This document shows positions 1-64,000 of a stretch of DNA of 64,000 bases, piece by piece (positions within the stretch are counted from its first letter, which is position 1; each line of letters opens with the position of its first letter). The notes under the pieces are model-generated. The model was not told the origin of the DNA. It saw only the letters and a list, made by a program, of their open reading frames with translations, and did not search any database. Position numbers and translations under genes: made by a program. This DNA is from Marsupella aquatica (Eukaryota; Plantae; Marchantiophyta), in the NCBI GenBank assembly GCA_973895155.1, contig OZ316895.1:866435-930434 (forward strand), written 5' to 3'.

Positions 1-1607
1 AAATGCCTGGGAGGTGACAAGGTTTTTTTGTGACAGGTTTTTTCCAGCGTTCATTGTCGATGGTATATTCGGAGTTTCATTGCTTGAAACTCGAATGTGT
101 GTGGCTGAGCGGATAGGTTAGTGAGAGGGCTTTCTAACGGTGGTTAGAACTTGCTTAATATCAGTATCCATGGTGCGGAGGAATTGAAGTTTGCATCATT
201 CAGGTTTTATTCGTGTTCGACGGGTTTTGGGGGGAGAGACTAGAGATCGCATTCTTCAATGGTGTGAGCTATGCGGTGTTTGGGGGATCGCACATTATAG
301 CTCAAGTTGAAGGTTGAAGCGAGCTGGTCGTTTCGGTAGCTGGATTGCTGCCAAATTGTTATCGAGTGCGACGTGATGAGTGACGGAGGCATTCAGGTTT
401 TTTCACAAGCTATGGAGCTTGTTTTCATCTGAACCGGGTTTCTCTTTGTGACGTACAACTCGGTGGAAGAAATGCGAAGTGCTACGGCTCAACGGTTTGA
501 TCGCGGCGAGGCAATCGTTTTGAGCCCAAGATTGGCACTTGACGCGGAGTGAAGGCAACGCGACAGAAATTTTTAACTCTGCTGGATAGACCGTGCCGGT
601 GAAATTCAGCCACTTTTCCCATCGGCGGCGTTCACTTTCCTTGCTTAAAACAATGGCTTTAGGTGAGTAACTCATTCCTTTTTCCCGGGGAAGTTTTTTG
701 CATTTTTAAAGGGGGTTTAGGTCATTTTGTAACGAGGTGTATACACACCTCGTTTTTGGCCTGGTATCGGCCTGGACTCAGTCGAGTACATACGCTTACA
801 CGGTGGCGCGCGCCCCGGCCATTCGCTCCCCGCCCGCCCTTTGGCCGGCCCTGCCTTAGGGCGCCTCCCCCCCCGCGCTGTCTTTTTTCACCCACGAGCC
901 TTTGGCTCTTCGCGAGCCTTTTGGGCTACCGGCCCTCCCTCCGCTCCCGGCCGGCGACTCACCTGCCCCCTCACGCGCCCTTGTACCTCCGGCCGTGCCC
1001 TGCCATCCCCTTTACGCTTGTATTTTCCCGGGCGTACCCCGGAAATACCCCGTCAGCCCTTGGTATTGGCCCTGTCCTCCTTATACGGGGTATTTTTCTG
1101 GTTAAGGGGCTTAAACCCCCCCTTTTTGTTTTTTCCCCGGTTTGATGCTATTGGCTGTCCTGGGACCGGTGACCCTCCATTTTAACCGCTCTGACAGGGG
1201 GAACGGCCCCCTGTGCGCCCTGTCAAACTATACGGGAATATTCCCAAAAAATAGAGAGCTATTTTTTGGCCGTCCGACAAAGATTCCGTCCCCCAAATGG
1301 TAATTTTTTGTTTCTTTTTTGGTGAGGGCGTTGCCACTGGAGTTAGCAATGCGGCGCATCGATCACATTGCGATTCCGACAACGGGTTCTACTTGGTATT
1401 TTGGTTATTCTCCAAGGTGGTCAAAACGGGGGAGTTTCCCAAGGTTTTACCCACCCCGACCAAAATTTGAATAACTTTTCCGTCAAATTTTGATTTTGAT
1501 TTTGGCTTTCAGTATTGGACTCCTAGCTTCGTGGGCTATGTAGCGGTGTTGAGTTTTGAGTTTTGTGAGAAGTTTTAAAAAAAGATGTTTTTTCGTGATT
1601 GTTTCAT

Positions 1608-3253
1608 ATGAGTGACTCGGAGGATATTGGAAGAATTGGCATCGGTGGAGCTTCAGGATCACAACGATCAGACGAAGAGTCTGAGGAGGAGCTGCTACCG
1701 TTTGAAGAAGAACTAGTGTCACCGGTACGATCACCGGTGCTGCGTGCAGTGGAGGAAGTTGTACTACTACCAGAGTTGTTGGTAGTGGGGAAGAAGAGGG
1801 AGATGGCAAGATTTGGAGGAGTGAAGTTTGAGGTGGAGAAGTATGATGGTCGTATTGATTACTTGTTGTGGGAGAAGCAAGTGAAGGGTGTTCTTAGGGC
1901 CATGGGCTTAGCTCATCTGCTTTCTTCGCGAAAGCAGTATGATGGAGAGGAGGAGATTTCTGTGAAGCAGTGGAGATAGGAGCAGGTGATTGCTGTCAAT
2001 GCAGCACTGATGCTATATCTCAAGCCGCACATCATCAAGCAGCTGGATGATTATGCAGATTGCGCGTCACTGTTCAAGGCTCTAAGAGAGAAGTACTACC
2101 GGGAAGATGCGTCAGACCGGCTATACAAGAAGTCTCTCTTGATGAGCCTCAGGCTCAAGGAAGGGAGCAAGCTACACGATCACCTGGATGAGTTTGACAG
2201 TCTAGCGGTGGACTTGTCAAACCTGGGAAAAGGAGTTGAAGATGAGGATAAGGCCTTGCTTCTGCTAAGCTCCTTACCGCCGTCATATCAGGGCTTGAAA
2301 CAGGTGCTCTTGTACAGAGATCTGAAGTCCATTTTGTATAATGAGGTGGTGAGCTCTTTACTGTCTGATGATGCTCAGAAGAAGCTGGGTCAATCACAGA
2401 TAGCATCTTCTTCTGGCAATGCGCTCAATGTGAACAGGGGAAGAGCAGCGCAACGCACAAATGGGCAAAACAGGTTTAGATCTCCATCATGGGGGAGATC
2501 TCAATCCAAAGGGAAATTGCAAGAGAGAAAGCCTCTTGCGTGTTAGAATTGTGGCAAGCCTGACCACATGAAAAGGGATTGTTGAGTAAAGGTCCCTACT
2601 GCATCTGTTAACGCGGCATCGAGCTCGCATGAGGTAGATTTACTTGATGATGATGACATATTGTGATGTCAGCGTTATGCTCTCAACGTAGTGTCAAATC
2701 CAGGTAGTGATGACTGGATTCTAGATAGTGCATGTACTTTTCACATTTGCTCTAGAAAAGATTTTTTCAGTTCTTACACGGTTTCCAATGGGTCAGTGTT
2801 GATGGGAAATGGAATCCCATGTCAAGTTGTTGGACTTGGATCTGTAAGATTTCAGATGTTTGATGGTGTTGTGAGAACGTTAAGGAATGTGAGACATATT
2901 CCAAGTATGATGAAAAATCTCATTTTACTTGGAGTTTTAGAAGCAAATGACCATCAGTGGAGTTCTGCTAATGGTGTCCTTCAGGTTTCAACTAGAACTA
3001 AAGTTGTATTAAAGGGAAAGAGACATAGCAATCTATACATTTTGGAGGGCAGTGTATTGTGATGAAGCCAATGTAACCTTATCTCATGAGGAGACGGCCC
3101 GGCTGTGGCACTTCTGTTTGGGCCACATGAGTAAAAAAGGTTTGGTTATTCTTCAAAAGAAAGGATTACTTTCTAATTTGCAATCTTGTAAGTTGGAATT
3201 TTGTGAACACTGTGTGCTAGGGAAGCAGCACAGGGTACCCTTCGGAGTTGGAA
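1608..3253 (+). pseudogene. Outer copia gag / protease / pre-integrase, disrupted
   Basis: MSDSED...KFEVEKYDG gag start, zinc knuckle C*NCGKPDHMKRDC, protease WILDSACTFH, LWHFCLGH..CEHC. Stops at 1977, 2544 and 2583, gag/pol TGA at 2664-2666, frameshift near 3055. Confidence 0.92.
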
Positions 3254-3674
3254 TGTTGGGTATTTACTCTTACGTCTAGGTTAGGTATGACGTGGTTGGT
3301 ACAACAACGTGGGTTGGTACAACTACGTGGTTAGGTACAACTACGTGATTAGGTACAACTATGTGGTTAGGTACAACTACGTGATTAGGTACAACTATGT
3401 GGTTAGGTACAACTAAGTTGCACACTATATCATAAGAGGCATGTGTGCTTGGAGAGGTAGAACCAAGGCTCATTGTTATGGAGCCACTTGAGAGATAGGG
3501 AGAGCTTACACTATGGAGACTCGGTATAGCCGACGGGCTTAGAGTTCAGTAAAGCTGTCTTGTGTGTTCCCGTGGACGTAGCCTCAAGGAGGTGAACCAC
3601 GTATCTCTTGTGTCGACTATTGTGCGTTGGATGGTTCATGGGCTTGCCGTTGCGATCGTCGTCTATGCTCAACA
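3254..3674 (+). repeat. 5' LTR of inner copia, with 7 tandem ~18-bp units
   Basis: TGTTGGG...GCTCAACA; only 2 differences seen by eye versus the 3' LTR. Confidence 0.97.
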
Positions 3675-3676
3675 AT

Positions 3677-3688
3677 TGGTATCAGAGC
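3677..3688 (+). promoter_or_regulatory. Primer-binding site (initiator tRNA-Met)
   Basis: TGGTATCAGAGC, separated from the 5' LTR by 2 nt. Confidence 0.95.
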
Positions 3689-4380
3689 ATGCTTGGGAGG
3701 TGACGTGTGTTCGTGACGGGATTTCATGACGGTTTTTCCAGCGTTGAGTGTTGGTGGATTTTCCAGAGTTCCATCGCATGGAACTTGGAGTTTATGGGCT
3801 CAACGGATAGATCAGGGCAAGAGCTTTCTAACGGTGTGAAGAAATCGTTGAACGGAGCTCGTGGTGCAGAGAGATCTAAGTTTTCGTCGTTCTGGATTTT
3901 GTGAAGAAAGTTGGCAATCGACTCGGAGGGAGAAGCGTCAAGTGTTTTGACTCAACGGAGAGATTGAGGCAAGACAATTGTTTTTGAGTCCGGGATTGGC
4001 TCTTTGATGCAAAGAGGAAGGCTAAGCAAAATCAATTACCTTGTTGGACTTGGTGACGGCACCAAGTGCAATTGATCAACATTCGTTGTTGACAAGTGAG
4101 GTCGTAGCCATTGAAGTTGGCAATGCAGCGCACCAATCACATCGCAATTCCGACAACGGGTTGTACTTGGTATTTCGGTTATTCCCTAAGGTGGTCAAAA
4201 CGGGGGAGTTTCCCAAGGTTTTACCCACCTCGACCAAAATTTGAATAACTTTTCCGTCAAATTTCGATTTTGATTTTGGTTTTCAGTATTGGACTCCTAG
4301 CTTTGTGGGCTACGCGGCGGTGTTGAGTTTCGAGTTTTTTGAGAAGTTGTGAAAAACAACATTTTTTGTGACTTTCTCAT

Positions 4381-5415
4381 ATGAGTGATTCGGAGGAGTT
4401 TTTCGAAGACGTGGAACTTGAAGCACGAGGATCACCGCGGAGGTTTCAGGGGCAGAGAGAGGAGCAGGAGGAAGAGCACGTGACACCGATACCATCACCG
4501 GTGCGGCGTGTGGTGGAGGAAGCAGTACCACTACCGGAGCTCACGGTAAAGAAGAAGATGGGGACTTTCAAGCTTGGGGGACCCAAGTATGAAGTGACAA
4601 AGTATGATGGGCGCTCTGACTACTTGCTATGGGAGAAGCAGGTGAAGGGAGTGCTTTATGTGTCAGGGATGGGCCAACTGCTGAGCCCTCGTGAAGACGA
4701 TGTTGATGAGAAACAATGGGACCGCATGCAGGAGCAGGGAGTGTGGTGTGTTACACTCTATCTCATGCCTCCCATCATCAAGCAGTTAGGTGCACATAAG
4801 GATTGCATGTCCTTATTTGCGGAATTGCAGAGCAAGTATCACCGCAAGGAGTTGTCAAACCGGCTCTACACTTCCTACAAACTGATGAGTTTCAGGATGA
4901 AGGAATCTGGTACGAAGTTGCAAGACCATGTGGATGCTTTCAACGACATGGTCGTTGACTTGGAAAACCTTGGGGAGACTTTGAATGATGAGACGAAGGC
5001 TCTGCAGCTTCTTAGTTCATTGCCTCCATCTTACCAGTCCCTATCACGAGTGTTGTTGCATCGTGATAGGGATACCATTTCATACAATGACGTGGTAAGT
5101 TCTCTGCTTAGTGATGATCTTCAGCAGAAGATGCACATCACGTCACAGCCTTCATCATCTGGTGCTGCCCTCAATGTTAACCGTGGGAGGAGTATGCAGC
5201 GACCAACTGGGGACCGTAGAACCCAGTTTAGATCTAAATCCAGATCTAAGTCCAAGGGTAAATCCCCTCAGAGGAGGCAGGTGACATGTTGGAAGTGCAA
5301 CCAAGTTGGACACTTCAAGTGAGACTGTAAGGGAAAGGCAGCGGAAACTTCATCGGCAAATGTGGCTAGGGCTGATGGAGAAGCTGATTTACTCAATGAT
5401 GAGTATGTTTTATGA
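4381..5415 (+). pseudogene. Inner copia gag; one premature TGA (5320-5322) in the zinc knuckle, natural stop TGA at 5413-5415
   Basis: KYEVTKYDG start motif and CWKCNQVGHFK*DC knuckle; the sister copy at 26401-27435 has CGA (Arg) at the premature stop. Confidence 0.93.
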
Positions 5416-8400
5416 AGCCGGGGGTATGCCCTGTGCACGTCATCTAGGAGAGCAGATGATGTGTGGATTCTTGATTGTGCTTGCTCTTTTCATATTTGTT
5501 ACATTCGTGAGTTTTTCAGTTCTTACTCTGTTTCAAACGGTTCAGTTCTGATGGGAAATGATCACTCCTGTCAAATTGAGGGAATTGGGTCTGTGAAGAT
5601 TCAAATGTTTGATGGCGCTGTGCGCACAGTGTCCGGAGTCAGGTATGTACCTGGCATGCGTAAGAATCTGATTTCACTCGGTGTGTTGGATTCAAATGGT
5701 CATCAATGGAGCGTTATTGATGGTGAACTTCAAGTCAGGTCGGGAGAGACAGTAATTTTGAAGGGGAGTAGACAAAAGAATTTGTATGTGTTACAGGGCA
5801 ATACTGTATGTGGAGAGGCCAATGTAACCAAGTCTCACGAGGAGATGACTCAACTGTGGCATTCACGGCTAGGCCACATGAGTGAGAAGGGTTTGGCTAT
5901 CTTACGGAAGAATGGACTCATTTCTGATTTGCAATCTTGTAAATTAGAGTTTTGTGAGCATTGCATTCTTGGAAAGCAGCATCGTCGTGCTTTTGGTGTT
6001 GGAACTCATCGTTCCAAAGCGGTTCTTGAGTACATACATAGTGACGTGTGGGGTCCATCCCCGACTCCCTCACACTCTGGAAAGTTGTACTATGTATCAT
6101 TTATTGATGATTACTCAAGATTTGTGTGGATTTATTTCATGACGCATAAGTCTGATGTCTTGTCCATTTTTAAGAAGTGGAAGGCCCAGGTGGAGAATCA
6201 GACTGGAAACACGATCAAGTGTTTGGATACAAGGGTGAAGAGTCTGAGGTCAGACAACGGCGGGGAGTACACTTCAATGGAATTTGAAGAGTACTGTTCA
6301 GAACAGGGGATAACTCGCCATCTCACCACAGTTTATACTCCGCAGCAGAATGGTGTCGCTGAGAGGCTCAATCGAACACTGTTGGAGCGGTCACGGAGTA
6401 TGTTGAGCCAATCAGGTTTACCACAAGAATTTTGGGCAGAAGCTGTCAATACCGCAGCTTATTTGGTAAATCTTTCTCCTTCTAGTGCTATCAATTTCAA
6501 AACGCCGTTTGAGATGCGCTATAAGCGGCAAGCAGACTATCATGGCTTGGTAATTTTTGGAAGTGATGCATATGCTCTCACACCAAAGCAGAATAGGACC
6601 AAGTTGGATCCTACCTCCAGGAAATGTGTTTTTCTTGGGTACCAGAGTGGTGTGAAAGCCTATAGGCTATGGGATCCTATTGCCTGTAAGCTCGTTGTCA
6701 GTAGGGATGTTTCCTTCAATGAATCCAGATTATTGAAGGAGGGGGAGAATACTCAGGTCTCCCGTACTGACAAAGGAAAATCTCCTATCCCGGATCTCGT
6801 TGAGGGGGAGATTGGTTATGAGGTGCATGACCGGAGAGAAGGAGTTGCTCCAATTATGGAGCTGGTTCCTATGCCAGAGGAACCAGAGGAGTTTGTTGAT
6901 GCTGGTGAGCAACAAGTGGATGCTGTTGAGCTTCAAATTGTACCAGCACACGCAGATCAACCGGAGTCATCGGCTAGAAGAACATTTGGTCGCACTGTAC
7001 GCGCTCCATCAAGGTATGGACAGTGGGTTGATTCATCTCAACTGCAAGAGGATGATTTTACAGCTGATGATGAGGGTGATGCGTTAATTTTGGAAGAAGG
7101 AGAACCTTCTTCATTTCATGAGGCAAGTGCTTCAAAAGAGAAGCAGAAGTGGACTGCAGCAATGCAAACGGAGATGCAGTCACTAAAGGACAACAAAACT
7201 TGGGAGCTTGTTAAGCTGCCTAAGGGTCAGCAAGTGGTGGACAGCAAGTGGATTTACAAGCTGAAGGATAATTCCATAGGAGGTGGATCGAAGGTCTACA
7301 AGGCTAGATTGGTAGCAAAGGGATTCACACAAGAGAAAGGTGTGGATTACAATGAGGTCTTCTCACCAGTTGCTAAGTACTCTACAATACGACTATTGTG
7401 TGTACTTGTTGTAATGTTTGGTCTGCTCCTAGATCAGATGGATGTTGTCACAGCTTTCCTCTATGGCACATTGGAAGAGGTGATCTTCATGAGACAACCG
7501 CTAGGTTTTATGAAGAGAGGACAGGAGGAATTGGTTTGCAGATTGCTGAAATCCTTGTATGGGTTGAAGCAGTCACCAAGACAGTGGAACAAGCGGTTTG
7601 ACGATTGGATTCGGTCACAAGGTTTTCACAGAAATGTATTTGACCCTTGTGTGTATTTGAAACCGGTGAAGAATGTTGTCTTTGGGTTCATTGTTTTAGT
7701 ACTTTATGTGGATGACATGCTAATTGCAGCCAAGGATAGGTCTGAGATTGTTAAGCTCAAGGCACTGCTTAGTGCAGAGTTTAAGATGAAGGACTTAGGG
7801 CCAGCTAAGAGGATTTTGGGTATGGAGATCACTAGGGACTTGGAGGCTGGCAAGCTATGGTTGACGCAGAGCAGTTATGCGAGGAAGGTAATTGCAAGGT
7901 TCAACATGGAGAATAGCAAGCCAGTAAGTACCCCGTTGGCTCCACACTTCAAGTTATCATCAGCGTTCTGTCCTACGGATGACACAGAGAAGGGGTTGAT
8001 GTCAAAGGTTCCATATGACAAGGCAGTGGGGAGTCTCATGTATTTGATGACTTGCACTAGACCTGATCTTGCCATGGCTATGGGCAAGGTGAGCAGGTAC
8101 ATGTCGAATCCAGGGAAGGTACACTGGGAAGCAGTGAAGTGGATTATCAGGTACTTGAAGGGTACCGTGGATCATGGTCTTTTATTTGATGCGAATGCAA
8201 AGAATGCTAGATCATTGATTGGCTATGTAGATTCTGACTATGGACAAGATTTGGACCGAAGGAGATCAACAACAGGATACGTGTTCACACTTGGCGGTGG
8301 ATGCATAAGTTGGAGGTCTACTTTGTAGAAGTGTATTGCTCAGTCTACTACAGAAGCGGAGTATGTTGCAGCTGCGGAAGCAGCAAAGGAAGCGATTTGG

Positions 8401-8688
8401 TTGGATAGACTTATCACTGAAATGAGATTGCCACAAGGGAATGTGAAGCTCCATTGTGATAGTCAAAGTGCGCTCCACCTTGCTGTGAACCAGGTGATGG
8501 ACAGCAGAGTGAAGCACATTGACGTCAGGTACCATTTTATCAGGCAGGCTATGTCTGATAATTTGTTTGAGCTAGTCAAGATTGATGGTAAACTCAACCC
8601 GGCTGACGCATTTACCAAAGTGATTCCTTTGGAGAGTTTCTCTAGACACCGTGACGTATTGCAGGTTTTGCAATTGCATCACAAGTAG
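5416..8688 (+). pseudogene. Inner copia pol (PR-IN-RT-RNaseH), in frame with gag; one premature TAG at 8326-8328
   Basis: WILDCACSFH, HSDVWGP, LRSDNGGEY, QQNGVAER, YKARLVAKGF, LYVDDML, YVDSDY, KHIDVRYHF. The outer element has CAG at the homologue of 8326. Confidence 0.95.
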
Positions 8689-8868
8689 AGTTTTCTTAAA
8701 CATTCATTGTAATTACTGATATATGCTCTTCCTCATTCCTATGTATTAGGCTACGGCTTAGTTCTGGTTTGCTCTAGTTAGAGAGGGAAACCGGTTTGGT
8801 TTCTGTCAAGAACTTCCCGCTGAGGGATCATATACATTGACAGTATTACTCTCCCCTAGACCAGAGTC

Positions 8869-8879
8869 AAGGGGAAGAT
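8869..8879 (+). promoter_or_regulatory. Polypurine tract of inner copia
   Basis: AAGGGGAAGAT immediately before the 3' LTR. Confidence 0.9.
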
Positions 8880-9300
8880 TGTTGGGTATTTACTCTTACG
8901 TCTAGGTTAGGTATGACGTGGTTGGTACAACAACGTGGGTTGGTACAACTACGTGGTTAGGTACAACTACGTGATTAGGTACAACTATGTGGTTAGGTAC
9001 AACTACGTGATTAGGTACAACTATGTGGTTAGGTACAACTAAGTTGCACACTATATCATAAGAGGCATGTGTGCTTGGAGAGGTAGAACCAAGGCTCATT
9101 GTTATGGAGCCACTTGAGAGATAGGGAGAGCTTACACTGTGGAGACTCGGTATAGCCGACGGGCTTAGAGTTCAGTAAAGCTCTCTTGTGTGTTCCCGTG
9201 GACGTAGCCTCAAGGAGGTGAACCACGTATCTCTTGTGTCGACTATTGTGCGTTGGATGGTTCATGGGCTTGCCGTTGCGATCGTCGTCTATGCTCAACA
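8880..9300 (+). repeat. 3' LTR of inner copia
   Basis: Near-identical to 3254-3674. Confidence 0.97.
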
Positions 9301-11939
9301 TGGAACTCACACCAGCAAGGAGATACTTGAGTATGTACATAGTGATGTGTGGGGTCCAGCCCCTACTCCCTCACATTCTGGACGGTTATACTATGTCACG
9401 TTCATAGACGATTACTCAAGGTATGTGTGGATATACTTTCTACACAATAAGTCTGATGTTTTTGCCACTTTTAAGGAGTGAAAAGCCCAAGTTGAGAATC
9501 AGACTGGTAATAAGATGAGATATCTTTGATTGGATAACAGTGGTGAATACAGTTCCGGGGAATTTGGAACATATTGTAAGGAGCAGGGAATTACCCGTCA
9601 TCTCACAAGTTATACTCCTCAACAGAATGGTGTTTTTGAGAGACTCAACCAAACACTATTGGACCGCTCGAGGAGTATGTTGAGTCAATCATGCTTACCA
9701 CATGAGTTTTGGACTGAAGCTGTCAACACTGCAGCTTATTTGGTAAATTTTTCTCCATCCAGTTCTATTGGATTCAAGTCGCCATTTGAAATGAGGTACG
9801 GGCGTCCAGCTGATTACTCACATCTGAGGATTTTTGGATGTGATGTTTATGTGCTTACACCTTCCCAGCTTCAATCCAAGCTGGAGTCCAAGTCGAAGAA
9901 GTGCATTTTCCTTGGCTATCAGAAAGGTGTGAAGGGTTATAGGTTACGGGATCCAGTAACCTGCAAACTGATTGTCAATAGAGATGTGTCCTTTAATGAA
10001 TCCAGATCATCAAAGGAGGGGGAGAGTTCTCAGGACTCCCATACTGACAAGGGAAAATCTCTCATCCCGGACCGGGTTGAGGGGGAGATTAGTCATGATG
10101 CAGTTCATGACAGGAGAGATGGAGAAGCTCCAGGCTTGGAGCTGGTTCTTGTGATGGAACAAGAGAAGCAGATTGTTGCTCGGGTACCTCAAATTCAGCC
10201 AGCAACAACAGTAGATCAGCCTCAATCATCTACTAGAAGAACTTCTAGTCGTTCTACTATAGCTCCTACCAGGTATGGTCAATGGGAGACTCATCTAAGC
10301 TAGATGATATTGACATTGCACCTGATGATGATGACATGGCTTTGATCTTGGAAGAAGGAAAGCTTTCTTTGTACAATGAGGTTTGTGCTTTAGAGTAGAA
10401 GCATGAGTGGAATGCAGCAATGCAGAGGGAGTTGCAATCTTTGAGTGACAACAAGACGTGGGAGCTGGTGGAGCTTCCAAAAGGTCAACAAGTGGTGGAA
10501 AGCAAGTGGATGTACAAGTTGAAGGACAGTCCTTTAGAGGGTGGAGATAAGATCTACAAGGCAAGGCTTGTTGCCAAGGGGTTCACTCAGGAGAAAGGAG
10601 TGGACTACAATGAGGTATTTTCACCGGTGGCTAAGTATTCCACAATTCGGATCTTGTGTCAGCTTGTTGTGTTTTTTGGTCTGGTGATGGATCAGATGGA
10701 TGTTGTTACTGCTTTTCTCTATGGCAACTTGGAAGAGTTGATCTTCATGAGACAGCCACTAGGCTTTATGAAGAAGGGCCAAGAGAACTTAGTTTGTAGA
10801 TTGCTCAAGTCCTTGTATGGATTGAAGCAGTCTCCCAGACAGTGGAACAAGCAGTTTGATGATTTCATGCTTGCTCAAGTTTTTACAAGGATGGTGTATG
10901 ATCCTTGTGTGTATACGAAATCAGTCAAGAATGATGTATTTGGTTTCATCATTCTGGTGATCTATGTGGATGACATGCTGAGTGTGGCTAAAGATCAATC
11001 TGAGATTGACAATCTCAAGGCAAAATTGAGTGCTCAATTCAGGATGAAGGATCTTGGTAAGGCCAAGAGGATCTTAGGGATGAAGATTTTTAGGAACTCT
11101 GAAACTGGACAATTGTGCTTGAGTCAAGGCCAGTATGCGAGGAAAGTACTTGCACGATTCAACATGGAGAACTGTAAGCCAGTGAGTATTCCTTTAGCTT
11201 CACATTTCAAGTTATCATCGGTTTTTTCTCCTACGGATGCTGTGGAAAAAGGTCTGATGGCTAAGATTCCTTATGAGAAGGCAGTAGGTAGTCTGATGTA
11301 TTTGATGACTTGTACTAGGCCTGACTTGGCCCTAGCGATGGGCAAGGTTAGCAGATTCATGTCAAATCCAGGGAAGGTACATTGGGAAGCTGTGAGATGG
11401 ATTCTCAGGTATGTGAAGGGAACACAGGACTATGGATTACTATTGATAATAGATCAAATAGAATGTTAGTTGGCTATGTAGATTCTGACTATGGAGGTTG
11501 TTTGGACACAAGGAGGTCTACAACTGGGTTTGTATTTACTCTTGGATGAGGATGTATTAGTTGGAAATCTACCTTGCAGAAGTGTATATCTCAATTTACT
11601 ACAGAAGCAGAGTATGTTGCAGCAGCGGAAGCAGCAAATGAAGCAATTTGGTTGGACAAGTTGATCGCGAAGATGGGTTTAGAGCATGGCGCAATGACTC
11701 TAAACTGTGATAGTCAGAGTGCTCTTCACTTGGCTGCTAACTAGGTGATGGATAGCAGGGTGAAGCACATTGACATCAAGTACCATTTTATCAGGCAAGC
11801 AGTGTCTGATAAAACTTTTGAGCTAGTCAAGATTGATGGAAAGCTCAATCCCGCTGATGTTTTTACCAAAGTGATTCATTTGGAGAGTTTCTCAAGACAC
11901 CATGCTACTTTGCAGGTTTTGCAGTTGTAGTGCAAGTAG
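9301..11939 (+). pseudogene. Outer copia pol continuation (IN-RT-RNaseH), multiple stops and frameshifts
   Basis: HSDVWGP, QQNGVFER, YKARLVAKGF, IYVDDML and KHIDIKYHF split over ORFs 9188, 9530, 10420 and 11745. Confidence 0.93.
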
Positions 11940-12159
11940 AGTTATTTAGCAATGTGTGACTATTTGTATATGGATTACTCATTCCAGTTTGGCTACGGCT
12001 TAGTTCTAGTTAACCCTTAGTCAACCCTTGTGTAACCCTTAGTCAACCCTTGTGGTTTTTAGGGGGACACCTGGTTTGGTAATTGTCTAGAACTTCCCGC
12101 TGAGGATTCCATATGGTAGCATTTAGTCCAGTCCCCAAGACAAGAGTCAAAGGGGAGTT

Positions 12160-12503
12160 TGTTAGATATTGCTCTAGTCTTGTGACTCATGAGCTAACTA
12201 GAGTTAAGCTAACTTGGGTTAGGACTTAGCCAATGTTAGCGGTAGTGCTGTTGTGTATATAGTCGGGGCTGATGCCAGACCCTGGTGGAACTTAGGCTTA
12301 TTGTTACGGAGCTAGTTGAGAGATAGGGAGAGCTTGTGCTGTGGATGCTTGGTATGGCCGGTCGGCCTAGGGTGCAGTAAAGGTCTTGTGTGTTCCCGTG
12401 GACGTAGCCTCATGTGGAGGTGAACCACATATCTTTCTGTGTCGACTCTTGTGCATTGGATGGTTCATGGGCTTGCCGTTGCGAATGTCGTCTATGCTCA
12501 ACA
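12160..12503 (+). repeat. 3' LTR of outer copia (344 bp)
   Basis: Follows PPT AAAGGGGAGTT; TGTTAG...GCTCAACA. The 3' half is similar to the inner LTR; the 5' half is different and lacks the 18-bp array. Confidence 0.9.
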
Positions 12504-12711
12504 ATATGTGCATAAGTCGGATGTGGGATAGAAAAAATGAAAGTGGGATGTGCATAGAAAAGAGTACTATGGTATGTTATGTATGATTATTAAAATGATG
12601 ATATGCATGATAATTTTTCTATCATTTCATTAACTTTCAAAAAATGTGAATGGTGACATTTTTATTGTCCTCCCCGCTATTCACGTTCAAAGAACGGGTA
12701 GTCGGGGCTAG
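12504..12711 (+). mobile_element. Helitron-like 3' terminus (host sequence of the outer copia)
   Basis: Ends in hairpin CCCCGCTA..CGTTC AAA GAACG..TAGTCGGGG then CTAG|T; a second copy lies inverted at about 58696-58880. Confidence 0.6.
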
Positions 12712-13270
12712 TAAGTTAAGAAAATACACCTAAGAGGAGAACATAACATCAAACAAGATTCACTCCAATTCTGTATGGAATAGAGGAAAGGTAAACTTAC
12801 ACTAGAGAAGGTCTGTTGTTTCATCCCATTGCTGCACAATGATAATGATCAACATCTACAGTCTCAATCTCACCTGCTGCTTTGTCTTGGCTCAATGGAC
12901 AACTTGCCTCATGAGGGCAGCCACACAAACCAGTATTATGAGGCTGCTTGCTTGCTTGCTCACTTGCTCTCTGGTGCACAAGCCACACGTTGTTGATAGT
13001 TGACACAGTCATTAATTCCAGTATTCCACTCTTTTGATTCATAGAGTACTTACTAGGGTTGCACCTAAATGGAGGGGAGGATAAGCATGGTGACCATTCT
13101 GGTCACCGGCTAAAAATGACTAACCTTAAAATCTGCCAGAAGTTAGTCAACCCAGACAAGGTGAGTCATTTCCTCCTCTTAGACTAAGCTGGTCTCTACT
13201 CCAAAGTTAAGTTTGTCCTGTGTTGAACTCTGGGTAAAATTTGGTGGAAAGCACCTTTGGGAGGCCTGAA

Positions 13271-13420
13271 CACACTTTCACCCAATATAAACACCCCTCG
13301 TTGTGTCTGTGTCAAAGAGGTACACACACTTTCACCAATTGTGTCTATGTCAAAGAGGTACACACATTTCCACCCAATATGGTACACCACTAGTTGTGTC
13401 TATGTGAAAGAGGTACTCAC
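13271..13420. repeat. Three imperfect tandem copies of a TTGTGTCTRTGTSAAAGAGGTAC unit
   Basis: Directly visible repeats. Confidence 0.7.
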
Positions 13421-13469
13421 GACCTTTTTATTTGCTCTCAATAATTTGGTACATGTCACCCCTCCAACA

Positions 13470-13700
13470 CCTCTTCGCCACTTTGGGCAAAACTTTGCTA
13501 GGTTTTCTCTCTTCCATGACACCAAAATCCTATCTAGCCACAGACCCTTACCTAGGGTATCTGATGGCTAGAAAGTAGTTTTGGAAAATTAGATAATGAA
13601 TATTACTAGCAGCTTCTCCTTCGGACGAGGTAAAGTGACATTCGCCACACTGGCAAAAAGGAAAAACCTTAAAACTTAAAAAATGGTACTCACCCTGAAC
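13470..13700 (+). repeat. Dispersed repeat family A, copy 1 (probable decayed DNA transposon)
   Basis: Shares GCCACTTT(T)GG..TAGCCA..CTAGGG..ATCTGAYGG..CATTCGCCAC..AAAACCTT with about 19850-20120, 21340-21540 and 46070-46330. Confidence 0.6.
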
Positions 13701-14238
13701 TTCAGTGCAAATTCGGGTCTCCTCATCTGATTTCTCTTGTTGCGCATTGGAGGGCACGAAAGTTTGTGTGCAGGAGGAACTCGAGAAGAGAAATCGAGTA
13801 GGCTGTGGGGCCATAATTGGAGAGGGTTCATTTTCGAAAGCAGGAAAGGAAGAGAGGGTCTGTGCACTACTCTTTCCTCTCAATTGGGCTGAAAAGGATC
13901 AGGGAGCGTAGATCTGCCCTGAGTCTTTGAACCCATTGATTGCAGTGGAGACACTTAGTTTTCGTCAAGTTCGTCGAAGAATTGCAGTAGCTGTTGTCTC
14001 CATCGCGTGTGGGGTCGGTTGACTAATCGATTAAACATCGAGAGGATGGTTCGGAGTGGTGAAATTAGTATCTGAAGACTGTGACACAGCATTTTTTGGT
14101 TTGGGGAATGGTGAAGAGAAATGTGGGTTGATTGTAAGGAAGGTGAAAGGAGCTCCCTGTTGATGCATCAGCAGCAGGAGTTGAGAACAGCCGCGCCTGC
14201 AGGTACCGTGGAGGAGGAACTGCTGGTGGGATTGACTG

Positions 14239-17200
14239 ATGTCGGAGGAAGTTTTAGGGCTGGTCGTCGGACAAGTTTTGGGAGCAATTAATGAAGTAGC
14301 GAAATTCCTCAACATGCCCTCGAACAGGAGCCAGGTGCATTATGGAACAGCCGCCGTTGTTGTGGTCGCTGTGGCCGCAGCTGTCACCGGTGGTATTGCG
14401 ATCTACTTGAGCGACGGGTAAGCATTCAAATTGGCTAGGGAGACTGAATCACTGTTTGAATAAATTACAGAGACAGGGACAAAGAGAGGCAGTAGTACCG
14501 CATGATTGGTCTAGTCTAAATAGGCTCTGAAACGACACGGGGTTTATCGAGAGCATGAGACCGGACTAGTGGTCTGATGCACTTGGTAGATGCCTCTAAT
14601 CCGTCCCTTAAACAACTACAACAGGTTTGGTCATTTCGAAGATTGGGGCTCTAATGAACTCTGCCAGAAAGGCATTCTCCAATTTCCAAAATTCGCGGTT
14701 TGGGAGCAGCCGCATTTAAGCAAAAGAATCAGAGTGTGCTGCGGGATGGGTTTTCATAGCCAGATGGGGTTCCATGCGGCATTTGACGGACATGGATTGT
14801 CCGATGGCTCCACGATTGCAGAGATTCCAATGTGTATAAATTTTGATTGCTCCAAGCAGTTTAAGGCCCTCTAATAGTGATAATATGTGACGGTGTTTTG
14901 GTTGCGTGTTTTGGTTACTCCTAATGGGAACTGATGGCTGATGGCCTCCCTTCGCTCTCCATTTTTAATCTTCCTGATTCGTGCGAGGGAAGGATATGGT
15001 GGATTTTATTTCATTTCACTCTGATGGCGAATCATATTTCTGGAAACTACCATGTGAATTTGACAAAAGTAGAGGATGTTTCCCATGAAGCTGTGTCTTT
15101 CCTTTGTTAGGTGTGAATTGATCGTCGTGCTGCAACCTGAGCGCCTCGTTTGTCTGTGGGAAGCAGGAAACCTCCCCGGGTTCGCAAACAGAAGCATTAT
15201 CCCTTAAAAAGACAGCAGTGGCTGGAATCTTTCGAATCAAGAGAAGGCCGACTGGTGGATCCGGGAAGAGTCATTGGCATAGCTCGGAGAGGGGTAAGAT
15301 TATGTTTGGCTTTACCCTAACATGTCTTGGGTTTGCAGCGGAATAGTGCAGTTGGCGAATCTCGAGTTGTTGTAATTGACCTCTAAGTCCACGTTGAGAC
15401 GGTAGTACTTCCTCTCACCTCTTACATGAGGAAACTTATCAGGAAATTGGACTATTTGCTATGAATTTTTGCAAGGTCACATTCGGTGGATATCTTCGTT
15501 GTGGTTGAGTCTATGGTTAAACGTTTGAATGATGATGGAGTCATAGCGCAGCTTTGTAATGTTGAGGGCAGTTTGTCAATCATTACTTGACTGTCTAGCT
15601 GCCAATTCTGCAAAGAGTTGAATGAACTCATGCAAATGGATCGTAGTTTCTGATTCACTGTGACAGGGAATTGATATAAGCATTCGGGCAGACGTATGGC
15701 CCTTCTTATTAGGATTGTAAGCAATACTCCACCACGATTGCATGAGCTTAATTTAAATTTCCTCCAGTACTACTTTCGTTAACACTTAAACCTATGAGAC
15801 GAAAGGACGCAAAAATATCTCTACTCTGCTTTTGTTTTGAGTTGGCCTTCGTCCATATGTCGGAGGGTGGGATCTGTCAACGACTCTGATTTTCAGAGCT
15901 CATGACAGTACTTTAAGGTCCCTACTTCAAAGTTTTCTCAACTGCTCACTTGTAATGCGATGCATCAACTATCGTTTAATTTCTTCGTGCTGGTCCTTAC
16001 TTGCAGATATGAACTTAGCAGCACAGAAGCAGAACGAGCAGCAGCAGACTTTGTGCACAAGTATGTTTTTATCCATGATCACTCACTGCTGAATTACTTT
16101 GTTGCGAACAATAGATGGAGACATGTCATCTCGATTTCTTTGCTAAATGCTTTTACTTCTTGAAATGATAAGCTGCCGGAATCTGTCCTGGAACAAGGTA
16201 TTAGTAGCAGGGAATCTCCATTGTCTAAGCCAGCGTTACTAACGACTATGGTTATAGGGATGCGCATCAAGGCACATGAATGTGGTTATTGACATTCAAT
16301 TCTGTAAGTTCACCCTAACATTCCCTGCTTATACTCTCTTCAGGGAGGAGTTTGATGAACTGAGGAGGCAGTGTGATGTGTTGAGAGAACATGTTGCCTC
16401 CGAGTTGAAAAGACGGAGGTTAGAGAAAGACGACTCGGGGTCTTTTGAGAAAGTAAACGAAGCTGAGGTATTGGCGTCAATGTTGGAAGGGAAGGCTGGC
16501 ACAGATGGCAATGATTCACCTCCAAGGACAGACAATGAGAAAGGGAATGATACTCCAACTACACCCAAATCCGAAATGGTGCTGGATGATGAACCTTCGA
16601 AATATCCCATGGTTGACAGTTTCTTGAAAAGGGGACACAAGGTACTGGAGGATTTTAGGGACTGGCTCAGAATCATTCGGCTGGATGCTGTACGTATGAA
16701 CGCGGAATGGGTACCATATTCGGCTGTACAAGCAAATGTGACAGAAGAAGAGGCTGATAGACGCGCAAATGAGGTTGGGATACAAGATCATGGCCATCTA
16801 GAGGCTAGCAGAACACACCATGCAGCACGTTTGGTTGCAATTCTGGAAGCTTATGCCTTGTATGATCCAGAAACTGGGTACTGTCAAGGGATGAGTGACT
16901 TGCTTTCCCCATTTGTAGCTCTGATGGAGTCAGACTCTCAGGCATTTTGGTGTTACGTACAATTCATGAAGCAGGCAAGGGATAATTTTCGTATGGATGA
17001 AACTGGCATTCGGAGACAGTTGCAGCTGGTGGCTAAGATCTTCAAAGTTTCAGATCCACAGTTCTATGACCATTTGCTGAAAATCCAAGCTGAAGATTGT
17101 TTTTTTGTGTATCGCATGATAGTGGTCCTTCTTCGGAGGGAGCTGACTTTTGAACAAACAGTCTGTTTGTGGGAGGTGATTTGGGCTGATTGGGCTGCAC

Positions 17201-17466
17201 TTCGAATGAAAAGTAGCAACTTGTTATCGGACAGTAAGGATGGCAAGCGAATGCTACCTGCATCCAAAGACTTCCTTTTGTTCACTATAGCTGCTGCTGT
17301 CTTGCAGCAAAGAAGGTTTATAATTGAAAAGTGCAGAGGAGTGGATGAGATATTGAGGGAATGTAATGCCATGGCTGGGAAACTAGACATATGGGAACTT
17401 ATGGATTTTGGTCGAGATCTTCTAAGAGATTATCAACAGAAAGTTGGCCATGAAAAAACCGACTAG
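14239..17466 (+). CDS. TBC-domain Rab GTPase-activating protein (plant TBC1D15/GYP7-like), 5 exons, 510 aa: join(14239..14417,15167..15293,15667..15716,16007..16060,16344..17466)
   Basis: All introns are GT-AG with consistent phases (1533 nt total). Motifs GIDISIRADVWPFLLG, IIRLDAVR (IxxDxxR), YCQGMSDL (YxQ) and LRRELTFEQTVCLWE; N-terminal hydrophobic segment. Confidence 0.93.
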
Positions 17467-19796
17467 TGATAAACTCTCGAAAGGCGACATGAGTTCCTTC
17501 TGGAGAGCGGACACAAAGCATCAATCGGAGAGTAGTGTCAAATCCTGTGCTCTTCAGTATCTGAGTTTGGTTCCAGTCTTACATTGCAGGATCTGGGCTC
17601 TGCCCTGCTGCATGGCTCCCGGAGATACTGCAGGTTGTGCACAGATAAGTCGAGTGATGGAGTGTGTACATGGAGTTGTCCAAATGCCGAAAATAACCTC
17701 AAGGGATCTACCATTACCAGTTAAAGCAGAAATGTACAGAAAAGTGTAGAATCAAACCCAAGTCTTGTTTAAAGTTGTATATTGCAATATGTGAAACAGG
17801 TCAAAATGTTGCTTCTAGACACGGAGTACAACGTCATCCTCAACTGGGCTGTAAAGACCTGATTATGTGAAGTTGCGGTCAACTTATCAGCTACTGGTCA
17901 ACTTTCAGGACCTTGGAAGATTGCAACTGCAAGACAGTACTGAGTAACTGCTGAATGCCACATTTTGGTAAGTGGATATTGGCAGGATCTATCCCTACGG
18001 CTCAACGGCTTTGGAGGGTCCCATAATTAAGTACCTGTTGCAGTTTTGTATGTCTGTTCTCCTACTTTCCAGGCTGCAGATCATTTTGTCTTGGGAGCAT
18101 GCACCCCGTTGACATCAAAATACTTAGATTGACTCTCGCAAGTACGACATGTTGGGTTCACTAGCCTATTCAATCCAGTTGTTTTCACCTAGGATAGTCC
18201 CAGCATCCAGGTACGGAGTATTGATTGTAGGGTTTGTGATGGCCAATCCTTGTTCATGAAATTTTATCGGTAGTTTGAATTCCAGCTATAGGAAGAAGTT
18301 TTAATCCGAAACTGATGGAATACCAATTCCGCAAGTCAGTGAATCAATTTGATTCGCTGATAGTACCCATGGTGTGCCTTAACTGCTGAAAGTGTCCTTT
18401 TGTATGAGATTTTCTTAGATCAGTGATGGATGTGTTGTGAATGTGCCTCAAACATGGTGGTTCTTGACCAACCGGTCTCATTTGAAAGTCGGACAATGAA
18501 GAAAGCTCGGTACACAGCAGTAGTTGTCACCAAAGAGTGGCCCTAATTTTCATCCGGAAGTAACAAAGAATTTGGGCAGTACAATTATTTATTTTTGTTA
18601 GAGTTTACAGGGTTACGCAATATTGCATCGGATTGCTTTGCATATTCTCTAGGTAGCTTGGCTTCAATGACAGCCCTTGTATGCCTGTGTTTTGCGTGCC
18701 GAGTAGACTGAGAAGTAATGCGCACTGGTGCATTTTTGGTGCTGGACGCTTAGGGTTTAGTTTCCTGGCACAGTTTTGCTGTAAAGGCCGTGCTGTCCAA
18801 TGCATGGAAAGTACTGATAGACCAAGCAATCTAGAAGATCCGCTGTAATTGTTTTAGCCACCTCAAGAACTATTCTTTCTAGAAGACTGGAAGAGGGTTC
18901 CCAATTCTGATTTTACTCTAGTTCTAAGTTGCGAAACATGGCCTTGGACCCTACAGGTGTCGACACTGAAGAGTGAAATGTAGTATTGCTATGTATTATC
19001 AACTGATGAGCTTTGAGCCCCCAATGATGTGATTTCTCTGGCTAGTAAAGATTATTTGGAGCCCAAAGGCACAGGGGACTAAGAGTACTTGTTGCTAAAC
19101 ATCATTGAATTTAGAGGAAACAAATTGGAGGGAGACCAGCCAGAAGAATGGGATAAAAGCTTCGGAAAAACCAGGGGCCTATGTGAGACAACCAGTAGCT
19201 GAGTGGACTACTGGAGAATTTTATACGGTGATTGGATTCTTTCAGCACACCGAGTGATCTGAAACTATGAAATCCCGTGTCTGTAGCTAGGTTCACAGTC
19301 ATCTGGGAAAATATGTCGACATAGAACCTGGAGAATGCTTGGAATGTGATTTCAGCTTCGAGACTACTCCTTTGTAAATCCACATGAGCACATAAGGCTT
19401 GGTCCAGTCATGTGAGTACATGGGAACTCAATAGAATTGGTAGGATGGACACTATTCCCTTAAAAAAGCTGGTTCCTCAAACTCTTGCCTATGATGATCC
19501 AAATCTCTTGTCCAAATTTTTGTGCTTGTGCATGCTCGTCAAAACGTACATTTTTCTACAGTCTAAATACATAATTACGACCAGAATGACCAAACGGTTT
19601 TCTAGCTTCATAGCACCATAATGAAGTCCAAAATCTAAGGCGCTTTCGAGTATCTCCTGAGAATTATAGCTGCCAGTACTTATCTTCCAAATTAATATTA
19701 CATAATGAAACTATCGCGAGAACTTATCCTTCCGCCAGTCCCAGGTATTTTTCTCTAGCCAGTCCCGGGTATTTTGCTCGTGGCAGGGATCTTCTC

Positions 19797-20120
19797 TTTA
19801 AACTGTCACTAGCCATATAAAAAAGAGAAGTAACCAAAATCAGCATTTTATTTAGTGGCAAAAATTTGTCAAATTACAGTTGCCCCAAAAGCTGTTGCCA
19901 CTTTTGGCTGAAACTGGCTAGTATTTTTCTTTCTCATTAGCCAATGTCCCCTTTAGCCAGAATCTAATGGTCACCCTTTAACCTAGGGCGATCTGATGGT
20001 CAGAAAAATATTCAGATAATAAATATTTTGAACATCTTGTCTTTCACACTGAACATTTGCCAATTCTCTTTCACACTGAACATTTGCCACTATCGCGAAA
20101 AAGCAAAACCCTTAAAAAAT
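19797..20120 (+). repeat. Dispersed repeat family A, copy 2, including a putative terminal motif TTTAAACTGTCACTAGCCATATA
   Basis: Homology to 13470-13700 and 46070-46330; the terminal motif occurs inverted at about 46956-46979. Confidence 0.55.
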
Positions 20121-20899
20121 AGGCTGATCCAAACCTTCTCTCTTTTTCACTTTCTTTTCATTGTTCCATATTGCTCCACAAATTCAGGAGCGACCACTAT
20201 TTATGATGAAACCTGGTTTTTGTCACTACTAGAGGTGTTTTAAAAACATTGGTTCCGGTCTGCCTCAACATGACAACATCACTGTACCTGCAAGCATCTG
20301 CGCAGAATATCCAATAGTGATTTTTGTGTCTGCCTCCTGTCACAACCTAACGCGTTCCTGTTTCGGGATAGTAAGAATCGTGCAGTCCTGTTTGTGGCAT
20401 CATGCTGCCCGCGTTCATCTTTTTCCGAGCTGAAATTTCACCAGAATGATTCTTCGAACGTCAGAGGGCCAGACCTTTTCAAACCCTCTGCGGTCGTGTC
20501 TGCTGAGGTTTATCTCTACAGCCACCAACTCTGACATGTGCCCGGAGGATCCTCCATTGGAGGCCTTCAACGAGAGAGATCTGCGGTCAAGATGTCCTCT
20601 TCAAAGCGAATCGATCAGATCTTCCGGCAGACGCTGTGCGAAAATCATTGGCACTTTGGCGCAGTGATGATTCGCGTAGGCAGAGCCAATTAGGGTGACT
20701 TTACAACAAGCGCAGGAGGGGAACACAATCATGCACAGATGCCACTGTGCACCTCAATATTGCAGGAGGTTGTCTAACTAAAGAGCTCTATTATAAAAAA
20801 AAAACCAACCAACCAAATGCGCATTTTAAGGTTCATATTTTTTTTGTATTGTAAAATTTTGCACATCTTTTCCAATGAAACCCTTTTAGCCTCGGGAAA

Positions 20900-21100
20900 C
20901 AAGTCACCAAAGTTTTTATACCAGGAAACAAACGAAGTACAATGAAAGGCAAGAAAAATTGGGCCAAATAAAAAGAGGTCCAAAGAGGACAAAAACAAAA
21001 CAAAGAAAAAGAAAGCAAATGCAAACCTAAAAAACTGAAGAAAATAAAGTGAAGGGTGTCAATCAGTGCATGAGCGCAAACTCAGCTACTAGTGTCCATA
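20900..21100 (-). repeat. 3'-UTR-like tail of the CRE-like LINE family (copy); others at about 21805-21935 (-), 44990-45205 (-), 45430-45585 (+) and 50850-51093 (+)
   Basis: Shared AAAGAGKTCCAAAGAGGACAAA..AGAAAAGC..AAACCTAA blocks. Confidence 0.6.
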
Positions 21101-21593
21101 TTGGAAAATATTTTAGTTCTTGTTCGAAAGACGGACTCCAGACCACAAACAGTTTAAAAAGAAATTCAATAAATAAAAATTTCTTCAATGAAGAAGCCTC
21201 TGGAGGTTGTCCCGAATATTCTGCAGAAAATCAGTGTACCCACTTTACTTCTTCCCCCATTGTAGCTTGTCATGTAGGAGCCTTACACCATAATTCTTTT
21301 CATGGCAGAAGTTTGCTACATCCACCTCTCTAAAAAGCCTCTGCTACAGTTGGCAAAAAATTGATAGGTTTTCCATCCTCCACTAGGCAGTTCCCCTAGC
21401 CACAGACCCCACTAGCCAGAAGCTAACTGCCATCCTTAAATCCAGGGAAATTTGACAGTCACAAATGATGTAAGTAATAAATTAGCTCATGAATATCCAG
21501 ATGTGTTTTCCCTACATACAAGGTGGCATTTGTCACAAGGTTTAGGCTTGATGGATCGTCAAACCAAAAGTTTCTTCCCAACCAATCCCATCA

Positions 21594-21802
21594 GGTTTTG
21601 TTGGTTTAAACCACACCTGCCCCTATAAAAAGCTCATTCTCACCCTCAGTACACTTCATTCTTGTGAGGTGGTGAACAGTATCTCACCATAAAAGAGGGA
21701 GGGGTTTTGTTGGTTTAAATCACACCTGCCCCTATAAAAGACTCGTTCTCTCCCTCAGTACACTTTATTCTGTAATGTGGTGAACAGTGTCTCACCATAA
21801 AG
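21594..21802. repeat. Tandem duplication of an ~109-bp unit
   Basis: GGTTTTGTTGGTTTAAA..CCCCTATAAAA..TCTCACCATAAA present twice. Confidence 0.85.
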
Positions 21803-22682
21803 AAAACTTTATAAATCAGGGAAAAACAAAGTCCAATGGGAGGAAAGAAAAGAGTTCCAAAGAGGACAAATACTTAACCAGAAAAAAGAAAAGCGAGTGT
21901 AAACCTAAGAAATGACGAATAAAAGAGAGAACATTTGCCAATAAAACACTATGCACTCACCACCTTTTGTGGAACTCAAGCCCATTCGTGAATTTGTGAA
22001 CTTTATAGGTGTATTGGTGATATAAAATCTATTCAGTGGTTTGGATCATTCACGTATTTCATCGTTTCACTTTGAGGGTCCACATATATTATATTATATA
22101 TCTTTATAAAATAAGATAAAACCTTACAAATTAAATTAAGCGGCCAAACACGTTAGTTTAACTGATCCCAGTTATTTTGGTAGAAATCCCCCACTGCAGC
22201 GGATTTCACGCAAAGGGAACAAAAAGAATAAATTTGCGCTGACATCTTGTATAAAGTCACCCTAACTACTATGGCACAGAAGCGGCAGCAGCAGTGTGTT
22301 ATTGTGTCAGGGTGCATGGTGAGTCAAGAGTCAAGAAGAAAGAAGAAGACGGGACTGGCGGACAGGCACGCACGCGCGAAAGCGGGGCAGCGGGCACCGG
22401 CCCCAGAGCAGTCAAGGCCCCCGTGACTCTGCGCCAGGCCCTGCCTGCCCGCGTTTGCACTCCCGGATTAGAAACCAAGTTGACACGGTGCCGGATGCAC
22501 AATAATAATCCGGCACTGCCGCACTGGCCATTCGGCATTCCGGCTTATATTATACGTCCTCCAAAAACCAATCTGCTGCTGCAGCCTGCAGGAGGGTTTC
22601 GCCGCATTTGAGGCCGCGAGGACCGGGGATTGCAGCCGAACCGGAACTCGAAAAAGACGACGAGCGAAGAGTGAGGAAAGGG

Positions 22683-22703
22683 TTAATTAATTAATTAATT
22701 AAA
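22683..22703. repeat. (TTAA)n microsatellite
   Basis: Five TTAA units. Confidence 0.9.
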
Positions 22704-23985
22704 TTGTACCTGTCTATCCAGTATCCACTACTAGTCTACTACTACTGCATCCAAATCCAAGGACAGCCGTTCCGGAGAATGCGAACAAAGCGAAAGCCCG
22801 GAAAGCAGGCCATCGCCCACTCTTTGTCGATTCCCCGTGCCCCAGATCGATGAGGGTCTGTCGCCGAGAAACTCTCGAGGACGAACCGGTGCTCTCTCGG
22901 TATTGTCCCTCGATGTGCCGTACAGCTTGAACAATGGCTTTTCGTTGGAAAATCCCTAATCGTACTGATCCGGGCATCCGGCTGGATTTTGCCGACCGTG
23001 GATCCCCTTGGATTAAAGTGCCCCCACTGTCGTACTGGAAGGAAGCCGGGACGAACCCCTACCGACAAAGTTATCGTTGTTCACTTGTTCCGCGCGCGAC
23101 GGTATAGGGTTGCGGTCAAGAGCATAATAATAATAGAAGGGAGGTCTCAAACCACAAAATTTGATTACTTCAAGTAACTACGGGTTAACGCTAGGGACCA
23201 AAAAAAGGTATGGAATACCGAATTATAACTTTTTTCCTGGTCATGTAGCTTTAGAATATAGTAAAAAGCAAAAGGAATATTTTCCGCAACTAGTGAAAAA
23301 CTACAGGCACTTTCTTATGGCCAAATAGGGCGTGTCAAAAGAGTGCCGCCATAAGTGAGTTATGGCCAAGGACATAAAATGTTCTTATGGTCAGGACCAA
23401 AAAGGGATACCTATATACTTGCCCGGGAAATATGAGAGTCCAAAAAGTTTATGTCTGTGAGGAAAAGTTGTTGTTTAGGGCTAATTAATTAGGATAGTTT
23501 ACCACACTTGCCACACTTCACCACATGAGAATGATGTTTGGGGTTGCACAGTTGCACACCCTTCACATGTTTTGTTTCATCTTCAGGTAAATCCTCCAAC
23601 TAAACAAAACTTTCAGCCCTTGGCCACATGAGAATAATGTGTGGCACTGTACCCACTCCATATTCATCTCCTCGTAAGCTCTGAACTACAAACCTTAAAT
23701 TCATTATCATTTACTATCATATAGAGCTGTTGCGAGCCATGACTAAGTTTTAGGTGAATGTCAATCAGAACCTACAAGTCCCACACGTTCTCTATGTTGT
23801 GGGATTTCAATCAATGGCAGAGAGGTGAGCCGTGGGCAGTGCTGAACAATATACAACAAACAAGCTTGAAGAATGGTGACCTATGTTTTAGGGTCTGTTT
23901 TTCTGGACCTAAAATCAAAAGGAAACCAGGCCCAACCACACTGGTTGCCCAGCTGGCCAGATGACTCCAGCAAGTAGCGAAAAAA

Positions 23986-24085
23986 TTCTAATGGAAAGGT
24001 TTTGTTGGTTTGAAGATTACTGAAGAAATTGTTGGTCATAAATTTGGAGAGTTTTCAACACAGAAAACCTCCTCCTTGGGTAGAA
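23986..24085 (+). pseudogene. rps19: Mitochondrial-type rps19 fragment (NUMT-like), frameshifted
   Basis: Translates, with small indels, as NGK.FVGLKITEEIVGHKFGEFS..KTSSLG, matching the uS19 signature GHKxGEF in its plant mitochondrial form. Confidence 0.8.
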
Positions 24086-26400
24086 ATCATATTTGACTCT
24101 ATCATTGTGTTCCCACCCAAATACACACTGCTTATGTGTTCATCACTCTTTGTCATTTTGAGATTTGTGGCCATTTGCGTGAGAGTTTAGGTAGAAACTT
24201 TAATGCATATGAGGGGGTATTGAGAGTGCGAAGGGTGCCCGCTAATGATCAGCAAAATATTCACTCTGATTTCTACGATGAGTTAGGGGTGGCAAGAGCA
24301 ATTTTCCAAAGGAATTATCTCTCTCAATCAACAGCATGATACACCACTAGGCACGACGAAACAAGCAGTCTATATAATTAGATCTTGGATCCTTGTCCAC
24401 TTGTCCATAGTACAAGACAGCGAGCTCAATAAAGACAATCCATAGCGTTGGTAGATCCTACCCAATGATGAGGTTTCTTGATTGAGTGGTGCATACAACC
24501 ATAGTCAGCCACTAGTGGTAGTTTTCATCCCCTCCCTGGTTGCTATTTTACTTTCCTAAATTTACTCGCCAAAATCACTGCTCCTTACCAGAGAACTGAC
24601 TTCCTTACTGGCAGCTTTTGTTTTGAATTGCTGGTCCAAAACAATGCAGTTTTTGTCAGGGTTAGCGCAGTGAGAAAGGAAGCTGTCGCCATATTTCCAG
24701 AGTTTAAATCTACAAGGAGGAAGCAAAAAATCAAGCCTAATCTTAACGCTCCACTTGGCTTCTTTACCATGAGGTCCCTCCCTTGGTAGCTTCAGTTACT
24801 TTTCCTATATTAACAAACTAGCCCAATGCCTATTGGTTGCACAATGTTGTTCGTAGGAATTGTTGTATAGCATAAATGAGAGTACCAAGCAGTCAGCACT
24901 GTCGAGAGTCCATGAGTCACCCTGGCAGCTGGATTTCAAGGAGTGTGAAGCTGTGAGGAGAGATGGTTGGGAGTGGAAAAGATGTACAATGTCACTTTCA
25001 GGACCATCTCACGGCTAAATAAAACATGTTACCATACTCCAATGGTCAAGGAGACTGCCCAACAGAATTACATTTTGTAAAGAGACCATGAGAGAAACAG
25101 AGTGGGATTGCAGATTATTGTGTTCAGATTCCAGGGGTTTCCACCACCAGAGACGTCTGCTCGATAGAGGTTTCCCTTACTTAAAATAATAATAATCTCT
25201 CTTGGAAAAATGATTTTACCCCCGATTTTACTCGTAGGGGTTTGCCATAATTGTCCACCGTTTGAAACAGATTCATTTCAAAGGAGGTTTTACTGTTCGC
25301 TCATTAACATACAGCAGGGCCTTTAAGGAATTCCCAGGGTGAAAGAGATCTCCAAAATAGTTGCTGATGGTAAGGGGAGGCTACAATTAACAGATGAACA
25401 GATGAAAGTCACACTGAGCACGATAATCATTACTGATGATTACGAGGACGCTTAGATTTGTGCGCTGAACATTCGCATACTTACTAACATGCTTGTCCAC
25501 CCACCCCACAATCGCATTTGTCTGGATGTCTCTACATCTAACCAATAATGCTTTGCCTTGGCCTCCTAATGCACCCGCTCCCAGTTGCCCATAATGTGCA
25601 CAGTGTGTCCATTGTCATTGTGACACTCAGCGCCTGGTTGGTTGCCCTACGGCCATTGTGTACAAGTCTACAAGATGTTGGCAACAATGGTTTTCGAGAG
25701 TGGGTCCCTTGCGCTTCACGAGGCGCAACCAATCAGGCAAGTACTGGTTTGAAGTTTGTCATCGTTATGTCTACAGTGGCTACGTGATTTCCGTATACTA
25801 TAGTGATGTGCAAATAGCATAAACAAATTCTCTGAATTCTATCTCAAATCATTCGTTGCGTCCCCATTGGACGAAGCGTTATTCACAGAGTGAGGCATCC
25901 TCTGCAAAATATTCTCTGCTTAAACCTATGGCTGCTTGTTACGTCTGTATCAACTTTGTCTTTAGCTTTCTTTCTAATCTGCTTTCCCTTTGTTGAGCCT
26001 CTCCACATACAGTATTGCCCTGTAACACATACAAATTCTTTTGTCTACTCCCCTTCAAAATCACTGTCTCTCCCGACCTGACTTGAAGTTCACCATCAAT
26101 AACGCTCCATTGATGACCATTTGAATCCAACACACCGAGTGAAATCAGATTCTTACGCATGCCAGGTACATACCTGACTCCGGACACTGTGCGCACAGCG
26201 CCATCAAACATTTGAATCTTCACAAACCCAATTCCCTCAATTTGACAGGAGTGATCATTTCCCATCAGAACTGAACCGTTTGAAATAGAGTAAGAACTGA
26301 AAAACTCACGAATGTAACAAATATGAAAAGAGCAAGCACAATCAAGAATCCACACATCATCTGCTCTCCTAGATGACGTGCACAGGGCATACCCCCGGCT

Positions 26401-27435
26401 TCATAAAACATACTCATCATTGAGTAAATCAGCTTCTCCATCAGCCCTAGCCACATTTGCCGATGAAGTTTCCGCTGCCTTTCCCTTACAGTCTCGCTTG
26501 AAGTGTCCAACTTGGTTGCACTTCCAACATGTCACCTGCCTCCTCTGAGGGGATTTACCCTTGGACTTAGATCTGGATTTAGATCTAAACTGGGTTCTAC
26601 GGTCCCCAGTTGGTCGCTGCATACTCCTCCCACGGTTAACATTGAGGGCAGCACCAGATGATGAAGGCTGTGACGTGATGTGCATCTTCTGCTGAAGATC
26701 ATCACTAAGCAAAGAACTTACCACGTCATTGTATGAAATGGTATCCCTATCACGATGCAACAACACTCGTGATAGGGACTGGTAAGATGGAGGCAATGAA
26801 CTAAGAAGCTGCAGAGCCTTCGTCTCATCATTCAAAGTCTCCCCAAGGTTTTCCAAGTCAACGACCATGTCGTTGAAAGCATCCACATGGTCTTGCAACT
26901 TCGTACCAGATTCCTTCATCCTGAAACTCATCAGTTTGTAGGAAGTGTAGAGCCGGTTCGACAACTCCTTGCGGTGATACTTGCTCTGCAATTCCGCAAA
27001 TAAGGACATGCAATCCTTATGTGCACCCAACTGCTTGATGATGGGAGGCATGAGATAGAGTGTAACACACCACACTCCCTGCTCCTGCATGCGGTCCCAT
27101 TGTTTCTCATCAACATCGTCTTCACGAGGGCTCAGCAGTTGGCCCATCCCTGACGCATAAAGCACTCCCTTCACCTGCTTCTCCCATAGCAAGTAGTCAG
27201 AGCGCCCATCATACTTTGTCACTTCATACTTGGGTCCCCCAAGCTTGAAAGTCCCCATCTTCTTCTTTACCGTGAGCTCCGGTAGTAGTACTGCTTCCTC
27301 CACCACACGCCGCACCGGTGATGGTATCGGTGTCACGTGCTCTTCCTCCTGCTCCTCTCTCTGCCCCTGAAACCTCCGTGGTGATCCTCGTGCTTCAAGT
27401 TCCACGTTTTCGAAAAACTCCTCCGAATCACTCAT
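26401..27435 (-). CDS. Intact copia Gag, 344 aa, ending at the conserved TGA
   Basis: Open frame with complete CWKCNQVGHFKRDC knuckle; the protease follows in frame after the TGA. Confidence 0.9.
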   Translation of the reverse strand: MSDSEEFFENVELEARGSPRRFQGQREEQEEEHVTPIPSPVRRVVEEAVLLPELTVKKKMGTFKLGGPKYEVTKYDGRSDYLLWEKQVKGVLYASGMGQLLSPREDDVDEKQWDRMQEQGVWCVTLYLMPPIIKQLGAHKDCMSLFAELQSKYHRKELSNRLYTSYKLMSFRMKESGTKLQDHVDAFNDMVVDLENLGETLNDETKALQLLSSLPPSYQSLSRVLLHRDRDTISYNDVVSSLLSDDLQQKMHITSQPSSSGAALNVNRGRSMQRPTGDRRTQFRSKSRSKSKGKSPQRRQVTCWKCNQVGHFKRDCKGKAAETSSANVARADGEADLLNDEYVL

Positions 27436-28141
27436 ATGAGAAAGTCACAAAAAATGTTGTTTTTCACAACTTCTCAAAAAACTCGAAACTCAACACCGCC
27501 GCGTAGCCCACAAAGCTAGGAGTCCAATACTGAAAACCAAAATCAAAATCGAAATTTGACGGAAAAGTTATTCAAATTTCGGTCGAGGTGGGTAAAACCT
27601 TGGGAAACTCCCCCGTTTTGACCACCTCAGGGAATAACCGAAATACCAAGTACAACCCGTTGTCGGAATTGCGATGTGATTGGTGCGCTGCATTGCCAAC
27701 TTCAATGGCTACGACCTCACTTGTCAACAACGAATGTTGATCAATTGCACTTGGTGCCGTCACCAAGTCCAACAAGGTAATTGATTTTGCTTAGCCTTCC
27801 TCTTTGCATCAAAGAGCCAATCCCGGACTCAAAAACAATCGTCTTGCCTCAATCTCTCCGTTGAGTCAAAACACTTGACGCTTCTCCCTCCGAGTCGATT
27901 GCCAACTTTCTTCACAAAATCCAGAACGACGAAAACTTAGATCTCTCTGCACCACGAGCTCCGTTCAACGATTTCTTCACACCGTTAGAAAGCTCTTGCC
28001 CTGATCTATCCGTTGAGCCCATAAACTCCAAGTTCCATGCGATGGAACTCTGGAAAATCCACCAACACTCAACGCTGGAAAAACCGTCATGAAATCCCGT
28101 CACGAACACACGTCACCTCCCAAGCATGCTCTGATACCAAT

Positions 28142-28616
28142 TGTTGAGCATAGACGACGATCGCAACGGCAAGCCCATGAACCATCCAACGCACAATAGT
28201 CGACACAAGAGATACGTGGTTCACCTCCTTGAGGCTACGTCCACGGGAACACACAAGAGAGCTTTACTGAACTCTAAGCCCGTCGGCTATACCGAGTCTC
28301 CACAGTGTAAGCTCTCCCTATCTCTCAAGTGGCTCCATAACAATGAGCCTTGGTTCTACCTCTCCAAGCACACATGCCTCTTATGATATAGTGTGCAACT
28401 TAGTTGTACCTAACCACATAGTTGTACCTAACCACATAGTTGTACCTAATCACGTAGTTGTACCTAACCACATAGTTGTACCTAATCACGTAGTTGTACC
28501 TAACCACATAGTTGTACCTAATCACGTAGTTGTACCTAACCACGTAGTTGTACCAACCCACGTTGTTGTACCAACCACGTCATACCTAACCTAGACGTAA
28601 GAGTAAATACCCAACA
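28142..28616 (-). repeat. 5' LTR of third copy (475 bp; 10 tandem 18-bp units)
   Basis: 421 bp plus 3 x 18 bp relative to the inner LTRs. Confidence 0.95.
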
Positions 28617-31600
28617 CCCTTAATATGGCACATTTCAGGTTGTTGCTTTTACACAACATCTCGCTAAACTTCAAGGTTTGGTAATTCCTCAACTTTGGCA
28701 TATCAAACAGCCATATCTAAGAGACTAATCATCAAGAAAGGTTTGGGTTGAATCTTTCTCGTCTTTTGGAAACGTTGTTGGATTCTTGGCTTAAGCTCTC
28801 TTAGTTTGTCTTATAAGGCTCCCTACCTTTTTCCAAGTCACGTGTTTTTCACCTTTGCCAACCACGAAAAATCTTAGTATACTACGGAAATATCGACGGA
28901 CAATTTCAACCTAGCTAGAGCCTCTAGTGATCTTACCCGCACAATCAACGTCATCTAACATAATGCAAAGGTTATTACCACTCACGCCAACACTGTGACG
29001 TTGGATGACAGAGATGGTGGGGGTCCCATGACAAATAAAATATGTCAACACTAAACTTGGCCAAATATCCACATTGACTGATAAGACCAAACCTGGATGG
29101 ATCACTCTTTGCGGGTCCCACCCTCCAGAGTTGAAGGAAATGCCTTTCGTAAAGCGCAAATGATTAAAAGCTTCGTTTCAATTCGTCACTTCGGAAATTC
29201 TTAAGTCGTGCACTGTAACTCGACGACATGGAGGATTATGAAGATAGCTGCCATGCTCCTGCTCTTGAGACACCGTACAGGGAAGATCACAGGAAAAGTA
29301 TCAACCATTTTTCCTGTCCTTCCCCGAGCCATGAGTAGTTGAGTGCTGTAGTTCAGTATTATTTTAGGAGTGAAGACCCATCAAAGATTCCACCAACATA
29401 TCTCTTGCAATTGAGCTATGATGTTTGGGATACAATCTTGTACCTCCGGCACTGAGGCAATCCGGTCATCTGGGTTAATGGTATTTATGGTTCCAGCTTT
29501 TACTTTATGGAGTGAGGTGCAGTTGTGAATGCCATAGACAAGAGCAGCACAATTTCACACACCTGGTGGCAATAGAAGTGTACACTCATTAAATTAAAGA
29601 AAATAACTAGATTTATCATGAAATATTATAGACCATATAATATATATATACACCGTATTTATATCATATTCTGATATGCAATCATAGGACCCGCAAAATT
29701 TCCATGGGATAGGTACAGATCGGGTACAGTTACCCCAGCCAGCCACGGGATGCCACGATGCAACCCTTTATACGGAAATGAACTTAATGTATCGCAGCTG
29801 GTCGTTGGCAGCAACGATATGTAGCGAATAATGCAACAGCAGAGGAGCCGGTGAAGTCGAGGAGCCGGTGAAGTGATTGTGCTTTCGCCATTTAGTTTTG
29901 GTGTTTTAAGGGTGAAGAAAAGACCATCAACAAGCCCGGAAAGCAGCGAGAGGTCAAAGAATGAAGCCAAGGCTCCGAGCAGCCACAAGATCCGAGCACC
30001 ACTTTGTTAAAACTAATCGTCCACCACTGCCATGTGAACAATTTTTGGTCGGTGGTTCCCCGAGCAGCGCCTCGGATCGATTAGTGATGTACGGTGCAAC
30101 CACACAGGATTTCACTGGTTTGCAGTGACGAGATGACTGACTCGTTTGTCCCTCCGCCGGGACACTTCGGCACTCAGGATCGTCTGGTAGTTTGACCTGT
30201 GTTTGAAACTACTGTCTACCTTACTATCACGTGAATGTGACACCTGAATTAGATTGACCGAAAACTTCGTTCTTCCCGGTAGATATCGATTTCCAAAGCA
30301 CTTCGTTACAGGTTGCTCTCGGTACCATGAAAAAGGTCTTAAAGAGAGCGCGACCAGGACTAACATCAGAGCTCTAGGAAGTCACAATTGGTCGCAGTCC
30401 CTTCAACCAACATGTATGTTATAGGTAGATAGATAGAATACTCTGCCTCTAGGGCTACCCCGGTGAGGTTTACAAACTGACCAAACACTTCACGTGGAAA
30501 GTATTCAAATCATCGAGCTGCCACAGTCGACACGTACGAGGCTACGAGCAGTCCTGAAAGACGATAAGAAGACAATGTCTCTGTCGATCGTGATGAGCTA
30601 ACAGCTTGAAACGGAAAGTAAAATGATGACGGTCGGTAAAGCTACCTTCTCCTGTATGGAAATTTCGTTCCAGAGGGTCCAAGACTAACAAGGACACCAT
30701 ATGAGACACAGCAGTAGGGACCATGAGTACAAAAACCTTTGTAGCCTGCAGCGGCTCAGTCCGAGTAAGCACAGTGGGCGTATCTGAACACAGACACCAC
30801 AAAACAGAACCATGCTCGAGTAAAAAGAAATTACAAACCCCGCCCGCCCCTCCACACACACACAGCACCGTTGGTACTACAATTCCATTGCGAGGGCAAC
30901 GAGCCAAAGCAGCGCAAGTATTCGACTTCAAGACACTCGGAGTTGGTGGAGTCTTTCCCCGAGGATATGCCATAGCATATGTGAAATTGTCCCATCACCA
31001 CCATTGTTTTCAACTAACACATATGAGAAAATGAAGCTGCATAAAACATTCAAAGCACAGGATAAAACAAACGATATAGCGCACAGTAACACGTGCTCTT
31101 GGCATTCGCATCACATTAGAGAAGTGAAACGTGCAAGGAAGCCAACTGGACGATATATATCTGAACTAAACTTTGAATACTTTACTTCCATTTTGCTCTG
31201 GCCTTTGCCAGGCAACGACGACGGTATGGCGAGGAGACCATTCAACATGAGGAGAGATCAGGAGGTAAAAGAGTACGGGAGGAGAGAACTGGACGAGTTC
31301 AAACCACATGTGTTTAACTTTACATTGAAAGGGGAATCCTTGGCAGTCGAGCTCAGAATAGCTGCTGTACAACCAAAACTGAGGCAGCAAGAACGTGGGC
31401 ATTTTTTTTGTCTTGCCCCTACCATTTGCGGCAAAATTCTATCGAGAGTGAACCATTTCCAAAACTGGGAAAGATTGATGGCGTCCAAGATTCGCTCTTC
31501 CCCATCGAGTGGTTCTTGTTCTACACATAAGTTGGCACAAGCTATGATCCTAGAAACTAAAAGTGTCTCTGAAGTGCCATATGCAGTCTGTGCTATGGCC

Positions 31601-31904
31601 GTCAGCTCGTTTAAGGGGAACGCTCTTGTTTACATTAAAACTAATGGGTTTATAAAACTGGGAAGGCAACATTGAGGATTGCTAATATGTGTGTTTTGAC
31701 TACCCAGAAGCAGTACAGTGTGATTGACTTCCATCCCAGATGAGGGCACAAACTAAAGAGACTACACCAAATTAAGAGATAGAGAACGGCTCTGCGGCGT
31801 GGAAAGTAGAGATCTCCAGCTAAACGCTGCAATTTCAGTTCCGGAGATGGAATCCAATTTGAGGAGGCACGGATGGAAGAGTCCCAAGGAAGTAAAAGCA
31901 AACG

Positions 31905-34900
31905 TTAGGAAAAAACAGAAGTGAATGACGCGGCTGCAGGGACACTGTTAATCCCCTGACGCTGAAGCTCAGCAATTACTAACTCCATAGAAGGAGACTT
32001 CAATCCAAGGGGCAACGGTGTACATGGATTGGCCAATGCTTCGCTGATGGCTGCATCCAAAATTTCCTTCGACTGCGGGAAAGTAACAAGGCGCTGATCA
32101 GCTCAAACATCGACACTTCAGAACAAACTCTACTAAGATAAATGACTTGCAAAAGAAGGAAAGGCCACGACGAAATCCAATTCACAAAAATTACAACTTA
32201 CCGGATGAAAGTCAGACGGTTTGCTGCTCGCAGCAGCACCAGCAGCCACCGTCAACTCAGGATCGTCTGGACTAGTCGGATACATGGGTATAGGCATCGA
32301 CTCATCGACGAAGTAACAATCGGCAGCAAGCGCAGCCGTTGTCATCGGCGAAGCGAAAGTAGGCATGGGAGTGAATGGTAATCTCTGCATGAACGAGAAA
32401 CGACGTCATTTGAATGTGTAGCCGACGTCAATTCACTTTTGTAAACACGACGTCCACTGAAATGCTTTCCAATGGCGCACGGTGCCGAAGTTCCAGAACT
32501 TACGTAGGCTTGTGGGTAGCATGCTCCGGGAGCGGGTGAAGGATGCCCCCACGCATCTACACACTGCACAAAGATAGAAAACAGTCAATTTCAGTTAGTA
32601 AGTCATCGACATCATTCAGGAAGAAAGTTCCCGGGCATCTTCCACATGAGACGCTTTCTCATTGGGAAATCCTGCTTACCGGGTACTGCCAATGAGAGCC
32701 ATCCGGTGCCTGCCAAGTCGTTGGTGCGGCCATTGGTGGTTGTTGCCACATATGAGCACCGGTATGATCCATGGTGGGATGGCCCCAGACGTGCATCGGA
32801 GGACCCATCGGATGACAATGAGGACCTGGATGAGGTTGAATTGGTGTGAGTCCCATGGGCGGTCTAGGCTGAATTGGAGGAGGATTAGTGTGGTGAGGAG
32901 CTAGCCAAGCGGTTCCGTCTCGTCGACTCCTGGCCCAGACATTTGGATCCAAAGGCTTGCGGTGATGCCATGTTGCCGCCTCTGCTTCCCTCGCAAGTAG
33001 ATGTCTTCTGTGAGACCGATATTTCTGCACGAAGGACGATCACCGACTAAACTTAAACTTCGCAATCGGCCAACCAAAACGCAATGCTTAATTGGTTCAA
33101 ATGCGACCGTATCAAAGAGTGCTACAGCCTTTGCAGCGATTAGCTAGTTCCTCATAACCTCGTGGTGAGCTTAACGGTTGATGCTGAGATATAACGGAAG
33201 AACTTGAGCTCTCGAGATGCGGTGAAAACGCAATGAGCTAGATTGTTAAAACTAACCTGTAAGTGACTAGCAATATTATGACGAGTGAGGCATTGAACCC
33301 CCATGAGCTCCAGTATACGGGATGGGATCGCTTTTTCTACTCCAAGTTGTTCTACAGCTTGAACAAAACGTCGGTGGAGTTCAGGAGTCCAATCCACCTG
33401 TAAACAATTTACGCCCATCAGCATACTATACTTCTCAAGATCCACAGCTATAATCTCCAGTGAACAACTCTCGACAATTCTGGCTCGTATCAACTTTCTA
33501 GGATTTCAACCGGACTAGTAACGTAGATTCTCTACCAGGACCCACTGACATAAAGACCGTCGCTGGCGATTGTCTTGGCAACAGAATGTATCTACCTTCA
33601 TTTTCCTTCTTCCCGATGTGGCCTTGTTATTCACTTTGCTCCCTGAATCAGACCCAGATTGGGTCTGATCGTTTTGTTCGTTCTTCTTGTCTCCACTGCT
33701 GCAGTCGCCACTATCGACGCTCAGACAGTTCAAAGAAGTCGTCCGCTCTAGAGACGCTTCTCCCCCTGACTTCGCCACTTCGGCCAAAAGTAACGCCTCT
33801 TCCTCCCCGATGTCGGTATCATGAACCTCCCCAGCATCCAGGGCTTCAATGTTCATGTGCAAATCCATAGTTGACTCGGGCAAAGGTACTAGAAGGCAAG
33901 GATTCACCTCCATTCCCGAATTACCGTCTCCATCCACGACAATGCCATTGCTAAGGCCCATGTCATCTAAGCCTTCGTCAAGAAGCTCTAGCTTAATGAC
34001 TGTGGGATCATCTTCGAACTGAAGATCTAATTCGTGGGTTTCACAAGATCCACCTTCCACTACAGGTTCACCTTCCAATTTCACATTTGCTACTGGATTC
34101 ACAGGCACGGCAGCTGTAGCATCTTGTTCTAAGTTTTCTCCATCGACCTTCACTTGCGAACAGCCATCCGAATCCCCAGGTGACTCCGTCGAAGCTGAGA
34201 ATTGATCCTGTTGATTCATCCTCCCCGCTTGCTCCAACTGCGGTGTTGTTGGAGCGGGAAGCCTCTCACAACCCGCCCTTCCTGCAACTGCATCTGCACC
34301 AGCTGGTGAAGGACTCTTCACCTGCTGACTTGCTTCCCTGTTCTCGTTCGCCTCACGCTCCCCGTCAAGTTCAGCAGAAGCGTCGGGCTCAATTTTTACT
34401 CGGACTTTAGATTTAGAGACCGAGAACACAGAATCCACCGCGGCCTTCACCGGCACTAGAGACTCCATCAACAAGGGGTCGCCTGCAATGAGAGCCTGCA
34501 TGTGCATTCGAAATACGAGATCAGGACACTCCCTGAAACCTGAGAAACAATCGCCCCCAAACCCGCGGAAATGCTACCAAATCCACGAGAAGAAAGTATG
34601 TAGTAACGAGTAATCGCTAAAACGCTCCAGTGAGCTCAAGGAGATCATAGAACTTTTCGAACCTTACGGACAACATGCTGCCAGATGTTCCTGAGCTTCT
34701 CGTCAGATAGTGGCTTCTGAAGAAAGTCAGCAGCTCCTAGCTGTTCAACCCACAAAACCCTCAAGATTGTCAGTGTCCACTCCAACTTAGTGACCGCCAT
34801 AAAAAGGCAAGGGTAATCCGAAGGGATCGGGTCGGTGCTTCTGGGAGTAATTTCAAATTAAGGGATTGACTGGAATGCTTACAGCTATTCCTTGCATCAT

Positions 34901-35834
34901 GATTGCCATATTCTCCGTATTAGACATCACTGAACACAGAACAACAGAAGCTTGTCAGAACTCCGAAATAGACAGTACGGCTCAAATCAATCTGGGATAC
35001 ACACAAACTCAAACTCCTGTATAATAGCAAGATTGTTCGTTTCCAATTTACTTACAGATGGTGGGGAGGTGTCTTGCAGCTTCCAATATTTTGAACCCAT
35101 CAAGCCCATCGCCAGTCATTGCCTGAACAGCGTAGCAGCACATCAATAAGTAATGCTCGATTTCCGGACGTGCGCGACGCCAACATTGAGATGAGAAGTG
35201 GATTCTCATGTTCCAGAGTGAAAGGGAATGGCAAACAGAAGCCGAAATCCTCACCTCCACAAGAGCCACGTGAAATGAGCACTGCGTATCCCGAAGAGCG
35301 GTGAGTGCATCCTCTCCTTTCGTAAATGCGGAGACTAGTCAGTCAGCCATCGTCACATGCATACAACAAGATGTGTTTAGGTTTGATAGAAGTACTACAA
35401 AATGAGGGACCGCGGCCCATACGAACTTGACGAAGTGTGAGAAACCCGGGCATCACGGTGACCATTAGCCACTCGAGGGATTTCTCGCCCTCTTAGCCTA
35501 CATTGCGATTACATTTCCCCTCAGAGACGTACATCCAGTGTCCTGCCGAACGACGAACAAGCTCCAATACCTCCGATTCTGATTGCAATTACTCTGGCTC
35601 CGGCCCATAGACAAGCGATAAGACAGAACCAGCACTTGCTCGTTTTGGCGATGGCGTCATATGGATGCAAAACTCTCAAGAACAAGCATTGGACGACGAC
35701 TCACCAACATACTGGCAACCTTCCAACTTGCACTTAATCTCATTAAGCACTTTGGTATCTTCGTCCACGACCAGAACTCGCAATCCATTAGGGAAATCCT
35801 TCCAGTCGGGGAATTTATCCTTGAACGCAAACAT
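31905..35834 (-). CDS. GLK: GOLDEN2-LIKE / APRR2-type GARP transcription factor with N-terminal pseudo-receiver domain, 11 exons, 732 aa: complement(join(31905..32072,32202..32384,32504..32563,32680..33024,33257..33397,33596..34495,34663..34740,34883..34929,35056..35122,35255..35334,35705..35834))
   Basis: All introns are GT-AG with consistent phases (2199 nt). Receiver: [53 protein letters not shown]: [26 protein letters not shown], then AREAEAA. GCT box: [40 protein letters not shown]. Confidence 0.94.
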
Positions 35835-38218
35835 ACTTTGCTTTCTCCAGATTGAGCCAGGTCTCAGCCCTCAAGGCTGTATCCTCTCCACTCCTGCATC
35901 CAATCTGTATGCCCCAATAATGCACAATCCGTACACTCGTGTAATCTTCGGCTCAATCTGCCAATATCATTTCCGCCAAAAGTCCCTGCTCAATTCACTC
36001 CACCCTTCGATCACTACCACCACTCCACCTTCTACTGTCGCTGCTTACTTGCAATGCACCGTCTCCCGGTATGTTCATCTTAGACTCGAGTAGCTGCCAA
36101 CTCGTATGCCCCGTAATCTCGCACCACATAAGGCTTCGCTGAGATACACAAAAATCAGACAAGTCGAGAAAAACAGGTCCAACTCCGCTGACATGGTACG
36201 AATCCCAACTATACACCAAATCTTCGGCCTCTGTCTTTGAGTACTAAATCGCTCAAAGAAAGGAACGACTACAGAGTTCCATTCACGACACACTTCTCCA
36301 AAACTCTACCTGCTGAGATCTCTCCTAAACTCTCAGAATTCGAAATACCGTCTACACTTAAAACTAGTATGAACTTGAGTGGAGGCCTAATCCTGGGCCA
36401 CGCGCTGGCCACGCGCTACCTCTACAAACCGCTGAAGTTACAGAAAGCAACAACCGAACCGATCCCCGGCGTATACTCCCTATCGATGATCCCAGTCCGA
36501 TCCTCTGTGAGCTGCCTGCGACCAGAACAGCATTACGACAGAGCACTCAAGTGGTGCTCTGTCTCTCATAGAATCAGAGAGACCAAGAGAACTCAACACA
36601 GCGCTCAATCTACGCGTACCAGTCAATGTACTAGGCGAGCTTCCTCTGCCTGTCGAAGATGTAGACGAGTCACAATCAGCTTGGAACCTACAGTATTAGC
36701 CTGTACAATCCTCCCAGCTTCCTCGTAGTATTTATCCCCATTCGACTAGGCTCTCGATCACTCTACTCTATCATCCTCGTTCCTCTGACCTCAGCTGGAA
36801 CGGCTATTCCGCAGCTCCCCCACAGTCCATTCCTTCTCTTCCGCAGATATAAATTCGTTCTCCTCTCAAAAAACCCGGCTCCGGTTTGTGGCCAGTCCAG
36901 ATCAGTGATGGCCGACTCCCTTCCCTCCGCCTCAACCGCACCGCAACCTACGCTACTTGTGCGTGTTGTGTCTTTCTCTCTCTCTCGGTGCAATTGCACC
37001 ATAGCCAGCATTGTCGAGCTTTGCTTTCCAGCGGTCCCTCTCATCGCGCTCTCTTCTGTCTCTTCCCCTGCCTTCAGTCCCGCGACCAGTGGCAAGCCTG
37101 CAATAAATGGGCCATATCCAACGGTTTGTTCGAAAACCCTGCCAAAAGTAAAATGTAAACCCGGTGGTTTCTTACGAGATCCGATTGCTGGGAAAAACTG
37201 TTTCATTCACCGTATCGGAGAAACTCGCGGGTCCAGAGAGTAACAGAGTACAATCTCTTGCATGCCATGGAAACCCCCCCCTAATGCTCCACCATAAATC
37301 TGGCGGTGCAGGGGTAGTTGACGCCCCGCCAAGAGAAGCGCCACTCCCCGCAACGGGTGGCCCGCCCAGTTGCCACCCTCCCCCATCTCGAAAGGTTTCC
37401 GAGTGGCCGACGTCCAATAATATTTTCAGAACAAAAGTAGAGTGCTGTCCAGATTGCCAGACAGACCCCACTCCTACTTCCCCCAAGTTGGCGGCACCCG
37501 TGCTGTACTTCAAGAGTTCAAGGGCCATCCTTCGAGACTCTAGTGGCCAGCTGATCCTCCTCGTCCTTCCTTGTGGGATCCGACAAGCTCGTGGGTAACG
37601 CAGTATAATTATAAATATCTACCCCAGAGGGCATTTGTTTTTTAAAGATATCCTTTCAAAGATGCTCCAGACGGGCTGTCGATATTTGGGATCGGCGGTG
37701 CATGTTGAACTGGCAATGAACGACACTCGTCATCTATTTATTACCAAAAGGAACAGCCTGTGTCAACAAGGCATTGCCACCGTCACTGCCGCGGTGAAAA
37801 TGACAGAATCCTTCCAAGGCCCTGGGTGTTCCCTGGTCCAGCAGCTGTCCTCCTAACCCTGGTTAGTTATGTCGCAACTCCAGATCCACCCCCTTCGCCA
37901 GACACGGAGTTCTTCACTACTCTCGTAGTGTACTCTGATGGGCCCGCCCAGGTCGTTTCCGGTAGTCCTTATACGTAGTCCAGTACCCTGGTCGATAGAA
38001 CGGCCTGCGAGCGGGCGGCCGCGGCGAATGGAGGGCGTATGCAAAAATGGGCACACTTGGTACACTACTTCTGATGTGAAGGAATGCGGGTTACCAATGT
38101 GGACCTCCGGCGGCAGTAACTAATAATGTCGTGCAACTGCGATTGGTACAGTCACTCCGTGGTTACGACTGTTCCTGCTCACAGAATTTGTCGCTGAAAG
38201 TGGATTGGCTATGGCGAG

Positions 38219-38258
38219 GTCTACTCGACTACTGTCTACTCGACTACTGTCTACTCGG
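38219..38258. repeat. 15-bp tandem repeat (GTCTACTCGACTACT x2.6)
   Basis: Directly visible. Confidence 0.8.
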
Positions 38259-39159
38259 ACTGTGGTGGACGTCAGTACTGTAGATGTAGATGGCAGGCAA
38301 CAGTCCAATCAAACGAGGGCCATTCGAAAAGACTCCTATATTAAACGACTTCTCAGAGAAATCGACGGTCGCGTCGGAGCCAATCGGTCGAAAGGCTTTT
38401 AGAACAGTTGGGGTCCACGATTTGTTTTTATTATTGGCAGCGAAAAATGAAGGGAAACCGCAAGGTCCAGAACTTTTCACCTTGGATTTCATCTTTGCGT
38501 GAGCGAGAAGGGGCGTCGAGAAAACGGTGGCAAGTACCTGCAGTAGATTGCACATTTGCACTAGGGTAGTGGTGGTGTCGCTCGCATTTGGAAGGATGCC
38601 AAGTCGCCGCGAAGATCCGGCCACTGCTTCGGTCTCACTTACGCTGACACGTTTCACTTCCTATGCTTTTTATTTTCCAGGAAAGCGTGATTTAGAGGAC
38701 CCTTTTTGAACAACCACCTGAGGGAAACAAGAATACAATAATATGACTTATTGGGGGGTGCTCAAAATTTGGGCCGGGTCATTCAATTGCGGATTAGACT
38801 CATAAGCCTATATGGCAGAAGCCCGGCTGATGTAATGGGCTTTAAAAAAATAAAATATCAATACACGTGGCGGGGTGAGAGAGGTGCTCATATCGCTGGT
38901 GTGCGGTGCTATGCTTTCCTAAAAAAACACAATGGGCAACCTTTGGGCCCAAATGGTAAGCGGGAGCATTAAAATCCCTCAACCACTCTAAGTAGACCTG
39001 GGGGGGGTCCTACCCCACAATGTTAAGGCCAAGTCTGCCCAAATTTATCTTGGACAGCATGGAAACAATCCCGACCCAGCCCACATTTGAGACCCCTATT
39101 ACTTTTTTTCTTTTTGAAATGGGGAAGGAAATTTTATTACAATCTGGCAGGTGAAACTC

Positions 39160-39288
39160 TTTTCTTTTAATTTTTTTTCAAATAAATCTATGAAACCCCA
39201 TAGAAAGGGATCAGTCAGTCACAATTTTCGAACCCCAGACCTATGAGTTATTACTAAAGTGAACTACCACATAACCCTACCTCAGGGA
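39160..39288 (-). mobile_element. tRNA-like SINE, copy 1 (diverged)
   Basis: Homologous to 39934-40061 and 50441-50532; B-box-like GGTTCGAAA and A-rich tail. Confidence 0.65.
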
Positions 39289-39762
39289 ACCCAATAGATA
39301 CAACCTAATGATTCCATATTTACATTATTATACTCCCAAACAAACAGCGCTCTATAAACATTTTCAGAGTACTATTTGCTTCAGGTTGATTGTGCACTGT
39401 ATGCTCTCTGATTGGTTGCCTCCCCAGGTCATTCTCAATCACTGTGTATTCTTGATATACATGTCTACCTTCACATGCCATAACTCTACCTGTACTGTTG
39501 TCTACTCACTATCTGTATGGGAACTTCTTGATGGAACTCAACTCATGTGTATGTCATCATCAGCCTCATTAATAAATTCTGATATCTCCACAACAGTCTT
39601 CCATCTTTGATTGCTAGCGTCCCATATGTCTGCAATTTCTGATTATGCTCTATCTGATCACCATCGCTACAATTACGCCGTCTATTCGTTACAGTTCACT
39701 GTTATAATTGGATCTCCCAAGATGCCACAACCCCTTAGCTCTTCTCTACATACTAGCCTGAT

Positions 39763-39805
39763 AAAAAAAATTATAAATAAAAATAAATAAAAATAAAAAT
39801 AAAAA
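39763..39805 (+). mobile_element. Bare poly(A)-derived insertion with 15-bp TSD
   Basis: ACATACTAGCCTGAT at 39748-39762 and 39806-39820 flanks an A-rich tract. Confidence 0.75.
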
Positions 39806-39933
39806 ACATACTAGCCTGATCATCCGTTTCTTTGAACCTGAGTAGAGGCCAAGACCAAAAAAAAAATTATGCTATCTCCCAATTATATTTGCCTTACCCC
39901 CATTTTTTGTTCACCCTCACTTTGTCCTTATTT

Positions 39934-40061
39934 TTTTTCTTTTTTTCTTTAAAGTGAAATCTGTGAACCCCACAAAAGGGATCAGTCAGTCACAACTTTT
40001 GAACCCAAGACCTATGAGTCACTACTCAAGTGAGCTACCATAAAGCCATGCCTCTTTAGGC
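39934..40061 (-). mobile_element. tRNA-like SINE, copy 2 (~128 bp)
   Basis: A-box-like TAGCTCACTTGAG, B-box-like GGTTCAAAAGT, A-tail, 16-bp TSD CACTTTGTYCTTATTT (39918-39933 / 40062-40077). Confidence 0.78.
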
Positions 40062-40559
40062 CACTTTGTTCTTATTTGGAGTTACGAGAGCGGGTCTATA
40101 GGCTTCACTCTAGACCCTGGTTCTTGAAAGTAGCTTATAGTCACAATTTATTAGTAAGATGTTACTAATATTTAGGTGACTGATTTTTGAAAATGTCCAG
40201 GCGACTACTGTTAAGATATTTTAAAAGAAAAGATAACACACAACAAGGACATACTTTGAAGATATACATTTGAGACAAATTTTCTACTCCAATCTTTATT
40301 TATTTGAAAGCAGCAAGAATGAATCTTATCAAACTATAGTGGGTGATTTCATTGCCCAAAGCGCACGAACCAGTGAGAAGTGCAACACTGGGTCTGAGCA
40401 AAGTTCAAACAGTCGTGCTAGTCTTACTAATATTGAGAGGTGTCTGCAAAACATCCCTGGATCTAAGTGATATGTGTAGTAACCATTGGTATACCTTGGC
40501 TCTCTCCCTTTTCTACTATCATACTTTCAAACATCATGTTCATCCTTCCATGAAAAAAA

Positions 40560-41050
40560 GTTTTGGATGGTAGACACCCTTGCCTGATTGACCATCACTC
40601 TTGAATGAGGATCCAGGTGTACATGTCTTAAAGTACTAGACCAAATCCTCATATTCGAAATGGACCACTTGGCCAGAAATAAGCAGATAATGATATCAAG
40701 GTCTTTCTTGCTATCAATTTGGACTGCTATGCCTAACATCTTTTCTGACTGAACAAGATGTAACATATTGCCACAAAATAGACCTGAAGGGGAGTCACGC
40801 AACTTGATCCAATGATATTTATTGTCACCTCTGTGTACGAGACCTACTTGCCAGAGCTTTCTAAAAGTCTTGAAACTTGTGTTGAGAAGGGTAACAGGTC
40901 TCAATTGTTGGTGAACTAGTATCGTCTGCCATTTGTGCTGAGAAAGGTAACAGGTCTCAATTGCTGGTAACTTAGCCTTGTCTGAATTTGTGTTGAGAAT
41001 GGTAACAGGTCTCTATTGTTGGTGAACTAGTCTGTCTTATGAATTAGTAC
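40560..41050 (-). pseudogene. Decayed LINE reverse-transcriptase fragment with a triplicated ~55-bp segment
   Basis: RPVTLLNTSFK (LINE RPIsLLN motif) and IDSKKDLD (degenerate LDFxKAxD); three tandem copies at about 40877-41032. Confidence 0.65.
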
Positions 41051-41089
41051 AATATTGCATGTCCGAAATCAACCTTTAAGACACCTATT

Positions 41090-41378
41090 CTCGGGGGGTT
41101 AACTAAGTGTATATTTTGGGGTACCACGTGCGATCTTAGTCAAATATAAATAGACCTATTTTATAAAGAAAATATTTTAAGAATATTCTCTATTTTCAAT
41201 ATTAATAATTTATTTTACTTTATAAAAAGTATATATTAGAGAATATTCTATAAACATGAGTTTATAATACCTTCTTTTGCCTCCTACGCTTTTTAAAAAT
41301 TTAGTTAATTTCTATCAAAAATATCTATTTTGGATCGCACGTGGTTCCTAAGATTTTTGATAGTCAACCCCCCCCGAG
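41090..41378. mobile_element. MITE, 289 bp (hAT/Mutator-like)
   Basis: TIR CTCGGGGGGTT..ACCACGTGCGATC / GATCGCACGTGGT..AACCCCCCCCGAG with an AT-rich core; flanks CACCTAT(T/C) duplicated. A related end lies near 54835-54885. Confidence 0.8.
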
Positions 41379-41929
41379 CACCTATCTCAACAAACTGGTT
41401 AAAGATAACAATCTGAAGTAATGCTAAAGTCAAATTCCTGGTCAAATCACAAAAGACTGATCATACTTAAAGCTGCTGCCCCTCTTGCATGTGGTTGCAA
41501 CTTTGTTGGTTAGATCTTGAGTTTTTCTAGTCAGTTAAATCTTGCTTTTAGTCAAAACCTTCTTTGCAGTAATCTCTTGATTACTCTCTCTTTTGCTCAC
41601 AGACTCGATTATTTCAATTATTTTGATTGCATCCAGCTATTATTTCGATTTCAAAATATGTGGATGCAATCGAAATAATCGAAGTAATCTAAACCCACTA
41701 GTATTAGTTCTCAATTTGACAGCTCTCCTGCTGTTACCTTCAGTATGTATTTGTGTGACACTACTGTATTACCGTGGTCTCTGGATTGCTATGCCTATGA
41801 TTCTAGCCTTAAACAATTGAATGGACTTACCGCGTCTTCACCATCTTTCAGTCATTTTTGTTTTGCTCATTTTTGGGCAATCTTTGCCTGAGCTATTTTT
41901 CCTCACTTCCTATTGTAGATATTTCAAGC

Positions 41930-43590
41930 TAATTGATGTCGCTTGCTGGATATTCCCCCAATCTGAGCTTCAGGATAATTAGACTCAAGTCACAAAACTT
42001 GACTACCTTAACACTTAGTTCCGACGTCGCTGACTCCAACACCAAGCTCCATTATGGTTTAGGCCCAGAACGGCCATATGGGCAGGACTTAGCATGGGGA
42101 GACTTGTGGGAAATGAGGCGTGGCGCTAGCAAAGGCAAGGCGTTGAGCTGGTGGTGACACACACTAAGGACTTAGACTAAGCTAAGGGCTGGTTGGGTCA
42201 AGGGGAAAAGGCCAGGCTCAAGGTCGACCGTCCGGATCCCCGGACGGACTTTGAGTTCTGAGGGCTTGAGTGAGAGCTCCCCTTGGGACCAAGGCCAATT
42301 GAGTTTGGACGCTTGGGGCATGAGTTGTGGCCCGATCTGGGTTTGGCCGATCGGGGGTCGCGAGCGACGATGGGATCTGAGGGCCTAGACATGAGCACTC
42401 GTTTGGCCCGATCACAACGGGCTAAGGCACTCCGCTTACGGACGCCTAACTAGAAAGTTATGGGCATTGCCAGTTGGTGGCGCGCCTAGACATGTGGGTT
42501 GGGGTCTAGGTGGGGTGCCAAAAGTTGCGGACCAAAGTTGGTCCAGGGCTGGCACGACTCCAGAAACATATATGAGGGGAGTGGTGTCTCCCTTGGGGCT
42601 AAGGGCAAGCCGAAGTTGTGAGCCGCGGCTGTTGCGACACTAAAGGAAAACACCAAACGGAAACGACAATAACTTCCCATCGGGAAGTTCGTTGGAGGAC
42701 TTCTTGGGTGAGTTGGAAAGCTCTCAAGGAGGGCTACATCCTCCTAAGCTCAGTTGGGTCTAGGGGTGCCATAGATTCTTGAGGTTTGTGGTGGTTATCT
42801 CGCTCGCTTGCCAAATCCTACCGAAACAACAGCCAAGCCGCATTCAATCTCTCAAGGGAGTTTGTGTTGCGGAGGCAAGGCCAAGCCCAAGGCCAAGTAG
42901 GCAAGGAGGTTGGGTTCCAAGGGCACCTGGCCCCTAGACCATCAGTGGGGCAAGAACCGGGAGTTGGTTGCTAGAGTTGGGGCCATTCTGGTCCCGGTCT
43001 TGGGACAAGCTACGCTATTTGGGCCATGAGCATGTCCTAGGGGCAGGGCGGTCAGTTGGTGATGGATAGGTACAAGGGGGAACCCGGGCTGCACCCAAGG
43101 AAGGAGTTGTTCTACATGAACAGTGGGTGTCGATTATGGTTTCGGCTTATGGCATCGGGAGGACCTTTCACTCACCTACTTACCAATGTCTATTGGGCTT
43201 GAGTTAGGATGCTAGACTTGGGAGATCTAGATCATAAGGGTTTAACTTGAATGCTTGGTCGCTTGTGCAGGCAGTGAAGACAATTGAGTAGTCATGTTGG
43301 AGAGCAAGTGCGGCTTTGTATGGGAGGGGCCGCAAGCGGTGCAAGGGCACCAGGTTGCTTGCTTGAGGTATTCCATGGAGGTGTTCGGGCACCAGGGGCA
43401 CTTAGGCGTGGGTGTTGGGATTGGTGAGGGCATTGGGTGGCTAGGTCCACCACTACTCGTCTCTCTCATTGCCTGGAATGGGAGATCTTCACTTTCTATC
43501 TAGCTATCTCCATCATTTTTATAGTATCCTCATGGCTCAACAAGGGTATTTCTTGATTGTCATTATAGTCTAGCTTCCTCTCAACTTTGT
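41930..43590. repeat. Unclassified GC-rich block, probably retroelement LTR or leader sequence
   Basis: Abrupt composition shift, no credible ORF, no TSD found; boundaries approximate. Confidence 0.35.
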
Positions 43591-43660
43591 GTCTCTCACT
43601 ACAAAACCTAAGAACTTGATTTTGTTACAAATTTTCTTGCATTAATATTGTTAGTAATGC

Positions 43661-43951
43661 TGTTGGGGATTACCCTATCCATTAACACCATGCACATGTA
43701 AAAACCATACAAAGTAATCGACATAACGAGTACGTGGTTCACCTCACGATTGAGGCTACGTCCACGGGAAATCAAGAGACCTTTATTTCTCTCTTGCTCC
43801 ACTCTAACAATGAACTGAAGATCCATCAGGGGCAGGCATCAGCCCTGGTTATATACAGTATGCATCACTGCTAACCTAAGCTAAGTCCTAACCTGAGTTA
43901 TCCTAACTACGGTTAGTTCTAGAGTCACAAGACTAAGAGCAATACTCAACA
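43661..43951 (-). mobile_element. Solo LTR related to the outer copia (291 bp)
   Basis: TG...CA ends; TSD AATGC (43656-43660 / 43952-43956); shares CCCGTGGACGTAGCCTCA..GGTGAACCAC and the LTR start with 12160-12503. Confidence 0.88.
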
Positions 43952-46069
43952 AATGCATTATGCAGTGAAAAGTTTCTCATTTACAAGAGCTTTGCACAAG
44001 AAGGTAGTGTACTAACGCGTAAGACATTTAAATTTCCATTTCTGGACATTTCTCTTCACAGAACCTGAAAACTTTCAGCAAGAATCAACAGTCACGTGTG
44101 CCTGTGCATCCACATAGCCGGCTTGATCTTTTGCCTCCCCAGTAAGGTTAAAATTTGAGATTATTGCTACATCAAATATCATTATTATATCGGTTAGACT
44201 ATTTAGGTGTGTAGTAAACTCCTCTCTAGCACCCACTGTGTGCCATAATGCCCAAAAAATGAGAGCTTAGGTTCAAATTTTGAGATGTTATTAATACCCA
44301 TTGCTCAAGTAACAGGATCATAATACAATTATTTTAAAAAAAATTCTAAAATTTTGAACTCTGGATCATAATGCAATTAAGGGCCTAAGACATTTTTATT
44401 TTAACTAAACTTAGTAAAAGTAAATTAGAATCTTCATAATGAGTTTATCCCAATCTTGAGTGTGCATCTTCTCCAATATGGTCCTGAAATTAGAAGAGAA
44501 AATCACTAAGGGCAGTCAGAGCCAACTTGCATGGACGCCGCAGTCCTCAAGCTGTTGACCCTTAATCCCAAGACTGCCAGAAAAACAAACAGATTGCAAT
44601 TTGCATAGGATATGCTCCCTTGTTTCGTGTGAACCCTGCATCAGCATGTTTGTTTTATTCTCATTGCAAAGTATGGGACCTCAAGTGCGGGACAGTTTCT
44701 GGCCCTTGCCCTTGGTTACGTTGTCCATTTTGTATGTCATAAGCCCTACCTGACAAGGGGGTTTCTCCACAGAATTCTGAGTCAATATATGACTGCCATC
44801 TGTAAAAATTTGAGGGCCAGAAAACTAAGGGTCAAGAAAACTAAACCTCGAGAATGCGGCCATTTGCACTCAAAAAAATAGCTCTTCGTTGATATCATAA
44901 GCTGCCACAATCTGCTATGGCAGAGTTCACAACAGGTGTAGTGGCTTGTTGTTTTATATCTCATCCAAAGAAAAAGCGCATCCGAAATTATCAATCAGAG
45001 AAAAACAAAGCGGGAAACAAAGTACATTGAAAGGAAAGAGAAAGAGTTCCTAAGAGGGCAAAACGTAACCAGAAAAAAGAAAAGCATAAACCTAAAAAAA
45101 AAGTACTAATAAAAAGAGAAAAATGTCAAGCACTACATGAGAGCAAACTTTATGACTAGTGTCTACATGAGAGCAAACTTTATGACTACCGTAGTATCTA
45201 CATCCAAAGGTTGGGACCTACAAGGGCCCCAAAGTTTCCAGCCTTTGTCCATGTGTCAGCACAAGACCTGCCATCAAGCCTGCCTTATGAGGGGCTCACA
45301 CTATGGCAGCCTAAATGAATGAGATTATGACACCTTAAGGAAAGCGCCTATGACATGTGAGTTGGGCCTTACAATTCAATGGTGCAAGTCTTGGCTAGGA
45401 AATTAGATTTTACAGTCCTTTTAAACATGTAGTGTAGTTTGCTCTCATGTAGTGTTTGACACTTTTCTCGTTTTATTGGTCCTTTTTTTAGGTTTACACT
45501 AGCTTTTCTTTTTCTGGCTAGGTGTTTGTCCTCTTTGGAACTCTTTCATTTCATTGGACTTTGTTTTTCTCTGATTTATAAATTCTGGTGCACTTTCCAT
45601 TTTGAAACTAGTCGAGACAATGTAAAGAGCACAGATATCGAGTGATGGACAAGAATTTTTCCCCAAATAGCATACACTGTCGTAAGTTGACACTTGTAAG
45701 AAACACATTTTGGTTACCACTGTTGAGTTTTACCAAACACCAACTCCTATCCAGTGATAGTGTCTATATGATATTGAAAACGAATATTCACCTCTGAATC
45801 TTCTTCCATAACTCACACATGACTCTTGTCTTTCATACCAATTCTTGTGTATAATTGACTACTATTCGTCCCTAAATATAGCGCCATATAAAATAAGTAG
45901 GTAAGTACATCTAAACTATTGAAGACATATAAACCAATTCTCAAATTTGTTTTCATATTACCTTGTATAATGATATAATGTAAAAGGAAATAATATTAAA
46001 GAAAAATGCCCAAAATAACAGTTTATTGGTGTTTTGGCCTCGTATCAGTATTTTTTAAGTGCAAATTTT

Positions 46070-46979
46070 AGCCAAATTCCACCTCCCCCCAAAACTTCCG
46101 CCACTTTTGGCTAATATTGGCTACATTTTTTTGACACCATTAGCCACTCTTCCACCAAATGATGGACCCCATTAGCCAGAATTTAACGGTTCTCCTTAAA
46201 TCTAGGGATATCTGACGGTCACAATTTAATTCAGTAAAATCTGACAGAATATTTCTAGAATCTCCTCCCTTAGAGAAGCAAACATTCGCCACACTGGCTA
46301 AAAATTAAAAAAAAACCTTGAAAAATACACTGCCTCATAGACATTGTAGTTCTTGAAATGTATCTGCTACAGGAACACATCACAGTGTAACCGTCCAAGC
46401 ATTCAAAAAATTGTTCTGGACGGAAGATTTCTCATTCAACTTTGGTGACTTGTTCCTTCCATTCAACTGCCCATTGCACTGAAGGAGTCCCCAGCTGCGG
46501 AAAATAGATTCAAGCTGCCTATTTCTCTGCCTCCGCCTGCCTATCCTAGTCATCTGTTACTTTTGAGAGCTTTTGAGAAGGGATTTCAGCAGGCATCCCA
46601 AGTGGAGACAGCAGAGCATGAGACATGGAACAAGCACGAGTAAAAACAATGGACTGTTAGGCTGCCTTGTGCTCCTGCATTATGTGCATGGAACAAGATA
46701 AATCACCAGTGCTTCTCCTAAACCACCACTAGCCATGAGAAAAACCACCAAGTTTCACCATAAATAGTATTGTTTTCTGAATTTGTGAAGCAATTTGGAA
46801 CAGGAGAGGAGAAGAATGAGAGGAAAATGAAAAAGGGAGAAGTCTTGGGCATTTCACTCTTTTGTATGGCTAGTGACAGTGGACACTTCCCCTTTTATAT
46901 GAGGAGAAGAATGAGAGGAAAATGAAAAAGAGGGAAGTGCCCACTTCCCCTTGTATATATGGCTAGTGACAGCTTAAAG
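46070..46979 (+). repeat. Dispersed repeat family A, copy 4, with an internal ~95-bp tandem duplication (about 46805-46975) and an inverted terminal motif
   Basis: Homology to 19850-20120; GGCTAGTGACAGCTTAAAG at the right end. Confidence 0.5.
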
Positions 46980-47116
46980 TGTATTCATACTAGGGTGAAG
47001 GAAGGGAGTGGACTGTATGAAAATATTAGTGCCTTAATAGTAGTGAATGCACTACTGAGTGCGAGAGAGAATGCAATACAAAATTCAATGCTTGGAAATA
47101 GACTGTTGTATGCAAT

Positions 47117-47296
47117 CAAGAAAAGACTTAACAGGACCCTCTAAATTTACTGGACTTAATAGGACCCCTGTGTGATAAAAGGACTTAATAGGACCCTGTG
47201 ACTACCTATTTTGCTCAGATCTTGATGGCATTTTATTCACAAGGGTCTGGTTAAGTTGATTCAAGTTGCCAGAAGGGTCCTGTTAAGTCTTTCTTG
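47117..47296. mobile_element. Mutator-like MITE, 180 bp
   Basis: TIR CAAGAAAAGACTTAACAGGACCCT / AGGGTCCTGTTAAGTCTTTCTTG; perfect 9-bp TSD GTATGCAAT (47108-47116 / 47297-47305); internal repeats of GACTTAATAGGACCC. Confidence 0.9.
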
Positions 47297-48166
47297 GTAT
47301 GCAATTCAATTGAATTCAAATGGTATTTTGGGGAGTGGAATATAGGTTGCAGGCCACCGGGAAGGGTGCATTCGTACTGCGTTTCAAGGATGTCCTACAG
47401 TTGACTATACTACGAGGCTGTATTTTCCGTGATCTTACACTCCCCTGTCCATACTCGGGTTATAATGTAGACTCTCATATTAAATAATAAAAACAAGCAT
47501 ATTGTTATAAAGTAATGCCAGTGGACCTTGTGTGACTAGATTCTTGTTTTTTTCCCCTTTGGCAAGGAAAACTCATTGACTAAGTTGGCTCATTTTGCGC
47601 GAGGGTTTTACTTTGACCTCGTGCTTCGACAGATGACTGAAAATCCACCTTCCTACGTCATCCCCAACTATCTTTAACTCAACTTGGTAGGTGTAGGGAT
47701 AAGAGGCTTGCATACTTTTTGAATTGAATATGAAGGAATTCTTGGACCATTAGTCCCCTTCAGGACTGGCGGCTTTTCCACACTTTACAACTTCAATTTT
47801 ATTTCACTTTATTTGGCGATCCGTTGTCCGATGCCCAAAGCTAAAATTATACTGTCCTGAATTTTTGATAATTTTATTGCAATTTTCAGGCATGGAAAAA
47901 ACTAATTCAAATTCATTTCACTGCAGTGCACATAAAATGTCCTCAATGTGGTATGAAATCAAGACAAATGAACTTGAACGCAAATCCTCCTTTATGATAT
48001 CGCCTGTTGCCACTTGGTGTAGATAGGACTGACCTACACGAAAATTTGTTTTTGACAGAAAAATATTCTTGGTGTATCTTCATTAGTACCAGGAAAAAGC
48101 AATTCTTAAAAATAAAAATTTAACCTCGAACTGATCTGGCTTTATATACTATACCAGGTATATATT

Positions 48167-49050
48167 TTAATAGGCCCCCTCCTTGAGATACTTTGTTTTA
48201 TCAACCCCTTCAAAACTTTGTTGCCCCAATCAGCCCCCTCTTTATGATCCTTCCCAGCATCCGTACCCTTTGTTCTTGTGTAAGTTCTTATAAAGTGAAT
48301 TCTAAACCTTACAAAGACCAAGGTGGGTGACAATGCACTATACCCATTCAACCACAAACTATGCACTGATTGGGCAAAAATCACAGTGACTGTGCAAAGA
48401 TTGAACAGCCACTATTACCATGCACAAGAACTGAACTGCACATTCATGCCGCTTCTATCTACATTAGGGTTATCTTATGCAATACATTGACATGAATGTA
48501 TTAGTTTTGTAACCAGATTATCACATTTTTTGATATCTTTCCAGTCTGTCTTTTGTCCACACTTGAATGGTAACTACTTTACACAGGTTTTCATGAGGTG
48601 CACTGCACACAGACCTACCACCATCAAGACCTAACACCCTAAACCCTTAGACCCTAAAACCCTAAACCCTAAATAGCCTTTCATATGGAGATTTTCTATA
48701 ATTTAATTAGTAATGTCCGACCATAGATTTAGTCCTATATGAATGCACTCAGCAAGAACCATGGCTATAAAGTTGTAAGACAAACAAACGAAAGGGAAAC
48801 AACCCAAGATTTAGTAATAACCAGATTCTAAATTAAGAAACCAGCCAATGAAATGTTAGTATCTATTACTTGATGCTTGATGCAAATTGAATACAGAACT
48901 CACTTTATAAGAACTTACACAAAAACAAGGGTAATTTACACAAGAACAAAGGGTACGGATCCTGGTACGGATCATGAAGAGGGGGCTGATTGGGGCAAAA
49001 ACAATTCCCTGAAGTTGATTCCAAAGTATGTCCACGAGGGGGCCTATTAA
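48167..49050. mobile_element. Foldback-type element with ~140-155-bp imperfect inverted arms
   Basis: 48167-48303 is the imperfect reverse complement of 48895-49050; exact ends and TSD not resolved. Confidence 0.7.
48630..48673 (+). repeat. Degenerate plant telomere-like (CCCTAAA)n tract
   Basis: About 6 imperfect CCCTAAA units. Confidence 0.7.
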
Positions 49051-50440
49051 GCATTTCACTCTATATTAAACACTATTTATCTTTCATATAGTTCCCCCTA
49101 CAAACAATCATTTTTTTAAACCATCAAGTAAAGATAGAGGAAGCCACAGTTTTATACTTGTGTGGTTCTTTTTATATACAGTGATTTGTAGAACTACAAC
49201 AAGGATCTATGGTACATGTATATTAAACCAACTCAAGATGTTTTGAAGTAGAAGCCAAAGTTAAGCTCAAGGACCAGAAGACCAAGTTGGAGCGAAACAG
49301 TCTGGGTTAAGGATTGAGTCATAATGCCCACTTGAGCTGACCACCAGGCCCCACTCATAGTGATTCCCACAACAATTTGCTTAATCATGAAGGGATGTTT
49401 TCAATATGCTCACTACTTTTCTTTTTGGAGAAAAGAGACCCGGATCAAATCAGAGGCAAACACCAAGAGTACAAAAGAGCTCTCGAAAGAGTGGGAATGG
49501 GGTATGGGGAAACACTCAAAAGTCACGGAAAAGGAAAGGCAGGGAAGCCAACCGTAGAAGAAGGTAAAGTTAACCCAAAAAGAAACCATCCCGAAAGCAA
49601 GTCACAGAAAAGTAGAAGGCACAAGCGTGAACAACCACCAAGAATTCCCTAAAACCTTCTCTTTGTGGAATCTTACATCTTTTGAGTCTCACTAACTTCA
49701 TGAGATAAAGCAGTAATGTTGCTCACTGTTTTCCAGGTTCCCTAATTGTTTTATAGGGGAAGTTGAGACCTTTGTAGACTTGAAGTGCACATAGCGTGGC
49801 GACTGAGCACCAGCACATACTAGTCCATAGCACCAGCCGCCCTACACAAAGCATTCCCGCTTTCCTTGTCTAATTCTCAAAAATCACAATGGAATGATTA
49901 AAGAGGGGATGGGATCTCCTACAATTCTCTAAATGTTACGGAACGTGAATGTATTTGGAGGCTGCCAACTAACAGAAACTAGGAGGCTTAGAGGCTTACC
50001 TCATTAGATCCTTAGAGTTTTCAGTTGACTGAATTCAAACCTCATGGTTGCCTGTTTTGCATGTGGTTTATAACTCTTTTTTCACCATCTGGCTTGACAA
50101 GAAATAAGACCCACACATGACTGTGTGGTACATGGCAATTGTTGCCTCTCTTTACGCCCTACCCATGCCTGCCAAGTCTTTGGGTCCATCATGCATTTTG
50201 TGGCTCTCTGTTTGGGTTTCAATTACCCAAGTGAGAACCAATTGATGCATTTTGTGGCTCTCTGTTTGGGTTCATTTGCCCAAAGTTAGAACCAATTGAG
50301 TTAGCATAGGGCTAGTTCTGTATTCTGACAAACCCATTGTCATGGGCACATTCAGCTTGACAAATGACTTAGGGTGAGTTCAGTTAGTGTGTTTTATTAA
50401 ATCATTGTCCAGGTAAGACGCTTAAAATATACCTTGTCAT

Positions 50441-51142
50441 ACCCAAAGAGGCATGGCTATGTGGTAGCTCACTTGAGTAGTGACTCATAGGTCTTGGGTT
50501 CAAAAGTTGTCTCTCACTGAATCCCTTTTTATGTTGCACGAGCTTCATCTAATAGCTTCCTGCCCCTTGCTCTTGAGATATTTGGGCGTCTCCATCATCA
50601 GTTCGACGGGCTTCTTTGCCAAGCTGCTCGGGATGTTCACGGCCGGATGGGTCCCACCGGGCCCCCGATATCTGTTTTGACCATGCACTTTCGCCAACGC
50701 ATTTCAGTCACCTTACAGCATGCTCAAGCTCGGGCCGTCTATCGTCGATCTCTGACAGTGGGTGCTAGTGTGACTCCGCAACGGCTAGCCCCCCTAGAAG
50801 ACATTCCTGTCCCACTTGCCGATCTAGTTTCGACACTTGATGTAGACCACTAGCTTGTTGCCACATTTGCTAGGTATGATGAGGACCTCGGTCCATTTGC
50901 GGTAGTTTTTGTTCCTCTTTCTTGGTTTTTAGGGGTTTCCTTTTGCTCACTTCTTTTAGTTCCTCTTTCTTGGTTTTTAGGGTTTCCTTTTGCTCACCTC
51001 TTTTGCATTTGGTTTTGTCCACTTGGGACCTCTCTTGTTTATTCTTTTGTACTCTATTTGGCCTTTTTCTGTAAAAAGTATGTGTATATTTTGCTTTTTA
51101 TAGGGTTTCATAGATTTCCCTTCAAAATCTGGGGGGGGGGGG

Positions 51143-51170
<28 letters not shown>
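50441..51170 (+). mobile_element. tRNA-like SINE copy 3, split by a LINE fragment; ends in poly-G and (TA)n
   Basis: SINE head 50441-50532 and tail 51094-51130; 14-bp TSD ATATACCTTGTCAT (50427-50440 / 51171-51184). Confidence 0.8.
50533..51093 (+). mobile_element. 5'-truncated non-LTR retrotransposon with restriction-like endonuclease C-terminus (CRE-clade-like) and T-rich 3' UTR
   Basis: Open frame FLPLALEIFG...HFRQRISVTLQHAQARAV ending in TAG at 50853; 8-bp duplication CTTTTTAT (50525-50532 / 51094-51101). Confidence 0.7.
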
Positions 51171-51174
<4 letters not shown>

Positions 51175-52199
51175 ACCTTGTCATCCCATGCATAATTAGA
51201 GAGTGATATATCAGATGCTCATACATGATCTTGACTTCTCATCAGTTTATACTTTGATTTCAGTATAAGTCTAGTTTCTCTTAGGCTATCCAGCTAGTCA
51301 AGCTAAACCTGATTTATCACTGCTGAAAGATGATTGAAGAGCTTTTCTGGTGTCAATTTGGGCATTTCCAGTCATTGCGGATGCAATATTTCTGAAGCAA
51401 AACATTGTGCCATTCCCCCCTTCTTGGTTTATCTTCCCCTCCCCAGACCATCATTTTGCGGCCAATATTGGCACTTTACGCAAGACCATCCTTGTGACCC
51501 ACGCACTCTGAGTATCCTTCAGCTTGAGAAGCCTCATAAGAAGCGGTTTGTAGATCATGGTCAAGGAAAAAAAATTATATTTTGGTTGTATTTATGCCAC
51601 AAACAAAATCCAGCCATATACGTTCTTTATATTTAATTCATTTACTTACCAAATAACAACCCAATACTCTAGCCGTTTGAACTGATTGATCAACGCATTT
51701 TATCAATGATTGGTAACATGGGGAGAGTGGATGGTTGACGACTGTGCACAACCATCAGAAGAAAATATGCATGTCATTGGATTTCCTAGGTTGACAGTTG
51801 AGATCAAGTGTTATAATTTATGGTGATAGTGTGCACTTTAAATTAGTCAGTTGTTCTAAGCTTTTCCTGATGTTTTTTTTGTGCTACTGGGTAGCTACGT
51901 TAGCATTCTAAGAGCAACAAAAGAGTGTTTTAGCATTTTAATGTCTCAAGCCCTTTTGGGTTGAGAATTTTTACCTAGCTTTGGGACCTACTTATTAAAT
52001 TCATTTGAAAGAAATTAATTTTCTAAAATTTTCCAACTACCCTCATCAAACCAATCAGATGAAAGAGATCATTCAAAAGTATTAGACAAAAAAAATAGTG
52101 AGATAGGATTGGGGATATAGTATGAAATGGGTGGAAGTTTATGGTGGGCATGAGGGGGAAAGAAATTTGGGGTCGCAACTTAATTTATAAATGCACATT

Positions 52200-53100
52200 A
52201 TATGTATACCTTTTTCATCCAACATTTGACAATGGTCCAAAAACATGATGAATGCCATTATTTTCAGACCAAGCCTCTTGCCTGTCATTAGTTTTTGAAC
52301 AAGCTCCACTATTGGAGGTATTTTCTTGATGAGACTCCAAAGTGAAATGTTTTACTTGATAGGACACCTGAAGTTGTGGGTACATTGATTCAATGTTGAT
52401 CAAGGTGAATTGACAGTCTGGATCACTAGAGTGGCACAACCAGTTTAAGAAGCCCCAAATTGATTTTCTTAAACTGGTTATCCCACTCTGTAGAGTATAG
52501 ATCAATGCATGCTATCCCTGATCTGGCTGCCTGTCACCTGTGGAAAGGATACAGATTTGTTCTCTAACCAATCAGTCCCTACTGTAGTTTTCCAAGTAAA
52601 CCAAGGTGTAGCTGAATAGCTTCACTCTTCACTCACTAATATGTTTCTAACAATTCAACTCCTAGGGCTCAATAAAAAGTTCTGGAATGCCATAGGAAAC
52701 TTCTCCATGGCCTCCACAACGAAAACGAGCATGGACACCGAAATTAGCCTCATTTGTTCTTTCGTGCCAAACAAAAATTCAGCCTACTTAGTTTGCCTTC
52801 CGTCGGGAAGCCCTATGGATGGAGTAGGTCTGAACAGTCCCTTGCACTGAACCCAAGGCAAGGGAATGGATATGACCAAACTGAAGGTTATCACGATATC
52901 CCCGTGTTGATCAAGATGTGGAATGAGGACAAGAAGTTGTGGGTTTTGACTCTCTAAGTCCTTTCTTTTCTGGTGCGGTTTGGGCCAATCTCTCCTTCCC
53001 TGACTAGATCTTTAAATTGGGCCCTCTGAGAAATCGACAGGCACAAGCAGTCTCATAATTCTTCGATCAGATTCATAATCAGTTGCCATCGTACAAACCA
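52200..53100 (-). pseudogene. Possible decayed LINE endonuclease region
   Basis: Weak motifs only (FTLINI, EAW); many stops; boundaries approximate. Confidence 0.3.
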
Positions 53101-54051
53101 AAAAGCTGCGTCGCTGGCCCGCAGAACGGAGTGGAGGTGGGAAGATCTACCAGATCTACCGAAGGAGGCCTCATCACAAGCTAGGGAGCTGGATGCTGGA
53201 TGGGACTAAATATGAGTCTGAGAACTAGAGTCCGAGAGGCATGGAGACGGCTCTTATTATTATTATTGTGGCAGGGAACTCAGAAGGCTGACGGATGCTG
53301 GTGTAGTTGCTGACTGTCATTTGCGCGGTGACGGACTGAATGACTGATGGATATCATTGAGTGGATAATTTGATCTGCACGAGGAAGAGGCAAGGAGCGA
53401 AAAGGGCGGCATAAAGCACTTCGTAGGGAACGGACCGGACGGATAGATGAACTAGAAAAACCTTCCATCGTATTATACAGTGGAAGCAAACGTGCACTGT
53501 AGATTTACGTTTTCCTTTGTGGGACTTCTGTTATCTACTTATCTATCTCTAGTCCGTCTTTTGTTTTAGGATTTGCGAGCAGAGATACCCGTGCTATACG
53601 TGCAGTTGGAAGAGCTTTTTGCAACTCTCTTCTTTCGTTGGCAACAGACCTCTTCACAATGGCAGTAGGCCTCGCTTTCCAAAGTACTCCATATATAGCT
53701 ACATGGTTCTAAAAAACTCTCCTATCTTAACCTACTTGAAAATTACGTCATCATCTTATTTTATTTTTTCAAGTACTCATTCCAGATAAAGTAAATGGGA
53801 GGGACTTCATTGTGTAGCTATTGTGAAAAAGGTAGGCACAGCAGTCTCAAACAGCATGCTCGAGATACATGATGCAGGCCTTAGAACTGTAAACATGTAT
53901 GTAATAGATATAATCTAACAAATGCATTGTCAAGCATTCTTGATGCAGAAGCACTCTGTAGCACATTGGTGGTGTCCTTCTGTTGGATTTAGTAGGTAGG
54001 GGTCTCAATTAAAATTAAACAACAATATAAAGGGCTTACAAGATAGAAATA

Positions 54052-54384
54052 TGTTGAGCAAAGACTTAATTGCAATGGCATTCTCCAGACCTTCCAACAA
54101 ATAAGTAATCAACAGAGTGAGATACTTGGTTCACAGGAACACATGAACGTTTTGCTGCACTCCAGGCCCGTCAGCCATACCTAGTCTCCGCAGCACAAAC
54201 TCTCTCTATCTCTCAAGTGACTTCTAATATTACAATGAGTGAGTCTGAGTTCCTCCTCCACTAGCAAACACTGCTTGTGTATGTAAGAGGTAGCACAACT
54301 AACCTAACCAAGTTTGCAACTGTCTATGGTTAGCCTAACTATGGCTACAATTATAACTCTAGACCTATGAGTAAATACCTAACA
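54052..54384 (-). mobile_element. Solo LTR related to the inner copia (333 bp, diverged)
   Basis: Minus strand reads TGTTAGGTATTTACTC...GCTCAACA; TSD AAATA (54047-54051 / 54385-54389). Confidence 0.88.
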
Positions 54385-55049
54385 AAATAGAGATGTGTCA
54401 TGCACATACCAGCATCACAATCAATTAGCGAGGAACCAAATCCATACAATAATTGGTATGAGAGGAAGCAAAGCACCCATGCTGATGAAATATCATGGTT
54501 TTGGGCTTCTCAGCTTTGCAGGGGGAGAGGAGACATGTTGTAACAACAGACAATCCTATCTTTTTATGCTAACTGCAACATACCTTTCCTTGTCCAGTTC
54601 CTTATTATAACCTTTTCAACAAATGACGTGCAACATCAGTCTTTCTCTGAAGTGCCCAATGAATGACTCTTTATCAATGTTTATCAATTTTGGTTTTAAA
54701 ACAATATTCAATAGAACAAATCTTTCTATTTTATATATTTATTTAGTAGGGGGGTGGGGGGGGGGGGGATGGGGCTTACAAACCCAATTTCAGTTAGTAT
54801 GCTTTCTGAAATAATTGCCAAAACAACATCCAAAATATGCATTTTGGATCACAAGTGCACCTAAAAAACACTAGTTCAACCCCCAAAAAGTTCCCTTATT
54901 GAAAAGCTTCATCCCCAATATTGGCACCTCGACTCCTGAACTTCTTGACTCCCATGCCAGAAATGGATGAATCTTAGTCTGTCTGACTTAGGTTTAAACA
55001 TTGACCATTCCAATCAAACTTCCTGTGTGACGAAACATGATTATGTTCT

Positions 55050-56400
55050 CCATTTTGGGCATTAGATGGGCATAATTGTTTTGTAAGAACTTTGAAAAAC
55101 ATTTGTATCAACAACTATGTAATTATAATAAATTAGGATGCTGTGTTTTCATACTGGACCTCCATTCAGATTGATTCTTATCAGCTGTTGATTTAGGCCA
55201 CTTGGAGGCGTACGTATGTGGAGGCACACCTAAACGGAGTTCTCTAATTTAAATAACCTGAAGGCATGGAAAAACATATCTCTAATTTAAACTTGAAGGT
55301 ATGGGGCTTGATAAAAGACAAGACAACCCAGATCAATCTGCTTCATCAAAATTAAATTAAATTAACTCAACTCAATGGCAAAAAGCAGCCAAGAAAGCAG
55401 CCAAGCATTCAAAAGCTAAGGTTATCAACTTTCAAACTGAGCAGTAAAAGGGCATTCAGAAACAAGTAAAGACCTAGGAAGGATGAGAAGATGCCAACTT
55501 TACCACGAGAGTTAAAATAGGATTTCAGCCAATTTGACAATGATGTCCATATAGTCTGGATAGACAACACACAGACAGACAGAGGGATCTGAGTAAATCA
55601 TGGAGAATATTATACCCAACGTCCAGTATTGGGGATTTTACAAGAGGGCCAAGCGAGGGCCATGGCAGTTTAGGCACCATTTTCTCTGATGAACAGAATT
55701 TTCACCATTTCTTCAAACTACCCCAGCAACTTCTGCCTACTTTCCATGCTGGGAATGTCCAAGCCTATGTTGCAAATTGGTTTGGATCGCACCTTTTGGA
55801 GGTTGAAAAATATTTTGTTGATCAAACTGAGGAGCAAACCACCCCTACTCGTAAGACAACATGCACATACAGTCCATACAGTGCAACATCCAACTAACAC
55901 ACAAGTACTTGATACGGAATATAGATGGTTAACCTCACCACAAGGCCCGGGAACACACAAGAAAGTTTCACTGAACTCTGAGCTTATTGACAACTATGAC
56001 TGGATTTTCACAGACTAAGCAATCCCTTTCTTCCAACTGGCTTCGTCATAATATGCTGAGCGTAAGTTCCACTCACTAAACTATGTCTTGCTTGTGAATA
56101 CAATAGTAACACATAAAACCTTAGCCAAGCACCTGCTTATGGTTTGTATGATTGCAGTTACACAATAATCCTCGAGCTAAGAGTAAATCCCTATCATCGC
56201 TTGCCCAATATGTACTTTTGCATTGCCATCATCAGCACTCCTGCCGGGGTCACTGGATTCTCTTTAGAAAAGCCCGTGACACTTTTTCATGTTTTTCTGC
56301 CTCTGTTGGGCCTGGCATCTAATTGGACACCTAAATCCGGGCTTAGTTTCAGCCCCGGTAAAAAATGCCTGTTAGTGCTACAGCAGTCTTGCATTGTCCC
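55050..56400 (+). pseudogene. Possible highly decayed LINE ORF2 fragment
   Basis: Weak RT-like remnants (PFSLMN, near RPISLLN); low certainty. Confidence 0.25.
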
Positions 56401-58695
56401 CAAAAAGCAATGGACCTGGAATTTAGGAGATTGGCAAACCTAGCCCAAAACAAGCAACACAGTCACCTTCCCAGTGACTTTCTAACCCTAAACATAACCT
56501 ACATATAAAATATAGTGGGGGAGGTGGGCAGTGGGAACCATAGCTGAAAATATTTGCCCCTATGTGGAATTACAGAGCAACTAAATATCAGAACTATGGG
56601 CAACCAAATGCAAGGATGTTTTAATCTCATTGGTGTAATGTTTAATATAGTATAAGATTTCTAGTTAAGGTCGTAGTGACTATCCTTGGGTGAGCTGACT
56701 GCGGAGTAGGTTGGCTGATCTTGTTCCCGTCTTCCTGTCCTCTTGCGCATGGCCTCTGGCCCAGCAACAGCCTCTTTGTGTTTGCAGAAGCAAAGGCCAT
56801 GCCTGATGGTGGTCAAAGTCACCTGATGGAGAGCAGAGCTGTACAGTCATTTGACACCGGGTGTGACAACAGCCATTGATTGTTAAGGAGCTAACCCAGG
56901 TTAATTCTTTTAACTGTGGCATTGTGATATAGAGAAATGAAAAACCAGAGGTCATGTAAGTCTTATGCCACCAAAAGTGGCAATCTAGTAGAACCCAGTT
57001 TATGAAATAGATGATTTCCTGGGCCAGTTTGGGGGTTCGATGGCCGTCCTACTAGGGCTTCATTTCCCTCTCCTTACTGTTTAACAAAACATTCATTTAC
57101 TTATTTGATCCCTTTCGGGATGAGTCTTCATTAAGTGATTTCCTTGGCTCTTACCGCATGTGTACTACCTTCTGTCTCTCTCATTACATTAAAAATTCTT
57201 ATTCTAGTGCTTGGATCACGTCAGGCCCATTTGCTGTCATACTTAATTGGGCTCTCAGGTAAATTCCTATTTTTTTGCTGGTCAGTAAAGAATATGTTTC
57301 AGACACATAGGGCCTAAGGGAATAAGAGCATCTCATTCCCCAGCCAATGGTCTTCAGAACTCCAATGACACAATGTAGGGCTCTTTTATAGATTTGGGCG
57401 ATCCTCGCCCAAAATATTTATGTACATCCCATTTGTCTTTTTCTATCGTTGAAGATCCTCGAGGAGTAATGATAATTAGTAAGGGTTTTTCCTTGGGGAG
57501 CATAGCCATGACAACAGCATCATTGAGGTTTGTTATTTTTTCCCCTTGAAATCTCCGCAACTTTTGGATTGGCTCTGTGATTCGCTTAGCAGTCGTGAAT
57601 TGTTATTTTAAAATCAAAGGGGAGGGGGCAGCCAGAGGAGGGCATAAAGGGATCCCAAGATTTTTATGAATTTCTAGAGATAGAGAGAGAGAGTAAAGGA
57701 GAACGGTATAGCAAGCAACTGGGGAAGGTGCTATGGGGTTTGAAAAGTTCAGATTGATCAAAAATTGAACCTTAATGGTGGAGGTATTGTATAGTGCGAG
57801 CAAACATGATTTTTGGTCCCAAGGAGAGTGTTGTCAGGGAAACACTAGTGGTTTTAAATTTCTTTTGCCTTTGGTTCCCTTTTTGTATTTTTTGTGTTTT
57901 TTATGATTCAGGATGGCTAGCAATTTCTCGCAAAAAGAGGAGTCCCCAAAATGAATGTTATCAACCATGTTTTGTAAGCGAGGCACTTGGATATAGAAAA
58001 ATTAGGAGTCATGTGAGTTTTACTTCCTTGCATGCTACAATGGCCCCTTAATGGTGTAGGTTGGATACATTTAGTAGGCTCAGAAATGATCTTAGCTAAG
58101 GTCTATGAACAGCCCTACCCACATTGGGATTGGGATTCACTGTGTAATTGAGAATGGTGGTTCAAATTAAGAGGGACATGAGACCCTAATGGGGTTTATT
58201 AGCCTCAAGCAAAAACTAAACATGTGATTTTATCTAAAAATATTCTCTATTAATATAAATTGTTTTAGGGAAGGACAAACAAACGTATCCAACGACTTAT
58301 CTGCAGCTACAGGTAGTAGATGGTGAACAAGTCAAAAGTCTATCCCCACCTAATCTATGACATAGCAAATTTCCTGAATGTGTATTGTATGGGGATTAAC
58401 TTAATGTCTATTTTGGGATATACAGTAGATATTTCAATCTCAATCTCATACTATACGAAAACTATTCTAAGAACATGATTTCTTTCCACTTATAGCGATA
58501 TATTTACTTTATGTAAGGTATATATCAGCATATATATTAATATATGAGTGTATACTACTTTCTTTACGTGTTAAGCTTTTCATAAATTTTGTAGATATCA
58601 CTCTATATCTATTTTTACTACATGGCCCTACAGATTTCCATAGTTGACCTCGTACTTGACCCCTGAGCCTAGGGTGTAATTTGGCTTTTATTACA

Positions 58696-58880
58696 CTAAC
58701 CTCGATTACCCATTCTTTGAATGTGAATAGTGGGGAGGACAATAAAAATGTCACCAAAATATATTGAAATTTAATGAAATGATAAAAACATAAGCATGCA
58801 TGTAATCATTTAATAATCACATATAAAATACCAAATTTTTTTCTATGCACATCCCCCTTTCTATGCACATATGTTATGGT
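58696..58880 (-). mobile_element. Helitron-like 3' terminus, second copy (no copia insertion)
   Basis: Reverse complement aligns with 12504-12711; ends TTAG|T after the same hairpin. Confidence 0.6.
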
Positions 58881-61800
58881 GGCCATAAAGTCCATTTTTA
58901 ATGTAAATTTGAAATCATGTAAAAAAACATATATGCTTATCATTTGACATACATCATGGTCATGAGTTTTACCATCCACACAATGAGCCATGGAGTTATG
59001 GGCTAGAGGCTTCACTCTAGAAACTTAAGCCCCAACTCCAGCTTGTAGTTGGCGTTTTATAAGTAATATTGTCTTCAGCTTTTAAATACATAATTGCCAC
59101 TAAAGATGTTTGAATTTGAAATCTACATTCACACTTCAATGGACATGACAACTAAAGGAACACTCCTTGGACCCATATGGTTAAACAAATACAAAGATAG
59201 AAGATAACAATTGATGAACCGAATATAATATCTAGCATATGATTGGATGACTAAGTAAAATACTGACATCATTAGCATGGGTATGAGCTAGTTGGATGAA
59301 TGTGACTTATGTTTTCATTTTCTAACACCTAGTTACTCACTGGGATTTCTGCGCTCTTTTCCTTTTCCCTTTCCTTTTCTGTATCTTTCTCTTTTTCCCT
59401 TCCTCCTTGCCATTATGTACTCCCTAATTTCCCATTGCAGAGATGGTCTGTGGTGTTAGAAAGGCTCGTGGAGGGGCGGAGGAGTCAGGGTGGGCAGTGG
59501 GGCGCTGCCCAAGGTCTGGCCAGTGTGGAGATTTCCGCAAAGAGGATGGTCTGGCACACTAGAGAGACTCAAGTGGGGCAAGAAAAATGAACACCGTCCA
59601 ACTCCAACATACAACAACCAACCCACAATACTGACATCTTAATTCATTTGGCTTTACTATTCTAAATAAATTGTCTATCTCTTACCCAAGGGAAAAACTC
59701 CACCATACAACAACCAACCAAAACAATATGGCCTTCTGAAACACAAAAAAAACGCAAAACTACCTGCCCACCTGTCCTGTTTTCAGATAATGGCACCACC
59801 TAAGAAGCCTGCAGAATTCATCTGGAGGCTCTCGCGAGTTCTCTCCAAAAGTTAGTTTATAAACAGACCTCAATTCCCTTTGGCAAGATTGGATTTTATA
59901 GTTGTGGACTCCATGTAGGTACTTTTATATACACAATTGGATAATTATGTGGGAACTCTACTCATCCCTTACAGATTGGGTAGATGATACAATTGTAAGG
60001 AGTACACTTTTATGGTAGGAGTGTATCTTGTTTCAGTCTTCTTTTATGAAAAAGCAAACCCCAACTTTAGAATCAAATGTACTTTTTGGTGCGTTTTTTA
60101 TGCTCTTCAGGAGGTCTTTGAAAATGAGAGCATTTGTTTTTGGGTTGGTTGTTGTATGAGTGAAGGTAAGAGTGGGGGGATTATATATCTTTGGCGCCCC
60201 AGGTCAATTCTTTTTGTCCTCCCATTCTTGCATTTTGCCTCGCCTCATGTGACGCTTTACACTGTCTTTGATCTCCCCATCCCTCTTCATGGCCACTTGC
60301 TGTCGTCCTTGCTGACCATATTTGTACTAACAAAATAGATTTTGTTGCAGCAGAAACACATTGACCTTTAAAGTTTGTATGTGATGAGTGCAATTTTGTG
60401 CACCGTTGGTTCCTCTCAACAAACCCTCGTAATCCCAGGCAGCCTTTCATAGCCCTCATCTCCCACGGTATCTTTCCATGTGATTTTTTGCCTCCCTTTG
60501 CCCTCTCTTCCCTCCGCCCTTCCCTCCGCCCTTCCATCTCTACCTCACCTTGACACGTGGAACAGGGACTAGTCCCCCTATAAAAACACACTTCACACTT
60601 TTTTTTCAGTCTTGGTTTGCAGCTTTGGGCCATCGTGAATGTCAAGAGCCCTTTCATCTACGCCTTAGCACCCCGAATTGTTAAGAAAAAGGGGATTTAG
60701 ATTCCACCCAGAATCTGCCACTTTGCTATGTGTGAAATTTACTACATTAGAAATTTCTTGGTATTAATCAATTTTCAGGGTTGAGGGCATGCTCAAGGGT
60801 AGTAAGGTTTACTGCCCTTGCTTATCCACCACATATGCCATCAGGGCATAAAACTCTCACTCGATGTTGGATTGCCACAAGTTGGGGCATACAAATCTCA
60901 CTCAGGCCCAACTTGCATGTGAGCTGCCCCTCACAATGTGACCCTCATGTGACACATGCCATCATAACACTCAGCAAGAGAAACCAGCTTGGACCCCCTC
61001 ATGTGCCAGGCTTGACAGCATAAAACTGGCATTTCCAAAGGCAAGGGGCCTGCCAGGTCCCAACCTCAAACTGCACAATAAACCAAAAGCACAAACGCCA
61101 CATTTTGCAGAGATGAGCGACAACTTGTTGCAGTGCCCTCTAAAGATCAATTGTTGCAATTGTAGAGCAATACACACCATAGATTTTCAGGACAAGCTCA
61201 ATCTGCTTTTTGCCAACACCTTGGGGAGTGATAAGGGCTGTAAATTAAAGGGCCTAAGGACAGTCATGCAACTGATGCAAGTTGACTCTCAATTTTGGAT
61301 TGCCACCAATTCAATTGAGGGCAGGAAACTCAAGACAAATAAGCAAGTCAGCCCTTATGATGATCAAACTCAAGTATAATGGTATGCCAACTCTAAATAA
61401 GTTAAATAAGTCAAAGTAGGTGTGTCTTCGAGCGGGCCAGCCGTATTGGCTCTAGTAAATGATGCCCTACAAAAGCAAACTCATTAGGTCTCCTAGGAGA
61501 ATAGGCGAATAGTCGACAGAGTGTTTGGGTCAATTTGCTTGGTCAGCCAAATCGCAAAATAGACGCACAGGTGCAAAAACTGGGAGAAGAGGTTCAATTG
61601 TTCAAAGCTCTAATAATGACAGGATTAGCCCCAAAATTGTCGGGTGCAGTCGTCAATGGCCCTTCTCGGGATCTGGGCCCGAAGTGTAGGTTCCTTACAC
61701 TTGTCTAGTATTCCAGTTTTGGTTGGGCCCTAGTTTTAGTTCTTTTTCGAGATCTAAGTCATCGTAGCGCAAATACACATTTACATTTACCTCTGAACAA

Positions 61801-63099
61801 ACACAATCTTGTTTTGATCGAGTAGTGAACTTTACTTCAAATAAAGTTAAAACTGCTCAGGTATACCATTTTTGTCCAGAAAACAATTGCAAAACAATTG
61901 CCCACTCTCATTGACGAGATCTACCTTTTGACCAGATATTGCCTTTTTCGTTAGGAAACAAATTCACACTAGGAGACAACTGTTGACGGTGGGGACAATT
62001 ACAAATATTGCTCCAAGTTTGAAGTACTCGAGTGATATCTGAGATTGTAACTTCTCGAAACGTTGCATCCTGCTTCCTTCTTGGGCAGGGAGGGGGAAAG
62101 GGGAGAGGGCATGCAAACACAAGGGCCGCATAACTGGCCATTGAAAAGAGGGTTTCCAACCTTCCAATGGTTTCCAGAGTTTCTTGTTTCAGTGTTGGAT
62201 TGTCTATAACGGAGGGCCCAAGGAGCTGTCTATTGTCTGGGGAGGGGACTATGTAGCTATAGGGGACGCATGGTACATCTGTACATGGCTATACCTTACT
62301 ACATCTAAGGAGCTTATAGTGGGGAATACTACTGTAGCATTGGCTGGAATTACTGTGGGTAACGGTGAGTGTGCTAAAATGACCCAAATTTGCCCAAAGA
62401 AGCATGATTTTGTGGTACTTCACTTGAGTACAGATTGATAGTAGTTCACTTGAGTAAAGATTGATAGATATTGGGTTTAACTATTGTGGTTGACTCTTGT
62501 GGTTGACTCTTATCTTTATGTGGTGTTTCACATATTTCTCCTTACTTTTTTAATTATTTCAAGTGACCCAAATGTTTTTCCCTATGGGCCCACTATTGTG
62601 AATTATGAAGCAAGAAATAGGAAGGAGGCTTTAGCGTTCCGACTCGACGACGCTGAATTGTTCCTCACCCGCATTTGGAACTCCCAATCTACAGTCGTCT
62701 CCTACGTTTAGGGAGCTCTTGTCACGAAACCAAAGTAGTTGTCACGTCCTGATAGCGGTAGTCATATCAGTTATCTAGAATTTTAGTTGTGCAAAGTATT
62801 CATGCACGCACCGGAATTTTGCATTCATGCACACTCCGGAATGGACCAAACAAGTCAAAACTGTGACTATATTATTTTGACTCCTCCTTTACCGAGTGAT
62901 TGATTGGACGAGAGTGGTGACGTAGTGGAGCTAGACCAATGCCATGAGGTGCTCGACTACACGTGAGTCTGATATTTATCCTGAGAATATACAGATATCC
63001 TTGGGGCCAGTATGTCATACTAATCAATGCAAATCACTTTTTCCTGATTCCTCGAATGATGAGTTACTGTGGAACAGTTCCAATAGAGTAGGAGAATTG

Positions 63100-63450
63100 C
63101 AGAGCCTGGGCTCCACCTGGTCTGGTCCACAGTGGTCCTCGATCGATGCTCCCCTTTCTCTGATTGCAGAACGCAAAAAACAACTTCAGCACTGAAGTCT
63201 AGGGACCTCTGCGAGCGTTAGTGATGGGATGACATCATAACGCCTCTTTTTACTCTCTCTCTCTCTCATTCCCAAAGTGCAGATCTCTCTCTAGAAGTGC
63301 ATGTAGACTTGTAGAGCCTCGGCTGGGCTCCACCGCCTCTAATCTTGATCAGCTCACATCTCTCTCTAGAATTGTAGTCTGGGCTCCACCCCTTCTATTT
63401 CTCGGAAGGATTGATCTCTCTAGACTCGCAGAGCCTTTGCTCCACCTCCC
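63100..63450. repeat. Degenerate short repeat array (CTCTCTAGA...CTGGGCTCCACC)
   Basis: Motif recurs near 63106, 63323, 63379 and 63436. Confidence 0.5.
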
Positions 63451-64000
63451 TACATAGCTACAGGCTACATCTGCCAGCGCCGGGCGCATCTCCTTTACCT
63501 TGTGTAGACAGCATCAGGTTCATCTTGACTACGCGGTTGCCCATACTTGTCATCTTAAGCAGGATAGTTGGCCGGATGCTGTCAATGACCACTTCGTAAA
63601 CTGCAATCCGGCTTCCCCGGCTGTCTGTTGAAAAGCCATCAAAACAGTGGCTTGCGGGCTGGGGGGTACTTATGTTTTGATAGGTTTTCATAATCATGAT
63701 TCTTTTATATTTCGATTGAAACTCTACTAAGCTTAGGAAACAAGGAGCAACCAATAACCCTGGTCAATCACCCTGGTTGCTCTGGGTTTCATTTGGGGTT
63801 TGGTTTCACTCTATTCAAATTAGAAGAAAAAGGAGCCACTCTTGTAGACTGAGTGACTTGCATGCCTAAAAAACAGAGCAACCAGTTACAATTCAGCTGC
63901 CTTTTTGGAAGCATTTTGGCTTCCACGAATGGAGTTGATACCTAAAGCGGTGTCTACCTGTCTGACGAGTTAGCAAGTGCAGTAGGCCAAAAAAGTAGTC

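Follow-up and report, generated by a model that had tools for sequence, protein, structure and literature searches.

A conserved in-frame UGA between gag and pol in a liverwort lineage of Ty1/copia retrotransposons, a candidate for readthrough

The window, by which we mean the whole stretch of 64,000 nucleotides analysed here, holds three copies of Ty1/copia retrotransposons (Table 1). An inner element is inserted in the pol of an outer element, and the 5' part of a third copy lies on the opposite strand. The inner element has two LTRs, a target-site duplication (TSD), a primer-binding site (PBS) and the GAG-PR-IN-RT order of Ty1/copia by Pfam; the placement of RNase H in its pol was inferred from the copia order. 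The PBS TGGTATCAGAGC is presumably of the initiator-Met, full-tRNA type. It adjoins the LTR, and the half-tRNA PBS or self-priming by which Bryco, Bianca and TAR are recognized (in the portion of PMC6317226 consulted) is not found here. The inner LTRs differ at two of 421 positions, the TSD is the same on both sides, and pol contains a single private stop (8326-8328); the element is young and its pol is nearly open. The outer element shares 54% of Gag residues and 61-75% of Pol residues with the inner one and represents a separate, older family.

Table 1. Features of the copia copies in the window.
Feature	Position	Strand	Basis or remark
Inner copia element	3254-9300	+	LTRs, TSD and Pfam order
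Inner 5' LTR	3254..3674	+	421 nt, TG...CA; TSD TGGAA at 3249-3253
Inner PBS TGGTATCAGAGC	3677..3688	+	Sequence; directly after LTR
Inner gag	4381..5412	+	Retrotran_gag_2 and CCHC knuckle; private stop 5320-5322
In-frame TGA closing inner gag	5413..5415	+	Context TTA TGA AGC CGG
Inner linker SRGYALCTSSRRADDV, stop to protease Trp	5416..5463	+	16 open codons, without AUG
Predicted 11-bp stem-loop, candidate stimulator	5435..5464	+	Folding; starts 20 nt past stop
Inner pol: PR, GAG-pre-integrase, IN, RT, RNase H region	5416..8688	+	Pfam; gag frame
Inner 3' LTR	8880..9300	+	Followed by TSD TGGAA at 9301-9305
Outer gag	1608..2663	+	Three private stops: 1977, 2544, 2583
Outer homologous in-frame TGA	2664..2666	+	Context TTG TGA TGT CAG
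Outer pol and 3' LTR, ending near 12503	2667..12503	+	Interrupted by inner insertion 3254-9300; several frameshifts
Third copy, 5' part only: LTR, gag, TGA, protease	25993..28616	-	98.8% identical to inner
Third-copy gag	27435-26404	-	344 codons, intact open reading frame
Third-copy TGA	26403-26401	-	gag and pol in one frame

Several minor features accompany these elements. The LTRs carry a tandem 18-nt repeat (3290-3415, 8916-9041, 28398-28580) present in different numbers of copies in the inner element and the third copy, and the outer 5' leader (600-1300) is GC-rich over some 700 nt, a stretch missing from the inner element. The protease active-site motif (5473-5481) reads D-C-A in the inner and third copies, as in the database protein P0173, and D-S-A in the outer element and in the metagenome locus L001 described below. 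Decayed short LTR-like fragments of the same family lie at 43715-43953, 54129-54222 and 55948-55983, and a host exon with a RabGAP/TBC domain (Pfam PF00566) lies at 16258-17463 on the forward strand.

An earlier note on this DNA had claimed that gag and pol share one frame and are split by a TGA at the homologous codon of all three copies. The TGAs are present, in DEYVL*SRGYAL (inner), in DDDIL*CQRYAL (outer) and on the reverse strand in the third copy, and at each of them gag and pol are in one frame. The codons between the TGA and the protease WILD motif are open, as had been described, with exactly 16 to the Trp in every copy; the gag of the third copy is indeed intact, and the other gag stops are each private to one copy. 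The number of cases, however, has to be lowered, since the third copy matches the inner one at 98.8% of 2535 nt, so that the window holds two independent cases rather than three. Variants were called with four DNA runs (1390, 550, 265 and 114 contigs), one of which may derive from the source of this DNA: no change at 5413-5415 occurs among the best-supported 40 of 89 variant rows, and the private stop at 5320 is replaced in nearly all of the depth of the same runs. Young members carrying a sense codon at this position, which the earlier note had envisaged as a counter-observation, appeared in none of the data seen, minor variants being possible.

A further junction came from metagenomes, in which a single locus out of 79, L001, falls within the clade; it reads DDIAL*SQTSALCTSSNRNGDVWILDSAC, again a TGA followed by 16 codons. 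The other loci are relatives at 25-38% identity, mostly continuous or randomly broken; GTDB contigs gave four loci, none within the clade, and viral contigs gave no matches. The independent DNA junctions (inner, outer and L001) therefore number three, each with a TGA and 16 codons and none with an indel. Their dS is 1.9-2.1, so the TGA and its spacing have survived near saturation, although three TGAs by themselves are not significant against TAA or TAG. Crude counts near saturation give dN/dS values between the inner and outer elements of 0.16 for PR, 0.19 for IN, 0.12 for RT and 0.21 for gag. Judged by these ratios (0.12-0.19), pol is under purifying selection after the lineages split, which implies that the stop is somehow bypassed and argues against both decay and the borrowing of Pol from a fused partner.

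Protein relatives indicate how widespread the arrangement is. A search with Gag gave 39 matches among 2209 candidates, 32 of them at 40% identity or more. Twenty-three of the 32 (pairwise identity 37-98%, median 59%) terminate at the homologous site, which lies 22-44 residues past the zinc knuckle, typically in D-L-L-D-D-D-Y-A-L, and Leu is the last residue in 23 of 24 such proteins when the query is included; a protein end reveals neither the stop codon used nor a pol downstream. The remaining nine comprise four that stop before the knuckle, two that end 16-20 residues beyond it and three (two Marchantia gene models and one degenerate sequence) that run into non-protease sequence. Continuation from the knuckle into protease was seen in none of the 32 homologues at 40% or more. 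With 23 of 32 at one site, the position of the stop, as read from protein ends, is far beyond chance.

A longer-protein search gave 10 matches among 4207 candidates, all 25-33% identical, and hence no fused relative above 33% among those 10 long matches. The protease region gave 78 matches among 623 candidates; where a Gag is present, its identity does not exceed 37%, and the closest match (60%) begins at a Met within the protease, without Gag. An unindexed profile search, considered for the best 150 of 11650 matches (148 of them new), placed no fused protein among the 31 representatives at least 40% identical to a clade member; seven of the nine representatives that pass the knuckle have the site-type motif end, and among the matches listed fused proteins start at 38% identity. 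The named clade members come from Calypogeia fissa, Marchantia polymorpha and Riccia fluitans, and a homologue present in a protein atlas (P0028) falls in generic streptophyte Gag clusters only. The earlier description of a plant copia family thus holds for the plant assignment but is too broad: the lineage is narrower, and every named close relative comes from a liverwort.

A quick tree built from 85 Gags separates the 24 stop-ended rows from 60 fused rows and one gag-only row by a branch of SH-aLRT 100; the rows were hand-chosen, the nine non-site proteins and P0017 being excluded. Another quick tree, with 62 rows, gives the same picture. The stop-ended Gags form their own long-branch clade, and the nearest named fused matches are labelled TNT 1-94-like. 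The RT motif, as we take it, resembles that of Tork; the prevailing organization of Tork (Tnt1-like) elements, a single continuous gag-pol ORF, is not the one seen here, where the stop is conserved. Because the inner element, the outer element and their clade all carry the stop, their common ancestor carried it too, and the comparison as a whole supports a stop that is inherited and lineage-wide rather than a product of decay.

The stop may be older still. Four more distant Gags (P0161, P0256, P0309 and P0270) end 23-42 residues past the knuckle with an acidic-hydrophobic-Leu tail, P0256 and P0309 being named from Riccia fluitans. Three of them, P0161, P0256 and P0270, group with the stop clade (SH-aLRT 89-94), which makes it possible that the stop predates the core clade. 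Separately, one locus (L018) has gag only, without pol in any of the frames; it ends in DDISL* (1258-1266) with a TTA TGA AGY context like that of the inner element. It has a relative named from Salvia, and proteins of its type (P0287, P0262) form a clade of their own, without support as sister to the liverwort clade. These L018-type elements are possibly TR-GAG-like.

How Pol is made past such a stop can be judged from the junctions. We regard UGA readthrough, which the earlier note had proposed alongside a small splice or reinitiation event, as moderately probable and as the best single explanation for a lineage-wide stop with Pol expressed beyond it; any role of the hairpins described in that note is putative. 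Under readthrough, the inherited UGA would end gag and a small share of ribosomes would continue in frame to give Gag-Pol, so that a single genomic RNA would yield mostly Gag by termination and little Gag-Pol. The UGA would be decoded by a near-cognate tRNA, probably that for Trp, Cys or Arg, and readthrough would take the place of the splice-and-polyadenylate route of single-ORF angiosperm copia elements. To our knowledge, land plants lack nuclear A-to-I editing and selenocysteine routes; both editing of the stop and selenocysteine decoding of UGA were rejected on this general ground. Recurrent deamination of CGA or TGG was also rejected, as it would not produce a shared end in 23 of 32 proteins together with the absence of any sense-codon member.

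The codons around the stop do not follow the classical signals, which comprise Type I (UAG CAR YYA), Type II (UGA CGG/CUA) and Type III (in the part of PMC11166343 consulted). The contexts are TGA AGC CGG (inner), TGA TGT CAG (outer) and TGA AGC CAG (L001), that is, UGA-A/U without CARYYA, in agreement with the non-TMV context noted earlier; the TMV signal of Type I is thus absent. Type II is departed from in that AGC or UGU follows the UGA and in that the main stem starts 17-20 nt downstream, as against the 6-12 nt that is frequent for that type, and Type III (MuLV, with UAG, a purine-rich octamer and a pseudoknot) in that the stop is UGA. What is present is the mark of the gag-stop-pol class (Tca2, VdLTRE5, Tj1, MuLV), a single in-frame gag/pol stop conserved among relatives. 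Since UGA-A/U lies outside the classical contexts, readthrough would need a stimulator.

The stem-loop some 20 nt downstream is a candidate stimulator only. Hairpins had been claimed after the stops of the inner and outer elements; both fold, but in different registers, and neither is clearly beyond shuffled sequences (z of -1.61 and -1.35 for 65 nt, and of -0.63 and -0.08 for 100 nt). Of 709 windows in its own element, the inner hairpin is one of the nine with the most stable fold. The same pairing, in the same register, is possible in L001 with a single compensatory change, and the outer copy keeps eight of 14 pairs; over the 14-bp stem, 83% of cells pair, with that one compensatory change (n=3 sequences). 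The three-way consensus reaches -8.1 kcal/mol, weaker than the gag-only 5th percentile of -9.2. The covariation check that had been suggested gave a score which 178 of 500 shuffles also reached.

Among the alternatives, a minor spliced RNA might remove the stop, with part or most of gag, and join the gag start in frame to pol; spliced pol mRNAs of the foamy-virus type are an analogue. An AG stands at +1/+2 after the stop in the inner element and L001, the last 30 nt ahead of the stop are rich in T in all three junctions (39-42% against 23% in gag), and all three have a phase-2 GT (AA|GTATGA), roughly 810-820 nt upstream and close to where gag starts, that would be joined in frame with the +2 AG. 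Nevertheless, no AG acceptor is shared by the three: the outer element lacks the one at +2, the inner lacks the one at +6, and L001 has only those two. The common donor fits only three to four of seven scored positions and lies within a conserved K-Y-D motif, and no donor scoring at least 5 is common to all three. Wherever the +2 AG was seen, the next base is a pyrimidine, a requirement of Ser codons, and the T-richness is explained by Asp, Leu and Tyr codons. Splicing does have precedents, for Ogre excises its stop-containing region (as covered in PMC6317226) and plant copia elements commonly splice around the protease (as covered in PMC5580714). Codon +1 stays Ser or Cys and codon +2 stays Gln or Arg across the junctions; two single-contig loose ends, S-Q-R-Y-T-L-C and S-Q-D-Y-A-L-C (variants covering 5418-5450), encode the Gln as CAA, by which the AG at +6 is lost and the residue kept. 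The Gln kept as CAA and the conserved +1 and +2 residues suggest that these codons are translated. Given the AG after the stop, the T-rich tract, the weak GT and a decayed outer copy, splicing retains a minor share of the probability.

Pol might instead arise as a separate protein, by reinitiation, by non-AUG internal initiation or from a weak promoter within the element, close to the junction. The stop context is not one of the classically leaky ones, and the Tca2 junction holds a minor promoter, its bypass being non-canonical (in the text of PMC2194720 available). The linker, however, offers little to start from: the stretch from the stop to the active site of the protease contains no AUG, and the three junctions have no in-frame near-cognate start in common, which weakens reinitiation. 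The AUGs that overlap the stop (A-UGA, UG-AUG) are out of the pol frame, and a separate Pol would not require the frame and spacing across the stop that are conserved. We therefore consider a separately made Pol improbable, and less probable than splicing. Least credible, and very unlikely in our view, is that stop-bearing elements are non-autonomous Gag producers which use the Pol of a fused partner and never bypass the stop. Gag-only TR-GAG elements do occur in plants (PMC4350172, as far as its accessible part goes), L018, which has gag only, ends similarly, and each of the three window copies is defective. Against this, the Pol of the stop-bearing lineages has diverged under purifying selection, a fused member inside the clade was never found among the matches listed, and 5413-5415 is unchanged in the best 40 of 89 variant rows of the four runs with 5320 changed. 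Readthrough thus stays the preferred reading.

Comparable junctions are known from fungi. Tca2 (pCal), a Ty1/copia element of Candida albicans to which the earlier note had rightly pointed, has a single UGA between gag and pol, which share a frame; CARYYA is missing there too, the mechanism is unsettled, and its junction alone gave no readthrough in a yeast reporter (PMC2194720, in the sections consulted). It is a single fungal family with an 8-nt purine-rich spacer followed by a predicted pseudoknot (PMC2194720), whereas the liverwort clade is from plants, has diverse members, and combines UGA-A/U with a weak stem-loop some 20 nt past the stop. VdLTRE5, a Ty1/copia element of Verticillium dahliae, likewise has gag-UGA-pol without CARYYA, with readthrough inferred only, but it consists of two copies in one fungus with no clade-wide conservation shown in the part of the report consulted (PMC3441728). 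Tj1, Tcry1 and Tosmo1-3 of fission yeasts likewise have an in-frame gag/pol TGA conserved among relatives; they are Ty3/gypsy elements with the leaky context GAA TGA CT, which is absent in the liverwort clade (bioRxiv 10.1101/2022.12.06.519325, in the part available).

The plant elements compared differ in other ways. EVD, BARE1 and Tnt1/Tork-like elements share the domain order, the Met-type PBS and the 5-bp TSD, and the single-ORF angiosperm copia elements are 25-38% identical to the clade in Gag and about 50% in the protease region. These elements have a continuous gag-pol ORF and obtain an excess of Gag by splicing and early polyadenylation rather than by a stop in the genomic sequence (PMC5580714, in the part consulted). 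RIRE2 of rice has a stop between ORFs but is a gypsy element and a readthrough candidate only (PMC2754532, likewise in part); the stop of SIRE1 of soybean lies after pol, between pol and env (as given in PMC2194720). Ogre and Bianca have two ORFs, separated by roughly 170-270 nt and not by one codon, and the survey of 80 green-plant species that describes two-ORF Bianca and Ogre leaves Marchantia unmentioned in the portion consulted (PMC6317226). A term search of the accessible text of a liverwort genome paper (PMC9985172) found neither gag nor stop codons mentioned. No land-plant copia element with gag-UGA-pol was found in the literature searched, which covered few subscription papers and had the recoding survey of Gao et al. 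(2003) outside it.

The arrangement would therefore be a known strategy, the gag-UGA-pol of fungal copia elements, in a plant copia lineage in which it is apparently undescribed. Plant copia elements are described as having a single ORF and no translational recoding, with Gag excess arising from splicing (PMC5580714, in the part consulted), which agrees with the single gag-pol ORF that the earlier note took as normal. A liverwort clade in which the gag stop is fixed offers a natural exception to that picture, and it includes the model Marchantia polymorpha. If readthrough is true, a non-classical UGA context would be added to the few nuclear readthrough signals on record for plants.

The origin of the stop has left possible traces. 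A Y-[AV]-L motif occurs twice around it with a 7-codon period (5404-5415 and 5425-5436), and the TGA is in register with a Cys codon (EYVL* and GYALC; in L001, DIAL* and TSALC). In a fused relative (the set of P0173, P0304 and P0306) a single D-Y-A-L-C stands 13 residues before the protease Trp, the distance of the post-stop copy; this relative is not a sister group, and the overall spacing in the stop-bearing elements is not above average. The knuckle-to-Trp spacing is 45, against a median of 44 in fused relatives (n=103). An origin of the stop in a short duplication is speculative. The fullest scenario is correspondingly tentative and, taken whole, rather doubtful: an old liverwort copia clade, found across both major classes of liverworts, would have switched from splicing to programmed UGA readthrough through a non-classical signal, the stop deriving from the Cys codon of a duplicated YALC and the terminated Gag ending where the protease would otherwise cut.

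For annotation, the consequence is that pipelines demanding one intact ORF would call every member of the clade dead. Two Marchantia gene models (P0024 and P0033) join gag past the knuckle to sequence beyond the protease and skip the stop; these joins are probably predictor artefacts, and their position matches that of an EVD-type intron.
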